64,000 nucleotides of DNA from an uncultured Pelagibacteraceae bacterium (GTDB lineage: Bacteria > Pseudomonadota > Alphaproteobacteria > Pelagibacterales > AG-422-B15): the NCBI GenBank assembly GCA_902564025.1, contig CACEZK010000005.1, forward strand, positions 562-64,561, written 5' to 3'. The notes beneath the pieces are model-generated. The model saw nothing but the letters and a program-made list of their open reading frames with translations, searched no databases and was not told the DNA's origin. Shown piece by piece: positions 1 to 64,000 of the stretch (positions are counted from its first letter, which is position 1; each line of letters begins with the position of its first letter). The translations under genes and the position numbers were made by a program.

Positions 1-151
1 AGAAATCAAGAAATTTAGTGACATAATTAAAAATGCAGGTTATGCAAGCCCAGTTAGAAAAACAAGGGGACAAGATATTATGGCTGCATGTGGTCAATTA
101 AAGTCCTCGAGTATAAAAATTAGAAAAAGTGAACTCAGAGCAAATGGATAA
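1..151 (+). CDS. rlmN: 3' end of dual-specificity RNA methyltransferase RlmN (partial, not in ORF track)
   Basis: Frame 2 translates [35 protein letters not shown]...ANG*; RGxDIxAACGQL is the RlmN C-terminal signature; stop overlaps argG ATG. Confidence 0.92.
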
Positions 152-1337
152 AATAAATAAAGTTGTTCTTGCATACTCAGGTGGCTTGGATACGTCAGTC
201 ATTTTGAGGTGGCTAAAAGAAACCTATCAATGTGAAGTGGCAACTTTTACAGCAAATCTAGGTCAAGACGAGGACTATGATCTAGTTAGAGCGAAAGCGG
301 AAAAACAAGGAACTACTGAGATATTTATAGAAGATCTTAAAGACGAGTTTGTGAGTGACTATGTTTTTCCAATGTTTAGGGCTAATCCTCTTTATGAAGG
401 CTATTATTTACTTGGAACATCGATTGCTCGACCGTTGATTGCAAAAAAACAAATAGAAATTGTAAATAAGATTAACGCTGATGCGGTATCGCATGGTGCA
501 ACTGGAAAGGGAAATGATCAAATAAGATTTGAGCTTGGGTATTATTATCATAAACCAGACATTAAAATTATCAGTCCATGGAGAGAATGGGATTTATCAT
601 CAAGAACGTCACTTGTTGAATACGCTGATAAGTACGGGATTGAAATATCAAAAGATAAAAGAGGGGAACAACCGTTTAGCATTGATGAAAATATTTTACA
701 CTCCTCTGCTGAGGGAAAGGTTCTTGAAGATCCATGGGTTGAAGCGCCTGATTATGTTTACACCAGAAGTGTTTCACCTGAAGAGGCACCTGATAAATCA
801 GAAGAAATAACAATTGAATTTAAGAATGGTGATGCCTGTGCGCTCAACGGAAAGGCTTTAACACCGTTTGAAATATTAAAATCCCTTAATGAACTAGGTG
901 GAAAACATGGAATTGGACGAGTTGATCTTGTTGAAAATAGATACATTGGAATGAAATCTAGAGGAATATACGAGACTCCTGGTGGAACCATTCTCTATCA
1001 CGCACACAGAGCTATTGAGAGCATAACACTCGATAAAGAAGCTGCGCATATGAAAGACGAGCTAGCGCCTAAATATGCTGAACTTGTCTATAACGGTTAT
1101 TGGTTCTCTCCTGAAAGAGAGATGATGCAATCAATGATTGATAAATCACAAGAAAAAGTGGAGGGTAAAGTAAGACTCAAACTCTTTAAGGGTAATACAA
1201 TGATTACAGGAAGGGAGTCGTCTTTAAGTCTATACAACCCAAATCTTGCGACATTTGAATCAGATCAAGTATATTCTCAAAAAGACGCTGAAGGCTTTAT
1301 AAAATTAAACGCTCTTAGATTAAGAGAAAAAAAATAA
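144..1337 (+). CDS. argG: argininosuccinate synthase
   Basis: [31 protein letters not shown] motifs; ATG at 144 preferred over upstream GTG at 129. Confidence 0.97.
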
Positions 1338-1338
1338 G

Positions 1339-2223
1339 CTACTGCTGTCTAAATGCAGCATCTACCGTATTTTTCAATAAACATGCAATAGTCATCGGAC
1401 CCACACCACCAGGGACGGGTGTAATTGCTGACACAAGACTAAATACATCGTCGTAATCAACATCTCCAACAAGCTTTGTTTTACCAGGTTTATCTGGATG
1501 GTTTACTCGATTAATACCAACATCAATCACGACAGCTCCTTCTTTAATCCAATCTTTTTTAACCATTAAAGGACGTCCAACTGCAGCAACAACAATATCT
1601 GCTTGTTTTGTAATTTCTTCAATATTTTTGGTTTTAGAATGCACTATTGTAACCGTGCATGACTCCTCAAGGAGTAGTTGTGCCATTGGTTTACCAACAA
1701 TATTAGATCGTCCAATTATTACAGCATGCATCCCTTTTAAATCAGGTATACTTTTCTTAAGCATTAAATAGCATCCAAGTGGTGTGCAAGGAGTAAAGGT
1801 TTTACATAGTAAGTCGCCTCCGATTGAATTTCTACCAACATTTATCGCATGAAATCCATCGGCATCCTTTACTGGATCAATAGCATCAATAATAGCCCTT
1901 GAATCAATGTGTGGCGGAAGTGGCAACTGAACAAGAATTCCATTTACTTTTTGATCATTGTTAAGTTTATCAATCAATTCCAATAACTTTTCTTCAGATA
2001 CGGTGGTATCTAAAAAATGATCCTCAACGTCCATTCCTATCTGTTTTGCCATTTTAGACTTTGTATTAACATAAACTTGACTGGCTGGATCTTCACCTAC
2101 AAGCACAACAGCAAGGGTCGGAGTTTTATTAAATTTATTTTTAAAATCCTCAACTTTGATAGCTGTTTCAGCTCTAAGATCTGCCGCAATTACTTTTCCA
2201 TCAATAATTTTAGTTTCAGGCAT
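1339..2223 (-). CDS. folD: bifunctional methylenetetrahydrofolate dehydrogenase/cyclohydrolase
   Basis: [41 protein letters not shown]. Confidence 0.97.
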
Positions 2224-2225
2224 AT

Positions 2226-2519
2226 TTAAATTGGAATTCCCAAGTAAAAATATTCATAAAGTAAGTTTCTTATAAAGTATAGTATCAGGATTAGGACCAC
2301 TGGCGATATATCAATGCCTCCTAAATTTGGAAGAAAATTTCTTATTGGATTAAGAAGAGGATCTGTTAATCGTTTTGTTCCAAAATAAATAGCAATGATA
2401 ATTCTATTTTGAGTATTAAATATACTCATTGCAATTAGCCAACTGAATATCACATTGATGATCAAAACCCAGGTATAAAGATTTATAATTTGATCAAAAA
2501 GAATTATGAGTGAGTTCAT
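2226..2519 (-). CDS. yggT: YggT family membrane protein
   Basis: [19 protein letters not shown] motif; usual neighbour of folD in alphaproteobacteria. Confidence 0.9.
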
Positions 2520-3211
2520 GATTTATCTATAAGAAAATAATTATCTAAAAAAGAGTCTAACCACATATTGATTTTTTTACCATGACTAAGTCTTTGATGC
2601 ATTTGAAATTGACGTTTTTGAGCACCCTTTTCTCTTAACATATAACCTGCATAATACAGCCACCTTAAATGCATTTTAAGATTTACTTCAGGGTGAAATT
2701 GAATACCCACTGCATTTTTATACTTAAATGCTTGTTCTGGAAAAGTTTCACCATAAGCAAGAACATCACAGTCTTTTGGTACCTTGAAGCCCTCTTTATG
2801 CCATTGAAAAAATGTTTTTTGGTTTTGAAATATTTTATGACCGTCTCCAGTTGGCTGCAAGTCATAAAATCCAATTTCAAATTGTTGATCTTTGGCACGC
2901 TGGACAGTTCCACCTAAATTTTTTGCAAGCATCTGAGCTCCAAGACAAATGCCAAGCAAAGGTTTTTTTGACTCTAAGGCAACTGTAATCCAGTCAATTT
3001 CAAGTTTGATATAATCTAAATTGTCATTGGCACTTGGTGGCCCACCATAAATCACTGCAACATCATGGTCATTCATTGAGTCAGGTAATTTTTCACCAAT
3101 AACTGGACGGCGAACATCTAGTTCATAACCTCTATCTCGTAATTTTGATCCAACGTCACCTGTGCTTGATCGAGGCTGGTGAACTATCATTAATGCTTTT
3201 TTTGACTTCAT
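2516..3211 (-). CDS. class I glutamine amidotransferase-like protein (stand-alone, GMP-synthase-like GATase)
   Basis: GGP, LGICLGAQ nucleophile elbow, QWH, QFHPE triad; start moved to MKSKK ATG at 3211 to remove overlap with the SDR. Confidence 0.85.
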   Translation of the reverse strand: MKSKKALMIVHQPRSSTGDVGSKLRDRGYELDVRRPVIGEKLPDSMNDHDVAVIYGGPPSANDNLDYIKLEIDWITVALESKKPLLGICLGAQMLAKNLGGTVQRAKDQQFEIGFYDLQPTGDGHKIFQNQKTFFQWHKEGFKVPKDCDVLAYGETFPEQAFKYKNAVGIQFHPEVNLKMHLRWLYYAGYMLREKGAQKRQFQMHQRLSHGKKINMWLDSFLDNYFLIDKS

Positions 3212-3227
3212 CGTTACAGGAACGAAG

Positions 3228-3998
3228 TTACATTGCGCTGAGACCGCCATCAAGAACAATTTCTGTTCCTGTCATGAATTTTGACTCATCAGATGCTAAA
3301 TATAATATTGCATAAGAAACATCGTCAGTATCACCAATTTTGTTCATTGGTATTTGACGTGAAAGCTTTGCTACTGCTTCTTCAGCACCAAATGCTTGCT
3401 TTATTGGATCAAGAATTGGGGTATTCACAAAAGCGGGGTGCACTGAATTGCATCGAACATCGTATCCTTTTTTAGCACAATACAATGCTACGGATTTACT
3501 TAACAAGCGAACACCTGCTTTTGATGAATTATAAGCAGCGGTATTCCAACCAGCAACAATTCCAGAAATGGATGAAATATTTATAATTGAACCTTGCCCA
3601 GATTTACTCATTACTGGAATAGCATATTTACATCCCAAAAAAACACTATCTAAGTTTACCTGATGAACTTTCTTCCAAACATCAAATTCCGTTGACACAA
3701 TATCAGCGCCAAGTGAAATACCAGCACTGTTAATAAGAATATTGATTTTACCATACTCACTTTCTGTCTTTTCAATTAAATCAATCCAAGCCTGCTCATT
3801 TGTAACATCATGCACAAATGTACCAAATTGGGTTTCGCTGAAGTCCTTGAGTCTTTCAGGCATTGTTTTCAGCATCTCGTCATTAATGTCTGAGAGCATG
3901 ACTTTAGCACCTTCACTCATTAATTTCACCGCAGCAGCATAACCTAATCCAGAGGCAGCTCCCGTAATAATTGCAACCTTACCCTCTACGCGTGACAT
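3228..3998 (-). CDS. short-chain dehydrogenase/reductase, 3beta/17beta-hydroxysteroid / cyclopentanol dehydrogenase-like subfamily
   Basis: TGAASGLG, NSAGI, YNSSK catalytic motif; ALYCAKKGYDVRCNSVHP resembles the 3beta/17beta-HSD subfamily segment. Confidence 0.85.
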   Translation of the reverse strand: MSRVEGKVAIITGAASGLGYAAAVKLMSEGAKVMLSDINDEMLKTMPERLKDFSETQFGTFVHDVTNEQAWIDLIEKTESEYGKINILINSAGISLGADIVSTEFDVWKKVHQVNLDSVFLGCKYAIPVMSKSGQGSIINISSISGIVAGWNTAAYNSSKAGVRLLSKSVALYCAKKGYDVRCNSVHPAFVNTPILDPIKQAFGAEEAVAKLSRQIPMNKIGDTDDVSYAILYLASDESKFMTGTEIVLDGGLSAM

Positions 3999-5128
3999 TA
4001 ATTAATACTGATTTCATAAAATGTATCTTGAGAAGTTGAGTCTTCTGATACAAAATTTTGATAGCATTCTTGCATACTATGTTTACGCATACCACTTTCT
4101 CCAGCAATTAAAAAAGTATCAATGCTTAATGGGATAACAGAAGTATTACTTAAACGATCTGAGCGAACACACGTTTTAATATTTTTTTCTCTAACCATAT
4201 CAATAACACTTATAACGCCACCATTACCACTTAGAACAATTCTTCCATCATCTAATAAATTAGCATTTGTTAAACTATTTTTTGTACCAATGAATAAATC
4301 ATCAAAAGCATACACTTTACAATCACCGCGGTAATACCCTGACTCATAACATGCTATTGCAGTTGCTTTATCGGGAGGAACTGGATCGTTTAACTCATAG
4401 AGTGTAGCAATTGTAATATTTCCTGACATTCCTAATAATAGTGATTGTCCTTGATCAACTTTTATACCCGACCAGTATGAACCAAAATAACCGGTTTCAA
4501 TTGCAAGCCAATTCAATCCACGATCATCCGTTACATAATATTTACCAAGCTCTCCAACTGCATATCCTTCATTTTGAGCTGACTTTCTCCAAGCTTGGTT
4601 ATCTCCGTATGTGTAATTGAGATGAGGTTGGAATTCATCATCGTCAATAAATAAATAATCCCAACTAATTCCACCGTTTGCTGTTCTAAGTGATAATGCA
4701 AACGCGCCTATAGCAACACCTTCGTAATCATCATACATATGAATTGAGAGGAATGGTGCATCGAACTCTACATCTTGATATTGTATTTGCCAAGTTTCAC
4801 CAGCATCATACGAGTGAAGAATAGTGGCGTCATGCCCTGTGGCCCAACATTTATTTTGAGTAGGACAACTTATGTCAGTTAATGTTTTTGTAAATGGTAC
4901 TTCCTTAGCTTGAGTCCATGTCTCTCCTTCGTCGTCTGAATAAACAATAATCCCATGCACGCCAACACCAAAAATTCTATCCCCAGATTTCTCTAATGCA
5001 TTAATCAATGCTTTATGTGCATTGGGAGATTTTGCAGCAAATTCTGTTCCAAGATTGAATTGCGAGGAAAAAGAAAAAGTTGTTAAAAATAACAAATTAC
5101 AAATTATAATGACGAATTTTGTTTTCAT
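3998..5128 (-). CDS. YCF48/BNR (Asp-box) repeat beta-propeller, secreted
   Basis: Signal peptide from MKTKF at 5128; repeated S/TxDxGxTW boxes (SDDEGETW, SYDAGETW, TANGGISW, TDDRGLNW); standard partner of DUF1302/DUF1329. Confidence 0.85.
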   Translation of the reverse strand: MKTKFVIIICNLLFLTTFSFSSQFNLGTEFAAKSPNAHKALINALEKSGDRIFGVGVHGIIVYSDDEGETWTQAKEVPFTKTLTDISCPTQNKCWATGHDATILHSYDAGETWQIQYQDVEFDAPFLSIHMYDDYEGVAIGAFALSLRTANGGISWDYLFIDDDEFQPHLNYTYGDNQAWRKSAQNEGYAVGELGKYYVTDDRGLNWLAIETGYFGSYWSGIKVDQGQSLLLGMSGNITIATLYELNDPVPPDKATAIACYESGYYRGDCKVYAFDDLFIGTKNSLTNANLLDDGRIVLSGNGGVISVIDMVREKNIKTCVRSDRLSNTSVIPLSIDTFLIAGESGMRKHSMQECYQNFVSEDSTSQDTFYEISIN

Positions 5129-5142
5129 AGCCCATATTAAAA

Positions 5143-5179
5143 TTAAAACCCGACCTAAAATTTTCAAGTCGGGTTTTAA
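5143..5179 (-). terminator. intrinsic terminator-like hairpin between the DUF1329 and YCF48-like genes
   Basis: 12-bp inverted repeat TTAAAACCCGAC-N13-GTCGGGTTTTAA followed by a U-rich run on the minus strand. Confidence 0.7.
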
Positions 5180-5206
5180 ATTAAAGAAAGTAAAAAGATA
5201 AGTATT

Positions 5207-6424
5207 TTACCTAGCGTATCGTCTTAAACCGTCTGGCGTAAAAAAGCTAGCAGGCTTTTCTTCACCATTATAGACAGTTGGTACTGTACTGAAACCAGAA
5301 CCTAATTGGTTGTTACCAGTGTATGTCCTGGTCGCAAAGTCAAATGTAAATTCGCCTTGAATATTACACTCATTAGCCTCTGTTCCTTCAATACCTGTAA
5401 CCATTGTTCCAATTTGATGTCTCATGAGTTCTTGATTATCATCATAAGCATCCATAATAGATAAATTATAGAAATCATCATCCATTATATAGAAAGTTCT
5501 AGAAGCATATAAATGTCTTTGCCCAGGTTTTAGTTGAGCGTGAACAACATGAACATCTCTTTCTTCATAACGAACATAATCAGGATTTAAATGATATTGT
5601 GAGTGAGTTGTCTCGATTGCATTCTCCGCAAGTGCATCATTAGCTGCAGGCACGATCATTGTCTTCTTGCCTTCATAAGTCCAATCGTACTTGTCTTGTG
5701 CTCCATTAAAGCCACCATATTGGTCCACAACAACAATACCACCACCAGCTAAAAGAACTGTATCATAAGTGATATCAGGTGCTCTTCTCACACGTCTTGT
5801 AGCAGGGTTATACTGCCATGCTTTACGCGGCTGGACATAACTGTCAATAAAGTCATGAACTAGAGTAGTAGTACCTGCAGATCTTGGTGGTCCTAAGTTT
5901 TTCTGCATGAACATCGCATAAATGTTTTTGTCTGCATATTGAGAAACAGTATTTGGGTTTCTTGGAAACACAATATTAGTTTCTTGTTGTCCTACAATTA
6001 TGGACCCATCAGCCTGAACGTTTGTTGACGTAGCAACACGGAAAACTGATGATACTAAACTTGAACTCAATCTCATGTTCCAAATAAAGTGTTGAGCTTC
6101 TGATGGGTTTGGGAAAGGAATTTGACCCATATTAGCAACTTCAAAACCTTCGTTATCATTTATCAGTGTACCATTACTTTGTGAGATAGCTTTAATCTCG
6201 GGCGGTACCTGACATGCGCCACTATTATCATAAACATGAATTTTATATGTATCAGGATAAGCAGAAAACATTGTGATCTGCCCCGGTGACAACATATCTG
6301 TATATTCAGTATAGTTTGAATTATCCACTGTGTACTTATGCCCGTCAGCAACAGCTGAGGTTACTGTAAAGCCTAAAGCTACAACAACAGATATAATTAG
6401 ATTTTTTATATTCATATTATTCAT
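5207..6424 (-). CDS. DUF1329 family periplasmic protein (LolA-like fold)
   Basis: Signal peptide; LSPGQITMFSAYPDTYKIHVY, IPFPNP, PRKAWQYNPATRRVRRAP, FNGAQDKYDW, RHLYASRTFY and terminal FTPDGLRR motifs. Confidence 0.88.
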   Translation of the reverse strand: MNNMNIKNLIISVVVALGFTVTSAVADGHKYTVDNSNYTEYTDMLSPGQITMFSAYPDTYKIHVYDNSGACQVPPEIKAISQSNGTLINDNEGFEVANMGQIPFPNPSEAQHFIWNMRLSSSLVSSVFRVATSTNVQADGSIIVGQQETNIVFPRNPNTVSQYADKNIYAMFMQKNLGPPRSAGTTTLVHDFIDSYVQPRKAWQYNPATRRVRRAPDITYDTVLLAGGGIVVVDQYGGFNGAQDKYDWTYEGKKTMIVPAANDALAENAIETTHSQYHLNPDYVRYEERDVHVVHAQLKPGQRHLYASRTFYIMDDDFYNLSIMDAYDDNQELMRHQIGTMVTGIEGTEANECNIQGEFTFDFATRTYTGNNQLGSGFSTVPTVYNGEEKPASFFTPDGLRRYAR

Positions 6425-6441
6425 TTTTAACCCTTTCCTAA

Positions 6442-9429
6442 TTAAAATGAGTGCGAAACAGATGCAGTAATGTAGTCTTTGTCTGTTCCAGATCCAACTC
6501 TCTCGGTACCCATGTAGTTAGTATAGCTTAAACCAAGCGATGTACCGCCAGATGTTGCATTAACACCAAGAGACAACGACATCTTATCTTCAACGAAGCC
6601 ACCTAAAGAAGAAGGCCCGTATCCGGAAGGGTCGTGAGCAAATGCAAAGTTTGGAGATAAAGCCCAACGAGAGTTATTAAAGTTGTTATAGGTTGCGGTA
6701 CCAATAAGTCTGTATGAAAAAGAGGTTTCATCAGCGCCTGGCTGATCCTCACAGTATCCACCATTACCAAATAAGCCATCGTGAATTGAAGCTCCCAAGC
6801 CCACAACAGTAGAAGTACCAGCTGCTGGCTTCATAGATGTTCCAACTGCTCCCATACATTTGGCAGGAGCATCACCACTAGATGCAAAACCTCCTCTTGC
6901 AACATAACCGTTAGAATTATCTAGTCCATCTATCGTAACCATTGCAATTTCAGTTAAAAAAGCGGCAGAGTCAGCACCTAAACTTTGAGTGACTGGATCT
7001 GAGGCCGTGAATGATGTAGTTGTACCAACATCTACTGACCAAACATCGTACTCAATAAATGGTGTACTGTAGTAATCTCCAGCTTTCACTGTTGCTTCGG
7101 AAATAGCAGGGAGAGATGAACGTTTGAAGTCTCTCACAAGATTTTCATATGCGTTACCATCACCATATGCAGCATCAGTTGCAGTTTGTGTAGCCCACAA
7201 TAATGCTTGAAGAGTGTCGCCAGATACATCAGTTGCATCATTGTTTCCACCTCTGGTTGTGTTTGTACCAAGCGCGTTTAAACCTGTATAAGCCACCCAG
7301 TTTAACATTTGTGTTGCACCACTAGCATCTGAGATCTGATTTATCTGACTAGACGCAGGTGTTGCTAGAGGGAAATCAGGTCTATAAGACACTTCACCTT
7401 GAAGCGTTGTAGAGCCTACATTTGTACTAAAGCTTGTTCCAAAAATTTGATTGTCTTCAGGATAAATGAACTGATAAGTAGCATTATTAAGAGGAGTAAT
7501 TGCAGCAAGTACGCCTGTTGCAGTTAACTCCAATGCAAAGTTTGTATCATTTGCACCACCAAGTCCAGATGCAAGGTCTAATCCAGCAGCAAGTGTATTA
7601 CAACCGGCTGAATTATGAATTAGAGTTTTTTCACCAGTAATTTCTGTACCAAAAGTTCTGTCCATGTACAGAGCTTTTTGTTGATCAGTAATTGTATACT
7701 TAGTTAAAGACGAATCTCCGTTAAGTGCACCAATTGTTGCAGAGCCAACAGGACCAGCTAGAACAGCTGAACAAATTGTTCCACCATAAGCTACATCTTT
7801 AATAGCCGTGTAAAGCTTGTCACCACCATTGGTTGTAAGTGCACCACTTAGTGCTGCTGTTGCAGGGTTTGCCGCATAAGCACCTAAGAAGTTATCTGTC
7901 ACAACTGCACGCAACAATCCATAATAATCTCCTGCGAATTGATTCTGCATACCTTTAATACGCACGTATGGAGCTTTACTATGATAATTAGCATAATAGA
8001 AACTTAAATCTACTCCGGTTCCTACGTCTTCAAGATAAGTTCCAAGACGAATACCAAATTGACCATCATCCCTAGCATGTACATGTTTATGGGCATCAGG
8101 TAAAATTTCCACACCTGCACGTTGTCTGTCACCATAAGCATCCCTGGCAGCTAAAGCCGTTAAACTTGCTGAGAAGCCTGCGGCACCTGCCGTATAGAAG
8201 ATTTCTGATCCTGCCCCTGTTGTGGTCGAAGCAGCAGTATTTGATCCAGCAGCAATACCCAATGCAGCACTACCTGCTGTTAAAACTGTATTATCGACTA
8301 AGTCACTTCCAAGACCATTATCACCTGCAGCGCTTCCCATTGTCGTAATAGCAAACTGAGTTCGAGCAAGAGTTATACCAGCAGCGTTATCAAGTAAATC
8401 TTCGTAAGCGGCATCTAACTGATTTAATACGTTGGATGCTCTTGATCTTGAAGTGGCTAGAGCGGTTGCATCACAAGTTGATGAAATTGCGGACAAGTTA
8501 CAAGTACTTCCACCTTGTATCTCATAATCATAGGCTCCACCGGCATAAAGACTTCCAGAACCTGTTCCAATGAAATCACTTCCAAAGAATGAGCCCGAAG
8601 GGTCAAACTGAACTTGTTCAGCACCTAATTGATAATAAGCCTCAACTGAAATACCATCCAAATCAGTAGTAACAGTAAGTTGTTCTGTTGGCATTAATGC
8701 CTCACGAATAGAAGAACCAGGACCTCTTATTTTAGAAACATCAAGTGCGTTTGTTACCAATCCGTTTGCGCCAACAGGAATGAAAGTTGCTTCACCCCAA
8801 CTTGTTGCAAAACGACCGATTTGATAATCAACAAAGCCACCGTTTGCTGTATCGAATGATCCAGTTACATAAGCGTCATAAAGTGAAAAATCTTGTTCAA
8901 ATTCATCTTCAGCTTTTGATGTTAGTTTTTTAAAAGACGGGGAATTAAAATCTAGAGCAGGATTGTATGCAGCACTGTATGAAATTTCAACACCGAGACC
9001 ATCAGATGTTGAACCAGTTATTGATCCAAATATTTTTTGTGTTGCATCAAAGATATCTCCTTGACCGAAGTTCAAACTTCCATCATCAGCGTTAGGCTGT
9101 GTTCCATGATAGTTATTATATTTTGATGCTGTGTTTCCCCATGCGTCAGTCCAATAAGGAAGATTTGTATCAGTTAATCTACAACCTTGTCCGTTACCTC
9201 TAGTAGTTGTGTTTAACCCCACAGTAATATTTGTCTCTGTATAAGTGTAACCAGTATAAAGGTCACAATCATAGTCTGCAGATCTTAAACTGAATCCAGA
9301 GCTTACAGTATGGTTTGCAGTTCCAGTAAAACCTGGAATGTTAATATCAACTGCATAAGCACTTCCAAAAAAAGTTAGTGTATAAATTAATGCAGAAGAC
9401 AAACTCGTCTTTATTATATTTGGTCTCAT
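6442..9429 (-). CDS. DUF1302 family outer-membrane beta-barrel protein, unusually long (995 aa)
   Basis: Signal peptide; NADDGSLNF, SWGEATF, FFGSDF, DDGQFGI, YYANYHSKAP, YPEDNQIFGTSFST, GEVSYRPDFPL, DKDYITASVSHSF with terminal Phe. Confidence 0.88.
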   Translation of the reverse strand: MRPNIIKTSLSSALIYTLTFFGSAYAVDINIPGFTGTANHTVSSGFSLRSADYDCDLYTGYTYTETNITVGLNTTTRGNGQGCRLTDTNLPYWTDAWGNTASKYNNYHGTQPNADDGSLNFGQGDIFDATQKIFGSITGSTSDGLGVEISYSAAYNPALDFNSPSFKKLTSKAEDEFEQDFSLYDAYVTGSFDTANGGFVDYQIGRFATSWGEATFIPVGANGLVTNALDVSKIRGPGSSIREALMPTEQLTVTTDLDGISVEAYYQLGAEQVQFDPSGSFFGSDFIGTGSGSLYAGGAYDYEIQGGSTCNLSAISSTCDATALATSRSRASNVLNQLDAAYEDLLDNAAGITLARTQFAITTMGSAAGDNGLGSDLVDNTVLTAGSAALGIAAGSNTAASTTTGAGSEIFYTAGAAGFSASLTALAARDAYGDRQRAGVEILPDAHKHVHARDDGQFGIRLGTYLEDVGTGVDLSFYYANYHSKAPYVRIKGMQNQFAGDYYGLLRAVVTDNFLGAYAANPATAALSGALTTNGGDKLYTAIKDVAYGGTICSAVLAGPVGSATIGALNGDSSLTKYTITDQQKALYMDRTFGTEITGEKTLIHNSAGCNTLAAGLDLASGLGGANDTNFALELTATGVLAAITPLNNATYQFIYPEDNQIFGTSFSTNVGSTTLQGEVSYRPDFPLATPASSQINQISDASGATQMLNWVAYTGLNALGTNTTRGGNNDATDVSGDTLQALLWATQTATDAAYGDGNAYENLVRDFKRSSLPAISEATVKAGDYYSTPFIEYDVWSVDVGTTTSFTASDPVTQSLGADSAAFLTEIAMVTIDGLDNSNGYVARGGFASSGDAPAKCMGAVGTSMKPAAGTSTVVGLGASIHDGLFGNGGYCEDQPGADETSFSYRLIGTATYNNFNNSRWALSPNFAFAHDPSGYGPSSLGGFVEDKMSLSLGVNATSGGTSLGLSYTNYMGTERVGSGTDKDYITASVSHSF

Positions 9430-9466
9430 AATTTATTCCCCTTAAATAAATTTATTTGTTTTAGAA

Positions 9467-9500
9467 CATAAATGTCACAAGACAGAATTTATCTGTGACA
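9467..9500. promoter_or_regulatory. inverted-repeat element CATAAATGTCACA-N14-TGTGACA upstream of DUF1302
   Basis: Read directly; left arm 12/13 identical to, and arm spacing the same as, the element upstream of the porin (32869-32908). Confidence 0.55.
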
Positions 9501-9516
9501 CTACTAAAACTAGGTA

Positions 9517-9545
9517 ATTAAACTTATATTATGCCTATAAGTCAA
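9517..9545 (-). promoter_or_regulatory. sigma70-like promoter of the DUF1302 operon
   Basis: TTGACT-17 nt-TTTAAT on the minus strand. Confidence 0.55.
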
Positions 9546-9658
9546 ACAATTATAAACATTATTTTTAGCTCTAAATAATAAAGAATGGTGCAATTTTGCA
9601 ACATCAGGTAGTTCCTCAAATTATAAAAAAACTCCTATTTTTCGCAAAATATCTAATT

Positions 9659-10381
9659 CTATGATTTTATTTGTCTAATCATCGATAGTTGATTAGGTTG
9701 ACTGGCTGTATTTATTTTCCTAAAAAATCCTGATTTTTTAACAACTACCTTAATACGTTCACTTAGAGCATATATATTAATGTCGGTGACATAGTCTTTT
9801 AATTTTTCTGACTTTATATGATTAATAAAAATTTGTGCGGTATGACTAGAAAATAAAACTATTTTTTTGATTTTATGATTTCTTAGAAGACTTATGGTTT
9901 TTCTTTTTAAATTTTTTTGCGAAAGAACTTTATAAAGTATTTTTCTTTTTACTAAAATTTTTTTACTTTTAAGCTTCTTTAAAAAATCTTTGTTTATTAT
10001 AGAGCCAGACAGATAAATTATTGCTTTTCTTTGCCTCAATAAATGACTATTTTTTTTTAAATAATTAAACATTTCGTCACTGTTCTCGGTAACTTTTTTT
10101 ATTTTGATTTGTTTTAAATTCTTTAATTCTCTCAGAACTTTCTTTCCAATTACTAAAAAATTTCCATCAGATAAAACGAGTTCATGTTTCTTTTTAAATT
10201 TGGATAAAGCCCTGACTGTTTGAACACTTGAAACAAGATAATAGTAGTTTTCATTATATTCAATTTTTTTAAAAAGAATCTTAAAAGAAATAAGTGGATC
10301 TAGTACAGATTCAAAACCATACTTACTCAACTCTTTTTTAAGTATCTTCGCTTCCTCATACGGGCGTGTAATCAAAATCAT
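9659..10381 (-). CDS. hemD: uroporphyrinogen-III synthase (divergent)
   Basis: ILITRP N-terminus, YLSG, LFSSHTA, ALSERI; overlaps the hemC 3' end. Confidence 0.85.
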   Translation of the reverse strand: MILITRPYEEAKILKKELSKYGFESVLDPLISFKILFKKIEYNENYYYLVSSVQTVRALSKFKKKHELVLSDGNFLVIGKKVLRELKNLKQIKIKKVTENSDEMFNYLKKNSHLLRQRKAIIYLSGSIINKDFLKKLKSKKILVKRKILYKVLSQKNLKRKTISLLRNHKIKKIVLFSSHTAQIFINHIKSEKLKDYVTDINIYALSERIKVVVKKSGFFRKINTASQPNQLSMIRQIKS

Positions 10382-11321
10382 TTAATTCATCTAGTTTATT
10401 TATTTTGTCCTGGCCAATATCATATAAAATAGTTTGTGAAAGTGACTTTGCCATATTGAAATATTTATTTTTTTCATCTTTAATTTTCTTTGAAAATATT
10501 TTACTCCCATCATGATCAAAAATTTCGCACTTTACTGAAATCATGTTATCTGTAATTTTTGCATAAACCGAAATAGGACTGTTGCAATTAGCGTTAATAT
10601 TCTTTAGCACTTGCCTTTCAGTTAATGACTCAATTTCTGTTTCTTTATGACTTATCAGTTTAAATAATTTCTTTAAATTGTTACCGCGTTTTGACTGTAC
10701 TCCCACAGTTCCTTGACACGCCGCAGGAAGAAATTGTTCTTCATTTAGTTTTTCAGTTACGTGATCAAGTAACCCTATTCGTTTAAGACCTGCTAAGCTT
10801 AGAATGATTGCATCGTATCTATTATCTCTTAGTTTTTTTAAGCGAGTATCTACATTGCCTCTTAGCAACTTGATTTTAAGATCTTTTCTTAAGTTAAGGA
10901 TCTGAGCGCGTCTTCTAATTGAACTCGTTCCGATAACTGATCCAGATGGTAAGTCAAAAAAATTTTGACCTGAGTTTGATATTAAGGCTTCACGAGGATC
11001 CTCTCTCTTAAGCCAACAAATAATTTCAAGATCCTCGGTACTTTCTGCAGCTGGTACATCTTTCATAGAATGGACACCGACGTCAATCTTACAATCAATA
11101 ATGTGTTGCTCAATTTCCTTTATAAATAAACCTTTGCCGCCTATTCGATCAAGTCGCTGAGAATTATTAATATCGCCCTGTGTTTTAATAGTTTTAATAT
11201 CAAAAATGTTACCTCTTACACTGTCGGCAACGCTTATTAAATGATTGAGAAGTATATCTGTCTGTGCTCTTGAGAGCTTACTATCTCTGATACCAATTGA
11301 AATTTTATTTAAATTTGTCAT
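10356..11321 (-). CDS. hemC: hydroxymethylbilane synthase
   Basis: GGKGLFIKEIE, VHSMKDVP, GTSSIRR, LRGNVDTRL. Confidence 0.96.
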   Translation of the reverse strand: MTNLNKISIGIRDSKLSRAQTDILLNHLISVADSVRGNIFDIKTIKTQGDINNSQRLDRIGGKGLFIKEIEQHIIDCKIDVGVHSMKDVPAAESTEDLEIICWLKREDPREALISNSGQNFFDLPSGSVIGTSSIRRRAQILNLRKDLKIKLLRGNVDTRLKKLRDNRYDAIILSLAGLKRIGLLDHVTEKLNEEQFLPAACQGTVGVQSKRGNNLKKLFKLISHKETEIESLTERQVLKNINANCNSPISVYAKITDNMISVKCEIFDHDGSKIFSKKIKDEKNKYFNMAKSLSQTILYDIGQDKINKLDELNDFDYTPV

Positions 11322-11364
11322 AAATAATTATTCTTAAATGTATATATGATACATTATCCATAAT

Positions 11365-12447
11365 ATGACAAAAAAAATAATACGTGTATTAGGGATTGAG
11401 TCGAGTTGCGATGAAACATCGGTTTCTATAGTAGAAAAATCTGGTAATAAATTCAGAGTTCTATCAAATGTGGTAAAGTCTCAAATAGATATACATAAAT
11501 TATATGGGGGTGTTGTTCCAGAATTAGCGGCGCGCGCGCATTCCGACATAATAGATAAATTGATAATTAAGGCATTATCTGAAGCCGGTATGACTTTTAA
11601 GAAAATAGATGCAATATCCGCTACTGCTGGACCCGGTTTGCTTGGAGGTCTGCTGGTCGGAGTAGTTGCAGGAAAAACACTCGCACATTATTTAAACAAG
11701 CCATTTATCGCTGTTAATCATTTAGAGGGACATGCTCTGTCAATCAAACTTGAGACAGAAATCGAATACCCTTACTTATTGTTATTGGTTTCAGGGGGTC
11801 ATACTGAATTCACTATAATAAAGAACTTTAATAACTATAAACGAATAGGCACAACGATTGATGATGCATTGGGAGAGGCTTTTGATAAAACCGCCCGTAT
11901 CCTTAATCTAGGTTATCCAGGAGGGCCAGAAATTGAGAAATACGCTGCATTAGGTAATGAAAATAAATTTGAACTTCCTATGCCACTGATACATGAAAAA
12001 AATGCTCATTTTTCCTTTGCAGGTTTAAAATCCGCAGTTGCCAATATTGTTGCTGAAAATCGTTGTTCAGAAAGGTTTAAAAAAGACATGGCCGCTTCAT
12101 TCCAAGCAACAATAAATAAAATTATCTTAGCTAAAACAAGTAATGCAATTCATGAATATAGGTCCTTTGTCAAATCTAAAAAAAATTTAAAAATTGTAGT
12201 TGCTGGGGGAGTTGCTGCAAATAAAAGTATTCGCAAATCACTCGCAAAACTTGAGAATAAAGAAGCTTGTGAATTTTTATTTCCTTCAATTAAATATTGT
12301 ACTGATAACGGAGCAATGATTGCTCTTGCTGGAATTGAAAGATTTGAAAGAAATAAATTTAATAAATTAAATTTCAAACCACGGCCAAGATGGCCACTTG
12401 ATAAAAATGCTATCTTCATGAAGGGTAAAAGAGCTGTTGAAGGATAA
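11365..12447 (+). CDS. tsaD: tRNA N6-threonylcarbamoyltransferase
   Basis: LGIESSCDET, GGVVPELAARAH, NHLEGH, LLVSGGHT, CTDNGAMIA. Confidence 0.97.
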   Translation: MTKKIIRVLGIESSCDETSVSIVEKSGNKFRVLSNVVKSQIDIHKLYGGVVPELAARAHSDIIDKLIIKALSEAGMTFKKIDAISATAGPGLLGGLLVGVVAGKTLAHYLNKPFIAVNHLEGHALSIKLETEIEYPYLLLLVSGGHTEFTIIKNFNNYKRIGTTIDDALGEAFDKTARILNLGYPGGPEIEKYAALGNENKFELPMPLIHEKNAHFSFAGLKSAVANIVAENRCSERFKKDMAASFQATINKIILAKTSNAIHEYRSFVKSKKNLKIVVAGGVAANKSIRKSLAKLENKEACEFLFPSIKYCTDNGAMIALAGIERFERNKFNKLNFKPRPRWPLDKNAIFMKGKRAVEG

Positions 12448-13435
12448 AACATTGTATAAAATTGGTATAATTGGTGGAGGGGCATGGGGAACTGCATTAG
12501 CGAACATCATCGCAAAAAAAGAAAAAGTTATTTTGTGGGCAAAGGAAAAAAGTGTTTGTGATAATATCAATAAGCTTTCTGAAAATAAAAGATATCTTCC
12601 AAAAATTAAATTAAATAAAAAAATAATATGTACGACGTCAATTGTTGATGTTGCTGAGTGTGAAATATTGTTTTTGGTTTCGCCTGTTCAATATTTATCG
12701 ACTAACTTACTAAAACTAAAAAAAATTATAAGGACAAAAACAATATTCGTTTGCTGTTCTAAAGGTATCGAAATGAATAGCTTGAAACTACCTAGTGAAA
12801 TAGTGTCCTCTGTATTTCCAAAAAATAAAATCGCTGTTATCTCAGGTCCGAATTTTGCAACTGAAATTGCAAAAGGGCTACCAGCTGCTACTGTAGTCGC
12901 TTCAAAGAGTGATTTAGCTGCAAACAAAATTGCTCAAATTATAAAGTCCCCAACATTGAGGCCTTACTTGTCAGATGATATTGTTGGATCACAAATTGCG
13001 GGAGCTCTAAAAAATATTTATGCAATTGCCAGTGGCATTGTGTTTGGAAAAAAATATGGTGAAAATGCAGTAGCATCGATTATATCAAGAAGTTTTGCTG
13101 AAATAAAAATTGTAGCCGAATCTATGAATGCAAAAAAAAGTACACTTGCTGGGTTATCTGGTATGGGCGACTTGTTTCTTACGTGTTCATCAAAGGAGTC
13201 TAGGAATTTTTCTTTAGGAATTGATCTTGCAAAAGGCAAAACACTTAATCAAATCATTGAAAAAAAGTTTTCAGTAGCTGAGGGAGTATTCACTGTTAGA
13301 GCATTAAAAAAACTATCAATTGAAAAAAAATTGGATTTGCCAATCAATGACGCTATTTACAAAGTTTTATACCGAAAGAAAAATATTGATGTTACAATTC
13401 AAGAACTTTTGAATAGACCAATCACAAAGGAATAA
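12437..13435 (+). CDS. gpsA: NAD(P)H-dependent glycerol-3-phosphate dehydrogenase
   Basis: GGGAWGTALA, SGPNFA, GALKNIYAIA, GLSGMGDLFLTC; tsaD-gpsA synteny. Confidence 0.96.
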   Translation: MKDKTLYKIGIIGGGAWGTALANIIAKKEKVILWAKEKSVCDNINKLSENKRYLPKIKLNKKIICTTSIVDVAECEILFLVSPVQYLSTNLLKLKKIIRTKTIFVCCSKGIEMNSLKLPSEIVSSVFPKNKIAVISGPNFATEIAKGLPAATVVASKSDLAANKIAQIIKSPTLRPYLSDDIVGSQIAGALKNIYAIASGIVFGKKYGENAVASIISRSFAEIKIVAESMNAKKSTLAGLSGMGDLFLTCSSKESRNFSLGIDLAKGKTLNQIIEKKFSVAEGVFTVRALKKLSIEKKLDLPINDAIYKVLYRKKNIDVTIQELLNRPITKE

Positions 13436-13436
13436 A

Positions 13437-13853
13437 ATGAACTACTGGTTAATGAAATCTGAACCTGAAACATGGTCATGGGAAGAGCAAGTAAAAGCTG
13501 GCAGTAAAGGTGAGGGCTGGGATGGTGTGAGAAATTATCAAGCATCCAACAATATGAAAAAAATGGAGAAAGGTGATCTTTGTTTTTTTTATCACTCGGT
13601 CAAGGAAAGGGATATTGTTGGTATAGTAAAAGTCGTTAAGAAATATCATCCTGATCCTACAGATAAATCAAAACGCTTTGGAATGGTATCAGTGGCAGCT
13701 GTGAAAGCCCTTAAAAATAAAGTAAACCTGTCTCAAATAAAAGCGCATCCAAAACTTAATCAATTAGCCTTGGTGAAACAGTCGCGCCTCTCGGTTATGC
13801 CAATTGATAAAAAGTCATGGACAATTATTTGCAATCTCGGTGGTATCAAATAA
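13437..13853 (+). CDS. EVE domain-containing protein
   Basis: YWLMKSEP, WDGVRNYQA, FFYHS, RLSVMP. Confidence 0.93.
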   Translation: MNYWLMKSEPETWSWEEQVKAGSKGEGWDGVRNYQASNNMKKMEKGDLCFFYHSVKERDIVGIVKVVKKYHPDPTDKSKRFGMVSVAAVKALKNKVNLSQIKAHPKLNQLALVKQSRLSVMPIDKKSWTIICNLGGIK

Positions 13854-13865
13854 GATAATTTCCAT

Positions 13866-15806
13866 ATGAGTGAAAATGAAAAATTTGAAGTGAGCAGTGA
13901 ATGGTCTGCAGAAGCTCAGGTAAATTCCGCTAAATATAATGAGTGGTACGAAAATTCGCTCAATAACAATGAAGAATTTTGGAATGAGCAAGGTAAAAGA
14001 ATTGATTGGATTAAACCATATACAAAAGTAAAAGACGTTTCTTACAACAAAGATAATTTCTCAATCAAGTGGTACTACGACGGTACACTCAACGCATCAA
14101 GCAACTGTATTGATAGGCATTTAAAAGATAAAGCAGATCAAACCGCAATCATTTGGGAAGGCGATGATCCAGCAGACTCAAAACACATTACATATAAAGA
14201 ATTGCACAGTGAAGTATCCAAACTTGCTAATGGCATGAAAACCCTTGGTGTTAAAAAAGGTGATCGGGTAACTATTTATATGCCCATGATTCCTGAAGCG
14301 GCTTACGCAATGTTAGCGTGTACGAGGATCGGAGCAATTCACTCAGTTGTATTCGGAGGCTTTTCTCCAGACTCGTTAGCCGGAAGAATAGGTGATTGTA
14401 AATCAGATATTGTGATTACAGCGGATGAAGGCGTAAGAGGGGGCAAAGCAATTCCATTAAAGAAAAACACAGATGAAGCAATTTCGATTTCAGGTGGAGT
14501 TCGTCATTGTATTGTTGTTAAAAGAACAGGTGAAGATATTGGTTGGGTCGACGATAGAGATGTTTGGTATCACGAACTAACTGAAAAAGAATCTGATGAT
14601 TGTCCACCTGAGGAAATGTCAGCAGAAGATCCTCTCTTTATATTGTATACATCTGGATCAACTGGCAAACCAAAAGGAGTTATGCACACCACTGGCGGTT
14701 ATATGGTTTACGCCTCGATGACACATCAATATGTCTTTGATTATAAAGAGAGTGACGTTTATTGGTGCACGGCAGATGTGGGTTGGGTTACAGGGCACAG
14801 TTACATTGTATATGGTCCATTAGCGAATGGTGCCATCACGGTCATGTTTGAAGGTGTTCCAAACTATCCAAGCGCCTCTAGATTTTGGGAAGTGGTCGAT
14901 AAACATAAGATTAATATTTTCTACACCGCACCAACAGCAATTAGAGCATTGATGCGGGAAGGCGAAGATCCTGTAAAAAAAACAAGCAGGTCATCACTTA
15001 AATTACTTGGGACTGTTGGTGAGCCAATTAATCCAGAAGCGTGGATGTGGTATTATAATGTTGTTGGTGACAAAAAATGTCCGATTGTTGATACATGGTG
15101 GCAAACTGAAACCGGAGGTATTTTAATCACTCCTCTGCCTGGTGCAATTGCACAGAAACCAGGATCAGCAACAAAACCTTTCTTTGGAGTAAAGCCCGAA
15201 ATTTTAGATGCTGAAGGAAATATTCTTGAAGGCGCCTGTGAAGGTTCTCTTTGTTTAGCAGACTCTTGGCCTGGGCAAATGAGAACAGTTTACGGAGATC
15301 ATAAAAGATTTATTGAAACCTATTTTTCTCAATTTGATGGAAAATATTTTACAGGTGATGGTTGCAGGAGAGATGAAGACGGCTATTACTGGATCACTGG
15401 AAGAGTTGATGATGTAATAAACGTATCAGGTCACAGAATGGGAACAGCAGAAGTTGAGTCTGCATTAGTTGCCCATCCTAAAGTCAGTGAAGCCGCAGTT
15501 GTTGGTTACCCTCATGATATTAAAGGGCAAGGTATCTATGCATACGTTACGCTCAATGCGGGTGAAGAAACATCAGACGAATTATATAAAGAACTTGTTG
15601 CCTGGGTTCGAAAAGAAATTGGCCCAATCGCATCACCTGATTTAATACAATGGGCACCCGGACTTCCAAAAACTCGATCAGGAAAAATTATGAGAAGAAT
15701 TTTACGAAAAATTGCTGAAAATGATTACAGTAATTTAGGAGACACATCTACATTAGCAGAACCCGCTGTGGTAAATGATCTTGTTGAAAATCGAATGAAT
15801 AAGTAG
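13866..15806 (+). CDS. acs: acetyl-CoA synthetase
   Basis: [43 protein letters not shown]. Confidence 0.97.
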
Positions 15807-15812
15807 TTTCTT

Positions 15813-16229
15813 GTGAGTGATAAAAGTATCGTTAAAGCTTTAATCGAAAAACACAAAATGACTCCCCATCCAGAGGGAGGTCATTATGTTGAAATTTTTA
15901 GAAATGATGATGTCACTCATATATATTTTTTACTTGAAGAACACGAGAACTCCCACTGGCACAAAATAACAAAAACTGAAACTTTGCATTTTTATTCAGG
16001 CAGTCCTCTAAACATATACACATCAAAAGACGGTGAGGAATACCAAGTTAATGAGATAGGATCTAATAATAATTTTATGTACACTGTAGAAAAAGGAACT
16101 TGGTTTGCCCTGAAATCTACAGGAGCATATAGCTTGATTGGGTGTACGGTTGCACCCGCTTTTGAATTTGAGGATTTAGAACTGGCTCCAAAGGATTGGA
16201 AGCCATCTAAATTTAATCATAAACTTTGA
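15813..16229 (+). CDS. cupin, DUF985 (Cupin_5) family
   Basis: PHPEGGHY, IYFLL, SHWH, GCTVAPAFEF. Confidence 0.88.
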   Translation: MSDKSIVKALIEKHKMTPHPEGGHYVEIFRNDDVTHIYFLLEEHENSHWHKITKTETLHFYSGSPLNIYTSKDGEEYQVNEIGSNNNFMYTVEKGTWFALKSTGAYSLIGCTVAPAFEFEDLELAPKDWKPSKFNHKL

Positions 16230-16254
16230 TTTCAAATCAATTGGTCGGTATACT
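16226..16254 (+). promoter_or_regulatory. sigma70-like promoter overlapped by the palindrome TTGATTT-C-AAATCAA
   Basis: TTGATT(16226)-17 nt-TATACT(16249); palindrome at 16226-16240. Confidence 0.55.
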
Positions 16255-16286
16255 TTCTTATTGTTAAAAAAAGTATGGAGTAATAA

Positions 16287-16559
16287 ATGTTTGTATCTTT
16301 TACCGATTGGGAATTTGACGGAAATATTGAAAATGCCGTTGAAAATATGAAAGGTTTTTGGCCTGAGATGAAAAAGCACGGAGCAACTAATATGCGTGCA
16401 ACAGTCACGGGAGAAAAAACACTTAGAACGATGACCATCTGGAGCAGTAAAGAACAGCTGGAAGCCAATATCGATGAAATTAGAGCAGCCGCTAGTAAAG
16501 CTGTGGGCATGACCACAACAGGGGGAATGATGGGTACAGTCGCAGTCGAGCTTGACTGA
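16287..16559 (+). CDS. small hypothetical protein, possibly dimeric alpha/beta-barrel (ABM-like) fold
   Basis: GGAG RBS, own promoter and terminator; TMTIWSSKEQL pattern resembles the ABM-like W-x-S motif. Confidence 0.7.
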   Translation: MFVSFTDWEFDGNIENAVENMKGFWPEMKKHGATNMRATVTGEKTLRTMTIWSSKEQLEANIDEIRAAASKAVGMTTTGGMMGTVAVELD

Positions 16560-16569
16560 TTAATTCATG

Positions 16570-16594
16570 AGGGGGTTGAGAAATCAACCCACTC
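16570..16594. terminator. hairpin between convergent genes
   Basis: GAGGGGGTTGA-GAAA-TCAACCCACTC imperfect stem. Confidence 0.6.
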
Positions 16595-16602
16595 AATTAA
16601 AT

Positions 16603-16758
16603 CTAAAAATCTGAAGTAATACCTTTTTTTTCCCAGTCTCCAAAACGGGTTGGCTCTGGACCATCTGCACCGCCTATTTCTTTTCTCTTTTTAGGCAGTT
16701 TGGATTCCGTTTTGTTGTCTTCTTTGTCTTCAATAGCTTCTGTTTTTTTATCGCTCAT
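16603..16758 (-). CDS. DUF1674 / SDHAF4-like small protein, 51 aa (absent from ORF track)
   Basis: Translates MSDKKTE...KEIGGADGPEPTRFGDWEKKGITSDF*; GGxxGPEPTRxGDWExKG is the DUF1674 signature. Confidence 0.92.
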   Translation of the reverse strand: MSDKKTEAIEDKEDNKTESKLPKKRKEIGGADGPEPTRFGDWEKKGITSDF

Positions 16759-16855
16759 ATATATAATGTAATCTCTATTTATCGCTAATCAAAGTATGAA
16801 AATAGTGGGAAACAACAAACCTTTCTGTTATACAAAGAAATAATGCTTCACAATA

Positions 16856-17512
16856 ATGTCGGTTAAAATATCACCTTCTATACTAGCATCAGACTTTTCA
16901 TCATTAGGAGATGAGGTCGTTAATATCACTCAAGCTGGGGCTGACTACATACACGTAGATGTAATGGATGGACACTTTGTTCCTAATCTCACAATTGGTC
17001 CAGATGTTGTTAAATCTATAAGGGATAAATCTTCATTGCCGTTTGATGTTCATTTAATGATTGATCCTGTGCTACCTTATATTGAAAAGTTTGTTGAAGC
17101 TGGAGCAGATATTGTTTCAGTTCACCCAGAGGCAAAAGATGATACAGAGGCATGTTTGAATAAAATTAAATCATTAAATGTAAAATCGGGACTTGCAATC
17201 AACCCAGATACTGAATGGGAAGTCGTTAAACCTTTTATGGATAAACTTGATCTCATTTTAGTAATGAGTGTTCATCCTGGTTTTGGCGGTCAGAAATTTA
17301 TTCCAACAGCTCTCGATAAATTATCCAATCTTCGAGAAGAAATTAATAAGTCTGGTAAAGAAATTCATTTAGAAGTTGATGGAGGAATTAATTTTGAAAA
17401 TGTTCAATCAGTAATTGATGCTGGGGCCGATATGATTGTTGCAGGTACCACAACCTTTAAAGGTGGCCCAAGTGAGTATGCAAATAATATTGAAAAACTA
17501 AGGGGCCATTAA
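16856..17512 (+). CDS. rpe: ribulose-phosphate 3-epimerase
   Basis: SPSILASDF, HVDVMDGHFVPNLT, DVHLM, MSVHPGFGGQ, EVDGG. Confidence 0.97.
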   Translation: MSVKISPSILASDFSSLGDEVVNITQAGADYIHVDVMDGHFVPNLTIGPDVVKSIRDKSSLPFDVHLMIDPVLPYIEKFVEAGADIVSVHPEAKDDTEACLNKIKSLNVKSGLAINPDTEWEVVKPFMDKLDLILVMSVHPGFGGQKFIPTALDKLSNLREEINKSGKEIHLEVDGGINFENVQSVIDAGADMIVAGTTTFKGGPSEYANNIEKLRGH

Positions 17513-17513
17513 A

Positions 17514-19079
17514 TTGGATATTAAAATTAAAACCGCGCTGATATCTGTTTCAGATAAATCAGGTTTAGATAAAGTTGTTCAATCACTCAAAGAACATAAT
17601 ATTAAAATAGTTTCAACAGGTGGTACGGCAAAAGCAATTGCGGACATGGATGTTGATGTGACGGATGTATCAACTTTAACTAATTTCCCAGAAATGATGG
17701 ACGGACGTGTTAAAACTTTACACCCAAATGTACATGGGGGATTGCTTTCAAAAAGAGACGACAAGAAACATGTGCAGTCTCAAGAGGATTATGGAATAGA
17801 AGATATTGACTTAATAATTGTAAATCTTTACCCCTTTGAAGAAACAGTAAAATCAGAGGAAAATGAGGAAATTTGTATAGAAAATATTGATATTGGTGGT
17901 CCGGCAATGTTGCGATCAGCAGCTAAAAATCATCAATTTGTCACAGTAGTTACTGATATTAGCGATTACGATGAGCTCATTAATGAGATCAATAAAAACA
18001 ATGGTTCAACAACTTTGGAGTTTAGAAAGACTCTTGCTGCAAAAACATTTTCAACAACTGCTTATTACGATTCTTTAATCAGCAATTGGTTTTATAGAAA
18101 TACAAACAAACCAATTAATAAGTTTTCAACAGCTGCTGAATTATCTTCTATACTTCGCTACGGTGAAAACCCTCATCAGTCTGCAAGTCTTTATAAGTCG
18201 TCCTTGCAGCGATCAGGGATACCACATGCAAAATTACTTCAAGGAAAAGAATTGAGTTATAACAATATTAATGATGCTGACGCAGCATTACAATTAATCA
18301 AAGAATTTGACGAAGACACTCCTAGTGTTGCAATTATTAAACATGCGAACCCTTGTGGTGTTGCTAGTAGTAGTTCACTTTGTGAAGCGTATATGAAAGC
18401 ATTTTCGTGTGATACAACCAGCGCGTTTGGAGGTGTCATTGCACTTAACCAAACAATCGATAAAGACACAGCCTATGAAATTATAAAAATATTCACTGAA
18501 GTTATTATAGCGCCCGATGTTAGTGATGAAGCTAAAGAAATATTTAAATCGAAAAACAATTTACGAGTTCTAACTTTATCGTCAATACACAATGATAATA
18601 ATTCTCAAAACTACAAAAGTATCGAAGGAGGAATTTTAGTTCAATCAAATGATGAAGCAAATACGACCAAATCTGATCTTAAAGTAGTTACAGAAAAAAA
18701 ACCAAGTGATGATGAAATTGATGATATGTTGTTTGCATTTAAAGTTTGTAAACATGTAAAATCGAATGCAATCATTTATGTCAAAAATAAAAAAACAATT
18801 GGTATTGGTGCAGGACAAATGAGTAGAGTGGATAGCGCTAAAATTGCCTCACAAAAAAATAGTGAAATGAAAAAATCTGATGAAAATTCTCTCGAAAATT
18901 CAGTGGTCGCATCAGATGCATTCTTTCCCTTTGCTGATGGCTTGCTAGTTACAATTTCTTATGGGGCTAAAGCGGTAATTCAACCCGGCGGATCAGTAAA
19001 AGATAATGAAGTAATTGATGCAGCTAATAATGCAGGAATCTCTATGGTGTTCACTGGAGTACGACATTTTAGACATTAA
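17514..19079 (+). CDS. purH: bifunctional AICAR transformylase/IMP cyclohydrolase
   Basis: ALISVSDK, GRVKTLHP, IDIGGP, LRYGENPHQ, ASDAFFPF, GVRHFRH. Confidence 0.97.
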   Translation: MDIKIKTALISVSDKSGLDKVVQSLKEHNIKIVSTGGTAKAIADMDVDVTDVSTLTNFPEMMDGRVKTLHPNVHGGLLSKRDDKKHVQSQEDYGIEDIDLIIVNLYPFEETVKSEENEEICIENIDIGGPAMLRSAAKNHQFVTVVTDISDYDELINEINKNNGSTTLEFRKTLAAKTFSTTAYYDSLISNWFYRNTNKPINKFSTAAELSSILRYGENPHQSASLYKSSLQRSGIPHAKLLQGKELSYNNINDADAALQLIKEFDEDTPSVAIIKHANPCGVASSSSLCEAYMKAFSCDTTSAFGGVIALNQTIDKDTAYEIIKIFTEVIIAPDVSDEAKEIFKSKNNLRVLTLSSIHNDNNSQNYKSIEGGILVQSNDEANTTKSDLKVVTEKKPSDDEIDDMLFAFKVCKHVKSNAIIYVKNKKTIGIGAGQMSRVDSAKIASQKNSEMKKSDENSLENSVVASDAFFPFADGLLVTISYGAKAVIQPGGSVKDNEVIDAANNAGISMVFTGVRHFRH

Positions 19080-19825
19080 AAATTAATGTAAAAATAGTCT
19101 CTTAGTCTTTTGTCATGAGTGTACTTACCCTCTTTAAGTAGTTTAAAATTACTACTCTCAAGAAATGATGAAATTATTGGATAATTCCTGTTAAATATTT
19201 CAATTTGCATAAAGACTTTGTTATTTGTAATTAATTCAATTAAACCATTTAGCACTTCTAATTCATATTCCTCTACATCAATCTTTATTGCAATTATTTG
19301 ATCTTTAAGTTTTATTAAATCATCCCCTTTTTTCTGCCTGACTGTAAATTGTCCTTTATCACTTATTCTCGCTCCGCCTGACTGACTTGTATCGAATCGA
19401 TTAAGAGTAAATAACTTTGCTTCTCCATCTTCATTTGCTAACGCATAAGGATAAGCAGTTATTCTCTCAGAAAAATTATTTTTTTTAATGGCCATTTCCA
19501 TTCTATTGAAAGCATCTTTATGTGGTTCAAAAGCAATAACTTTTAAATCAGGAAATTGTTCTGAAATTGACATTGCGTAAACACCTATATTGGAACCAAT
19601 ATCAATAAAGTAGTTTATGTTAAATTTAAAAATTGAATCTTTTAAATATGAAACTTGTTCATCTTCGTAATATCCATTGAAATAAATTTCCCTATCTATC
19701 GAATCCTTAAGATCTAAAAAAAGAAATATATTATTTAATTTATAAAAAAATTTTTCTTTTTTCGTCAAAAATAAAAATCTTCTTAAAATACTTTTTCTTA
19801 ATTTATAAATTTTTCTTATAAACAT
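19076..19825 (-). CDS. FkbM family SAM methyltransferase
   Basis: IDIGSNIG, AFEP, IKIDVEEYELEVL; start moved to MFIRK ATG at 19825. Confidence 0.88.
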   Translation of the reverse strand: MFIRKIYKLRKSILRRFLFLTKKEKFFYKLNNIFLFLDLKDSIDREIYFNGYYEDEQVSYLKDSIFKFNINYFIDIGSNIGVYAMSISEQFPDLKVIAFEPHKDAFNRMEMAIKKNNFSERITAYPYALANEDGEAKLFTLNRFDTSQSGGARISDKGQFTVRQKKGDDLIKLKDQIIAIKIDVEEYELEVLNGLIELITNNKVFMQIEIFNRNYPIISSFLESSNFKLLKEGKYTHDKRLRDYFYINF

Positions 19826-19836
19826 TAATAATCTAT

Positions 19837-20328
19837 TTAAATACGCTTTTTTATTATTCCATAAATCAGAACTGATATTGTTATTACAATGGCAATCCAC
19901 TTAAATGAAGTAGTCATGCTAGAAAAATAAACATGTGTTTCATTAATATTTGGGAAGTTTAAAATGAGTCTTGTAATTTGAAGATTCTCTAAGATATCAA
20001 AGCTAAATGCTGTTAACGGCAAAAATAAAATTAATTGGGAACTTTTATATAATTTGACATAGGCTCCAATAAATAACGAAGTATATAAAATGGGATATAG
20101 CGTATCCAGTATAAGTGATGAGAGAATATAGATATTTTGACCATCAGTACCTATTGCATCTAAGTTTTTGACAACATCTTCTTTGCCATAAAACAGTTCA
20201 AGATCGAGCATGTTAGAAAAAATATTATGAGGGAGAAAAATAAAAATAAGCCCGCAAATATTGAGAAGTACAAATATGGTAATTTGAGATTTGGTAGAAG
20301 AGACAAAATTAAAATATTTACTAATCAT
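19837..20328 (-). CDS. hypothetical multi-pass membrane protein
   Basis: About 4 hydrophobic segments, LDTLYP and FDILEN motifs; ATG at 20328 overlaps the MFS stop. Confidence 0.7.
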   Translation of the reverse strand: MISKYFNFVSSTKSQITIFVLLNICGLIFIFLPHNIFSNMLDLELFYGKEDVVKNLDAIGTDGQNIYILSSLILDTLYPILYTSLFIGAYVKLYKSSQLILFLPLTAFSFDILENLQITRLILNFPNINETHVYFSSMTTSFKWIAIVITISVLIYGIIKKRI

Positions 20329-21667
20329 TTTCAGAAACAAAATACATACCAACAATTCCAATCAAATTAAAAACTATAATTGAGATCATCGCATATTGAA
20401 GGCTATCTGTGAAAGCAAGTATTAATGACATTATTCCAGGAACAAGCCATGCAGTCGATTTACCGGCAAAGGCATAGAGACCAAAAAATTCTGTCATCTT
20501 CTCTTGTGGGGCCAGTTTGACCATTAATGCGCGAGAAGCTGTTTGTGCAGGACCATAAAAAATTGAGATACCAATGACAACGCAGATATATGTAACCTGA
20601 CTTACAGAATTAAAAATTCCAAATGTGAATTCCTCTACACTTGATGAATATTCGTTAACTGTGAAAAAATAAAATATTGTATCTTTGTCAATTGATATTC
20701 CTAAAACTCCCGAAAGAAATAATCCCCACAAAGACAAGTTTATTACATTTTTTGAACCGATCAGATCGTTTAAATAGCCTCCATAAATTGAGCTTGGTCC
20801 GGATAATACATTTAAAATTATACCAAGTATTAAGACCTGTGTGAGTGACATTCCAACAACTAGACTTGCGTAAACTCCGCCAACTACAAATAGAGCATTG
20901 AGTGCATCTTGATAGAACATTCTCGTAATCAAGAAAGTGAATATATTTTTGTAATTTCTGGCTTCTTTGAAAGTATTAATAAAATTTGTAAGTCCAATCT
21001 TAATTGAATTAATTACAGTAACATCATTTTTTTTAATGTCAGGCGTAAATAAAAATAGAGGTATAATAAAAACTGCATACCAAATAGCGCTGAGTGGTCC
21101 GACCATTCGTATGTGTTCATATTCACTCGTGTCCAAACCATAAAGATTTTCAGTTTCGCCGCCCGGCCAAACAAATAATACTAAAAATAAAATTAATGCG
21201 ATGAGACCTGCGATATAGCCAACTCCATAACCCATACCGCTTAACCAACCAGAATTCTCAGGAGTTTCGATGTTTGCCAAAACTGAGTTATTAAAGACCT
21301 CAGAAAATCCAACCATTGCAGATGCAAGAATTAATCCAAACATCACGAGCCAAATACCGTGAGGAGCACCTGGAGGAGAATACCAAAGCAGTGCCATACC
21401 AAATACAAACAATGCAGATGTTATTCCCATTAATAGTTTTCTGTTCCCTTTAATGTCCGTAATGGATCCAAGAACAGGACTAAAAAGAGCGATAGCTAAA
21501 CCTGAAATTGTTTGTGTGAGAGTTAATTTTTGGGCACCATCATCACCAGCGATAAAGACGTCTGTAAAGTAGACAGAGAAAACAAATGTCATTATCAATG
21601 TATAAAAAGGTTGGTTTGCCCAATCAAACATTGTCCATGAATATCGTCCTAGTTTTGAAGCTCTCAT
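20321..21667 (-). CDS. MFS transporter, UMF1/Atg22-like family
   Basis: WTMFDWANQ, SPVLGSITD, SGMGYGVGY, FFGLYAFAGK; about 12 TM segments. Confidence 0.88.
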   Translation of the reverse strand: MRASKLGRYSWTMFDWANQPFYTLIMTFVFSVYFTDVFIAGDDGAQKLTLTQTISGLAIALFSPVLGSITDIKGNRKLLMGITSALFVFGMALLWYSPPGAPHGIWLVMFGLILASAMVGFSEVFNNSVLANIETPENSGWLSGMGYGVGYIAGLIALILFLVLFVWPGGETENLYGLDTSEYEHIRMVGPLSAIWYAVFIIPLFLFTPDIKKNDVTVINSIKIGLTNFINTFKEARNYKNIFTFLITRMFYQDALNALFVVGGVYASLVVGMSLTQVLILGIILNVLSGPSSIYGGYLNDLIGSKNVINLSLWGLFLSGVLGISIDKDTIFYFFTVNEYSSSVEEFTFGIFNSVSQVTYICVVIGISIFYGPAQTASRALMVKLAPQEKMTEFFGLYAFAGKSTAWLVPGIMSLILAFTDSLQYAMISIIVFNLIGIVGMYFVSEND

Positions 21668-21703
21668 AATTTTTAGGATATACAATTAAGCTAATTATGT
21701 AAG

Positions 21704-22474
21704 TTAATTTTTTTTGTTTGGGACAAAAACAAAATTATTATTTTTTATTTCGTTTGGATTTTGAATACGCTGCAGGCTAAAATTATCATCGACAAAAAAA
21801 CACTTATAGCCAAGTTGTTCTATCTCATTAATCGCAATATTAGGCTGAACTCCAGAATGACGTTCTTCAATTTCAATTAACATTGTTGGCATATTTTTTA
21901 TGATAAATTTTTTTGCACCACGTAAAATATCTAATTCATGTCCCTCAACATCAATTTTTAAAAAACCAATTTGATGTTCAAAATTATACTCATCCAAAGT
22001 AATTTTATTAATGGATTTTATAGTCTCAAATTTTTCATTATCTAAATTATTGGTTTTATGAATTGTAGCGACTCCTAGTTTATACTTCTCTTCGTAATCA
22101 AAACTAGCTGTAATATCTCTTATTGGAATTCTAAGCTCAGCATCACCACTTTCAGATGAAACTGCCATATTTTCTATTTTAATATTTGTTTTATTTTTGA
22201 AACCTTTTAGTAACTTTGAATGCAAAAGTGGGTTAGCCTCGAATGCGTAGACATATTCACATAAGTTCAATAAAAAATAAGAATATACACCTCTATAAAC
22301 ACCAATATCTATTGAGGCCTTTGCTGGATCTACTAATTTATCTAAAACTCTTATTTCATTTTCAGTATTTTTTCTGAGATAACGTTCGGCCCTCCTTTTT
22401 AATAAATAAGCCTCTGAGAGTCCAAAAAGCTTTTTTAAAAAGAATTCGATTTTTTTTTGGTTATAAATTCTCAC
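21704..22474 (-). CDS. FkbM family SAM methyltransferase
   Basis: IDIGVYRG, AFEANP, TLDEY, FLKIDVEGHEL, MPTMLIEIE. Confidence 0.88.
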   Translation of the reverse strand: MRIYNQKKIEFFLKKLFGLSEAYLLKRRAERYLRKNTENEIRVLDKLVDPAKASIDIGVYRGVYSYFLLNLCEYVYAFEANPLLHSKLLKGFKNKTNIKIENMAVSSESGDAELRIPIRDITASFDYEEKYKLGVATIHKTNNLDNEKFETIKSINKITLDEYNFEHQIGFLKIDVEGHELDILRGAKKFIIKNMPTMLIEIEERHSGVQPNIAINEIEQLGYKCFFVDDNFSLQRIQNPNEIKNNNFVFVPNKKN

Positions 22475-22488
22475 AGAAAATAAATTTT

Positions 22489-22563
22489 TGGAGCGAGTGA
22501 AGGGAGTCGAACCCTCGACCTAAACGTTGGCAACGTTTCGCTCTACCACTGAGCTACACTCGC
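22489..22563 (-). tRNA. tRNA-Gly(GCC)
   Basis: GCGAGTGTAGCTCAGTGGTAGAGCGAAACGTTGCCAACGTTTAGGTCGAGGGTTCGACTCCCTTCACTCGCTCCA: cloverleaf, GCC anticodon, encoded CCA. Confidence 0.97.
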
Positions 22564-22638
22564 ACTATAAAAATAATATTAAGTATTAGACTAAAAAAAT
22601 AAATTTTTAAATACTTTTTCTAGGAGCTATCAAAATAT

Positions 22639-23619
22639 TTAATTTGCCTCAAATATATTTTTTACTTTTTCAAAACTTATACTTCTTATAGATTCATCTG
22701 ACCTTGGAACATCTTCATCTTTATCAATTGGAACTATTAAATCTGTATAAATACTTGGTTCACAATCTCCAAAAAGAATAAAACTTTTTTTTCCGTAGGC
22801 AAGTGCTAGATGAGAAAACCCTGTATCATGACCAATGTATATGGAACTAGTTTTTATATGGGGTATAACTTCTTTAATTGTTTTTTCAGCAGTTAAAATT
22901 AATTCAATATCATCACCAGTCTTTTTCATTATTTGTTTTTCTTTTTCAATTTGATCCATACCAGATAGTATTACAAATTTTTTGAAGCCTCTAATCTTTA
23001 AATAGTTTATCAGTTTGATGAAATTTTCTGTTCCCCACTGTCTTGATGGTCCTGATGATGCCATACAAACCATTATTTTCAATGGGTCAACCCGCTCTTT
23101 ATAATGAAGAGTAGTAAAAGAACAATTATTAATTTTTAAAATTTTATTTGTCAGTTCCATACTTTCATCAATTTGATTGATTAAATTAGATTTATAACTC
23201 TCATAAAATTTATATTCTTTTTTCAAAAAAAGGTTTTGTATACCTATTCCTGGGGCGTAAACTTTTTTAATTCCACTTAAATAACACAAAATAACCATTA
23301 GGGCGGAAGAGTGAAAAATAAATATTTCTGAGATATTTGCTGATCTTAATTTGCTTATCAATTCAAAAACTAATTTAATTTGTCTAACTGCACCCCTGCT
23401 ATTACTTTGAATATTTATAAATTTTGATATAAAATTTTGATCTTCTAAATATGCTTCGGCACTAGAAAACTTTTTGGTTATTAATATAATTTTTTTTTGC
23501 CTGGTGTCGGATATTTGTTTGAAACAAGAAATATATGAAACAAAGTTCCCCCAACCCTTTCCGGGAGCAAGCACCGCTGTGTTTTCTTCTTTATTATTTC
23601 TCGCGTTTAACAAAATCAA
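22639..23619 (-). CDS. glycosyltransferase family 9 (heptosyltransferase-like)
   Basis: ASSGPSRQW, YIGHDTGFSHLA, ILFG, IRSISFEKV; start uncertain (TTG). Confidence 0.8.
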   Translation of the reverse strand: MILLNARNNKEENTAVLAPGKGWGNFVSYISCFKQISDTRQKKIILITKKFSSAEAYLEDQNFISKFINIQSNSRGAVRQIKLVFELISKLRSANISEIFIFHSSALMVILCYLSGIKKVYAPGIGIQNLFLKKEYKFYESYKSNLINQIDESMELTNKILKINNCSFTTLHYKERVDPLKIMVCMASSGPSRQWGTENFIKLINYLKIRGFKKFVILSGMDQIEKEKQIMKKTGDDIELILTAEKTIKEVIPHIKTSSIYIGHDTGFSHLALAYGKKSFILFGDCEPSIYTDLIVPIDKDEDVPRSDESIRSISFEKVKNIFEAN

Positions 23620-23763
23620 AAATATTTAAATAGTCTTTATATTGCGAGATTATCACATTTTCTATTCATATTGTCCTTATTAGAGCCAAATTTACTGAAA
23701 AGCCTTGTTTTTATAAAAACCAGAACTATTTAATTCTTAGTAAGAAAGAGATACTATAAATAA

Positions 23764-24423
23764 ATGAAATTGTTTTCAAATATTGAGCAACTGCCTCGTA
23801 CAATTCCAATATTTCCACTAACTGGAGCTGTTCTTTTTCCGGGTACCCAATTACCGCTTAATATATTTGAACCACGGTACGTAAAAATGATTGATGATGC
23901 TCTTTCCAGCCCAGGAAGATTGTTAGGTATGATTCAACCCGCTTCACAAAATCAAGAAACAGGTAATAAATCACTTAAAAAAGTTGGCTGCGTTGGTCGC
24001 ATATCCTCTTTTAATGAAGCTGAGGATAGTAGATATTTAATTACTTTATCTGGTGTTGTCAGATTTAATGTAGAAGAAGAATTGGATGTCACCACACCTT
24101 ATAGACAAATTCTAGCAAACTATGACAATTTTAAGAATGATACTAAAACTCAAAACAGTGATGGAATAGACAGATCTAAACTTCTTGCTTTAGTCAAAAG
24201 GTATCTTGAACATAGAAAAATATTAGCTGACTGGGAAATAATTAAACAGACTCCAACTGAACAATTGATAAACTATTCAGGAATACTAGTTCCCTTTACA
24301 CCAGAGGAAAAACAACTTCTTCTAGAAGCAAAAACATTGATCACTAGAGGCCACGCTCTAGAGGCACTTTATCAATCGTATATTTTTGATCTATCGGGTG
24401 AAAAGAGTGATCAGCTTCATTAA
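23764..24423 (+). CDS. LON peptidase N-terminal (substrate-binding) domain protein
   Basis: LPRTIPIFPL, LPLNIFEPRY, VGCVGRI, EKQLLLEA. Confidence 0.9.
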   Translation: MKLFSNIEQLPRTIPIFPLTGAVLFPGTQLPLNIFEPRYVKMIDDALSSPGRLLGMIQPASQNQETGNKSLKKVGCVGRISSFNEAEDSRYLITLSGVVRFNVEEELDVTTPYRQILANYDNFKNDTKTQNSDGIDRSKLLALVKRYLEHRKILADWEIIKQTPTEQLINYSGILVPFTPEEKQLLLEAKTLITRGHALEALYQSYIFDLSGEKSDQLH

Positions 24424-25589
24424 AGTGACTTAAAAAAATCTAGCCCTGTTGCACTTTTGATAAAAAATCTCTTAAGATATTTATTCTTTTCAACAATATT
24501 AAATCCTTGACGTGTAGCAAAATTCAAAAACTTGTTTTCACTTGTAAGAATATCGTTAAGTGAAAATGTTCCAAAAGAATATGCTAAATTATCTAACTTT
24601 CTTTTAATTTCAAATTCTTCAAGAATCATTTTGTCATTTAGCCTATACCCTAAGGAGGTATACTTTCTTATTAATTTTACAAATAATGCGATATCTTTGA
24701 TACTTAAGTTCAGTCCTTGTCCAGCAATTGGATGTATATTATGAGCAATATTTCCAAGTAAAACAGTTTTTTTATAAAAAAGATTTTTTGCGTATGTAAA
24801 TTGAAGACTATGTTTTTCTAAACTTATGATTTGCATTGAGGTCACATACTCATGGAGATATTTTTCGATAAGTTGCGTTAGCTCTTTATTTTCTTTAGAC
24901 AATATTTTTGAATTGTTTTTTAACGACCATACAACTGAAGCTTCATCATCAGAATACGGTAAAAAAGCTAGTGGCCCATACTTAGTAAATTCCTGGAATG
25001 CGCAGTTTTTATTTTTAATTTGAGCTATAATATTTATAGATAATGCCGTTTGTTTTAAATCTTTTTTAATAAAAGAAATATTTATTTGTTCTGAAATATT
25101 TTTTATTGCTGTTGATAAAATAAGTAAGTTAGAGTTTATTTTTTTGTTACCAGAAAATTTTAATTCAATACCAGTTGCTGTATTCTCAATAGAATCAATT
25201 TGATTTGTATTAATAACGTCTATGTTGCTTAATTGATTAATCTCCTCATTTAGATATTTCTCTAAATCGGAGTTTTTTACAATTTTTCCCAAACTTTTAT
25301 TTTCATTAGTAAATTTAATCGATTGAGCTTTATCTTTCTTTAAACTGTTTAAGTGGCACTTAATTTTTTGTATTTCGGGATATTCTTGGAAAAAATTCGC
25401 ATTCGGTATTATTGATGAAAGATAATTAAGCGAACCAGAAGATAGGAAAGTAACGAGATTAGTATTTGAAACCTCTTGATTTTGATCTTTATCTAATATT
25501 AAGCAAACACTAAAACCATTTTTTGCCAACAGACTCGATGTTATTTTGGCTGAAATGCCTGACCCAAATATAGCAAATTCATATTTCAT
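24420..25589 (-). CDS. UbiH/UbiL-family FAD-dependent ubiquinone hydroxylase (divergent)
   Basis: GPLAFLP, SVVWS, LLGNIAHNIHPIAGQGLNLSIKD; divergent from ftsK as in other alphaproteobacteria. Confidence 0.85.
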   Translation of the reverse strand: MKYEFAIFGSGISAKITSSLLAKNGFSVCLILDKDQNQEVSNTNLVTFLSSGSLNYLSSIIPNANFFQEYPEIQKIKCHLNSLKKDKAQSIKFTNENKSLGKIVKNSDLEKYLNEEINQLSNIDVINTNQIDSIENTATGIELKFSGNKKINSNLLILSTAIKNISEQINISFIKKDLKQTALSINIIAQIKNKNCAFQEFTKYGPLAFLPYSDDEASVVWSLKNNSKILSKENKELTQLIEKYLHEYVTSMQIISLEKHSLQFTYAKNLFYKKTVLLGNIAHNIHPIAGQGLNLSIKDIALFVKLIRKYTSLGYRLNDKMILEEFEIKRKLDNLAYSFGTFSLNDILTSENKFLNFATRQGFNIVEKNKYLKRFFIKSATGLDFFKSL

Positions 25590-25694
25590 TTTTTAATAAA
25601 TAAATTAGTCAGTTAAATCTACAAGTAGATATATAATAACATGATGAATCAAAAACTATTAGAATCCGAAAATTTTTATTCAATTTGACAAATA

Positions 25695-27968
25695 ATGAAG
25701 CTTTTACCTGACTCTATTAAACTTTTCATAATCAATCGGTTGCTTGAGATAATTGGAATTACATCAATTTTAATTAGCTTGTTTATTCTAATATCAATAG
25801 CAAGCTATTCAAGTTTAGATCCAAGCATTTTCAATTTAAACAATTATGAGGTCCAAAATATTGGGGGTTATATCGGAGCAAATATTTCTGAGGTGCTAAT
25901 ACAATTTTTTGGTTATAGCAGTATTCTTATTTGCTTTATTTTAACTAGTTGGGCATACAAACTTTTTTTTTCTAAAAATTTAGAATTATTTGCATTAAAT
26001 TTTTTGCTGTTACCGGTAACTGTTTATTTACTTGCACTTTTTTTTGAAACAATAAATTTGCCTGTATCAAATGGATTTTTTGCAACTCAATCTCTTATTT
26101 TAGTGAATGAAACAAATATAATGACTAGTAATTATTTAAATTATTTATTCATTACATCGATTCTCATATTTTTTTTGTTCTCATTATATTTTACTATGGG
26201 GCTAAAATTAGATGAATGGATAAAGTTTTTTAAGATTTTATGGAGTCTGATAAAAAAATTTTTTATATCTACAAGAAAATTTTTTTATCAGATAAAATCT
26301 CATTTTATAAAAGAACCTATTCAGAAAGTTCCTAGTGATACTGTTAATTATAAAAATCTTGAACCTAAAATTGACTTTGACTCAATTAAAAATAAACCGG
26401 TTACAGCCTATGAATCTAATCAAAACGATAAAGCAAAAGTAGATCAACAAGATGAAATCATATTTGAAGAAAATTCATACAGGGCTCCTGATATAAATTT
26501 TTTATCTAAGCCTGAACTTAACAAAGGAAGCATTATCGATCAGGAAGAGCTTAACTTAAATGCAGAAAAGTTAAAAAACGTATTAACTGATTTTAAAATT
26601 GATGGTGAAATTATAAAAGTATCTCCCGGTCCAATAGTAACTATGTACGAACTACAACCAGCACCAGGAGTTAAGGCCTCAAAAATAATATCTTTGTCAG
26701 ACGACATTGCAAGAAATATGAGTGCTATGTCAGCTCGTGTTGCGATTATACCTGGAAAAAATGTTATCGGAATTGAGATACCTAACACAATCAAGAACCC
26801 AGTCTATTTAAGTGAGTTATTCAAGCATGAACAGTTTGTGAATAATGAGCAAAATTTAATTTTAGCTCTTGGGAAAGATATTAGTGGTTATGCTAAGTTT
26901 GCTAATTTAGAAAATATGCCTCACTTACTAATTGCTGGAACGACAGGCTCAGGTAAATCAGTGGGCATTAATGTAATGATAACATCAATTCTATACAAAC
27001 ATTCTCCTGAGGACTGTAAGTTTATTTTGATTGACCCAAAAATGCTAGAACTCTCAGTGTATGAAGGTGTGCCACACCTTATAACGCCTGTGGTGACTGA
27101 TCCAAAAAAAGCAATTGTTGCTCTTAAGTGGGTAGTAAGAGAAATGGAGTCACGGTATAAAAAAATGTCTTTATTGGGGGTAAGAAATATTGAAAACTAT
27201 AATCAAAGAATAATTGAGGCAATAAATAAATCAGAGAAGATTGTAAGATCTATACCTTCTGGAATAAACTCAGAAACGGGGCAACCAACAACCAAACAAG
27301 TAGAAATAGAAAATAAAAAAATGCCTTTCATTGTAGTTGTTGTAGATGAGATGGCTGACTTAATGATGGTTGCTGGAAAAGAAATTGAACACGCAATTCA
27401 AAGATTGTCTCAAATGGCAAGAGCAGCAGGTATTCATCTAATCATGGCGACGCAAAGACCAAGCGTTGATGTTATTACTGGAACAATTAAAGCTAACTTT
27501 CCAAGTAGGATTAGTTTTCAGGTCAGCTCTAAATTTGATAGCCGTACTATTTTGGGTGATGAAGGCGCAGAGAGATTGTTGGGTAAGGGTGATATGTTAA
27601 TGATGACTGCTGGAGGAGTTACAACACGAATACATGGTCCATTTATTTCAGACCTGGAAATAGAAAATATTGTCAAGTCGCTGCAAAAACAAGGTAATCC
27701 AGAATATGACGATGAAATACTAAAAGAAGAGGAAAGCGAAAATGATTATGGCATAATTTCTGAAGGTGATCATGATAGTTTATTTAAAGACTGTTTAGAA
27801 ATAATTAAAAAAGAGGGAAAAGCATCAACAAGTCTTCTACAGAGAAAATTGCAAATTGGGTACAATCGTGCAGCAAGAATAATGGACCAACTTGAGGAAG
27901 ATGGATACATAAGTGCTGCGAATCATGTTGGTAAAAGAGAAATTAATTTTGATAAGTTTAGTTCCTAA
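25695..27968 (+). CDS. ftsK: DNA translocase FtsK
   Basis: N-terminal TMs, PHLLIAGTTGSGKS, VDEMADLM, ATQRPSVDV, gamma domain LQRKLQIGYNRAAR. Confidence 0.97.
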   Translation: MKLLPDSIKLFIINRLLEIIGITSILISLFILISIASYSSLDPSIFNLNNYEVQNIGGYIGANISEVLIQFFGYSSILICFILTSWAYKLFFSKNLELFALNFLLLPVTVYLLALFFETINLPVSNGFFATQSLILVNETNIMTSNYLNYLFITSILIFFLFSLYFTMGLKLDEWIKFFKILWSLIKKFFISTRKFFYQIKSHFIKEPIQKVPSDTVNYKNLEPKIDFDSIKNKPVTAYESNQNDKAKVDQQDEIIFEENSYRAPDINFLSKPELNKGSIIDQEELNLNAEKLKNVLTDFKIDGEIIKVSPGPIVTMYELQPAPGVKASKIISLSDDIARNMSAMSARVAIIPGKNVIGIEIPNTIKNPVYLSELFKHEQFVNNEQNLILALGKDISGYAKFANLENMPHLLIAGTTGSGKSVGINVMITSILYKHSPEDCKFILIDPKMLELSVYEGVPHLITPVVTDPKKAIVALKWVVREMESRYKKMSLLGVRNIENYNQRIIEAINKSEKIVRSIPSGINSETGQPTTKQVEIENKKMPFIVVVVDEMADLMMVAGKEIEHAIQRLSQMARAAGIHLIMATQRPSVDVITGTIKANFPSRISFQVSSKFDSRTILGDEGAERLLGKGDMLMMTAGGVTTRIHGPFISDLEIENIVKSLQKQGNPEYDDEILKEEESENDYGIISEGDHDSLFKDCLEIIKKEGKASTSLLQRKLQIGYNRAARIMDQLEEDGYISAANHVGKREINFDKFSS

Positions 27969-28537
27969 TGAAAAAAATTCTTTCAGGACTCATTATAGGT
28001 TTTTTTTTTATTAATAATTCTCTATCAAGTGATGTTATTTCACAAATTGAGGTGAATTGGAATGAGATTAAGTCAATGTCAGGTGAATTTGAACAAGTTG
28101 ATCCGGATGAAGTTATATCTAGTGGAGCTTTTTATTTTCTTAAACCCTTTCAATCTAAGTTTGTATATGAAAACAGTAATGAAGATATAATAACCAATAA
28201 AGGCTTAATGATAATTGTAGACAAAGAAGGATTTAAGATTGAAAGCTATGCTATAGGCAATAATATTTTAAAAAAACTTTTATCAAATGAAATAAAGATA
28301 GAGAATGAATTTGATATTATTGCTCTTACTGATGAAAATGAATCGTATAAATTATTTCTAAAACTTAAAAATGATAAATCTGATAATCGCATTCAACTTA
28401 CGTTTGATCAAATTTCACTAGATTTGAAAAAGTGGGAAATTTTTGACGAATTTGGCAACAAAACTGTTTTTAAGTTTACAAAGATCAAAAAAAATATATC
28501 TATAAGCCAAAATTTATTCGTGGTCAGATATAATTAA
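27968..28537 (+). CDS. lolA: outer-membrane lipoprotein carrier LolA (divergent)
   Basis: Signal peptide, MSGEFEQ, G.FY..KP, LKKWEIFDEFGNKT; ftsK-lolA synteny. Confidence 0.8.
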   Translation: MKKILSGLIIGFFFINNSLSSDVISQIEVNWNEIKSMSGEFEQVDPDEVISSGAFYFLKPFQSKFVYENSNEDIITNKGLMIIVDKEGFKIESYAIGNNILKKLLSNEIKIENEFDIIALTDENESYKLFLKLKNDKSDNRIQLTFDQISLDLKKWEIFDEFGNKTVFKFTKIKKNISISQNLFVVRYN

Positions 28538-28571
28538 ACCACAGGCAGGTTATAAAAGTATTTCTATTAAA

Positions 28572-29930
28572 ATGACGGTCAGTTCAAGTAAGGAACTTAA
28601 GCAGTGGCTTGAGTCTAATAAAATATCTGAAGTTGAGTGTATCTTTCCTGATATGGCTGGGTCCTCAAAGGGAAAAATTTTGCCAGTACAAAGATTTATA
28701 AAATCTGTGGAAGATCAAAGTCTAAAACTCGCTGACTCAGTATTTGGTCAGACTGTCTCCGGAAAATGGGTATATGAAAGCGAAGTTATAGATTATGTTG
28801 AGGAAGATTTATTTATGTCTCCAGACTTTTCAACATTAAGAAAAATTCCCTGGAATAAAGAACCGACTGCACAAATTATCTGTGATTTAAAGCATGGGAG
28901 TAATGAGCCTTCAAAAATTGCTCCAAGGCAAGTATTGAGTAACATTATTGAACTATTGAAAGAGGAAAATCTAAAAGCTGTCGTTGCTCCGGAGTTGGAG
29001 TTTTACCTATGTGAACAAAACCTTGATCCTGACCTGCCCTTGAAGACACCAGTTGGTAAATCGGGCCGAAGAGAAACAGGTAGCCGAGTTTTTGGGATTG
29101 ATGCAGTAAATGAGTTTGATGAATTAACGGATGATATTTATGACTATTGTGAAATTATGGAGATCGGTGTTGATACACTTGTCCACGAGTCAGGACCATC
29201 TCAAATAGAGATTAATTTAAATCATGGTGACCCCCTTGCTTTAGCCGACCAAGCTTTCATGTTCAAAAGAGCGGTAAGACAGGTTGCTCTTAAACATGGT
29301 ATACACGCAACCTTTATGGCAAAGCCATACCAAGGTCAACCAGGGAGTTCGATGCATATTCACCAAAATTTAGTATCAACAAAGTCAAGTAAAAATCTCT
29401 TTAGTGATCCGGATGGCAATAATTCAAAAGAGTTCTTTAGCTATATTGGAGGACTTCAAACATATTTACCAGACGCGATGCTTTTATTTGCACCGTATGT
29501 AAATTCATATAGGCGTTTTGTTATTGATGCTTCCGCGCCAATAAATACACATTGGGGTATTGAAAATAGAACTGTTGCTTTCAGAGTACCTACCTCTTCA
29601 CCTGACTCGAGAAGAATTGAAAATAGAATACCAGGTGCAGATACGAATCCATATTTGGCTATAGCAGCATCTCTTGCTTGCGGTTATCTTGGCTTGAGAG
29701 AAAAATCTGAACCTGAAAAACCAATTACTGGTGATGCATTTGAAAGAAGACATAATATTCCCAAATACCTGCCTGACGCTCTAAAAAGACTAAAGGTAAG
29801 TAATGAACTATCTGAAACTTTAGGAAAAGAATTTGTGACACTTTTTACTGAGGTCAAACAAACTGAACATGATGCATATCAAAATGTAATTAGTGCTTGG
29901 GAAAGAGAGCACCTTTTATTAAACGTCTAG
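28572..29930 (+). CDS. glutamine synthetase-like protein, gamma-glutamyl-amine ligase (PuuA/PauA) type
   Basis: APELEFY, HESGPSQIEIN, ATFMAKP...PGSSMHIHQ, WGIENRT, RIENRIPGADTNPY, ISAWEREHLLLNV C-terminus typical of PauA/SpuI-type enzymes. Confidence 0.82.
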   Translation: MTVSSSKELKQWLESNKISEVECIFPDMAGSSKGKILPVQRFIKSVEDQSLKLADSVFGQTVSGKWVYESEVIDYVEEDLFMSPDFSTLRKIPWNKEPTAQIICDLKHGSNEPSKIAPRQVLSNIIELLKEENLKAVVAPELEFYLCEQNLDPDLPLKTPVGKSGRRETGSRVFGIDAVNEFDELTDDIYDYCEIMEIGVDTLVHESGPSQIEINLNHGDPLALADQAFMFKRAVRQVALKHGIHATFMAKPYQGQPGSSMHIHQNLVSTKSSKNLFSDPDGNNSKEFFSYIGGLQTYLPDAMLLFAPYVNSYRRFVIDASAPINTHWGIENRTVAFRVPTSSPDSRRIENRIPGADTNPYLAIAASLACGYLGLREKSEPEKPITGDAFERRHNIPKYLPDALKRLKVSNELSETLGKEFVTLFTEVKQTEHDAYQNVISAWEREHLLLNV

Positions 29931-29931
29931 T

Positions 29932-30591
29932 TTAAAGAATTTCTTTTTTTAAAAAATAGCCTTTGTTATCTGTAAAAATAATTAGATCTTTGAGATAAAG
30001 TTTTTTTTCAATTTTCTTTCTTAATGAATATATGTGTGTCTCAAGAGTGTGCGTATCTATATCTTCATTATAACTCCAAACCTGTTTTAATAGATTTTTT
30101 TTTGTAATATAAATACCATTATTGTTATATAGACACATAAATATCTGCGACTCCTTTTCAGTAAATCTTATATGAAGATCATCGTTGTATAGTGTTCGCA
30201 TGACTGGATCATAAATAAAATTTTTAAATTTAAGTCTTCTTGCAGTTTGCGAAGCAATTTGCTGCAATCTATGAGATACACCTAAAAACATTTCATTTAA
30301 CTTAAGCGGTGTATTAAACATAATCATTTCACCAGCGTATTTTTCAATTTTTGCTTTTTTGATATTTGAATTTATTAAAAATATTACTTTAAATTCTAAA
30401 ATTAATTGCAAATTATCTATTACAAATTCGTCATCAGTAACCAAAAAAAATTTTTCATTTTTCTGTAAATCTTTTTTTTCTTTGATTTGTAATTCAAAGT
30501 CTGCAAAATTATGACTGTATTCAACAATTTCTTTTATAATGGAATGTAATTTTACGTTGCCTAGAGTAATTGGGATTATTCTTTTTTCCAT
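29932..30591 (-). CDS. OmpR-type winged-helix regulator with degenerate receiver domain (CenR-like by synteny)
   Basis: TEKE, LLKQVWSY, THTLETHIYSLRKKIE; divergent from L,D-transpeptidase next to yggS. Confidence 0.8.
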   Translation of the reverse strand: MEKRIIPITLGNVKLHSIIKEIVEYSHNFADFELQIKEKKDLQKNEKFFLVTDDEFVIDNLQLILEFKVIFLINSNIKKAKIEKYAGEMIMFNTPLKLNEMFLGVSHRLQQIASQTARRLKFKNFIYDPVMRTLYNDDLHIRFTEKESQIFMCLYNNNGIYITKKNLLKQVWSYNEDIDTHTLETHIYSLRKKIEKKLYLKDLIIFTDNKGYFLKKEIL

Positions 30592-30616
30592 TATATAGAT
30601 GACTATAATATAGTTT

Positions 30617-31111
30617 ATGAAATTATTGGTACATAATAATTGTCTACACTCAGATCTAGGTCAGTATTTTTGTGCAATCGGCCATCAAGGCTTAACATAT
30701 AATAAAATCGAAGGTGACCATAAAACACCTGTTGGAGAATTTACATTTAAAAAAATTTACTATAGAGCAGACAAATTAGGAACTATGGTATTCAATTTAC
30801 CATCTGCCATTATATCAGAAAATGATGGATGGTGTGATGATCCAAAAAGTAAATTTTACAATCAATTTATTCAATTTCCTTTTAATTCAAGTGCAGAAAA
30901 GTTATACAGAGATGATGATCTATACGACCTGATCTGCGTGATTAATCATAATACTGACCCGATAATACCTGGAAAGGGCAGTGCAATATTTTTACATGTT
31001 TGCAATTCGAATTTTGAGGGAACAGAGGGATGTTTAGCTATAGAGAAAAAAAACATTATTCAATTAGCAAAAGTAATAGACAAAAAAACAAAGTTAATTA
31101 TAAAACTTTAA
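30617..31111 (+). CDS. L,D-transpeptidase (YkuD) family protein
   Basis: KIEGDHKTPVG, WCDDP, GKGSAIFLH, TEGCLA. Confidence 0.9.
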   Translation: MKLLVHNNCLHSDLGQYFCAIGHQGLTYNKIEGDHKTPVGEFTFKKIYYRADKLGTMVFNLPSAIISENDGWCDDPKSKFYNQFIQFPFNSSAEKLYRDDDLYDLICVINHNTDPIIPGKGSAIFLHVCNSNFEGTEGCLAIEKKNIIQLAKVIDKKTKLIIKL

Positions 31112-31761
31112 TTTCTCTCACCAAATATATGTGTACCAATTCGTATGTGAGTGGCCCCACATTCTAATGCGATCTGGTAATCTCCTGACATGCCCATACT
31201 AAGTTGACTGAGATTAAAATTTTTTCCTAAATCCCGTAGCTTTAGAAAGTGATGTCGTGGATCCTGGTCGATTGGAGGTAAACACATCAAGCCAATAATA
31301 TCCAAACTATAGTTTGACATGCATTTTTCAATAAACCTTTCAGCGTCACGAAGCAATACGCCTGACTTTTGAGACTCATTGCCTGTATTAATTTGAATAA
31401 AGTATTTTCTTGGGAGGTTTTTTTCTTTTTCGATTTCAGAAAATAATTTCACTATTTTCATTCTATCAATTGAGTGAATCACATTACAGTTTTGATGAAT
31501 TGACACAACTTTTCTACTCTGAATGCTTCCGATAAAATGAAGAATAATGTTTTTATTATCCTTTTTGAGACTCGGCCACTTTCGTTCAATTTCCTGAATT
31601 TGATTTTCACCAAATGATAAATGACCGTCGTTAATAACGTGTTTTATATCTGCAGCAGCCTTCTTCTTACTAACAGCAATTAATTCAATATCTTCTATTT
31701 TTCTGTTAGCATGTTGCGCAGATTTTTTTAACGCATGTAAAAAATCTTTGTATCTATTCAT
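31108..31761 (-). CDS. yggS: pyridoxal phosphate homeostasis protein
   Basis: LIAVSKK, FGENQIQE, HFIG, GLMCLPP, LSMGMSGDY, RIGTHIFG. Confidence 0.95.
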   Translation of the reverse strand: MNRYKDFLHALKKSAQHANRKIEDIELIAVSKKKAAADIKHVINDGHLSFGENQIQEIERKWPSLKKDNKNIILHFIGSIQSRKVVSIHQNCNVIHSIDRMKIVKLFSEIEKEKNLPRKYFIQINTGNESQKSGVLLRDAERFIEKCMSNYSLDIIGLMCLPPIDQDPRHHFLKLRDLGKNFNLSQLSMGMSGDYQIALECGATHIRIGTHIFGERN

Positions 31762-31796
31762 AAAAAAATGCCCTACATGTGAATGTAGGGCATTTT
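31762..31796 (-). terminator. intrinsic terminator of the porin gene
   Basis: AAAATGCCCTACAT-N4-ATGTAGGGCATTTT with a 7-U tract on the minus strand. Confidence 0.85.
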
Positions 31797-31822
31797 AAAT
31801 CAAAAAACTAATAATTAGATGA

Positions 31823-32779
31823 TTAGAATCCAACTACATAGTTAAAGACCCACTTGTCAGTGTCATTAGCTGATCCACCAGCTTCATCTGTTTCAAGATA
31901 ATCAACACCGAAAGAAGCGGCGCCCATTCCTTTATTAACAGATACTCTCATGTAATCAGTATCAGTAGTGAAGTCTCTGTCAGCAAATTGAACACCAACG
32001 TCCATCCCTGCTACAGATGTACCAACACCCATGTGAGTTTCTTCTGATCCGTCGTCTGAGTCATACACTGCATAACCTAAGTTTAGGCCAGCAATTGAAT
32101 AACCAACAGTTAAGAAGTTTGGATCCTTATCAGCAGTAGAGCCTGCGTAATCAATTTGAGATACACCAGCTTTGATTGTTGCACCCATGATTGAAGTACT
32201 AGCAGCATATGACATTGTAGCGTCATAACCCTCAGTAGCTGCACTACCAACAGTTAATGGATTTGTTGTAGCGTCACCAGCAACAGCTGCAACACTATCA
32301 GCTTCCATACCTCTAGTAACTTTAAATGATACTCCACCTACTGAGTTTGAGTACGCAATTGAGTTACCAGATACGCCGTCACCATCGTCATAGACACCAG
32401 CTCCGCCGCCTTTACCACTAAATGCTACGTTCCAGCAATTTACTAGTGAAAAACATGCAGGGTTTGAGTCCATGCTATCTACAGCAGAGTCTTGGCCGAT
32501 ACCTAGACCGATTGTACCCATACCAGTGTCAAAGTTAACATCAGTTTTGATGCCAGTAGCAGTGATAGACATTGTAAGACCAACGCCCATACCGTTATCC
32601 ATAGAGTCGCTGTATGAAACGTAAACAGAGTTTGTAGAGAACGTTGATGCTAATCCACCACCGTCGTTGTCTGTCAACGTACCAGCGAAATAACCGCTAA
32701 TTGACATTTCAGCTTGTGCTGCGCCAGCAGCCATAACTGAAGCCAAAGCAGTTGCTCCGATTAATTTTGATCTATTCAT
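31823..32779 (-). CDS. outer-membrane porin
   Basis: Signal peptide ending AAQA, amphipathic Gly/Ser/Asp-rich strands, DNGM turn, terminal YVVGF; AAAGGA RBS before ATG at 32779; strong terminator. Confidence 0.88.
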   Translation of the reverse strand: MNRSKLIGATALASVMAAGAAQAEMSISGYFAGTLTDNDGGGLASTFSTNSVYVSYSDSMDNGMGVGLTMSITATGIKTDVNFDTGMGTIGLGIGQDSAVDSMDSNPACFSLVNCWNVAFSGKGGGAGVYDDGDGVSGNSIAYSNSVGGVSFKVTRGMEADSVAAVAGDATTNPLTVGSAATEGYDATMSYAASTSIMGATIKAGVSQIDYAGSTADKDPNFLTVGYSIAGLNLGYAVYDSDDGSEETHMGVGTSVAGMDVGVQFADRDFTTDTDYMRVSVNKGMGAASFGVDYLETDEAGGSANDTDKWVFNYVVGF

Positions 32780-32863
32780 AATAATTCCTTTCATATGATA
32801 ATTGATCATAGTTAAATTTAACTGAATAACCTTTTATCAAAAATCATCGCCTTTATTAACGGT

Positions 32864-32913
32864 ATTTTCATAAATATCACATTTTTATCTTAGCATGTGA
32901 TATTTATGCAACA
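32864..32913. promoter_or_regulatory. inverted-repeat operator-like element between the porin and DUF3576 genes
   Basis: Perfect 14-bp IR CATAAATATCACAT-N12-ATGTGATATTTATG (32869-32908); right copy extends to TGTGATATTTATGCAACA. Confidence 0.65.
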
Positions 32914-33011
32914 ATTAGATTTTGTTGAAAAAATAAGAAAAATGGATTAATTCAGACTTTTAAATTAAAAAGTGTGTATAATTAAAAATACTTGAAATTC
33001 CAGCTCGAATT

Positions 33012-33551
33012 ATGAAAAAAATCCTGATTTTACCCATCTTAATCACTATTCTCATCTCATGTGCGCAAGTGAAAAGCTTACAAGACGATCCGGAAACCTA
33101 TGACTCTGAAAAACAAAGGGTGCTAACTGAAAAAGCTAAAGATAAAGATTTGAACCTACCAACGGGCAGTTCAATACTTGATGGTAACTCTGGATTTACC
33201 TTAGGTGGCGTTTTAGGCTTAGATTCAACTAGTGGCCTTCAAGTAAATTCAATTACTTTCAGTGTAGCTCTCGACAAAGTGAGTTTTATGCCTTTAATTT
33301 CTGTTGACTCAGCTGCAGGTATAATTGTAACAGATTGGTATAGTTTAGATGATGGGCAAAACAGATTAAAGATTAATATTCGTGTAGTTGACCAAGAAAT
33401 GACTGATGAAAGTTTGTCTGTAACTTTATTCACCCAATCCTTGGATGGGAATAGGTGGGTTGATCAAGGAATTAATTTGGACCAAAGTCTAAAAATTAAA
33501 GAAAGTATCTTAACTTCAGCAAGATCATTAAAAATCGCATCAGAACTCTAA
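33012..33551 (+). CDS. DUF3576 family lipoprotein
   Basis: Lipobox LISC; ALDKVSFMPL.SVD..GIIVTDWY; upstream of leuS. Confidence 0.85.
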   Translation: MKKILILPILITILISCAQVKSLQDDPETYDSEKQRVLTEKAKDKDLNLPTGSSILDGNSGFTLGGVLGLDSTSGLQVNSITFSVALDKVSFMPLISVDSAAGIIVTDWYSLDDGQNRLKINIRVVDQEMTDESLSVTLFTQSLDGNRWVDQGINLDQSLKIKESILTSARSLKIASEL

Positions 33552-33569
33552 GTACTTGATGATTTATTG

Positions 33570-36140
33570 ATGTCCGAAAAATATAATGCAAAAATAATTG
33601 AAAAAAAATGGCAGTCCTTTTGGAGTGAACACAAATTATTTGAAAGCAAAATAATCGAAGGTAAAAAAAAATATTATATTCTTGAAATGTTTCCATATCC
33701 ATCTGGAAAAATTCACATGGGTCATGTTCGTAACTATACGTTAGGTGATGTAATCGCACGATACAAAAGGGCACAAGGGTTTAATGTAATGCATCCAATG
33801 GGGTGGGACGCATTTGGACTGCCAGCAGAGAACGCGGCGATTGAAAATCAGACTTCACCGAAGACTTGGACATATGAGAATATCAATACAATGAAAATGC
33901 AGTTAAAGCAGATGGGGCTTTCAATTGATTGGTCAAGAGAAATTGCAACGTGTGATAAACTTTATTATCAAAATCAACAAAAGCTTTTTTTAAAATTTTA
34001 CAGAAAAAATTTAATTTACAAAAAAGAGTCACTTGTAAATTGGGATCCAGTTGAAAAGACAGTCCTAGCAAATGAACAGGTAATTGATGGTAAGGGTTGG
34101 AGGTCTGGAGCTGATGTTGAACAAAAAAAACTTTCTCAGTGGTTTTTTAAAATTACAGATTATGCAAACAGTCTTTTACAAGCGCTTGATAAGATGTCCG
34201 GCTGGCCAGATAAAGTGCGATTAATGCAAAAAAATTGGATCGGAAAATCTTATGGTTGCGAAATTGATTTTGAAATTTTAACTGAAATTGAAGCATTTAA
34301 GGGTGAAAAATTAAGAATTTTTACGACTCGGCCTGATACAATTTTTGGGGCTACTTTTTGTGCGCTGTCACCGTTTCACCCGATGGTGGACCGATTAGTT
34401 AGTAATAATAAACAACTTAGGGAAGCAGTTACTTCTTTGAGGTCACAAAAAGTGAGTGAAGAAACAATTGCGAAAAACGAAAAAGTCGGCATTCAAACAG
34501 ATTTATTTATTAAACATCCTTTTATTGAAAATAAAAAACTACCGGTTTTCATAGCAAACTTCATATTGATGGAATATGGATCTGGAGCTATTTATGGATG
34601 CCCTGCACATGATCAGAGAGATTTAGATTTTGCTTACAAATATAATCTAGAAATCATTCAAGTAATTGATCCGTGTGATCAAACAAAGTTAGACAAAAAA
34701 ATTGCATATACAGGTAATGGTAAACTTATCAATTCTGAATTCTTAAATAATCTATCAATTGAAGATGCTAAGAGTGAAATCATAAAAAGAATTGAGAAGC
34801 TAAATCTTGGAAAAAAAACTACGAACTTTAGGCTTCGTGACTGGGGAGTTTCTAGGCAAAGATATTGGGGCTGTCCAATCCCAATAATGTACAGAGAAGA
34901 CGGTAAGGTAATTGAGGTTCCAGAGGAGCTTTTGCCGTTAGAATTACCAGAAGATATTGACTTAGATGTTCCAGGAAATCCACTCGATAATCATCCTACC
35001 TGGAAATACACAAAATGTCCTGAAACAGGTATGAAAGCTGTAAGGGAGACAGATACCCTTGATACCTTTGTGGACTCAGCATGGTATTTTTTGAGATTCT
35101 GTTCACCCCAAGAAATTGAGAAACCATTTAATAATAATGAAGTAAATTACTGGATGCCTGTGGACCAGTATGTTGGTGGAGTCGAACATGCGATTTTGCA
35201 TCTTCTATACTCACGATTTTTTACAAAGGCCTTAGACATAAAAGGAATTGAGGAGCCATTTAGTAGCTTATTTACACAAGGGATGGTTTGCCACAATACT
35301 TTTCAAAATGAGTCGATGGCATGGGTTTACCCAAGAGATGTCGAAAAAAAGAATAATGGATATTATCAAATATCAACTGGCGAGAAAGTTACAATCGGTG
35401 ATATTGAATCAATGTCAAAATCGAAAAAAAATGTAATTGACCCAGAGTCAATTATTAACGCGTATGGTGCCGACTCAGCCAGATGGTTTATGCTATCGGA
35501 TAGTCCGCCAGAAAAAGACATAAATTGGACTGACTCAGGAATTAATGGAGCATGGAAAATATGCCAAAAAATCTGGACTTTAGTTCGAAAAAACCGCGAT
35601 AACTTTACCCAAGATATTCAGTCATGTGTCCCAAATTTTCAAGGTAGAAACTTAGATTTTATAAAATCTATTCACCACAACCTTAATTTAATTACACAAA
35701 GCATTGAAAAATTTCAGATGAATGTTGCTATAGCGAAAGTTTTTGAAATGGTTAATGCAATTTCAAAGTTTGAAATTCAGAATATACAAGATAGAAAAGC
35801 AATATATGAGTCATTAAATATTTTGATGAGGGTAATTGAACCAATGGTGCCTCATTTAGCGGAAGAATGTTGGGCAGTTTCTGGAAGGAAAGACTCTATT
35901 ACAAATCAACCATGGCCAAAGGTGAATGTCCAATATTTAGAAAACGATGAAGTTACCATTGTTGTTCAAATTAACGGTAAAAGAAGAGGTGAAATTATTG
36001 TCTCGAGAGATATTTCTGAAAATGAAATAAAAAAAGAAATTCAAAACATTAAAAATATTAAAGATGCATTATCGGGAAAAAATATACTAAGATCAATCTA
36101 TGTTCCAAATAAAATATTAAATATTGTCCTCGCCAAATGA
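33570..36140 (+). CDS. leuS: leucine--tRNA ligase
   Basis: [39 protein letters not shown]. Confidence 0.98.
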
Positions 36141-37843
36141 ATAGACACGAACGAAGAAAACAAAAAAAAAATAATAAAGCTTACCAAACAATAAATACGG
36201 AATTGCTTGAAGGAATAAATCAGCATACCCAAAAAAATTTTAAGAAGGCTGAAACTTTGTACAACAAAGTTCTTTCAGCTGAACCTAAAAACTACGAAGC
36301 TTTAAGACACCTTGGTATTCTTTATCAAGATTTAGAACAATATGAGAAAGCATATAATTATTTCATACAAGCATTAAAAATTAATCCGAATGGTTTCCAG
36401 GCCTTGAGCAACTTGGCAACAATACATATGCTAAATAAAAATTATGAACTAGCACATAAATGCCTTATTAAATCATTTGAAATCAATTCCAACTATGTAC
36501 CTACAATAAATAATTTGGCAGGATATTATCATAAAGTTAATGATTCAAAAAATGCACTTTATTATTCTCAATTATCAATCAATATTCAACCAAACAACCC
36601 ACTCGCATTAAATCAATATGCAAAGGCCTTGATCATTAATAATCAACCTGAAAAGGCAATTGATTTATTAAAACAGCTAAATAAACAAAGTCCTGACGAC
36701 GATAGTTATAGGCATAACTTATCTACAGCTTATAGAGAAATAGGAGAGTTTGAAGAAGCAAATAAGTTATCAGCTGAGGGATTTAAAAAAGACTATAAAA
36801 ATATCTCATACTTTCTAGGTTATACTAAAGACAAAGATAATGTTTTGACCGCTGAGCAAGTAAAGTATTATGATCAATTAATACAAAAAGAGAGTATTAA
36901 TTTAGATGATAAAGCACTGATATGTCATGCTTTTTTTGAGTATTTTAAGAATAAAAAAAACTTCGATAAGGCAGGCGCATACCTAATAAATGGCAATGAT
37001 GCTCAATATGCGATTAAATCGTTTGACATTGATGCAGAAAAAAAATTTTTCGATATATTAAAATCTGCTTTTTCGAAAAAAATAGATTTTGTTTGTGACG
37101 AACATATAAAAAAACAAATACCTGTTTTTATATGTGGAATGCCAAGATCAGGTACTACACTTTGCGAACAAATACTATCTTCTCATTCAAAGATTACAGG
37201 TGCAGGTGAGCTCGATTATCTTGCTGAGGTTTTAAACATTCGTCTTATCCAACCAAATAAAATGCAAATAAATACCTTTGAAAAAAATTTAAAAAGTAGA
37301 AAATTTTTAAAATCTGCTCGAGATGATTATATCGAAAAAATATCCCACAAAGATAAAAATGACTCTATTTATATTTGTGATAAAATGCCTCATAATTTTA
37401 TCTTCATTGGATTAATTAAATTAATATTACCTGAGGCAAAAATAATTTACTGTAAAAGAAGTCTCATGGATAATTGCTTCTCGCTTTACTCACACAAATT
37501 TGTCGAAGTTTCTCATCAATATTCATACAATCAAAAAATATTAGTAAAATACTATAAACTTCATCAAGAAATGATGGAATTTTGGTTAGACGACTATTCT
37601 GAAGATATTTTTATATTAGATAATGAAGAATTAGTTAATAATCAGGAATTTGTTTCGAAAAAATTGATTGATTTTTGTCAAATCGAATGGGAAGAAAAAT
37701 GTTTAGAATTTCACAAAAATAAAAGGCAGGTCAGGACAGCTAGTATCGAGCAAGTAAGGAAACCTATAAACAATAAATCAATTGGAGCTTGGAAAAAATA
37801 TGAAAAATATTTATCAGAGATGTTATTTGAGGCAAATGCATGA
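36137..37843 (+). CDS. TPR-repeat sulfotransferase family protein
   Basis: N-terminal TPR repeats; [26 protein letters not shown]-binding motif, [20 protein letters not shown]. Confidence 0.9.
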
Positions 37844-38310
37844 ATAAGATCTTTACCATTTTGCTGACGTTCGTAATCTGCACGAGTTGTGGTTTTAAAC
37901 CAATTTATAAAATTTCAGATAATATTTCAAATTCTGTTAGTTACTCAGTTAAAATTATTAATGAAGTATCAAGAGAGATTGAAGATGAAATAAACACTAA
38001 TATTTTATCAGGTGAGAGCCAAAAGTACACTGTCCTACTTATGATAAGTGAGGATTTAACTCCTTTAATTATTAACACTAATGGGACAATAGCGAAGTAT
38101 AGAATTGAAGTAGCAATTGGCTATGAACTCATAGACTCAGATAGCAATGAGTCAATTTCTGTTGGTACTACAAGGGGATATGCGCAGTATGATGTTGTTG
38201 AATCGGAGGTTAGTAATGAAGATACCAGAAAAAGTATGACGAAAATTGCAACAAAAAATGCGCTTCAAATTATGACTTCCAGAATACAAAGTCGCATTTC
38301 TAAACAATGA
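37840..38310 (+). CDS. lptE: LPS assembly lipoprotein LptE
   Basis: Lipobox TSC-GFKPIY; leuS-lptE-holA synteny. Confidence 0.85.
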   Translation: MNKIFTILLTFVICTSCGFKPIYKISDNISNSVSYSVKIINEVSREIEDEINTNILSGESQKYTVLLMISEDLTPLIINTNGTIAKYRIEVAIGYELIDSDSNESISVGTTRGYAQYDVVESEVSNEDTRKSMTKIATKNALQIMTSRIQSRISKQ

Positions 38311-39332
38311 TTATCAAGGAACATCAGATAAAAAAAATTATTGATGAAAAAAATCAATTTTTGAGTTTTCTCATATATGGTCCTAATGAGGGGCTTGTGA
38401 GAGAACAGGTTGATAAAATAACTCATAATTACATTGATAAAAATGAATATGAGCGAATAAGTTTTAATGGCAAAGATCTCGATAATGATCCAACGTCTCT
38501 TGATGGAATAATCAGATCTGTTTCAATGTTTTATACAAATAAGATCGTTATTGCAGATGCTATAAAAGACAAGCACATCAAAATTATTGAAGAGATTATT
38601 TTAAATGCGCCTCAACAAACAATTTTGATTATCAAAGACGGTAATCTAAATAAATCCTCAAAAATAAGAAAGTTTTTTGAAAATGATAAAAAGTGCCTAT
38701 CACTTGCATGTTATGAAGATGATAGCAGATCTATAATAAAAAATATTGATGAGTTTGTCGAAAGGAATCACTTTGATCTCAATAGAGATATTAAAAATTA
38801 TCTTCTACAATCACTAAGTAATGATCGTATGATAAGCAGAGGTGAACTTGAGAAAATAGAAATATTTTTTTACAAATCAAAGACAAAAATTGAGTTAGAT
38901 GATGTGAAAAAAATACTAAATGACTCAAGTTCTAATAATTTAAATAAAATGAATGAGAATGTTATGTTTGGGAACACCTCTAAAAGTTCCAAAATAGTCA
39001 ACAAACTATTGTCCGAGGGAACAAGTCCCATAAGCCTTATAAGAAGTCTTATAAATTATTTATTGAGAATACAACAAACAAAGATAGAAATGAAAAAAGG
39101 TAACAACTTTGATATTTCAATAAAGATACTAAGACCTCCTGTTTTCTGGAAAGATAAGGATAGTTTTCAAAAACATTGTTATAAATGGCCCTTGCAAGGT
39201 ATTGAGTCAAATCTTAACAAGCTTTTGGAAACTGAAATTGCATGTAAGTTAAATAGTAAATTAGCTATTTTTAATTGTGAGAAATCAATACTATTAATTG
39301 CAAACAATGGGAAACAATATTTTAAAAATTAA
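38307..39332 (+). CDS. holA: DNA polymerase III delta subunit
   Basis: LIYGPNEGLVRE, SSKIRKFFE, CYED, ELEK, RPPVFWK. Confidence 0.92.
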   Translation: MIIKEHQIKKIIDEKNQFLSFLIYGPNEGLVREQVDKITHNYIDKNEYERISFNGKDLDNDPTSLDGIIRSVSMFYTNKIVIADAIKDKHIKIIEEIILNAPQQTILIIKDGNLNKSSKIRKFFENDKKCLSLACYEDDSRSIIKNIDEFVERNHFDLNRDIKNYLLQSLSNDRMISRGELEKIEIFFYKSKTKIELDDVKKILNDSSSNNLNKMNENVMFGNTSKSSKIVNKLLSEGTSPISLIRSLINYLLRIQQTKIEMKKGNNFDISIKILRPPVFWKDKDSFQKHCYKWPLQGIESNLNKLLETEIACKLNSKLAIFNCEKSILLIANNGKQYFKN

Positions 39333-40189
39333 TTTTTTAATTTAGTAGTTATCAATTCTAATTGATCAAGCGATTTATATTCTATTTTTATTGAACCACC
39401 TTTTTTCCCCTTGTGATCAATCGTTACATTGAGCCCAAGCTTTGCGGTTAAATTATTTTCCAAATCAATAGTATCTGGATCTTTTAATTTTACCTTTTTA
39501 ATTCCTGGCTTTTTCTGTTTTGCAAGGTCTTCTGCGGCTCTTACGCTTAAATTTTCACTAACAATTTTTTCTGCTAATTTTTCTGGAAAAGCACTGTTCA
39601 TAATTGCGCGAGCGTGACCTGATGAAATTTTTCCCTCTGATATCATATCTTGAATTGACTGAGGCAACCCAAGGAGTCTGATTATGTTCGCAATATGACT
39701 TCTGCTTTTACCAACAATTTCTGCTAGAACTTCTTGGGTGTGACCGTGATTTTCAATTAATCTTTTATATCCAGCGGCTTCTTCAATTGGTGATAGATCA
39801 GAACGTTGTACATTTTCAATGATTGCTATTTCTAAAGCTTCCACATCGTTTAGATTCCTTACAACAGCAGGAATCTCATGGAGTTGCGCAATCTGTGCTG
39901 CTCTCCATCTTCTTTCTCCAGCAATTATTTCGTAAGTTCCAGACTCTTTAGGTGAAGGTCTGACTAATATTGGCTGAACAAGTCCTTTTGATTTTATTGA
40001 TTCAGCTAATTCATTAATACTGCTTTTATCAAATAATCTTCGAGGCTGGGAAGGACTTGGTTTAAGGTTTGCTATTGAGATTTTTGTTTCTTCATTTGAA
40101 ATTTTATTTTGGTTTGAAATATCTTTTGTATCACCCATAAGAGATGAGAGACCACGACCTAAACCTTTCTTTGAAATTGATGAACTCAT
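39329..40189 (-). CDS. parB: chromosome partitioning protein ParB
   Basis: GLGRGLSSL, QPRR, IIAGERRWRAA, AIIENVQR, GKSRSHIAN HTH. Confidence 0.97.
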   Translation of the reverse strand: MSSSISKKGLGRGLSSLMGDTKDISNQNKISNEETKISIANLKPSPSQPRRLFDKSSINELAESIKSKGLVQPILVRPSPKESGTYEIIAGERRWRAAQIAQLHEIPAVVRNLNDVEALEIAIIENVQRSDLSPIEEAAGYKRLIENHGHTQEVLAEIVGKSRSHIANIIRLLGLPQSIQDMISEGKISSGHARAIMNSAFPEKLAEKIVSENLSVRAAEDLAKQKKPGIKKVKLKDPDTIDLENNLTAKLGLNVTIDHKGKKGGSIKIEYKSLDQLELITTKLKN

Positions 40190-40977
40190 TAAGCTGCCTC
40201 CTGTTCTTTATTTTGTCTTATGATCTCATCAGCTAATCTTAAATATGCCTGGCTACCTGCAGCTTTTTGATCATAGATTAGAGCAGGCATTCCAAACGAA
40301 GGTGCTTCTGAAACTCTTACGTTGCGAGGTATAATCGTTTCATATACCTGCTGACTTAAATGTTTTTTAACATCATCAGCAACTTGTGATGAAAGTTTAT
40401 TTCTTCCATCAAACATTGTTAAAACTATCCCGTCGATTGTTAATTTTTGATTAAGATTTTGTTTTACCCTTTCAATTGTTTTTATTAATTGACTAAGACC
40501 TTCCAATGCAAAAAATTCACATTGAAGCGGAACGATAATTGAGTCCGCCGCAGTCATTGCCATGACAGTGAGCAGACTTAAAGCTGGTGGGCAATCGATA
40601 AAAACAAAACTAAAATCATTTAATGAGTTTTGGTCAGTTAAAATTTTTTTAAGAGTAAAAGCTCTATCGTTTACTTCGGCTAGTTCAGGTTCTATGCCTG
40701 ATAGGTCCACAGTAGATGGTATAATTTTTAAATTTTCAATTTCTGTATTTTGAATTGCATCTAATAAATTGCATTGAGATGCAAGAACTTCATAGATTGA
40801 GTTTGTTCTCTTTTGATAATCTATACCCAATCCTGTACTAGCGTTTCCTTGTGGATCGAGATCAATAATTAGAACTTTTTCCCCAATCGCAGCCAAGGCT
40901 GTGGATAAGTTTATAGCAGTGGTAGTTTTTCCCACTCCACCTTTCTGATTTGATATTGCTATTATTTTATTTTTCAT
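40189..40977 (-). CDS. parA: chromosome partitioning ATPase ParA
   Basis: NQKGGVGKTTT, DLDPQGNAST, IDCPP, IPRNVRVSEAPS. Confidence 0.97.
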   Translation of the reverse strand: MKNKIIAISNQKGGVGKTTTAINLSTALAAIGEKVLIIDLDPQGNASTGLGIDYQKRTNSIYEVLASQCNLLDAIQNTEIENLKIIPSTVDLSGIEPELAEVNDRAFTLKKILTDQNSLNDFSFVFIDCPPALSLLTVMAMTAADSIIVPLQCEFFALEGLSQLIKTIERVKQNLNQKLTIDGIVLTMFDGRNKLSSQVADDVKKHLSQQVYETIIPRNVRVSEAPSFGMPALIYDQKAAGSQAYLRLADEIIRQNKEQEAA

Positions 40978-41600
40978 TAAGTTATTGATTTTATTATATT
41001 TTTTAATTCCAAAATAAAAGAACCTTTTTCTTTTTCATTTTCGTGCAATACATGAGTAAAATTCCAACATTTAGTAGCTTGCACAATCTCTTCATCTATA
41101 TGTACACCTTTATGCAGAAGCAATGTAGTGTTTTTTTTGCATATATTATAACTAATTGATAATAAATGGTTTAATTGACTGACTGCTCTTGCTAAAATGA
41201 TATCAAATTTTTTATTTTCAATTTTTTCAGCTTTGATGGGAATCACTTCAGTGTTTTTGAGATCTAGTTTAACAATACATTTATTAAGAAATGATACTCT
41301 TTTAGATCTATTCTCGCATAAAAAAACCTTATTTTTTGAGCCAAATAATAACGAAACTGGTATACCCGGAAGGCCAGGACCACTTCCAATATCAATAATA
41401 TGATTTCCACTGTTAGTTATAAATTGAGCTAATCTCAGAGAATCATAAAAATGTCTTGTCCAAATAAAATTCCTATCATTCTTTGATATTAAATTTTGGT
41501 TTTCTGCCAAAATCATTTCCCTAAATTCAGCCAATTTTTCAATTGTTTCACGTGAAACATTTGGCAAGAGCTCTTTTAGAGCATCAGGCGAATCAATCAT
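40977..41600 (-). CDS. rsmG: 16S rRNA m7G527 methyltransferase
   Basis: RHFYDS, DIGSGPGLPG, ARA; mnmG-rsmG-parA synteny. Confidence 0.93.
   Translation of the reverse strand: MIDSPDALKELLPNVSRETIEKLAEFREMILAENQNLISKNDRNFIWTRHFYDSLRLAQFITNSGNHIIDIGSGPGLPGIPVSLLFGSKNKVFLCENRSKRVSFLNKCIVKLDLKNTEVIPIKAEKIENKKFDIILARAVSQLNHLLSISYNICKKNTTLLLHKGVHIDEEIVQATKCWNFTHVLHENEKEKGSFILELKNIIKSIT
41544..41559. promoter_or_regulatory. parS: parS centromere site inside rsmG
   Basis: Perfect palindrome TGTTTCACGTGAAACA matching the canonical parS consensus, under 1.5 kb from parAB. Confidence 0.93.
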
Positions 41601-41610
41601 TATTTAGATA

Positions 41611-43479
41611 TTAAGCTAATTTTTGAGATTTAGCTTTGGTTTTAATATACGATAAAATAACACTAAGAGCTGCAGGTGTAACACCATCAATTCTTGACGC
41701 TTGAGATAAGTTTTTAGGCTTAATTTTTGTAAGTTTTTCAATAATTTCTGTTGATAAACTGGGAATTAATTCGTAATTAAGATTAGTGGGAATTTCAACT
41801 TTTTCTTCTTTAGTAAGTGAAATGATCTCACTTTCTTGCTTTTTAAGATAACCTTTGTAATGAGCCTCTGTTGTTATTTGATCAAGAATTTCACTACTAT
41901 ATTTTTTAAGGTTTAAATCAAAGATCTCATCTATTTTATCAACATCGATGTTAGGGTAAGCTAGTAAGTCAAAAGCTGATCTTTTTTTGCCATCTTGATT
42001 AATTTGAACTCCAATTTTTGAAAGTGCATTAGGCGTAACATATTGATTTTGTACAATTTTATTTACTTTGTCTAGTTCAACTTTTTTAGCTAAATATTTT
42101 TGATATCTATCAGCGTCAACTAACCCTAAATTATAGCCAATTTCAGTTAATCGTAGATCTGCATTATCTGCTCGCAATAAAAGTCTGTATTCTGCTCTAG
42201 AAGTGAACATTCTATAGGGTTCGGTAACCCCCTTTAGGGTTAGGTCGTCAATCATTACTCCTATATATGAATCGTTTCTTGAAAAAATATGTTCTTTATT
42301 ACTTAGGGAGATTGCAGCATTCAAACCTGCTACAAGTCCTTGCGCTGCAGCTTCCTCGTAACCCGTTGTTCCATTTATTTGCCCAGCAAGATACAAACCT
42401 TTTATTTTTTTGGTTTCCAACGTTTGATAAAGTTCTTGAGGGTCAATAAAATCATATTCAATAGCGTAGCCATGCCTTACTATTTTTGCATTCTCTAAAC
42501 CATTGATTTTACTTATAAATTCGTCCTGAACATCAGGTGGAAGTGAAGTTGAGATACCATTTGGATATATCAAATCACTATCCAGTCCTTCTGGTTCTAA
42601 AAAAATTTGATGTCTCAATTTATCTGCAAATTTAACTACTTTGTCCTCTAGTGAAGGGCAATATCTTGGCCCTGTACCGCTAATTTGACCTGAGTAAATA
42701 GCTGATTTTGTTATGTTTTTTTGGATTATATTGTGAACGACCTCGTTTGTATAAGTCATGTGGCACGGTAATTGTTCATTATGAGTTTTTGTGGTTAAGA
42801 ATGAAAAGTAAGAGTGCTCATCGTCAGCTTCCTGTTTTTCAAGTTTAGAAAAGTCTATTGTATTTTTATCCAATCTGGCGGGTGTCCCGGTTTTTAGACG
42901 GCCAATATTAAAACCAGTTTTATAGAGTGAATTCGCAAGTCCTATTGAGGGTGAGTCACCGTGTCTTCCAGCTGGAATAGTTTTATCTCCCAAATGAATT
43001 AAGCCATTCAAAAATGTCCCAGTTGTAATAATGACTTTCTTAGTCGATATTTTTTTACCACTCGCACAAGTCACGCCTGCAATTTGTTTGTTGGTGTCAA
43101 AAATTAAATCTTCAACTGGATCAAATAAAAGATCTAGATTTTCTGTATTTTGTATCTCTTCTTGCATATGTTTTTTATAGAGCTTTCTATCTGATTGAGC
43201 TCTTGGTCCTCTTACTGCAGGGCCTTTGGTTCTATTTAATAATCTGTATTGAATACTTGATAAATCGGCTATACGCCCCATTATTCCATCCAGTGCATCG
43301 ATTTCCCTTACTAAGTGACCTTTACCAAGACCGCCAATGGCTGGATTACAAGACATTTCACCAATAGTATCAAATTTATGGCTGATTAAGAGGGTTTTTG
43401 CACCAACACGTGCAGATGTAGTCGCAGCTTCACAACCCGCATGTCCTCCTCCAACTACTACAACATCATAATTAATCAT
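41611..43479 (-). CDS. mnmG: tRNA uridine-5-carboxymethylaminomethyl(34) enzyme MnmG
   Basis: GGGHAG, MSCNPAIGG, RLKTGTP, GPRYCPS, AGQINGTTGYEEAA. Confidence 0.98.
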   Translation of the reverse strand: MINYDVVVVGGGHAGCEAATTSARVGAKTLLISHKFDTIGEMSCNPAIGGLGKGHLVREIDALDGIMGRIADLSSIQYRLLNRTKGPAVRGPRAQSDRKLYKKHMQEEIQNTENLDLLFDPVEDLIFDTNKQIAGVTCASGKKISTKKVIITTGTFLNGLIHLGDKTIPAGRHGDSPSIGLANSLYKTGFNIGRLKTGTPARLDKNTIDFSKLEKQEADDEHSYFSFLTTKTHNEQLPCHMTYTNEVVHNIIQKNITKSAIYSGQISGTGPRYCPSLEDKVVKFADKLRHQIFLEPEGLDSDLIYPNGISTSLPPDVQDEFISKINGLENAKIVRHGYAIEYDFIDPQELYQTLETKKIKGLYLAGQINGTTGYEEAAAQGLVAGLNAAISLSNKEHIFSRNDSYIGVMIDDLTLKGVTEPYRMFTSRAEYRLLLRADNADLRLTEIGYNLGLVDADRYQKYLAKKVELDKVNKIVQNQYVTPNALSKIGVQINQDGKKRSAFDLLAYPNIDVDKIDEIFDLNLKKYSSEILDQITTEAHYKGYLKKQESEIISLTKEEKVEIPTNLNYELIPSLSTEIIEKLTKIKPKNLSQASRIDGVTPAALSVILSYIKTKAKSQKLA

Positions 43480-43527
43480 GAATAAGTTAATTAAATTAAC
43501 TTAGACTAATTGCAATCAATTATTTTT

Positions 43528-44823
43528 TTATTTACCGATACAAAAATCTTTAAAAATAACTTCTAAATATTCCTCAACATCAACATGACCGGTTATTTTT
43601 CCGATTTCTTGAATGGCTAATCTTAGCTCCTCAACCATAAGTTCAGAATTAACTTTTAAATCGATACTTCTTGCACTTAGTAAACTTTGTACAGAATTTT
43701 GAACACCTAGGATATATCGAGTCTTTGTTGGTATTGTATCGGTGTAACTTATGAATTTATTTGATACTTGCTCAGCAATTTTATTGATTAAATTATCAAT
43801 ACCGCTTCCATTTGAAACTGAAATATTAATACAGCCTTCTTTTTTGAAATTATTGTGTAAGTCACATTTATTTAGAACCGTAAGTCGATCTTGATGTAAC
43901 TCAACATTATTTGGATCATCAAATAATTCCAAAACTAAATTAGCTTCTTTAATTTTACTTTGAGTTATTTCAATTCCTTTTTTTTCGACCTCGTCCTCAG
44001 TATCTCTTAAGCCCGCAGTATCTGTTAAAATGACTGGAAATCCAGCAATATTTAGCCTTACTTCAATTGCATCTCTAGTCGTACCCTCCCTATCAGACAC
44101 AATTGCAACATCACGATTAGCAAGTGAGTTTATCAAACTTGATTTACCAACGTTTGGGGATCCAATGATAGCGACTTTATAACCGTCTCTTAATATTTCT
44201 CCTTGATTACGTTGTTTTAAATGTTCATTCATTTCACCTAAAAGTTTTTCAATTTTTGAATTGATATTGTTAAGAACGTTTTCAGGAATATCTTCATCTG
44301 CAAAATCTATGTCCGCTTCGAGATAAGCAACTAACTCTATTAGAGACTTTCTCCATGATAAATATAATTTATTCAGTGAGCCTTTCATTTGAGACAAAGC
44401 TTGATTATGTTGAATTTCAGTTTGCGCATTAATTAAATCACCCATGGCTTCAATTGCAGTAAGATCCATTTTGTTGTTCACAAATGCTCTTTTTGAAAAT
44501 TCGCCAGGTTGTGCCAGCCTTAACTGGTCAATATTAGAAAGTGATTTGAGTAAAAGCTGAACAGTTGTATGGCCGCCATGAATGTGGAACTCAACAACAT
44601 CTTCACCTGTGAAACTTTTTGGTTTTGAGAAAAACACAGCAAGACCTTTGTCAATTAAATTACCGCTTTCTGGATCATAAAATTCTGACTTAGTTAAGAC
44701 GTTTGGATCGAAGTGACTCTTTCTAGAAATGCTTTTAAGAGCTGTGAGCGCTAGATGTCCTGAGACTCTTACAACCGCTAACCCCGCAACACCGCTGGCA
44801 GTAGATAGTGCAAAAATTGTCAT
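43528..44823 (-). CDS. mnmE: tRNA modification GTPase MnmE
   Basis: SFTGED, GSPNVGKSS, GTTRD, DTAG, NKCD, FCIGK. Confidence 0.97.
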   Translation of the reverse strand: MTIFALSTASGVAGLAVVRVSGHLALTALKSISRKSHFDPNVLTKSEFYDPESGNLIDKGLAVFFSKPKSFTGEDVVEFHIHGGHTTVQLLLKSLSNIDQLRLAQPGEFSKRAFVNNKMDLTAIEAMGDLINAQTEIQHNQALSQMKGSLNKLYLSWRKSLIELVAYLEADIDFADEDIPENVLNNINSKIEKLLGEMNEHLKQRNQGEILRDGYKVAIIGSPNVGKSSLINSLANRDVAIVSDREGTTRDAIEVRLNIAGFPVILTDTAGLRDTEDEVEKKGIEITQSKIKEANLVLELFDDPNNVELHQDRLTVLNKCDLHNNFKKEGCINISVSNGSGIDNLINKIAEQVSNKFISYTDTIPTKTRYILGVQNSVQSLLSARSIDLKVNSELMVEELRLAIQEIGKITGHVDVEEYLEVIFKDFCIGK

Positions 44824-45140
44824 TTTTTTATTTGGAGGTTTTCAGGGATACGGTCATTAATAAGATGTTCATTGATTATTTGGTCCACATCTTCTTCTGT
44901 TTTACACGAGTACCAAACATTGTCTGGATAGACAACAAGAGTAGGGCCAAATTCACAATGATCTAAACAGCCTGACGCGTTTATTCTTATTTTCTTATCG
45001 GATACTAATTCTTTTGTTTTTTTCTTCATATAGGCTCGCAGCACTGTTGAATTTTTAGAAGCGCAACAACCTTTTGGATGACCATCGGGTCTTTGATTGG
45101 TACAGAAAAATACGTGTCTTTCGAAAAATTTGTTAGTCAT
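44820..45140 (-). CDS. thioredoxin-like [2Fe-2S] ferredoxin
   Basis: HVFFCTNQR...GCC...GCLDHCEFGP..VVYP. Confidence 0.92.
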   Translation of the reverse strand: MTNKFFERHVFFCTNQRPDGHPKGCCASKNSTVLRAYMKKKTKELVSDKKIRINASGCLDHCEFGPTLVVYPDNVWYSCKTEEDVDQIINEHLINDRIPENLQIKK

Positions 45141-45170
45141 AAGGTTAAAAAATTATAGTATCTTATATAT

Positions 45171-45626
45171 ATGAGCAGCTACGTTTTCAAATCAATCATT
45201 GGCAATATTGAGCTTGTCTCAAGCAAAAATAGAATAATCGCAGTTCATAGAACAAGGAAAAAACCTAACAAAACAGAGGATAAGCTTCTGAAAAGATCTG
45301 CGCTTCAAATTAAAATGTATCTTGCGCGCAAAAGACAATCACTTAATTTTCCAACAAAACAAATAGGTACAAAATTTCAAAACCGTGTTTGGAATTATTT
45401 ACGCAAAATACCTTATGGTAGAACAACAACATATGGTGACATTGCAAGGAAATTAAGAACATCACCACGAGCTGTTGGGGGCGCCTTAGGAAAAAATAAT
45501 CTTATGATGACAGTTCCATGTCACAGAGTAGTTGGAAGTAACGGCAAACTCACAGGATTTACATCAGTGGGTGGATTAAGTACCAAAAAAAATTTACTAA
45601 ACATTGAACAAAAAACTAAAAAATAA
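45171..45626 (+). CDS. ogt: methylated-DNA--protein-cysteine methyltransferase
   Basis: GTKFQNRVW, IPYG, RAVG, PCHRV active site. Confidence 0.93.
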   Translation: MSSYVFKSIIGNIELVSSKNRIIAVHRTRKKPNKTEDKLLKRSALQIKMYLARKRQSLNFPTKQIGTKFQNRVWNYLRKIPYGRTTTYGDIARKLRTSPRAVGGALGKNNLMMTVPCHRVVGSNGKLTGFTSVGGLSTKKNLLNIEQKTKK

Positions 45627-46143
45627 ACTTAAGAAGAAAATAAGGGTAATTCCTGATTTCCCTAAAAAAGGTATTCTATTTCAAGACATAACCTCCATAA
45701 CAGACAATAAGATACTTTTCAAAGAGGTCATCAATGAAATCTCGAAGTATGTAAAAAAGAATAAATTTACAAAAATTGCTGCTGTAGAGGCCCGTGGATT
45801 TATATTTGGATCCGCAATTTCTTTCAAAACTGAGATACCATTCGTTCCTATTAGAAAAAAAGGGAAACTTCCTGGAAAAGTACTTAAGCAAAAATACAAG
45901 CTAGAGTATGGAAGTGACGAAATACAAATTCATAAAAACTCTATCCATGAAAAAGATAAGGTTCTGATTATTGATGACTTGATTGCAACTGGAGGAACAG
46001 CATTTGCATCAGCAAACTTAATTAACAAGTGTAAGGTTAAGTATATTGAGTTTTACTTTTTGATTGATCTTAAAAATATTGGAGGCTCAAAAAAATTAGG
46101 AAAGAAATATAAAGTGTCTTCAATCCTAGAAGCTGAAGGTTGA
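45604..46143 (+). CDS. apt: adenine phosphoribosyltransferase
   Basis: PDFPKKGILFQDI, EARGF, RKKGKLP, LEYG, IIDDLIATGGT. Confidence 0.96.
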   Translation: MNKKLKNKLKKKIRVIPDFPKKGILFQDITSITDNKILFKEVINEISKYVKKNKFTKIAAVEARGFIFGSAISFKTEIPFVPIRKKGKLPGKVLKQKYKLEYGSDEIQIHKNSIHEKDKVLIIDDLIATGGTAFASANLINKCKVKYIEFYFLIDLKNIGGSKKLGKKYKVSSILEAEG

Positions 46144-47076
46144 TTATTCAAATTCCATTGAGAATTGTGTATCGCCAAACAAAATCGACGTAACGAACCA
46201 TCCACCACCTCCCGTAGGCACGAATGTAAATCTTGCAGCGTAATCAGGTGAGTACTTATACGTAACTGTACTTGTTTGGTCGGTAATCGTAACAGGGCTT
46301 GAAAATTTATCTTTGATAATTAATCTAGAGGCGTCACTATATGTGCTTGCAAGTTCGCCGCTGTCATTGAGCAAGAAAGTTGAACGATAATTGCCGTTGT
46401 GAGATAATGGTGTGTTATTTACCAGCGTGTTAAGGAATTCGGTCGTTGAAAGAGAATTGTATGTAAAGCTGTAAGTATTGAAGGATGACTGTGATTCAGA
46501 AAATGCTTCTGTAAAGCCAAAATAAGTGCCGCTAAGAAAATCTTCCATAGTCATGTTACGATTACCTCCACCAATAAATCTAGATGCAGGGGGAAAACTC
46601 CAACCTGTTCCCTCGCTATTGCCACCGATCATCAATGTCTCGTCAAATTCAAGTTCCACATTAATTGGAACTGTAGTTGCAATTTCCGCATAAGCTGCTG
46701 TATAGGTGCCTGAAGGAGGTAATGTAGCAGGAAAGCTGGTCTCAGATGATTTTGTTACACCGAAAGAGATGGAGTTATCTCCCTCCGCAGTGTTCCAGAC
46801 ATAATAACAGGGGTCAGTTGTAGAGTTACCCCTTATGAAATCATCTGGATCAGAAGTACACATTGCAAGCTTATAAAATGTTAAACTAAAACTATCGACC
46901 GGTGCATCACACGTTATCGCACCGCCAGGGTTAGTACCAATATTTCCAAGTTCTGATACATCAATCTTACCATCTACCATAGGACAGTTTTCAAAACCAT
47001 TAACAGCGTAGAGATTTACACTGAATGTTAAGAAGTAAAATAGAAATGCAAATGTGAGGAATAATTTTTTTTGCAT
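46144..47076 (-). CDS. secreted beta-rich hypothetical protein with 4 Cys (putative partner of the adjacent beta-barrel)
   Basis: Sec signal ending LYA; Ser/Thr/Gly/Phe-rich; start 1 nt after the upstream gene's stop; no family recognised. Confidence 0.8.
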   Translation of the reverse strand: MQKKLFLTFAFLFYFLTFSVNLYAVNGFENCPMVDGKIDVSELGNIGTNPGGAITCDAPVDSFSLTFYKLAMCTSDPDDFIRGNSTTDPCYYVWNTAEGDNSISFGVTKSSETSFPATLPPSGTYTAAYAEIATTVPINVELEFDETLMIGGNSEGTGWSFPPASRFIGGGNRNMTMEDFLSGTYFGFTEAFSESQSSFNTYSFTYNSLSTTEFLNTLVNNTPLSHNGNYRSTFLLNDSGELASTYSDASRLIIKDKFSSPVTITDQTSTVTYKYSPDYAARFTFVPTGGGGWFVTSILFGDTQFSMEFE

Positions 47077-47077
47077 T

Positions 47078-47971
47078 TTAATATCCTACTATTCTAACCG
47101 TTCCGGTTCGGTTTGTTTGTTTTTTTATTTTATTTTCTCTTCTGACCTTTTCATATTTTCGCTCGCCTACATCGCTAAAACTGTAAAGTGTGTAAGGAAC
47201 AGAAGAATACATTTTTGCCAATTCACTTAATGGTTGGTTTTTATTGCTCTTAAATTCAAAGAGATTTACATTGAGTGTGACAAATTCTTCATCACGTGCT
47301 AATTGATCAAAGCTGGTTTTGCCAAATTCTAGCGTCATGCCGAGAGGAAATTTACTTTTTAGACTGTAAGTCTCACCCTCAAGATCTCTGGAACTGTTTA
47401 TACCGTTCCATGAAAAGACTTCAGCATAGAATTTTGACCTGGGCAGATAAGGAAGTGGAAATGCAATTTGTGCATCATATCCATCAAGAGTATATTCTCT
47501 CAAACCGTCTACTACTACATAGTCCGTTACAGCATCATAATAATTTAAATGTATGTCTCCAAGACTTGTGAGAAAATCTGCTCCGATACCAAAACGTTCG
47601 TGAGAATTGTCTAAATCTAGATCATAAAATAAATTATACCCCATGATTAACTTATTTTCATAAAGGCTGTGCCTTTGCACCAAACCAATATTTAACATTT
47701 CTATATCTGCTTGGGTTGAAAGGTGGCCCTGAATAAAAGTATTTCTATTATTTTGGTCATATAAAGGTAGGATTGTACTTATACCGTATGACGGCTTGCC
47801 TTTGTAAAAGCCTGAGAGGTCAACTTCAATATTTTCAAAAATATCATTCACTGCTAATTCAGCTTTTTCCTCAGCCGTTTCAGCTACTTTTTTTAAAAGC
47901 GTGTTTGCAACCTCACTTCCAAAAGCAATGGATGAACAAAAAAGTGTAATAATGAATAGGACTCGTTTCAT
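47078..47971 (-). CDS. inverse autotransporter (intimin/invasin-type) beta-barrel domain protein without passenger
   Basis: Signal peptide; NIGLVQR, MGYNLFYD, HERFGIG, NYY, GYD, LPYLP, and linker RKYEKVRRENKI (compare invasin RYDLVxRNNxI); ends about 15 aa later. Confidence 0.85.
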   Translation of the reverse strand: MKRVLFIITLFCSSIAFGSEVANTLLKKVAETAEEKAELAVNDIFENIEVDLSGFYKGKPSYGISTILPLYDQNNRNTFIQGHLSTQADIEMLNIGLVQRHSLYENKLIMGYNLFYDLDLDNSHERFGIGADFLTSLGDIHLNYYDAVTDYVVVDGLREYTLDGYDAQIAFPLPYLPRSKFYAEVFSWNGINSSRDLEGETYSLKSKFPLGMTLEFGKTSFDQLARDEEFVTLNVNLFEFKSNKNQPLSELAKMYSSVPYTLYSFSDVGERKYEKVRRENKIKKQTNRTGTVRIVGY

Positions 47972-48024
47972 TGGTTATGTAGAATAATTATGGACTGAAA
48001 AATTTATAATACTAAATTTTAATA

Positions 48025-49290
48025 CTATTTATTCATTGATTGAAAGAAATCTGCGTTGTCTTTTGTTTCTTTTAATTTGCCAAGCAAAAATTCGATGGAG
48101 TCCATTGTTCCCATTGGGTTGAGTATACGTCTAAGGACATACATTTTTTGAAGCTCGTCTTTATCAAGTAGTATTTCTTCTTTTCGTGTACCGGACTTAG
48201 TAATATCAATTGCAGGATATATTCTCTTATCAGCAACTTTTCTGTCCAATATAATTTCTGAGTTACCAGTACCTTTAAATTCTTCAAAAATTACCTCATC
48301 CATTCTACTTCCTGTATCAATCAAAGCAGTTGAAATAATGGTTAATGAGCCGCCATCTTCAATGTTTCTTGCTGCTCCAAAAAATCTCTTTGGCCTCTGT
48401 AAAGCGTTTGCATCAACACCACCTGTTAAAACTTTTCCTGAACTTGGAACAACCGTGTTGTAGGCACGACCCAGTCGAGTTATAGAATCTAAGAGAATCA
48501 CAACATCCTTCTTATGCTCCACTAATCTTTTTGCTTTATTGATAACCATCTCTGCGACTTGTACGTGACGCGATGCAGGCTCATCAAATGTTGAGCTGAC
48601 AACCTCTCCTTTTACAGAACGTTGCATGTCAGTAACTTCCTCTGGCCTCTCATCAATTAACAAAACCATCAAATAACATTCTGGATGATTATCAGTAATT
48701 GAATGTGCAATATTTTGCAGTAGGACTGTTTTGCCTGTTCTTGGTGGTGAAACAATGAGCGCTCTTTGACCTTTACCAATTGGTGCAACCAAATCAATTA
48801 CTCTTGAGCTTTGATCGCTTGCTGGTTTTTCTGTTTCTAATCTGATTTGCTCATCAGGATAAAGAGGTGTCAGGTTATCAAAGTTAATTTTGTTTCTACT
48901 TTTTTCGGTTGCTTCGTAGTTAATTGTATCAATTTTTAATAATGCAAAATAACGTTCACCGTCCTTTGGTGCTCTAATCGGACCTTCAACAGTGTCTCCT
49001 GATCTTAATCCAAATCTTTTAATTTGACTTGGACTTACATAAATATCATCTGGACCCGGAAGATAATTAGCCTCCATTGATCTTAAAAAACCAAACCCAT
49101 CCTGTAAAACTTCTAAAACTCCTTCACCGTCAATATCTTTGCTGTCACTCGCAAGAGTTTTCAGTATTTCAAACAGCATATCTTGTGTTCGCATTGAACT
49201 GGCATTTTCAACGCCAAGTTCCTCCGCATAAACAAGAAGTTCTTGTGGAGTTTTTTTCTTAAGGTCTCTTAATTTTAAGTTTTTAGCCAT
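48025..49290 (-). CDS. rho: transcription termination factor Rho
   Basis: [43 protein letters not shown]. Confidence 0.98.
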
Positions 49291-49367
49291 TCGTATTAAT
49301 GATGATGATAATGTGGAAAATAGTTTGGAAGATGCTTTCTAACCGTAATCGCTAAATATAGCAAGTT

Positions 49368-49811
49368 TTATATTGGTTTGAAAACAACCAGAAATACCAC
49401 AATTATCATCAAAACCGTTGGAAATTCATTGATAATTCTAAAAAAACGCTCTGATTTTGGTCTTTTATCCTCTTGAAACTCTCTTGTTAATTTTGAGAGA
49501 TACCCATGAACTCCAGACATGAGAATCACAAATATGATTTTTAATTGAAGCCATAATTGAAACAGCGCATCAATACCCAAATTTGATATCAACGCTAAAC
49601 CAAACAACCATGAAAATATCATTGCTGGATTCATAATAATTTTGAGTAAACGTAATTCCATTAATTTAAAAGTCTCTGACGACTCAGACCCCACCTCTTT
49701 ACTCCAATGATAAACAAATAATCTTGGCAAATATAATAAACCCGCCATCCAAGCTATCACACTGATGATGTGTAAACTAAGAAATAAATTATATAAAAAA
49801 ATTGAATTCAT
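49368..49811 (-). CDS. hemJ: protoporphyrinogen oxidase HemJ
   Basis: HIISVIAWMAGLLYLPRLFVYH, IMNPAM, INEFP. Confidence 0.95.
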   Translation of the reverse strand: MNSIFLYNLFLSLHIISVIAWMAGLLYLPRLFVYHWSKEVGSESSETFKLMELRLLKIIMNPAMIFSWLFGLALISNLGIDALFQLWLQLKIIFVILMSGVHGYLSKLTREFQEDKRPKSERFFRIINEFPTVLMIIVVFLVVFKPI

Positions 49812-50827
49812 CTTAATTCTTGATCACATTGTTTAAACGTTGCTGGACATATTTTTTGCCTGATATTACCACTCTCAATTTTCTCAGACTCACTAACTAT
49901 TTCAGATAAGCTTTCTATAAATGTTTGATCAATATTTAAAGACTCAGATCTATAATAATGCTCACAGCCTAATTCACTTGCAAGTTCTTGGTACTCGATA
50001 TCTAATTCAACGAGTGTTTCAGAGTGATCCGAGACAAACGCAATTGGAACAATAACCAGCGCCCTATCTTCGCTAATTGCATTTTCAATTTCACTTGGTG
50101 TTGTTGGTTCAAGCCATTTAACTGGGGTAACTTTACTTTGATAAGCCAAAACATGATCTTCATAACCATGGATGCCCTGCGTGACCGCCTTAACTGTTTG
50201 CTCCACTTGCCACTGATATGGATCACCTTTTTTAATGATTGATACGGGTAAACTGTGAGCGGAGAACAGAACTCTTACTTTCTTATCTTTGACGTGGTTT
50301 ATTTTATCTTGGATCAGTTTTTGATGGGCTTTTATTAACTTCGCATCATATGGATAACAACAGGTGTATTTTGTTTTTGCATTTAATTCCTGTTTTTGGG
50401 CTTCCTTGAACCATGCGTCCAGAGAAGATTTTGTTGTTGTTGTGGAGTACTGTGGATACAGTGGCAGTAAAAATATTTTGTCTGGATTATAGTCTTTGAC
50501 TTTTGAAACGACCTCGGCTGTCATTGGATGCCAATATCTCATACAAACAAATACCTTGTTCTCGATGCCTTTGTTTTTTAAGTCTTTCTGTAGGGCTTCA
50601 GCTTGTGAGTTAGTAATTTCAAGAATGGGTGATTTGCCGCCAATTTCGGCATAAATTTCAGTAGCCTCTTTGGTGCGACGAGAAGATATAAGCTTTGCCA
50701 ATAAATACCTGAAGGGATTTGGAAGTCTAAATATATTGGGGTCATTAAACAGATTAAATAAAAAAGGCTTTACGCTTTCTTGTTTGTCTGGTCCGCCCAA
50801 GTTAAATAGAATTACCGCTGTTTTCAT
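49808..50827 (-). CDS. hemH: ferrochelatase
   Basis: NLGGP, IGGKSP, MRYWHP, LYPQYS, FSAHSLP, GDPY, FVSDHSETLVE. Confidence 0.96.
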   Translation of the reverse strand: MKTAVILFNLGGPDKQESVKPFLFNLFNDPNIFRLPNPFRYLLAKLISSRRTKEATEIYAEIGGKSPILEITNSQAEALQKDLKNKGIENKVFVCMRYWHPMTAEVVSKVKDYNPDKIFLLPLYPQYSTTTTKSSLDAWFKEAQKQELNAKTKYTCCYPYDAKLIKAHQKLIQDKINHVKDKKVRVLFSAHSLPVSIIKKGDPYQWQVEQTVKAVTQGIHGYEDHVLAYQSKVTPVKWLEPTTPSEIENAISEDRALVIVPIAFVSDHSETLVELDIEYQELASELGCEHYYRSESLNIDQTFIESLSEIVSESEKIESGNIRQKICPATFKQCDQELR

Positions 50828-51810
50828 TTTGATCTTATCTGTAAGAGCATTTGCTCAACTTTCTCAATTGATGTTTCGGGTAAAACCCCATGTCCTAAAT
50901 TGAAAATATGCGGTCTTTCTCTAAAAGCAAACAGTATTTCTTCAATCTTCTGACTAAGGTTTTGGGATTCTTTTAATAGGTGTTTAGGATCTAGATTTCC
51001 TTGAAAAACAATTTTATCGTTTAACTCATTAATTTTATCTAGAGGAAAACTATAATCTAAAGTAATACAGTCAAGATTGTCTATGTTTGAATATTTTTTA
51101 TAACATGCAAAATTAGTATTTCTGGGAAAGCCAATGATGGGAATGTCTTTTATTTTTTTTATACTTTCGGTTATTTTTTTTGTCGGTTGAATACACCATT
51201 TGTTGAACTGTTCGTCATTCAGGTATCCTGCGGCTGACTCAAATATTTGAAAAACATCAATCCCACAATCAATTTGCATTTCTGCGTGTTGAATAATGGC
51301 TTGTGTCATTTGTTCAATTAAATGATCTATTTGCGAAGTCTTTTTTGCAACGTCCTCGAATTTTATTTTTTGACGCTCATTCTTTTCATATAAACAATAA
51401 AACAGTGTTGTCCATGCTCCGCCAGCAAATCCTATTAAAGGGATATCTGTATTTTCTTTTATTTTTTTTATTCCTGTTGCAATAGGTAAGGTTTTTTCGT
51501 GATTATAACTCATGTTCTCATTAAACTTTACTACTGGACCTTGTCCTTCAACAAAACTAACACTTGAGCCTGCAGCAAAAGGGGTTATTAAAATGTCTGA
51601 AAACACAATACAGGCATCCATGCCATACCTGTTTACTGGTTGCAGGGAAACTTCAAGTATTGTCGAAGGATCAAGAAACATATCCATAAGACTTGTAAAC
51701 CGATTTCTGATATTTATGTATTCAGGCAAATGTCTTCCTGCCTGTCTCATTAACCAGACTGGTGTCGGGTTTGTTTTTTGTCCTTTAAGTGTGTCTATAA
51801 ATATACTCAT
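50824..51810 (-). CDS. hemE: uroporphyrinogen decarboxylase
   Basis: PVWLMRQAGR, FSDIL, LIGFAG, QGNLDP, IFNLGHG; true start MSIFI at 51810 (the ORF-track extension runs through oriC). Confidence 0.95.
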   Translation of the reverse strand: MSIFIDTLKGQKTNPTPVWLMRQAGRHLPEYINIRNRFTSLMDMFLDPSTILEVSLQPVNRYGMDACIVFSDILITPFAAGSSVSFVEGQGPVVKFNENMSYNHEKTLPIATGIKKIKENTDIPLIGFAGGAWTTLFYCLYEKNERQKIKFEDVAKKTSQIDHLIEQMTQAIIQHAEMQIDCGIDVFQIFESAAGYLNDEQFNKWCIQPTKKITESIKKIKDIPIIGFPRNTNFACYKKYSNIDNLDCITLDYSFPLDKINELNDKIVFQGNLDPKHLLKESQNLSQKIEEILFAFRERPHIFNLGHGVLPETSIEKVEQMLLQIRSK

Positions 51811-52090
51811 TATATTATATATATAATTGTAGTTGTTTATGTTCCTGTGGAATTGTGTATATATAAAAAGTCGCTTTTTGCCCACAATTCGATACACAGA
51901 ACAATCGCTTTGAATTATATGCTTTTTAACCTTATACACCGACGTGGAAGAAAACTGCAATATCCCCAACAAGTGAACAAAGTTTGCAAAAGTTCTCAAT
52001 AAAGATAGAAAAATAAGTTAAAAATTACAGATGGGCAAAGATAGTAAAAGTACTCACAGGTCTTAGAGGGTTTATACAGGTTTATGAACA
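51811..52090. other. oriC: chromosomal replication origin oriC
   Basis: hemE/maf divergent gap (canonical alphaproteobacterial oriC position); pure-AT run 51811-51828; degenerate DnaA boxes TGTGTATAT 51854, TTGCCCACA 51878, CGATACACA 51890, TTATACACC 51932, ATATCCCCA 51960, GTACTCACA 52050, TTATGAACA 52082; flanking operons point away. Confidence 0.85.
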
Positions 52091-52689
52091 GGGATATAAT
52101 TTTAGCATCTAAAAGTGAAACAAGAATTAAATTGTTACGCAACGCCGGCATAACTTTTGAGCCCGTTGCCCATGGTGTTGATGAGGACGAGGTAAAGCTG
52201 TCGATGAGCAAAAACACACCCGAAGAGGTTGTGGTTAAACTTGCTGAGATGAAGGCCTTGAAGCCTTCCATGTCTAATAAAGGTGCATTTGTTATTGGAT
52301 CAGACCAGGGTTTGGATCTGAAAGGTGAATTAATTAATAAGGCTAGGGACAGAAACGAAGCAAAAGACCAATTGTTGAAAATGAGTGGATGTATCCACAC
52401 ACTCATAACTGCCACAACAGTCGCTCAAGACAACAACATTATTTGGAAGTATGTAGACAGATCTAAAATGCATATGAGAAAACTAAGCGAGGATCTGATA
52501 AAAGAGTATTTAAATAAAGTCGACGATAATATTCTTGGTCTTGTAGGCGTCTATGCAATAGAGAACGAAGGAATTAAACTTTTTGAAAATATTGGGAGCG
52601 ACCTTTTTTCAATACAAGGCATATCATTAATTCAATTAACCCAGTTCCTTTGGGATAATAATCTTCTATTTGAAAACAATGGCACATAA
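52084..52689 (+). CDS. maf: Maf-family nucleoside triphosphate pyrophosphatase
   Basis: IILASKSETR, VDE, KA, IGSDQ, GVYAIE. Confidence 0.92.
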   Translation: MNRDIILASKSETRIKLLRNAGITFEPVAHGVDEDEVKLSMSKNTPEEVVVKLAEMKALKPSMSNKGAFVIGSDQGLDLKGELINKARDRNEAKDQLLKMSGCIHTLITATTVAQDNNIIWKYVDRSKMHMRKLSEDLIKEYLNKVDDNILGLVGVYAIENEGIKLFENIGSDLFSIQGISLIQLTQFLWDNNLLFENNGT

Positions 52690-53494
52690 AAAAACAGCAG
52701 TTATTGGAGACCCAATAGATCATAGTCTTTCACCTAAAATTCATAATCACTGGATTGAAAGCAAGCAAATTGATGTGGGCGCCTATCAAAAAATAAATGT
52801 AAAAAAAGAAAACTTTATAAGGGATGTTGATGGTTTAATAGAAGAGGGTTACTACGGTTTAAACGTTACAGTTCCCCTTAAGGAGGACGCATATAAATAT
52901 TGTGATAACACATCTGATGTTGCAAGAACCCTCAAAGCAGTCAACACACTCATAGTAAATAAAGATGGTGTTTATGGGGATAACACCGACCCGATTGGCT
53001 TTGAAAAATCAATTGCAAACAAAGGCCTAAATAACAAGTTGTGTTTGGTGCTTGGAGCCGGTGGATCAGCAAGGGCGGTTGTATATGCGCTAACACACAT
53101 GAAGTGTGAGATTGGTATCTATAATAGAACAAGAGAAAACGCAGAGTCGCTTTGCAGTGATCTTGGTGTTGAAGCAACAGTTTTAACAGAAAAGACAATC
53201 AGTGAGTTTATCGGATCCTCACATTTAGTTGTTAACACAACAAGCTTAGGACAGCAAGAGGGCGAAGAAAACAATTTAATAGACTTTAGTAGTTTAAATT
53301 CATCTGCACATGTTTACGATCTTATATATAATCCAAGTAAGACAACTTTTCTAAGACAGGCCGAAAAAAATGGCTGTACAGTTCAAAATGGACTGGAGAT
53401 GCTAATCCATCAAGCTGCCCAGTCCTTCAATGTGTGGCACGACATAATGCCTGAAATTGATGAGGAATTAATGAGTGTATTGGGGGCTAACTAA
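52679..53494 (+). CDS. aroE: shikimate dehydrogenase
   Basis: GDPIDHSLSP, NVTVPLK, AVNT, DNTD, GAGGSAR, DLIYNP, GLEMLIHQA. Confidence 0.96.
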   Translation: MAHKKTAVIGDPIDHSLSPKIHNHWIESKQIDVGAYQKINVKKENFIRDVDGLIEEGYYGLNVTVPLKEDAYKYCDNTSDVARTLKAVNTLIVNKDGVYGDNTDPIGFEKSIANKGLNNKLCLVLGAGGSARAVVYALTHMKCEIGIYNRTRENAESLCSDLGVEATVLTEKTISEFIGSSHLVVNTTSLGQQEGEENNLIDFSSLNSSAHVYDLIYNPSKTTFLRQAEKNGCTVQNGLEMLIHQAAQSFNVWHDIMPEIDEELMSVLGAN

Positions 53495-54117
53495 TGTTGT
53501 TGGTTGGTATAACAGGATCTATTGGAATGGGAAAATCCACAGTTGCTCAAATGTTTAAAGAGCACGGTTACGGTGTTTATAATGCTGACGATACAGTTCA
53601 TTACATCTACGAAAACGATGAAGAGGTTATAGAAAAAGTAGAGAGACAGTTTCCAGGCTCAACGAAAGATGGTGTAGTCAATCGATTAGCATTAAGAGAT
53701 ATCCTAAATAAAGACCCTGATAAATTTAGAGACCTAGAACAAATTGTTCATCCTGTAACAAGGAAATACCAAATAATTTACATAAAAAAATTAATTGAAG
53801 AAGGAAAGATGGGTTGTGTTTTAGACATTCCATTACTCTTTGAAACTGGAGGAGAAAAATATGTAGACGTTTCTGTGGTGGTGACAGCATCTGAAGCAAC
53901 ACAACAATCCAGAGTGGTTTTGGAGAGAAAAGTGCCGTTAGAAATTTTTAATGCTATTAAAGATCAACAAATGCCAGATAGAGACAAATTAAAAAAAGCA
54001 GATTACATCATTTCAACCGATAATAATATTGAAGGTACCAAATTAGAGGTAAAAGAAGTTGCTGCAAAAATTAAATTGATTAATCCAAAGGCGTGGAATA
54101 CCTTCTTTAATCAATGA
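53494..54117 (+). CDS. coaE: dephospho-CoA kinase
   Basis: GITGSIGMGKST, IVHP, DIPLLFE. Confidence 0.96.
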   Translation: MLLVGITGSIGMGKSTVAQMFKEHGYGVYNADDTVHYIYENDEEVIEKVERQFPGSTKDGVVNRLALRDILNKDPDKFRDLEQIVHPVTRKYQIIYIKKLIEEGKMGCVLDIPLLFETGGEKYVDVSVVVTASEATQQSRVVLERKVPLEIFNAIKDQQMPDRDKLKKADYIISTDNNIEGTKLEVKEVAAKIKLINPKAWNTFFNQ

Positions 54118-54824
54118 GACAAGTCGTACTTGATACAGAAACCACCGGACTAAGGCCTTCAGAGGGTCACAGAGTCATTGAAATTGCTGCAATAGAAATA
54201 ATTGATTATCTACCCACCGGTAAAACATATCAACAATATATTAATCCTCAGCGAGATGTGCCTGATTCATCATTTAAGGTGCATGGATTGAGCTACGAAT
54301 TTTTAAAAGACAAACCTTTGTTCGAGCATATTGTATCAGAGTTCTTAGAATTTTTAGGTGCGGACCCAATTATTGCTCACAATGTGGACTTTGATGTTGG
54401 TTTCTTAAATTACGAGCTTAATACTTGTGGCAAAGAATCCCTTAAAAACAATAAAATAGACACCGTCTCGATTGCTAGAGAAAAATTTCCTGGCCAGAGT
54501 GTTTCACTTGATGCGCTCTGTAAAAGATTTGCCATTGATAACAAGCAGAGAGAAAAACATTCAGCTACAATTGATACCGAGCTCCTAGCCCGTGTGTACA
54601 TAGAACTAATGGATGCTCGCGAACCAAGCCTGGATCTAAGCTCCAGGTCAGTAACGGTGAACTCTACCTCATCTTTTGACACTGAAAAGATCAAGAATAG
54701 AAATTTAGCACCTCGGATTTCTGATCAAGAAAAAAAACTGCATGAAGAATTTATTCAAACATTAGGCGAGCACTCTATTTGGAAAAAAATTAATCAATCT
54801 AAAAATAATCAAACAAGTGAATAA
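54114..54824 (+). CDS. dnaQ: DNA polymerase III epsilon subunit
   Basis: VLDTETTG, AHNVDFD, SLDALC, HSATID ExoI-III motifs. Confidence 0.96.
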   Translation: MRQVVLDTETTGLRPSEGHRVIEIAAIEIIDYLPTGKTYQQYINPQRDVPDSSFKVHGLSYEFLKDKPLFEHIVSEFLEFLGADPIIAHNVDFDVGFLNYELNTCGKESLKNNKIDTVSIAREKFPGQSVSLDALCKRFAIDNKQREKHSATIDTELLARVYIELMDAREPSLDLSSRSVTVNSTSSFDTEKIKNRNLAPRISDQEKKLHEEFIQTLGEHSIWKKINQSKNNQTSE

Positions 54825-55629
54825 CAAGATTAATCATACTCCTAGCGATAACGGCAATTATCAACAAGTGCCTACGTCAGCCGCATCAGTGTTGCTTATA
54901 CGAGACACCAACCAGCGGATAGAAGTGTTTATGATTAAAAGATCGATGAAAACAAATTTTGGCGGTGTATGGGTATTTCCAGGGGGTAAAATTGACAATG
55001 AAGATATCTCTAATAATTATTTAAAATACAGCCCTCGTCTTGATGATGCCTTGGCATCTGAAAGACTTGGATTAAAAAAAAATGGCCTTTCATATTGGGC
55101 TGCATGTATCAGGGAGTGCTTTGAGGAAAGTGGAATTCTACTTGCGAATAAAAAGGGAGTAAATTTAAAAAATACTGTTCTCAACAAGGATGATCTAAAA
55201 ATAATAGATCAATACAAAAGCAAAATTCTAAAAGGTGAAAATATTTTTTATGAAATGATAGACACTTTAAATCTAGAATTAGCAACAAATGAACTTGCAT
55301 ATATTTCACACTGGGTTACTCCAAAAATAGAGAAAAGAAGATACAGCACTAGATTTTTTATAGCCCGTACAACCGATCAGGTAGCCGTACACGATGGAGT
55401 GGAGGGAGTTGAAAGCAAATGGATTAATCCTGAAGAAGCCCTTCAAGAGAGTAAATCTGGAAATTTTCCTATGATTATGCCAACAATAAAAAATCTTGAG
55501 ATGATTTGTGGTTTCAACGATACTGCTGAGCTCTTGTCTACTATGAACAACAAAAATAAAAGTGACATACCTAATGTTGAGCCAGTTTTTGAAATTGTGG
55601 ACGGTGAACCTAAATTAGTTCGCTATTAA
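54817..55629 (+). CDS. NUDIX hydrolase (Nudt19-like)
   Basis: VFPGGKID, split Nudix box IRECFEESG, WVTP...RRYSTRFF, PT. Confidence 0.85.
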   Translation: MNNKINHTPSDNGNYQQVPTSAASVLLIRDTNQRIEVFMIKRSMKTNFGGVWVFPGGKIDNEDISNNYLKYSPRLDDALASERLGLKKNGLSYWAACIRECFEESGILLANKKGVNLKNTVLNKDDLKIIDQYKSKILKGENIFYEMIDTLNLELATNELAYISHWVTPKIEKRRYSTRFFIARTTDQVAVHDGVEGVESKWINPEEALQESKSGNFPMIMPTIKNLEMICGFNDTAELLSTMNNKNKSDIPNVEPVFEIVDGEPKLVRY

Positions 55630-56048
55630 TTATTACTTGTTTTCTTTTTATAAAGTTCAGCAAAGTTCACAGGGTCTAACATAAGTGGTGGTAAAGCACC
55701 ATCAGCATGTAAGTCGTAAATAATTCTTCTTGCAAATGGAAAAAGTTGTCTCGGACATTCTACTAGTAAGTAAGCTTCCTTAACATCGTCAGTAAGATTT
55801 TCAATTTCAAATATTCCAACGTACTTTAGGTCTACGATATACAAACTCTGATTCGCGCGTGAAGCATTTACACTCACGTTTAGCTCGACTTCATAAATAT
55901 TGGTATCTTTTTTATTTTGTGCTTTGACATCAACATTTGCATTAATATTGGGTCGATCGCTACCTGGTTGAAATGATCCTGGTCCATTAGGATTTTCAAA
56001 TGATAAGTCTCTAATAAATTGTGTGATAATTTTTGTTTTTACATCCAC
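55626..56048 (-). CDS. secB: protein export chaperone SecB
   Basis: QFIRDLSFENP, CPRQLFPFAR, PPLMLDPVNF. Confidence 0.95.
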   Translation of the reverse strand: MDVKTKIITQFIRDLSFENPNGPGSFQPGSDRPNINANVDVKAQNKKDTNIYEVELNVSVNASRANQSLYIVDLKYVGIFEIENLTDDVKEAYLLVECPRQLFPFARRIIYDLHADGALPPLMLDPVNFAELYKKKTSNN

Positions 56049-56050
56049 TA

Positions 56051-56479
56051 TTATTTTTCCTCTTCATCAATATCAATGAATTCACCCTCAATGGTATTTT
56101 TATTCTGATTACTTTGCTTACCATATCTAGAAAGAATATAACTTGCTACTAACTTTATGAAAATTATTCTAGTGAATGGTATCAATCCTAGAAAACCTAA
56201 AGCATCAGTAAAAAATCCAGGAGTAATTAAAAGAATACCAGAGATAAGGATGACTAGCCCTTCAAACATCGTCTGAACAGGTGTTTCTAAATTTTGCAAT
56301 TGAAACGTTAACTTTTGAAATGCGCTTATTCCTTGCTGACGGACAAAAAATACACCCACAATTGCAGTGATGAATATAAGTATTATGGTGTAGAACGATC
56401 CAATAATGCTCCCAATTTCAATAAATAAACTAATTTCAATGATTGGGATAAGTATAAAAAGTACAATAAATAAAAACAA
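56051..56479 (-). CDS. fxsA: FxsA family membrane protein
   Basis: PIIEI, VRQQG, LLITPGFFTD, IEGEF. Confidence 0.92.
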   Translation of the reverse strand: MFLFIVLFILIPIIEISLFIEIGSIIGSFYTIILIFITAIVGVFFVRQQGISAFQKLTFQLQNLETPVQTMFEGLVILISGILLITPGFFTDALGFLGLIPFTRIIFIKLVASYILSRYGKQSNQNKNTIEGEFIDIDEEEK

Positions 56480-56494
56480 AATAAGTAAGTAATT

Positions 56495-56522
56495 GTTGAA
56501 AGTTTAGTTTAAATACCTAAAT
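56495..56522 (+). promoter_or_regulatory. RpoH-like promoter upstream of the Tim44-domain gene
   Basis: GTTGAA-15 nt-CCTAAAT resembles alphaproteobacterial RpoH CTTGAA-N15/16-CCTATAT. Confidence 0.45.
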
Positions 56523-56546
56523 AAGGACTCTATAATATTTAACTAT

Positions 56547-57161
56547 ATGAGTGAAGCATTTCAATATATTGATATTCTAATCCTAGCGATAATAGCAGGA
56601 ATAGTTCTTTTGCGCCTTAGAAGTGTTCTTGGAAGGCGAACTGGCCACGAAAAAACAGATAAAACTTCATATAACTATGAAACTCCTCAACAATCTTCAG
56701 AAGAAAAAATTGTAACTATCGAACCAAAAGTTTCTTCAGGTTCAAGAGAAGACGGTTGGTTTGATAAAGATGATTTTTTACGCGGTGCATCAAACGCGTA
56801 TGAAACGATCGTCACAAATTTTGAAAATGGTAATAAAGATGCCCTTAAGCCTTTGCTATCTAATGAAGTGTTAAGTAGCTTTACGTCAGTAATAGATGAA
56901 CGAAACAGTAAAAACGAAACTGTAGAATTTAATTTTATAGGTATAGAAAAATCTGAAATTGTTCATAAAGATCTGAAAAAAAATCCTATGGAAGTAACAG
57001 TGAGATTTATTTCAGAAATGATTACATGTATTAAAAACAGTAAAGATGAAGTAATTTCAGGAAGCCTTAATCAGGTGCAAAAAATTACAGACGTTTGGAC
57101 TTTTGAAAAAATAAAAGATAAAAAAACTTCTAATTGGTTATTAACCGCGACCTCTGATTAA
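56547..57161 (+). CDS. Tim44/TimA domain protein
   Basis: LRLRSVLGRRTG, FLRGA..AYE, DVWTF, WLL; divergent from fxsA. Confidence 0.92.
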   Translation: MSEAFQYIDILILAIIAGIVLLRLRSVLGRRTGHEKTDKTSYNYETPQQSSEEKIVTIEPKVSSGSREDGWFDKDDFLRGASNAYETIVTNFENGNKDALKPLLSNEVLSSFTSVIDERNSKNETVEFNFIGIEKSEIVHKDLKKNPMEVTVRFISEMITCIKNSKDEVISGSLNQVQKITDVWTFEKIKDKKTSNWLLTATSD

Positions 57162-57586
57162 TTAATCAAATACTTATTTAACTTTTCTTTTATATTGTCT
57201 GGAATTTTAGAAGACTTCATACTTTCTTGGTCTGTATTAACCCAAGTAATAACTGCTTCATTTATAATTTCATCGGATCCAGATCTATAAATTTCTTGTG
57301 TAAAAGTCATACTCGAGTTTCCGAGTTTTTTTATTCCTGTGTAAACTTCGAGCTGATCGTTTAATCTTGCAGGACTTTTAAAATTCATTTGCACACCAAC
57401 CGTGTGAAAATCGTTATTAGTCTTTTTTACATATTCGTCCTGATCAAAACAATCTTCGAGCATCTCACTGAGAGAAATGTCAAAATATGTTAAATAATGT
57501 GAATTATAAACTATTCTCTGACAATCAACTTCTGAGTAACGAACCTTTATCTTGTTTAAATGAGTTTTTTTTGTTTTCAGTGACAT
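57158..57586 (-). CDS. acyl-CoA thioesterase, YbgC/4HBT family
   Basis: VRYSEVD.QRIVYNSHYLTYFD, FKSPA, LGNSS. Confidence 0.88.
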   Translation of the reverse strand: MSLKTKKTHLNKIKVRYSEVDCQRIVYNSHYLTYFDISLSEMLEDCFDQDEYVKKTNNDFHTVGVQMNFKSPARLNDQLEVYTGIKKLGNSSMTFTQEIYRSGSDEIINEAVITWVNTDQESMKSSKIPDNIKEKLNKYLIN

Positions 57587-57591
57587 AAAAA

Positions 57592-58896
57592 TTAGAGAAT
57601 GTACTTGGAAAGATCAGTATCTTTAGATAACTCATTCACGTTATCTTTAACGTAGTTTGCATCAATTGTAATTTTTTCTCCACCTTTATCTGCTGCAGAG
57701 AAACTGATATCTTCTAACACCCTCTCAAGAATGGTATGCAAACGACGAGCGCCAATATTTTCTATAGTTGAGTTTATATTCACAGCTAAGGTTGCTATGG
57801 CATCGATTCCGTCCTCACTAAAGCTTATTTTTACATCTTCAGTACCCATCAGTGCCTCATACTGTTTTATCAAGCTATATTTGGGTTCTGTCAGGATACG
57901 TTTAAAGTCCTCTTGTGAGAGTGCTTTGAGATTAACCCTTATTGGTAATCTGCCCTGTAATTCTGGCAATAGATCAGATGGTTTTGACAGTTGAAAGGCT
58001 CCAGAAGCTATAAAAAGTATATGATCAGTCTTGATTGTTCCGTGTTTAGTATTAACTGTTGTTCCCTCAATTAAAGGTAACAAATCTCTTTGAACACCTT
58101 CCCTTGAAACATCACCACCAACCCTTTCACTTCTTGCGCAAACTTTGTCTATTTCATCAATAAATACAATTCCATTGTCTTCGACTGCTTTTTTTGCCTC
58201 ATTCACAATGTGATCAGTATCAATTAATTTATCTGACTCTTCATTAACCAAGATCTCATAAGAGTCGGCAACTGTTGTTTTTTTCTTTTTAGTTTTTGGT
58301 CCCATAGCTTTACCAAGCATATCGTTTAGATTTATCATTCCTATACCAGCACCTTGTCCACCTTGAAGGTCGATTGTTGGAAATGATCCGGTATCTTGAA
58401 CAGCTATTTCAATTTCTTTTTCATTGAGCTCATTATTTCTAAGTTTTTTTCTGAAACTTTCTCTTGTAGCAGGCCCAGATCCTGGTCCAACTAAAGCATC
58501 TAGTACACGTTCTTCAGCAGCTAATTGTGCTTTTGCCTTTACTTCTTTTCTTTTTATCTCACGAACCATTGTAATTGCTATTTCAATCAAATCACGAACA
58601 ATAGATTCAACATCTCTACCTACATAACCAACTTCTGTAAATTTTGTTGCTTCAACTTTTATAAACGGTGCTTGTGCTAATTTTGAGAGCCTTCTGGAAA
58701 TTTCAGTTTTACCAATTCCAGTAGGACCAATCATTAAAATATTTTTTGGAAGAACCTCTTCTCTCATATCCTCTGGTAATTGCTGACGTCGCCAACGATT
58801 CCTTAATGCTATGGCTACAGATTTTTTTGCATCATCTTGGCCAATAATATATCTATCAAGTTCGGAAACAATTTCCCTTGGTGAAAATGCCTGCAT
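57592..58896 (-). CDS. hslU: HslUV protease ATPase subunit
   Basis: [49 protein letters not shown]. Confidence 0.98.
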
Positions 58897-58899
58897 TAT

Positions 58900-59451
58900 C
58901 TAATACTCAATTTTTTCAAGTGTAACATTGCTGTTTGTGAAAACACAAATTTCGCCAGCAATTTTTAGTGACTTTAAAGCAATTTCCTCAGCGGTAAGAT
59001 CAGTATCAATCAGCGCTTTAGCAGCGGATAGTGCATAATTACCACCGCTACCAATTCCAATAATTGACCCTTCAGGGTCTAACACATCACCCATTCCAGT
59101 AATTAGAAGTGAAGTAGAAGAGTCTGCAACTGTAAGAAGTGCTTCTAGGCGCCTTAAATATTTGTCGGTACGCCAATCTTTCGCCAGTTCAACACATGCT
59201 CTGGTAAGCTGTTTAGGATGCTTTTCTAGTTTCGCTTCCAGTCTTTCAAATAAAGTAAATGCATCTGCAGTTGCTCCGGCAAAACCAGCGATAACACTAC
59301 CATCACCTATTTTTCTAACCTTTTGGGCAGTTCCTTTAATGACTGTATTTCCAAGACTAACTTGTCCGTCTCCCGCGACAACAACCTGATTACCTTTTCT
59401 TACACTAATAATAGTTGTGCCGTGCCATGATTGACTTTGTTGATTTTCCAT
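58900..59451 (-). CDS. hslV: HslUV protease peptidase subunit
   Basis: [38 protein letters not shown]. Confidence 0.98.
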
Positions 59452-59461
59452 GTTGTATGTT

Positions 59462-59489
59462 ATGTGGCTATTTATTTATTAACTTCAAG
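59462..59489 (-). promoter_or_regulatory. RpoH (sigma32) promoter of hslVU
   Basis: CTTGAA-16 nt-CCACAT on the minus strand, 10 nt before the hslV ATG. Confidence 0.65.
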
Positions 59490-59566
59490 CCCTGACTTTT
59501 CATTAAAAATTACATTTTTTATAGATAATTCAGTGATTTATTGATAGAAACCGACTGGATTTTGTT

Positions 59567-60166
59567 ATGAGAACAGCAGAGTATAAAAGAGACACGAAAG
59601 AAACCTCTATCTCTGTCGATATTAATATCGACGGAACAGGTAAGTACGATATCAAGACTGGCATAGGATTTCTTGACCACATGCTTGAACAACTGTCAAA
59701 GCACTCACTGATTGATATGAAGATAAAAGCAACAGGAGATACTCACATTGATTATCACCATACAACTGAGGATACAGGCATTGCAATTGGCGAATGTTTA
59801 TCAAAAGCATTAGGTAATCGACAAGGTATTACACGTTATGCGCACTCATATATTCCCATGGATGAAACGTTATCAAGAGTTGCGCTTGATCTATCAAATA
59901 GACCTTATTTAATTTGGAAAGTAAAATTTAGTGCTCCTAAGATAACATCTTCTCAAGGTGACTTTGATACTGAATTATTTAAAGAATGGTTCCAAGCTTT
60001 CGCACAAGCAAGTGGAACAACATTACATGTGGAAAATATTCATGGAGAAAACAACCATCATATAATTGAATCTTGCTTTAAGGCTTTGGCAAGAAGTTTA
60101 AGAAATGCTGTTGCAATTAATGAGCGAGAAGGAATGAACATTCCTTCTACCAAAGGACAACTTTAA
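59567..60166 (+). CDS. hisB: imidazoleglycerol-phosphate dehydratase
   Basis: [35 protein letters not shown]. Confidence 0.97.
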
Positions 60167-60168
60167 CA

Positions 60169-60627
60169 ATGATTAAAGAAGGCCAAAAGTTACCTTCATT
60201 CAAACTTAAAAATCAGAAAGATGAAGAAGTTAAATTTCCTACAAAAGAGGACACGGTAATTTATTTTTATCCTAAAGCGGATACTCCAGGTTGTACAAAA
60301 GAGTCTTGTGATTTCCAAAACAATCTTCGAAAGCTAAACAATCTAAAGGTAAGAGTTTATGGTATATCCAAAGATACCGTTCAAAAACAAAACAAATTTG
60401 CTGAAAAATACAAATTAAAATTTGATCTTCTTTCTGATGAGAGTGATAAAATCTGCGAAAAATTTGGTGTATGGATTAAAAAAAGTATGTATGGCAGAAC
60501 GTACAAGGGCATAGATAGATCTACATTTCTTATTATGAAAGGCAAGGTCGTAAAGGTATGGAGAAAAGTGAAAGTAAATAATCATGTAGAGGAAGTTATT
60601 GATACTATTAAACAAATGAATAAATGA
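60169..60627 (+). CDS. bcp: peroxiredoxin Bcp
   Basis: YFYPKADTPGCTKESC, GISKD, RSTFLI. Confidence 0.93.
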   Translation: MIKEGQKLPSFKLKNQKDEEVKFPTKEDTVIYFYPKADTPGCTKESCDFQNNLRKLNNLKVRVYGISKDTVQKQNKFAEKYKLKFDLLSDESDKICEKFGVWIKKSMYGRTYKGIDRSTFLIMKGKVVKVWRKVKVNNHVEEVIDTIKQMNK

Positions 60628-61262
60628 AGTTAGTAATTATCAACTACGGCTCAGGAAATTTACATTCAGTACACAAGGCATTTGAAGCCGTAAACAATAA
60701 CTTAGAAAATCCATATGAAATTATTGTTACAAACACACCATTTGAAATATTAAACGCCGATAAATTAGTTCTCCCTGGAGTTGGAGCTTTTCAAGACTGT
60801 AAGAACGCAATTCACAAAATAGACGGTCTATTTGAAAGTCTTGAACAAGTGGTAATTGGCGAAAAAAAAGCTTTTATGGGCATTTGTGTTGGAATGCAAT
60901 TACTAGCAGAAAAATCCTTAGAATTTGGTGAATGTGAGGGCTTTGGATGGATACCCGGAGAAGTAATCAAGATCGAGGCTCCAGCTGATTATAAAATTCC
61001 ACACATGGGATGGAATGAAGTCACTTTTCGCAATCATGAATTATTGAATAATATTTCACAAAATACTGATTTTTATTTTGTGCACAGTTACTACTTTAGA
61101 ACTCAAAAAAATGAAAATTGTATTGCAACTACAAAATATCCAAATCCAATTACTGCAGCAGTACTCAAGGAAAATATTTTTGGTACACAATTTCATCCAG
61201 AAAAAAGTCATAATAACGGAAAACAAATAATTACAAACTTTCTCGAGTGGGAACCTTCATGA
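60624..61262 (+). CDS. hisH: imidazole glycerol phosphate synthase amidotransferase subunit
   Basis: YGSGNLHSV, LPGVGAF, GICVGMQ, PHMGWN, YFVHSY, QFHPEKS. Confidence 0.96.
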   Translation: MKLVIINYGSGNLHSVHKAFEAVNNNLENPYEIIVTNTPFEILNADKLVLPGVGAFQDCKNAIHKIDGLFESLEQVVIGEKKAFMGICVGMQLLAEKSLEFGECEGFGWIPGEVIKIEAPADYKIPHMGWNEVTFRNHELLNNISQNTDFYFVHSYYFRTQKNENCIATTKYPNPITAAVLKENIFGTQFHPEKSHNNGKQIITNFLEWEPS

Positions 61263-61981
61263 TTTTATTTCCAGCAATTGACTTAAAAGACGGTAAATGT
61301 GTAAGATTAATACAAGGTGATTTTACACAATCTACAACATACAATGAGTCACCGTTAGAACAGGCTAAAATTTTTGAAGACTCTGGAGTGGAATATTTGC
61401 ATTGCGTTGACCTAGATGGTGCGCTTAAGGGCAATTTTGAAAATATTAAATCTATTGAGCAAATAAAAAAAAATACGAATCTTAGGATTCAGTTCGGTGG
61501 CGGAGTAAGGAATATAGAAAGAGTTGAAAGACTCATTAATATTGGTGTTAATAATGTTATTATCGGAACATCAGTGTTTGAAAATAAAACTTTTTTTGAG
61601 AAATCAGTTTGCAATTATCCTAATAAAATTTCAATCGCTCTCGACATTAAGCAGAACCAAATTGCTACAAAAGGCTGGAAAGAGGTAAAAGATTTACAAA
61701 TTTCTGATTTTTTAAAAAGTATAGAAGATCTTAATATCAACTCAATAATAATTACTGACGTTATGAGGGATGGCATGAAGCAAGGAATTAACTTTGAAAT
61801 GCTAGAAAATGTAATGGTTCAAACAAAAATTGACTGTGTTGCATCAGGCGGGGTATCAAATATCTCGGACCTTATTAACCTAAAGAAAAAAAATTACTCA
61901 CAAATAAAAGGTGTAATTGTAGGTAAAGCAATTTATGACAAAAATATTGATATTGCTGAGGCATTAAAGATAGTTAGATAG
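61259..61981 (+). CDS. hisA: ProFAR isomerase
   Basis: [32 protein letters not shown]; ATG at 61259 overlaps the hisH stop. Confidence 0.96.
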
Positions 61982-61982
61982 A

Positions 61983-62741
61983 ATGCTAAAAAAAAGAATC
62001 ATACCCTGCTTAGATGTTGATCGAGGGAGAGTTGTTAAAGGCGTCAATTTTGTTGACTTAATTGATGCTGGTGATCCTGTTGAACAAGCAAAAATCTATA
62101 ATTCTGAGGGAGCTGATGAACTTTGTTTTCTAGATATAACTGCATCAAGTGACGAAAGAGAAACCCTCTTTGAAGTTGTAAAAAAAACTGCTGAAAATTG
62201 TTTCATACCACTCACTGTAGGTGGAGGTGTCAGGACCATTGATGATATATCTCGTTTGCTTCACCATGGAGCAGATAAAGTGTCTATAAATACAGCTGCA
62301 GTTGAAAACATTGACCTGGTTGCAAAAGCAGCAAAGAAATATGGTTCCTCAACAATAGTTATAGCAGTGGATGCAAAAAAAAATGGAGATAAAAGTTGGA
62401 ATATATTTACCCATGGTGGAAGAAAGCCCACAGATATTGATGCACTAGAATACTGTATTGAAGTAGCTAATTTAGGAGCTGGTGAAATACTATTAACTTC
62501 AATGGACAGAGATGGAACAAAAATAGGATTTGACAATGAATTATTGAGTAATGTCTCGTCCTCTATTGATATTCCTGTTATTGCTTCAGGCGGCGTTGGA
62601 AACCTTGAGCACTTTGCTGAAGGGGTATTAGAGGGGGGAGCTAGCGCTCTATTAGCTGCTTCTATTTTTCATTTCGGAGAATATAGTATTAAAGATGTAA
62701 AAACATATCTTGCTGAACAAAATATAGCAGTTAGGATTTAA
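61983..62741 (+). CDS. hisF: imidazole glycerol phosphate synthase cyclase subunit
   Basis: [37 protein letters not shown]. Confidence 0.97.
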
Positions 62742-62743
62742 TT

Positions 62744-63031
62744 ATGAAAGGTTATTGGGTTGTAAAAGTCAATGTGTTACATCCGGACAAGCAAAAATTG
62801 TATGCAGAGTATGCAACTGAGGCGGTCAAAAAATACAATGGTAAATTTTTAGTTCGGGGTGGCGAACAAACAACTATGGAAGGTAAAGAATTTAAAAGAA
62901 ATGTCATAGTTGAGTATGAGTCAATTGAAATAGCTAAACAGGCTTATAACTCGGAAGAATATCAAAATGCAAAAAAAATCTTGGGAGACGAAAAGGATAG
63001 AATTTTTGCAATTGTTGAGGGAGTGGAATGA
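62744..63031 (+). CDS. DUF1330 domain protein
   Basis: GKFLVRGG...EG, IVEY.S, YNSEEYQ, AIVEG. Confidence 0.88.
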   Translation: MKGYWVVKVNVLHPDKQKLYAEYATEAVKKYNGKFLVRGGEQTTMEGKEFKRNVIVEYESIEIAKQAYNSEEYQNAKKILGDEKDRIFAIVEGVE

Positions 63032-63339
63032 GCAGTAAAAAAGTTGATGTATTAGTTCGGCTCTTTGATACAATTATTTCACATGCTAATGAAGACCCTT
63101 CAAAATCTTATACGGCAAAACTTATATCAGAAGGCAAAAGCAAATGTATAGAAAAGTTAAAAGAGGAATCGCTTGAAACTGTGGAGGCTGCTGAAGAAAA
63201 TAATTTAGAGCAGATAATTTATGAATCGGCGGATCTTATTTATCATTTGTTAGTTATGTTGAAAAAATTTGATATTACTCCTGATCAAGTCTATGAGGAG
63301 TTAGAAAAAAGAGAGGGTAAAACAGGACTTAGAGATTAA
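63028..63339 (+). CDS. hisE: phosphoribosyl-ATP pyrophosphatase
   Basis: SYTAKL, KLKEE, ESADLIYHLLV, EL.KR.G. Confidence 0.93.
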   Translation: MSSKKVDVLVRLFDTIISHANEDPSKSYTAKLISEGKSKCIEKLKEESLETVEAAEENNLEQIIYESADLIYHLLVMLKKFDITPDQVYEELEKREGKTGLRD

Positions 63340-63728
63340 TGTCGTATGATAAGGAAAATATTTTTGCTAAGATTTTAAGAGGCGAAATTCCTTGTGATAA
63401 AATTTATGAGGATGAATATGTCCTATCATTCAAAGATATCCGTCCGCAAGCACCTTCACATGCCCTAGTAATTCCCAAAGGGGAATATTTAGATATAAAT
63501 GATTTTAGTGCAAATGCTTCGGACGAAGAAATAGTTGGTTTCAACCGGGCTATTTCAAACGTAGCAGATATGTTGGGTATAAGTGAAAAATCTGGAGGAG
63601 GAGGATATAGGCTCATTGCAAATGCTGGTAAAGATGCGCATCAAGAAGTACCTCACTTACACTTTCATTTACTCGCGGGAAGACCATTGGGACCAATGGT
63701 ATTTCCTGAAAAACCTGAATACAAATAA
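63339..63728 (+). CDS. HIT family nucleotide-binding protein
   Basis: NIFAKILRGEIP, DIRPQAP, QEVPHLHFH. Confidence 0.93.
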   Translation: MSYDKENIFAKILRGEIPCDKIYEDEYVLSFKDIRPQAPSHALVIPKGEYLDINDFSANASDEEIVGFNRAISNVADMLGISEKSGGGGYRLIANAGKDAHQEVPHLHFHLLAGRPLGPMVFPEKPEYK

Positions 63729-63733
63729 TCAAT

Positions 63734-64000
63734 ATGAGTGAAAAAATCTCAGATGCTGAACTCATCAAGCTGTTTAATAAGAATAAATTATTTGATCTTT
63801 TTAATATGACTGTTCTTGAAGTTGATACTTCAGCTGGCAGTATCAAAGTTGAGTTTGATATTGATAAAAAATATTGCAATCCTGCAGGTGATGTCCAAGG
63901 AGGTATTGTTAGTGGAATGGTAGATGATGCAACTGCATTAGCTTTTATATTTCAAAATCATTTCAAAAAAAGACCGCCAACAATTGAACTGAAAACAAAT
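63734..64000 (+). CDS. PaaI family thioesterase (partial, runs off the window; not in ORF track)
   Basis: MSEKIS...YCNPAGDVQGGIVSGMVDDA...TIELKTN; NPxGxVQGG...D hotdog motif; open frame to the window end. Confidence 0.82.
   Translation, partial: MSEKISDAELIKLFNKNKLFDLFNMTVLEVDTSAGSIKVEFDIDKKYCNPAGDVQGGIVSGMVDDATALAFIFQNHFKKRPPTIELKTN

Follow-up and report, generated by a model that had tools for sequence, protein, structure and literature searches.

A window of 64,000 nucleotides (the whole stretch of DNA analyzed) from the 1.1-Mb, streamlined genome of a SAR11-type ocean bacterium contains two adjacent minus-strand genes that probably encode a dedicated two-protein outer-membrane module, in which a separately exported partner would be held non-covalently by the tail of an inverse-autotransporter barrel. 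The upstream gene (gene A, 47078-47971, 297 aa) specifies a passenger-less barrel of this type. The downstream gene (gene B, 46144-47076, 310 aa) specifies a Sec-type protein with four cysteines, modeled as all-beta, from an unnamed family. The two are separated by one nucleotide, the junction reading TAA, a single A and ATG.

Both reading frames lie on the minus strand, at the positions given in an earlier note on this DNA, which had been made from the letters and their open reading frames alone. The neighborhood described there also proved accurate: rho (48025-49290, minus strand) lies upstream of gene A, and apt (45604-46143, plus strand) ends where the stop codon of gene B begins. The same note had remarked that the pair lies about 4 kb from oriC; a count of DnaA-box-like words, made as a test of this remark, gave 22 against 21.6 expected by chance. 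A promoter and terminator scan returned counts at chance level in the AT-rich DNA of the locus. In RNA libraries, the locus is present as contigs that bridge the junction between the genes and carry neither transcript ends nor expression levels.

A minimal inverse-autotransporter barrel

Gene A matches the Pfam family IAT_beta (PF11924) with an E value of 6.4e-24 (85.4 bits against a cut-off of 22.3). The match spans residues 29-192, corresponding to profile positions 30-202 of 279, and bears out the invasin/intimin barrel recognized by eye in the earlier note, which had proposed this search. No second Pfam family was matched at E <= 1, hence neither a LysM nor an Ig-like domain, again as had been claimed. 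The translation, read by eye, begins with the signal peptide MKRVLFIITLFCSSIAFG|SEV, the Sec signal of a type Ve protein, which is followed by a predicted periplasmic helix of ~27 aa, the barrel, a helical turn, the linker, a capping strand and the tail. With an AF2 model of gene A alone (pLDDT 78.1, strands at residues 49-236), Foldseek recovered invasin (4e1t; E 3.3e-14, TM 0.81) and intimin (4e1s; E 4.6e-13, TM 0.80), and a profile built from gene A and its relatives matches the intimin and invasin structures at E 5e-20 (4e1s) and 3.8e-19. By these measures, the protein has the 12-strand intimin/invasin-type barrel of type Ve systems. An IgSF passenger (Big or fibronectin-like) fused to the barrel is diagnostic of type Ve according to Heinz et al. 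2016 (PMC4943183); gene A has no such C-terminal passenger, only 11 residues following its capping strand.

The pore-spanning linker and capping strand occupy residues 269-286 (GERKYEKVRRENKIKKQT; 47114..47167, minus strand), as assigned from the intimin alignment and the AF2 model. Here VRRENKIKKQ is aligned to VQRNNNIILE of intimin 4e1s, the profile alignment (E 5e-20) running through the linker. Residues V276, R278 and N280 are invariant in 17 aligned barrels, and the small strand that AF2 predicts at 284-286 is the capping strand. Gene A thus retains the type Ve arrangement of a linker passing through the pore to a capping strand. Its reading frame stops fifteen residues after ENKI, in line with the earlier estimate of about 15 aa past the linker.

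Beyond the segment homologous to the solved intimin domain, as delimited by the profile alignment to 4e1s, lies the C-terminal tail (residues 287-297, NRTGTVRIVGY; 47081..47113, minus strand), which is the predicted docking strand in the complex model described below. Its motif, G-T-[VIL]-[RK]-I-x-G-Y, is conserved in about 50 orthologues, and the segment is poorly ordered in the AF2 model of the barrel alone (pLDDT below 50 at 289-297). In intimin, extracellular loops 4 and 5 and the strand following the linker together make up a sheet, according to the accessible part of PMC13078405. By homology with intimin and invasin, the last 11 residues of gene A should emerge on the cell-surface side.

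An unnamed family of cysteine-containing partners

The description of gene B as a 310-aa protein with its own Sec-like signal and four cysteines, beginning one nucleotide downstream of the barrel gene, holds on the sequence. The N-terminus, read by eye, is K-rich and then hydrophobic with an LYA|V signal-like segment. The cysteines are C31, C56, C73 and C90, in a conserved pattern, and the product probably acquires disulfides in the periplasm.

Gene B matched no Pfam or NCBIfam entry, and its paralogous and divergent counterparts no Pfam entry; a Pfam scan of 97 partner-family members yielded a single weak match to DUF5006 (E 0.0077). The best hit of the partner profile against PDB sequences was CusB (E 1.1), which we took as chance. 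AF2 models gene B alone as an all-beta protein with a pLDDT of 63.9. With this model, Foldseek against the PDB returned nothing at E<=1e-3, the VIA wide fold search reached a best Z of 4.7 and a BFVD fold search gave no match; because the model is of middling confidence, these missing matches do not establish a new fold. The ESM Atlas contributed unnamed clusters and one weak lead, DUF4382 at 0.87. At E<=1e-3, the partner profile found 485 cluster representatives, none of the best 150 exceeding 345 aa. A single-protein scan for related loci identified one true relative, from a Pelagibacteraceae SAG, and a weak Prevotella match (26% identity, E 2e-4).

One relative of the pair bears on the relationship between partner and passenger. 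In G029 (P0242), the barrel protein carries two inserted Big_12 domains between its capping strand and its terminal strand, has the C-terminus ...ITITIKGYAT and precedes two partner genes. This Big_12 passenger looks like an ordinary surface-displayed one, and its first Big_12-domain strand aligns with the gene A tail. Since the relative keeps both the terminal strand and two partner genes, the partner is an add-on rather than a lost passenger. The earlier proposal that gene B is a passenger supplied in trans was right in expecting a consistently paired partner but too simple, as the partner also accompanies a barrel with Ig-like domains and is unlike those domains (probability 0.7% when the partner family was aligned to the Big_12 passenger with hhalign).

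The barrel tail is predicted to complete the partner sheet

Barrel and partner were modeled together on unpaired alignments built for this analysis. The prediction scored 0.77, against 0.00 for the best of three controls; in the benchmark of this score, the mark was reached by 58 of 80 solved complexes and by 2 of 110 mismatched pairs. The ipSAE values were 0.80, 0.76 and 0.77, with at least 76% shared contacts and a partner pLDDT of at least 83. No related solved structure was found, so the model had no template from which to recall an interface.

On the barrel side, the predicted interface consists of tail residues 287-297 only, which lie as a fully inserted strand between two partner strands and make about 75 confident contacts. 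One side of the groove is predicted to be formed by partner residues 107-122 (VTKSSETSFPATLPPS; 46711..46758, minus strand), antiparallel to the tail, and the other by residues 268-277 (TSTVTYKYSP; 46246..46275, minus strand), parallel to it. Within these segments, partner residues 113-116 contact tail residues 291-294 with about 1 A expected error, and residues 270-276 contact 291-296 with 0.7-1.2 A. In the predicted model, tail residues 291-296 would accordingly complete the partner sheet in donor-strand fashion. Insertion of the tail strand into the partner had been raised as a possibility in the earlier note, and the complex prediction agrees, placing NRTGTVRIVGY inside the sheet.

The two groove strands are the best-conserved partner segments among orthologues: block 111-120 is the most conserved of the protein (H 0.44, against a mean of 1.03), and block 271-280 has H 0.57. 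Interface residues as a set are more conserved than the remainder among 33 orthologues (H 0.56 versus 1.00), with 44 of 5000 random two-block draws as low. Across the family (97 sequences), interface columns are not more conserved (2.60 versus 2.57; 2775 of 5000 random draws as low), a result that fits type-specific co-divergence and equally an absence of constraint at that depth.

Possible roles of the barrel

We favor a reading in which gene A is a complete but minimal type Ve beta-domain whose own linker would fill the pore of the 12-strand barrel, while the gene B product would be exported separately by Sec. TVRIVGY would then slot between two strands of the partner sheet in the manner of donor-strand complementation, and the barrel would serve as membrane anchor, possibly also as export device, for an exchangeable, faster-evolving surface protein. 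It counts against this reading that periplasmic folding is to be expected of a Sec-exported partner whose cysteines are conserved and that the pore is self-plugged, so there is no obvious exit, and docking at the surface would need an export step.

Export is the focus of the strongest competing reading, which we nevertheless judge unlikely: the barrel could be a translocator of the ZirT/ZirS type that releases the partner into sea water, with tail binding as a transient recognition or hand-off step. Secretion of ZirS to the medium depends on the upstream inverse autotransporter ZirT, according to the accessible part of PMC2270342, Heinz et al. have proposed a group of 'two-partner inverse autotransporters' (PMC4943183), and the same gene order and Sec signal are found here. 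A released substrate is harder to reconcile with a barrel that keeps every conserved pore-plugging linker residue and with a modeled insertion whose extent and contacts look like those of a stable complex. Moreover, substrates of the ZirS type resemble the Ig domains of their translocator, whereas gene A has no IgSF domain and gene B no such resemblance. Shedding a 30-kDa protein in the open ocean also looks costly for a streamlined 1.1-Mb genome with three such pairs.

The export step would be avoided altogether if the tail or the whole linker lay on the periplasmic side and the partner hung from the outer membrane within the periplasm. No probably disulfide-bonded, folded protein would then have to be moved across the outer membrane, and the conserved cysteine pattern fits a periplasmic or extracytoplasmic protein; an alternative topology has been argued by Heinz et al. 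for resting ZirT (PMC4943183). We regard this arrangement as less probable still, because the modeled barrel resembles intimin and invasin, its linker lying inside the pore, the post-linker segment is extracellular in those proteins (accessible part of PMC13078405) and the Big_12-bearing relative has the appearance of a surface-displayed protein.

Conservation and integrity of the gene pair

The pairing is strict and widespread. The host genome contains three paralogous barrel-partner pairs, one in the window and two elsewhere (G000:C9 and G000:C11), with about 30% and 26-29% identity and adjacency kept. Six other genomes have the same split, their proteins being 74-95% and 60-81% identical. 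In 61 related genomes, the partner profile was matched immediately downstream, in the same orientation, for 43 of the 48 IAT_beta matches; together with the other families and metagenomes below, this provides the consistent partner that a neighborhood survey, proposed in the earlier note, was meant to look for. Three of the five exceptions were inspected: G024 and G057 each have a downstream Sec-type ORF, which matches the partner HMM in G024 and does not in G057 (239 aa), and G042 has a 270-aa chimera followed by a further barrel-partner pair. Counted by reading frames, 25 of 28 barrel ORFs (26 loci) are followed by a partner-HMM ORF, at a spacing that ranged from -4 to +15 nt where it was read. 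The organization is that of the two-partner type, a barrel gene and then a Sec-exported, barrel-less protein in the same orientation.

The pair is present in three further alphaproteobacterial families as well. A distant partner, used as query, found 15 metagenome loci, of which 12 have the pair and three have less than 400 nt of contig upstream. The genomic contexts are quite different. Among 300 other Alphaproteobacteria, 30 have IAT_beta and the partner profile matches four genomes, all of them among the six that have a barrel of at most 350 aa. In the two short barrels that have no partner, the tail or the linker motif is missing; in the 24 genomes whose IAT_beta frames are all longer, the partner profile had no match. 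A phylum-level draw of 400 genomes, those listed all being of the same class, gave no partner match and added little. By name, the partner family is also present in a gammaproteobacterial Sedimenticola MAG. That two unrelated envelope genes merely lie side by side by chance is very improbable, and we reject it, as adjacency persists across such divergent paralogues, across alphaproteobacterial families and in differing contexts, and the complex prediction passes where its controls score zero.

The split is genuine. A metatranscriptome-library contig (46850-47341) and a DNA contig (46910-47441), each from another sample, bridge the junction with no indels, and the sequencing error that the earlier note wanted checked is not evident. 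Fused barrel-partner forms were found neither among 36 near-length matches nor among the best 150 of the 485 partner-profile matches; their absence among proteins of 623-2000 aa is weak evidence. The dN/dS ratios of about 0.10 for gene A and about 0.16 for gene B indicate purifying selection on both. A single inverse-autotransporter gene broken by mutation or sequencing error, in favor of which the 1-nt spacing is the sole point, is rejected as exceedingly improbable on these grounds, on recurrence of the split in three paralogous pairs and dozens of genomes, and on the partner's own signal peptide, an argument already made in the note.

Implications

Type Ve is understood as a single polypeptide comprising anchor and adhesin, and two-piece examples are known solely from enteric pathogens (ZirT/ZirS and relatives). 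More tentatively than the module itself, we suggest that the present pairs may form a distinct, widespread type V branch, in which an orphan Ig-type A-strand at the end of a minimal barrel would act as a universal 'plug' and fast-evolving partners of a new fold would be moved to the surface and locked there by strand complementation. If so, SAR11, with three pairs per genome and in some cases tandem partners, could change its coat by exchanging partner genes while the anchor stays untouched, and the question raised in 2010 about the role of barrel-only alpha-proteobacterial Int/Inv proteins would be answered. SAR11 bacteria are among the most abundant in the ocean, with up to three copies of the system in a 1.1-Mb genome; a displayed partner would probably be a major cell-surface element, with a possible bearing on nutrient capture, grazing and phage adsorption. 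A role as adhesin or phage receptor is speculation. Stripped to barrel, linker and one free strand, the system offers a clean model for how an autotransporter barrel recognizes a trans-supplied protein and for whether, and by what means, that protein crosses the outer membrane. A short tail peptide that locks onto a partner of 30 kDa could also find use in surface display.

Comparison with known systems

In chaperone-usher systems, donor-strand complementation means that a strand of one polypeptide completes the beta-sheet of another. The complex model predicts the same mechanism, a resemblance of mechanism only: Pfam detected no usher, chaperone or pilin family here, and the strand is donated by an outer-membrane barrel. 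In type Vb secretion, the transporter TpsB is a POTRA-containing barrel of the Omp85 type, and the cargo TpsA carries a TPS domain at its N-terminus. The present pair shares with type Vb the separate genes for transporter and cargo, both Sec-dependent (PMC4943183 and the accessible part of PMC2270342), but Omp85, POTRA and TPS domains were not found, Pfam scans matching gene A to IAT_beta alone and gene B to no family.

Intimin and invasin (4e1s, 4e1t) have in common with gene A the barrel, the helical turn, the linker V-x-R-x-N-x-I and the capping strand, whereas gene A is without LysM and without a fused Ig or lectin passenger and stops 11 residues past the capping strand. Barrel-only Int/Inv proteins, the same protein class as gene A, are known from alpha-proteobacteria, cyanobacteria and chlorobi. 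Tsai et al. 2010 suggested that they might transport or anchor 'non-covalent passenger domains', and the genome context of the remaining short proteins gave no functional clue in that study (PMC3008723). A conserved downstream partner family and a tail-docking prediction are absent from that paper.

ZirT/ZirS/ZirU of Salmonella, together with SinH/SinI, Yfr4 and IatB among the 'two-partner inverse autotransporters' of Heinz et al. 2016 (PMC4943183; PMC2270342; PMC6714894), are the nearest known counterparts. The published family is described as almost exclusively gammaproteobacterial, and the ZirT/ZirS route across the outer membrane is disputed (PMC4943183). This category and barrel-only alpha-proteobacterial proteins are thus already in print (PMC4943183, PMC3008723); what is new is the partner family and the predicted docking mode, for which we found no describing paper, the supplements of PMC4943183 and PMC3008723 aside. 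As in ZirT/ZirS, an IAT_beta gene is followed in the same operon by at least one Sec-exported, barrel-less protein whose fate is thought to be barrel-dependent. ZirT-type proteins differ in carrying Ig-like domains (ZirT, 660 aa) that their substrates resemble, whereas gene A is passenger-less and gene B is without similarity to Ig passenger domains or to Pfam or PDB families. A terminal-strand docking element is predicted here, whereas none is described for ZirT in the accessible text of the cited papers, and the present family belongs to SAR11 and other marine Alphaproteobacteria.

A passenger-less inverse autotransporter beside rho

Gene A, which encodes a 297-aa barrel protein of the inverse autotransporter (type Ve) class, occupies positions 47078-47971 of the minus strand and is followed on the same strand by gene B (46144-47076), which encodes a 310-aa Sec-type partner. 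A single A separates the TAA of gene A from the ATG of gene B. The pair lies between rho (48025-49290, minus strand), upstream of gene A, and apt (45604-46143, plus strand), which is convergent with gene B and ends where the gene B stop codon begins; coordinates, junction and flanking genes all agree with the layout described in an earlier note on this DNA. The apt ORF, taken from its TTG start, overlaps by 23 nt the end of a preceding 151-aa ORF (45171-45626, plus strand) that, judged by eye, looks like a methylated-DNA-protein-cysteine methyltransferase, and the real apt start may be further in than the TTG at 45604.

Gene A matched the Pfam model IAT_beta (PF11924) with an E value of 6.4e-24 (85.4 bits; cut-off 22.3), while the NCBIfam invasin and intimin models gave only partial, sub-threshold matches. 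No LysM or Ig-like domain was found in it. An AlphaFold2 model based on a 17-sequence alignment (pLDDT 78.1) comprised a signal peptide, a low-confidence helix (residues 19-45), beta-strands from 49 to 236, a helical turn (237-252), the linker, a three-residue strand (284-286) and disordered residues 289-297. The beta-domains of invasin (4e1t; E 3.3e-14, TM 0.81) and intimin (4e1s; E 4.6e-13, TM 0.80) were top-ranked by Foldseek, and a sequence profile paired positions 52-286 with intimin residues 3-240 (crystal chain of 242 residues), placing VRRENKIKKQ of gene A on intimin VQRNNNIILE. By profile and fold, gene A therefore holds the content of the whole crystallized intimin beta-domain plus 11 residues after the capping strand (residues 287-297, NRTGTVRIVGY; hereafter, the tail), as expected of the barrel with pore linker but no passenger that had been read from the sequence. 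In intimin, the strand at the linker end is described as being required for stability and as joining extracellular loops 4 and 5 in a small sheet (PMC13078405); by homology, the tail should be located outside the cell.

The split into two genes is real and selected

Orthologues of both genes occur in the same arrangement in six genomes of the genus (barrel 74-95% and partner 60-81% identical), the closest named relative of gene B being a protein from a Pelagibacteraceae single-cell genome (81% identity), which marks the organism as SAR11-type. Relative to this genome, dN/dS was ~0.10 for the barrel, ~0.16 for the partner and 0.004-0.021 for neighbouring rho, with mean dN values of 0.119, 0.169 and 0.012, respectively. 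Both genes are under purifying selection and evolve much faster than the core gene, the partner faster of the two. The earlier note had named a sequencing error joining the two ORFs as a risk to its reading; two contigs from other samples, a metatranscriptome-library contig covering 46850-47341 and a DNA-library contig covering 46910-47441, bridge the junction without insertions or deletions and, being contigs, attest to presence and continuity rather than transcript structure. No fused barrel-partner protein was found among near-length matches, among the best 150 of 485 profile matches or, as weak evidence, among proteins of 623-2000 aa. The barrel/partner split is thus real and selected.

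Barrels and partners are paired across the genus

Three paralogous barrel-partner pairs are present in this genome: that of the window (A-type), one on contig C9 (B-type; barrel of 295 aa and partner of 290 aa, 3 nt apart) and one on contig C11 (C-type; proteins of 311 and 329 aa with a 4-nt overlap). Barrels of different pairs are about 30% identical and A- and B-type partners 26-29%; the C-type partner was detected by profile only. The B-type pair (fetched locus L025, 4562-6325) lies directly downstream of a bacteriorhodopsin-family gene (3616-4308, plus strand; Pfam Bac_rhodopsin E 1.9e-46, scanned in this genome). In the related genomes G020 (L033 2054-2746) and G024 (L031 3869-4561), the pair likewise comes after an ORF whose N- and C-terminal sequences are the same, so that all three genomes examined share this synteny. 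The C-type pair directly follows an HlyD-family membrane-fusion gene (L026 255-1457, plus strand; HlyD_3 E 6.3e-18), probably by coincidence, since the C-type pair of G020 has different neighbours.

Across 61 related genomes, PF11924 gave 48 matches, distributed over 32 genomes, and a partner profile built from 15 sequences gave 47, distributed over 31. A partner match lay directly downstream on the same strand for 43 of the 48 barrel matches, which bears out the prediction that barrel-only homologues have a consistent downstream gene. Three of the five remaining barrel matches were examined (in G024, G057 and G042; those at G018:C49 and G028:C6 were left out). The first two are each followed by a Sec-type ORF, of which the one in G024 (373 aa) matches a locally built partner HMM (E 3e-35) and the one in G057 (239 aa) does not. 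The third is a 270-aa chimeric ORF followed by another barrel-partner pair. This ORF (L029 5436-6248, minus strand) has a barrel-like start (barrel HMM E 3e-32) and a partner-like C terminus (...GLFGAEPSVVITFQ), adjoins the complete pair on the upstream side and may have arisen when a deletion fused the two genes of an older pair. Conversely, four of the 47 partner matches had no adjacent barrel match: two at contig starts, one second tandem copy and one fragment beside another partner match. Within 26 fetched loci, a partner-HMM ORF followed the barrel-HMM ORF in 25 of 28 cases, the misses being G057, the G042 chimera and a locus whose partner has a non-ATG start.

Pairing extends beyond the genus

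In a sample of 300 other Alphaproteobacteria with at least 90% completeness, a partner profile built on 97 sequences matched four genomes and IAT_beta matched 30, in open frames of 285 to 12,720 aa. All four partner-bearing genomes belong to the six with a barrel frame of at most 350 aa, with the partner directly after the barrel in each, and the partner profile matched nothing in the 24 genomes whose inverse autotransporters are all longer. Of the two short barrels lacking a partner, one ends five residues past the linker and has no tail, and the other has no linker motif. These two partner-less proteins, 281 and 316 aa long (L040 3553-4398, minus strand, and L041 2842-3792, plus strand), with no partner-like gene downstream, suggest a different use of barrel-only proteins. 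When a distant partner (in NCBI, a hypothetical protein from a Sedimenticola MAG) served as seed for a metagenome scan, 15 loci were recovered, 12 with a barrel ORF directly upstream and three with <400 nt of upstream contig. In some metagenome loci (L045, L053-L057) the partner follows a longer barrel (365-444 aa, in some cases truncated at the contig end) that matches the short-barrel HMM weakly (E about 1e-18 to 1e-28) yet has an ...NRASGI-type end strand.

The related genome G029 carries an orthologous barrel, 43% identical and still adjoining rho, with two Big_12 Ig-like domains after the capping strand (E 5.3e-22), an architecture (PF11924 and PF19078) shared by the 510-aa protein P0242. 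The G029 barrel gene (L027 2141-3679, minus strand) is followed by two tandem partner genes (1227-2141 and 309-1208, minus strand) instead of one. The first Big_12 domain begins with VAPTVTIS, the segment aligned to the short-form tail, and past the second domain the protein ends in ...PLQITITIKGYAT (...ITITIKGYAT), a strand much like TVRIVGY. The terminal strand therefore stays at the extreme C terminus with or without Ig domains and looks like the orphan first strand of an Ig-type domain. Comparison of the partner family with Big_12 domains by hhalign revealed no similarity (probability 0.7%). Because Ig domains and two partner genes coexist in G029, the partner is not simply a substitute for a lost passenger; of the earlier proposal of a passenger supplied in trans, strand docking is retained as a prediction and simple replacement is not.

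The partner, predicted to be all-beta, belongs to an unnamed family

Gene B had no match in Pfam or NCBIfam. Profile searches recovered 485 cluster representatives at E<=1e-3, 147 of them also at E<=1e-10; the best 150 of the 485 are 63-345 aa long. Family members measure about 265-345 aa, carry a signal peptide and in most cases contain 6-8 cysteines. Each of C31, C56, C73, C90 and C168 occurs in at least 90% of the 97 partner sequences, and the four cysteines counted previously in the 310-aa gene B product are the first four of these. Also conserved is a C-terminal strand, often G-x-G-P-F followed by alternating hydrophobic residues. The stand-alone model of gene B is all-beta and of middling confidence (pLDDT 63.9, pTM 0.65); searched against the PDB, this middling-confidence model gave no Foldseek match at E<=1e-3 and a best VIA Z of 4.7, and BFVD gave no convincing structural neighbour. 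The partner profile found no sequence relative among solved structures, and Atlas neighbours are all unnamed.

The barrel tail is predicted to dock into the partner

Complex prediction, in which residues 19-297 of the barrel (alignment of 17 rows) were combined with residues 25-310 of the partner (alignment of 97 rows), scored 0.80, 0.76 and 0.77 in three runs, compared to 0.00 for the best of three controls; the runs had at least 76% of contacts in common and a partner pLDDT of at least 83. In calibration, 58 of 80 solved complexes attained this mark, as did 2 of 110 mismatched pairs; these counts apply only approximately here because our own alignments were used. All confident contacts on the barrel side fall within residues 287-297, and those on the partner side comprise 67, 70, 93-94, 103, 105, 107-122, 266 and 268-277. 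The closest tail-partner pairs are 292-271, 293-272, 294-273 and 295-274 on one side and 294-113, 292-115 and 291-116 on the other, an order that makes the tail parallel to partner strand 270-276 (TVTYKYS) and antiparallel to 113-116. The model predicts insertion of the tail between two strands of the partner sheet, the arrangement foreseen in the earlier note for TVRIVGY. Recall of a known complex is unlikely, as no related structure has been solved.

Among 33 orthologues, interface residues had a mean entropy of 0.56 compared to 1.00 for the rest of the mature partner (44 of 5000 random two-block draws were as low), and no block of the partner is more strongly conserved than 111-120. About 50 orthologues, the most divergent of them 54% identical overall, retain the tail motif G-T-[VIL]-[RK]-I-x-G-Y. 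Such conservation lends some independent support to the predicted interface. Over the 97-member family, interface columns showed no extra conservation (2.60 versus 2.57; 2775 of 5000 draws as low), which is expected under type-specific co-divergence without being evidence for it. The divergence of barrels and that of partners correlated with r 0.87 over 300 non-independent comparisons, the partner diverging faster. The central idea of a barrel with a partner in trans was borne out in all computational tests run, docking as a structural prediction.

A putative split surface-display system

With barrel homology, gene pairing and selection established, the module is most likely a split surface-display system with a predicted interface and a putative surface location. 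The barrel would insert in the outer membrane with the linker in its pore and present the 11-residue tail; the partner would be exported by Sec and captured as the tail inserts into its sheet. The weakest point is the export route across the outer membrane: an exit for the partner through the pore is not obvious because the conserved cysteines suggest periplasmic folding and the 12-strand pore is plugged. The same puzzle is described as unsettled for ZirT/ZirS (PMC4943183). Two less likely alternatives are therefore still live: tail recognition might be transient and the partner then released into the medium, as for ZirS, or the tail might act as a periplasmic tether under an alternative barrel topology.

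Relation to known systems

Int/Inv proteins consisting of the barrel alone were reported from alpha-proteobacteria, cyanobacteria and chlorobi by Tsai et al. (2010), who proposed that they might transport or anchor non-covalent passengers; where that paper turns to short proteins other than those described there, it calls genome context uninformative (PMC3008723). Heinz et al. defined 'two-partner inverse autotransporters' on ZirT/ZirS/ZirU, SinH/SinI and Yfr4, with substrates that resemble the translocator's own Ig domains (PMC4943183), and Gal-Mor et al. (2008) reported that ZirT is needed for ZirS secretion (PMC2270342). A literature search that covered neither the PMC4943183 nor the PMC3008723 supplements found no account of the present partner family or docking mode. 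The module holds considerable interest for research on type V secretion and on the cell biology of SAR11. It has its operon logic in common with ZirT/ZirS-type systems and differs from them in a barrel without a passenger, a partner from an unnamed family unrelated to Ig passengers and a defined, predicted docking strand on the barrel.
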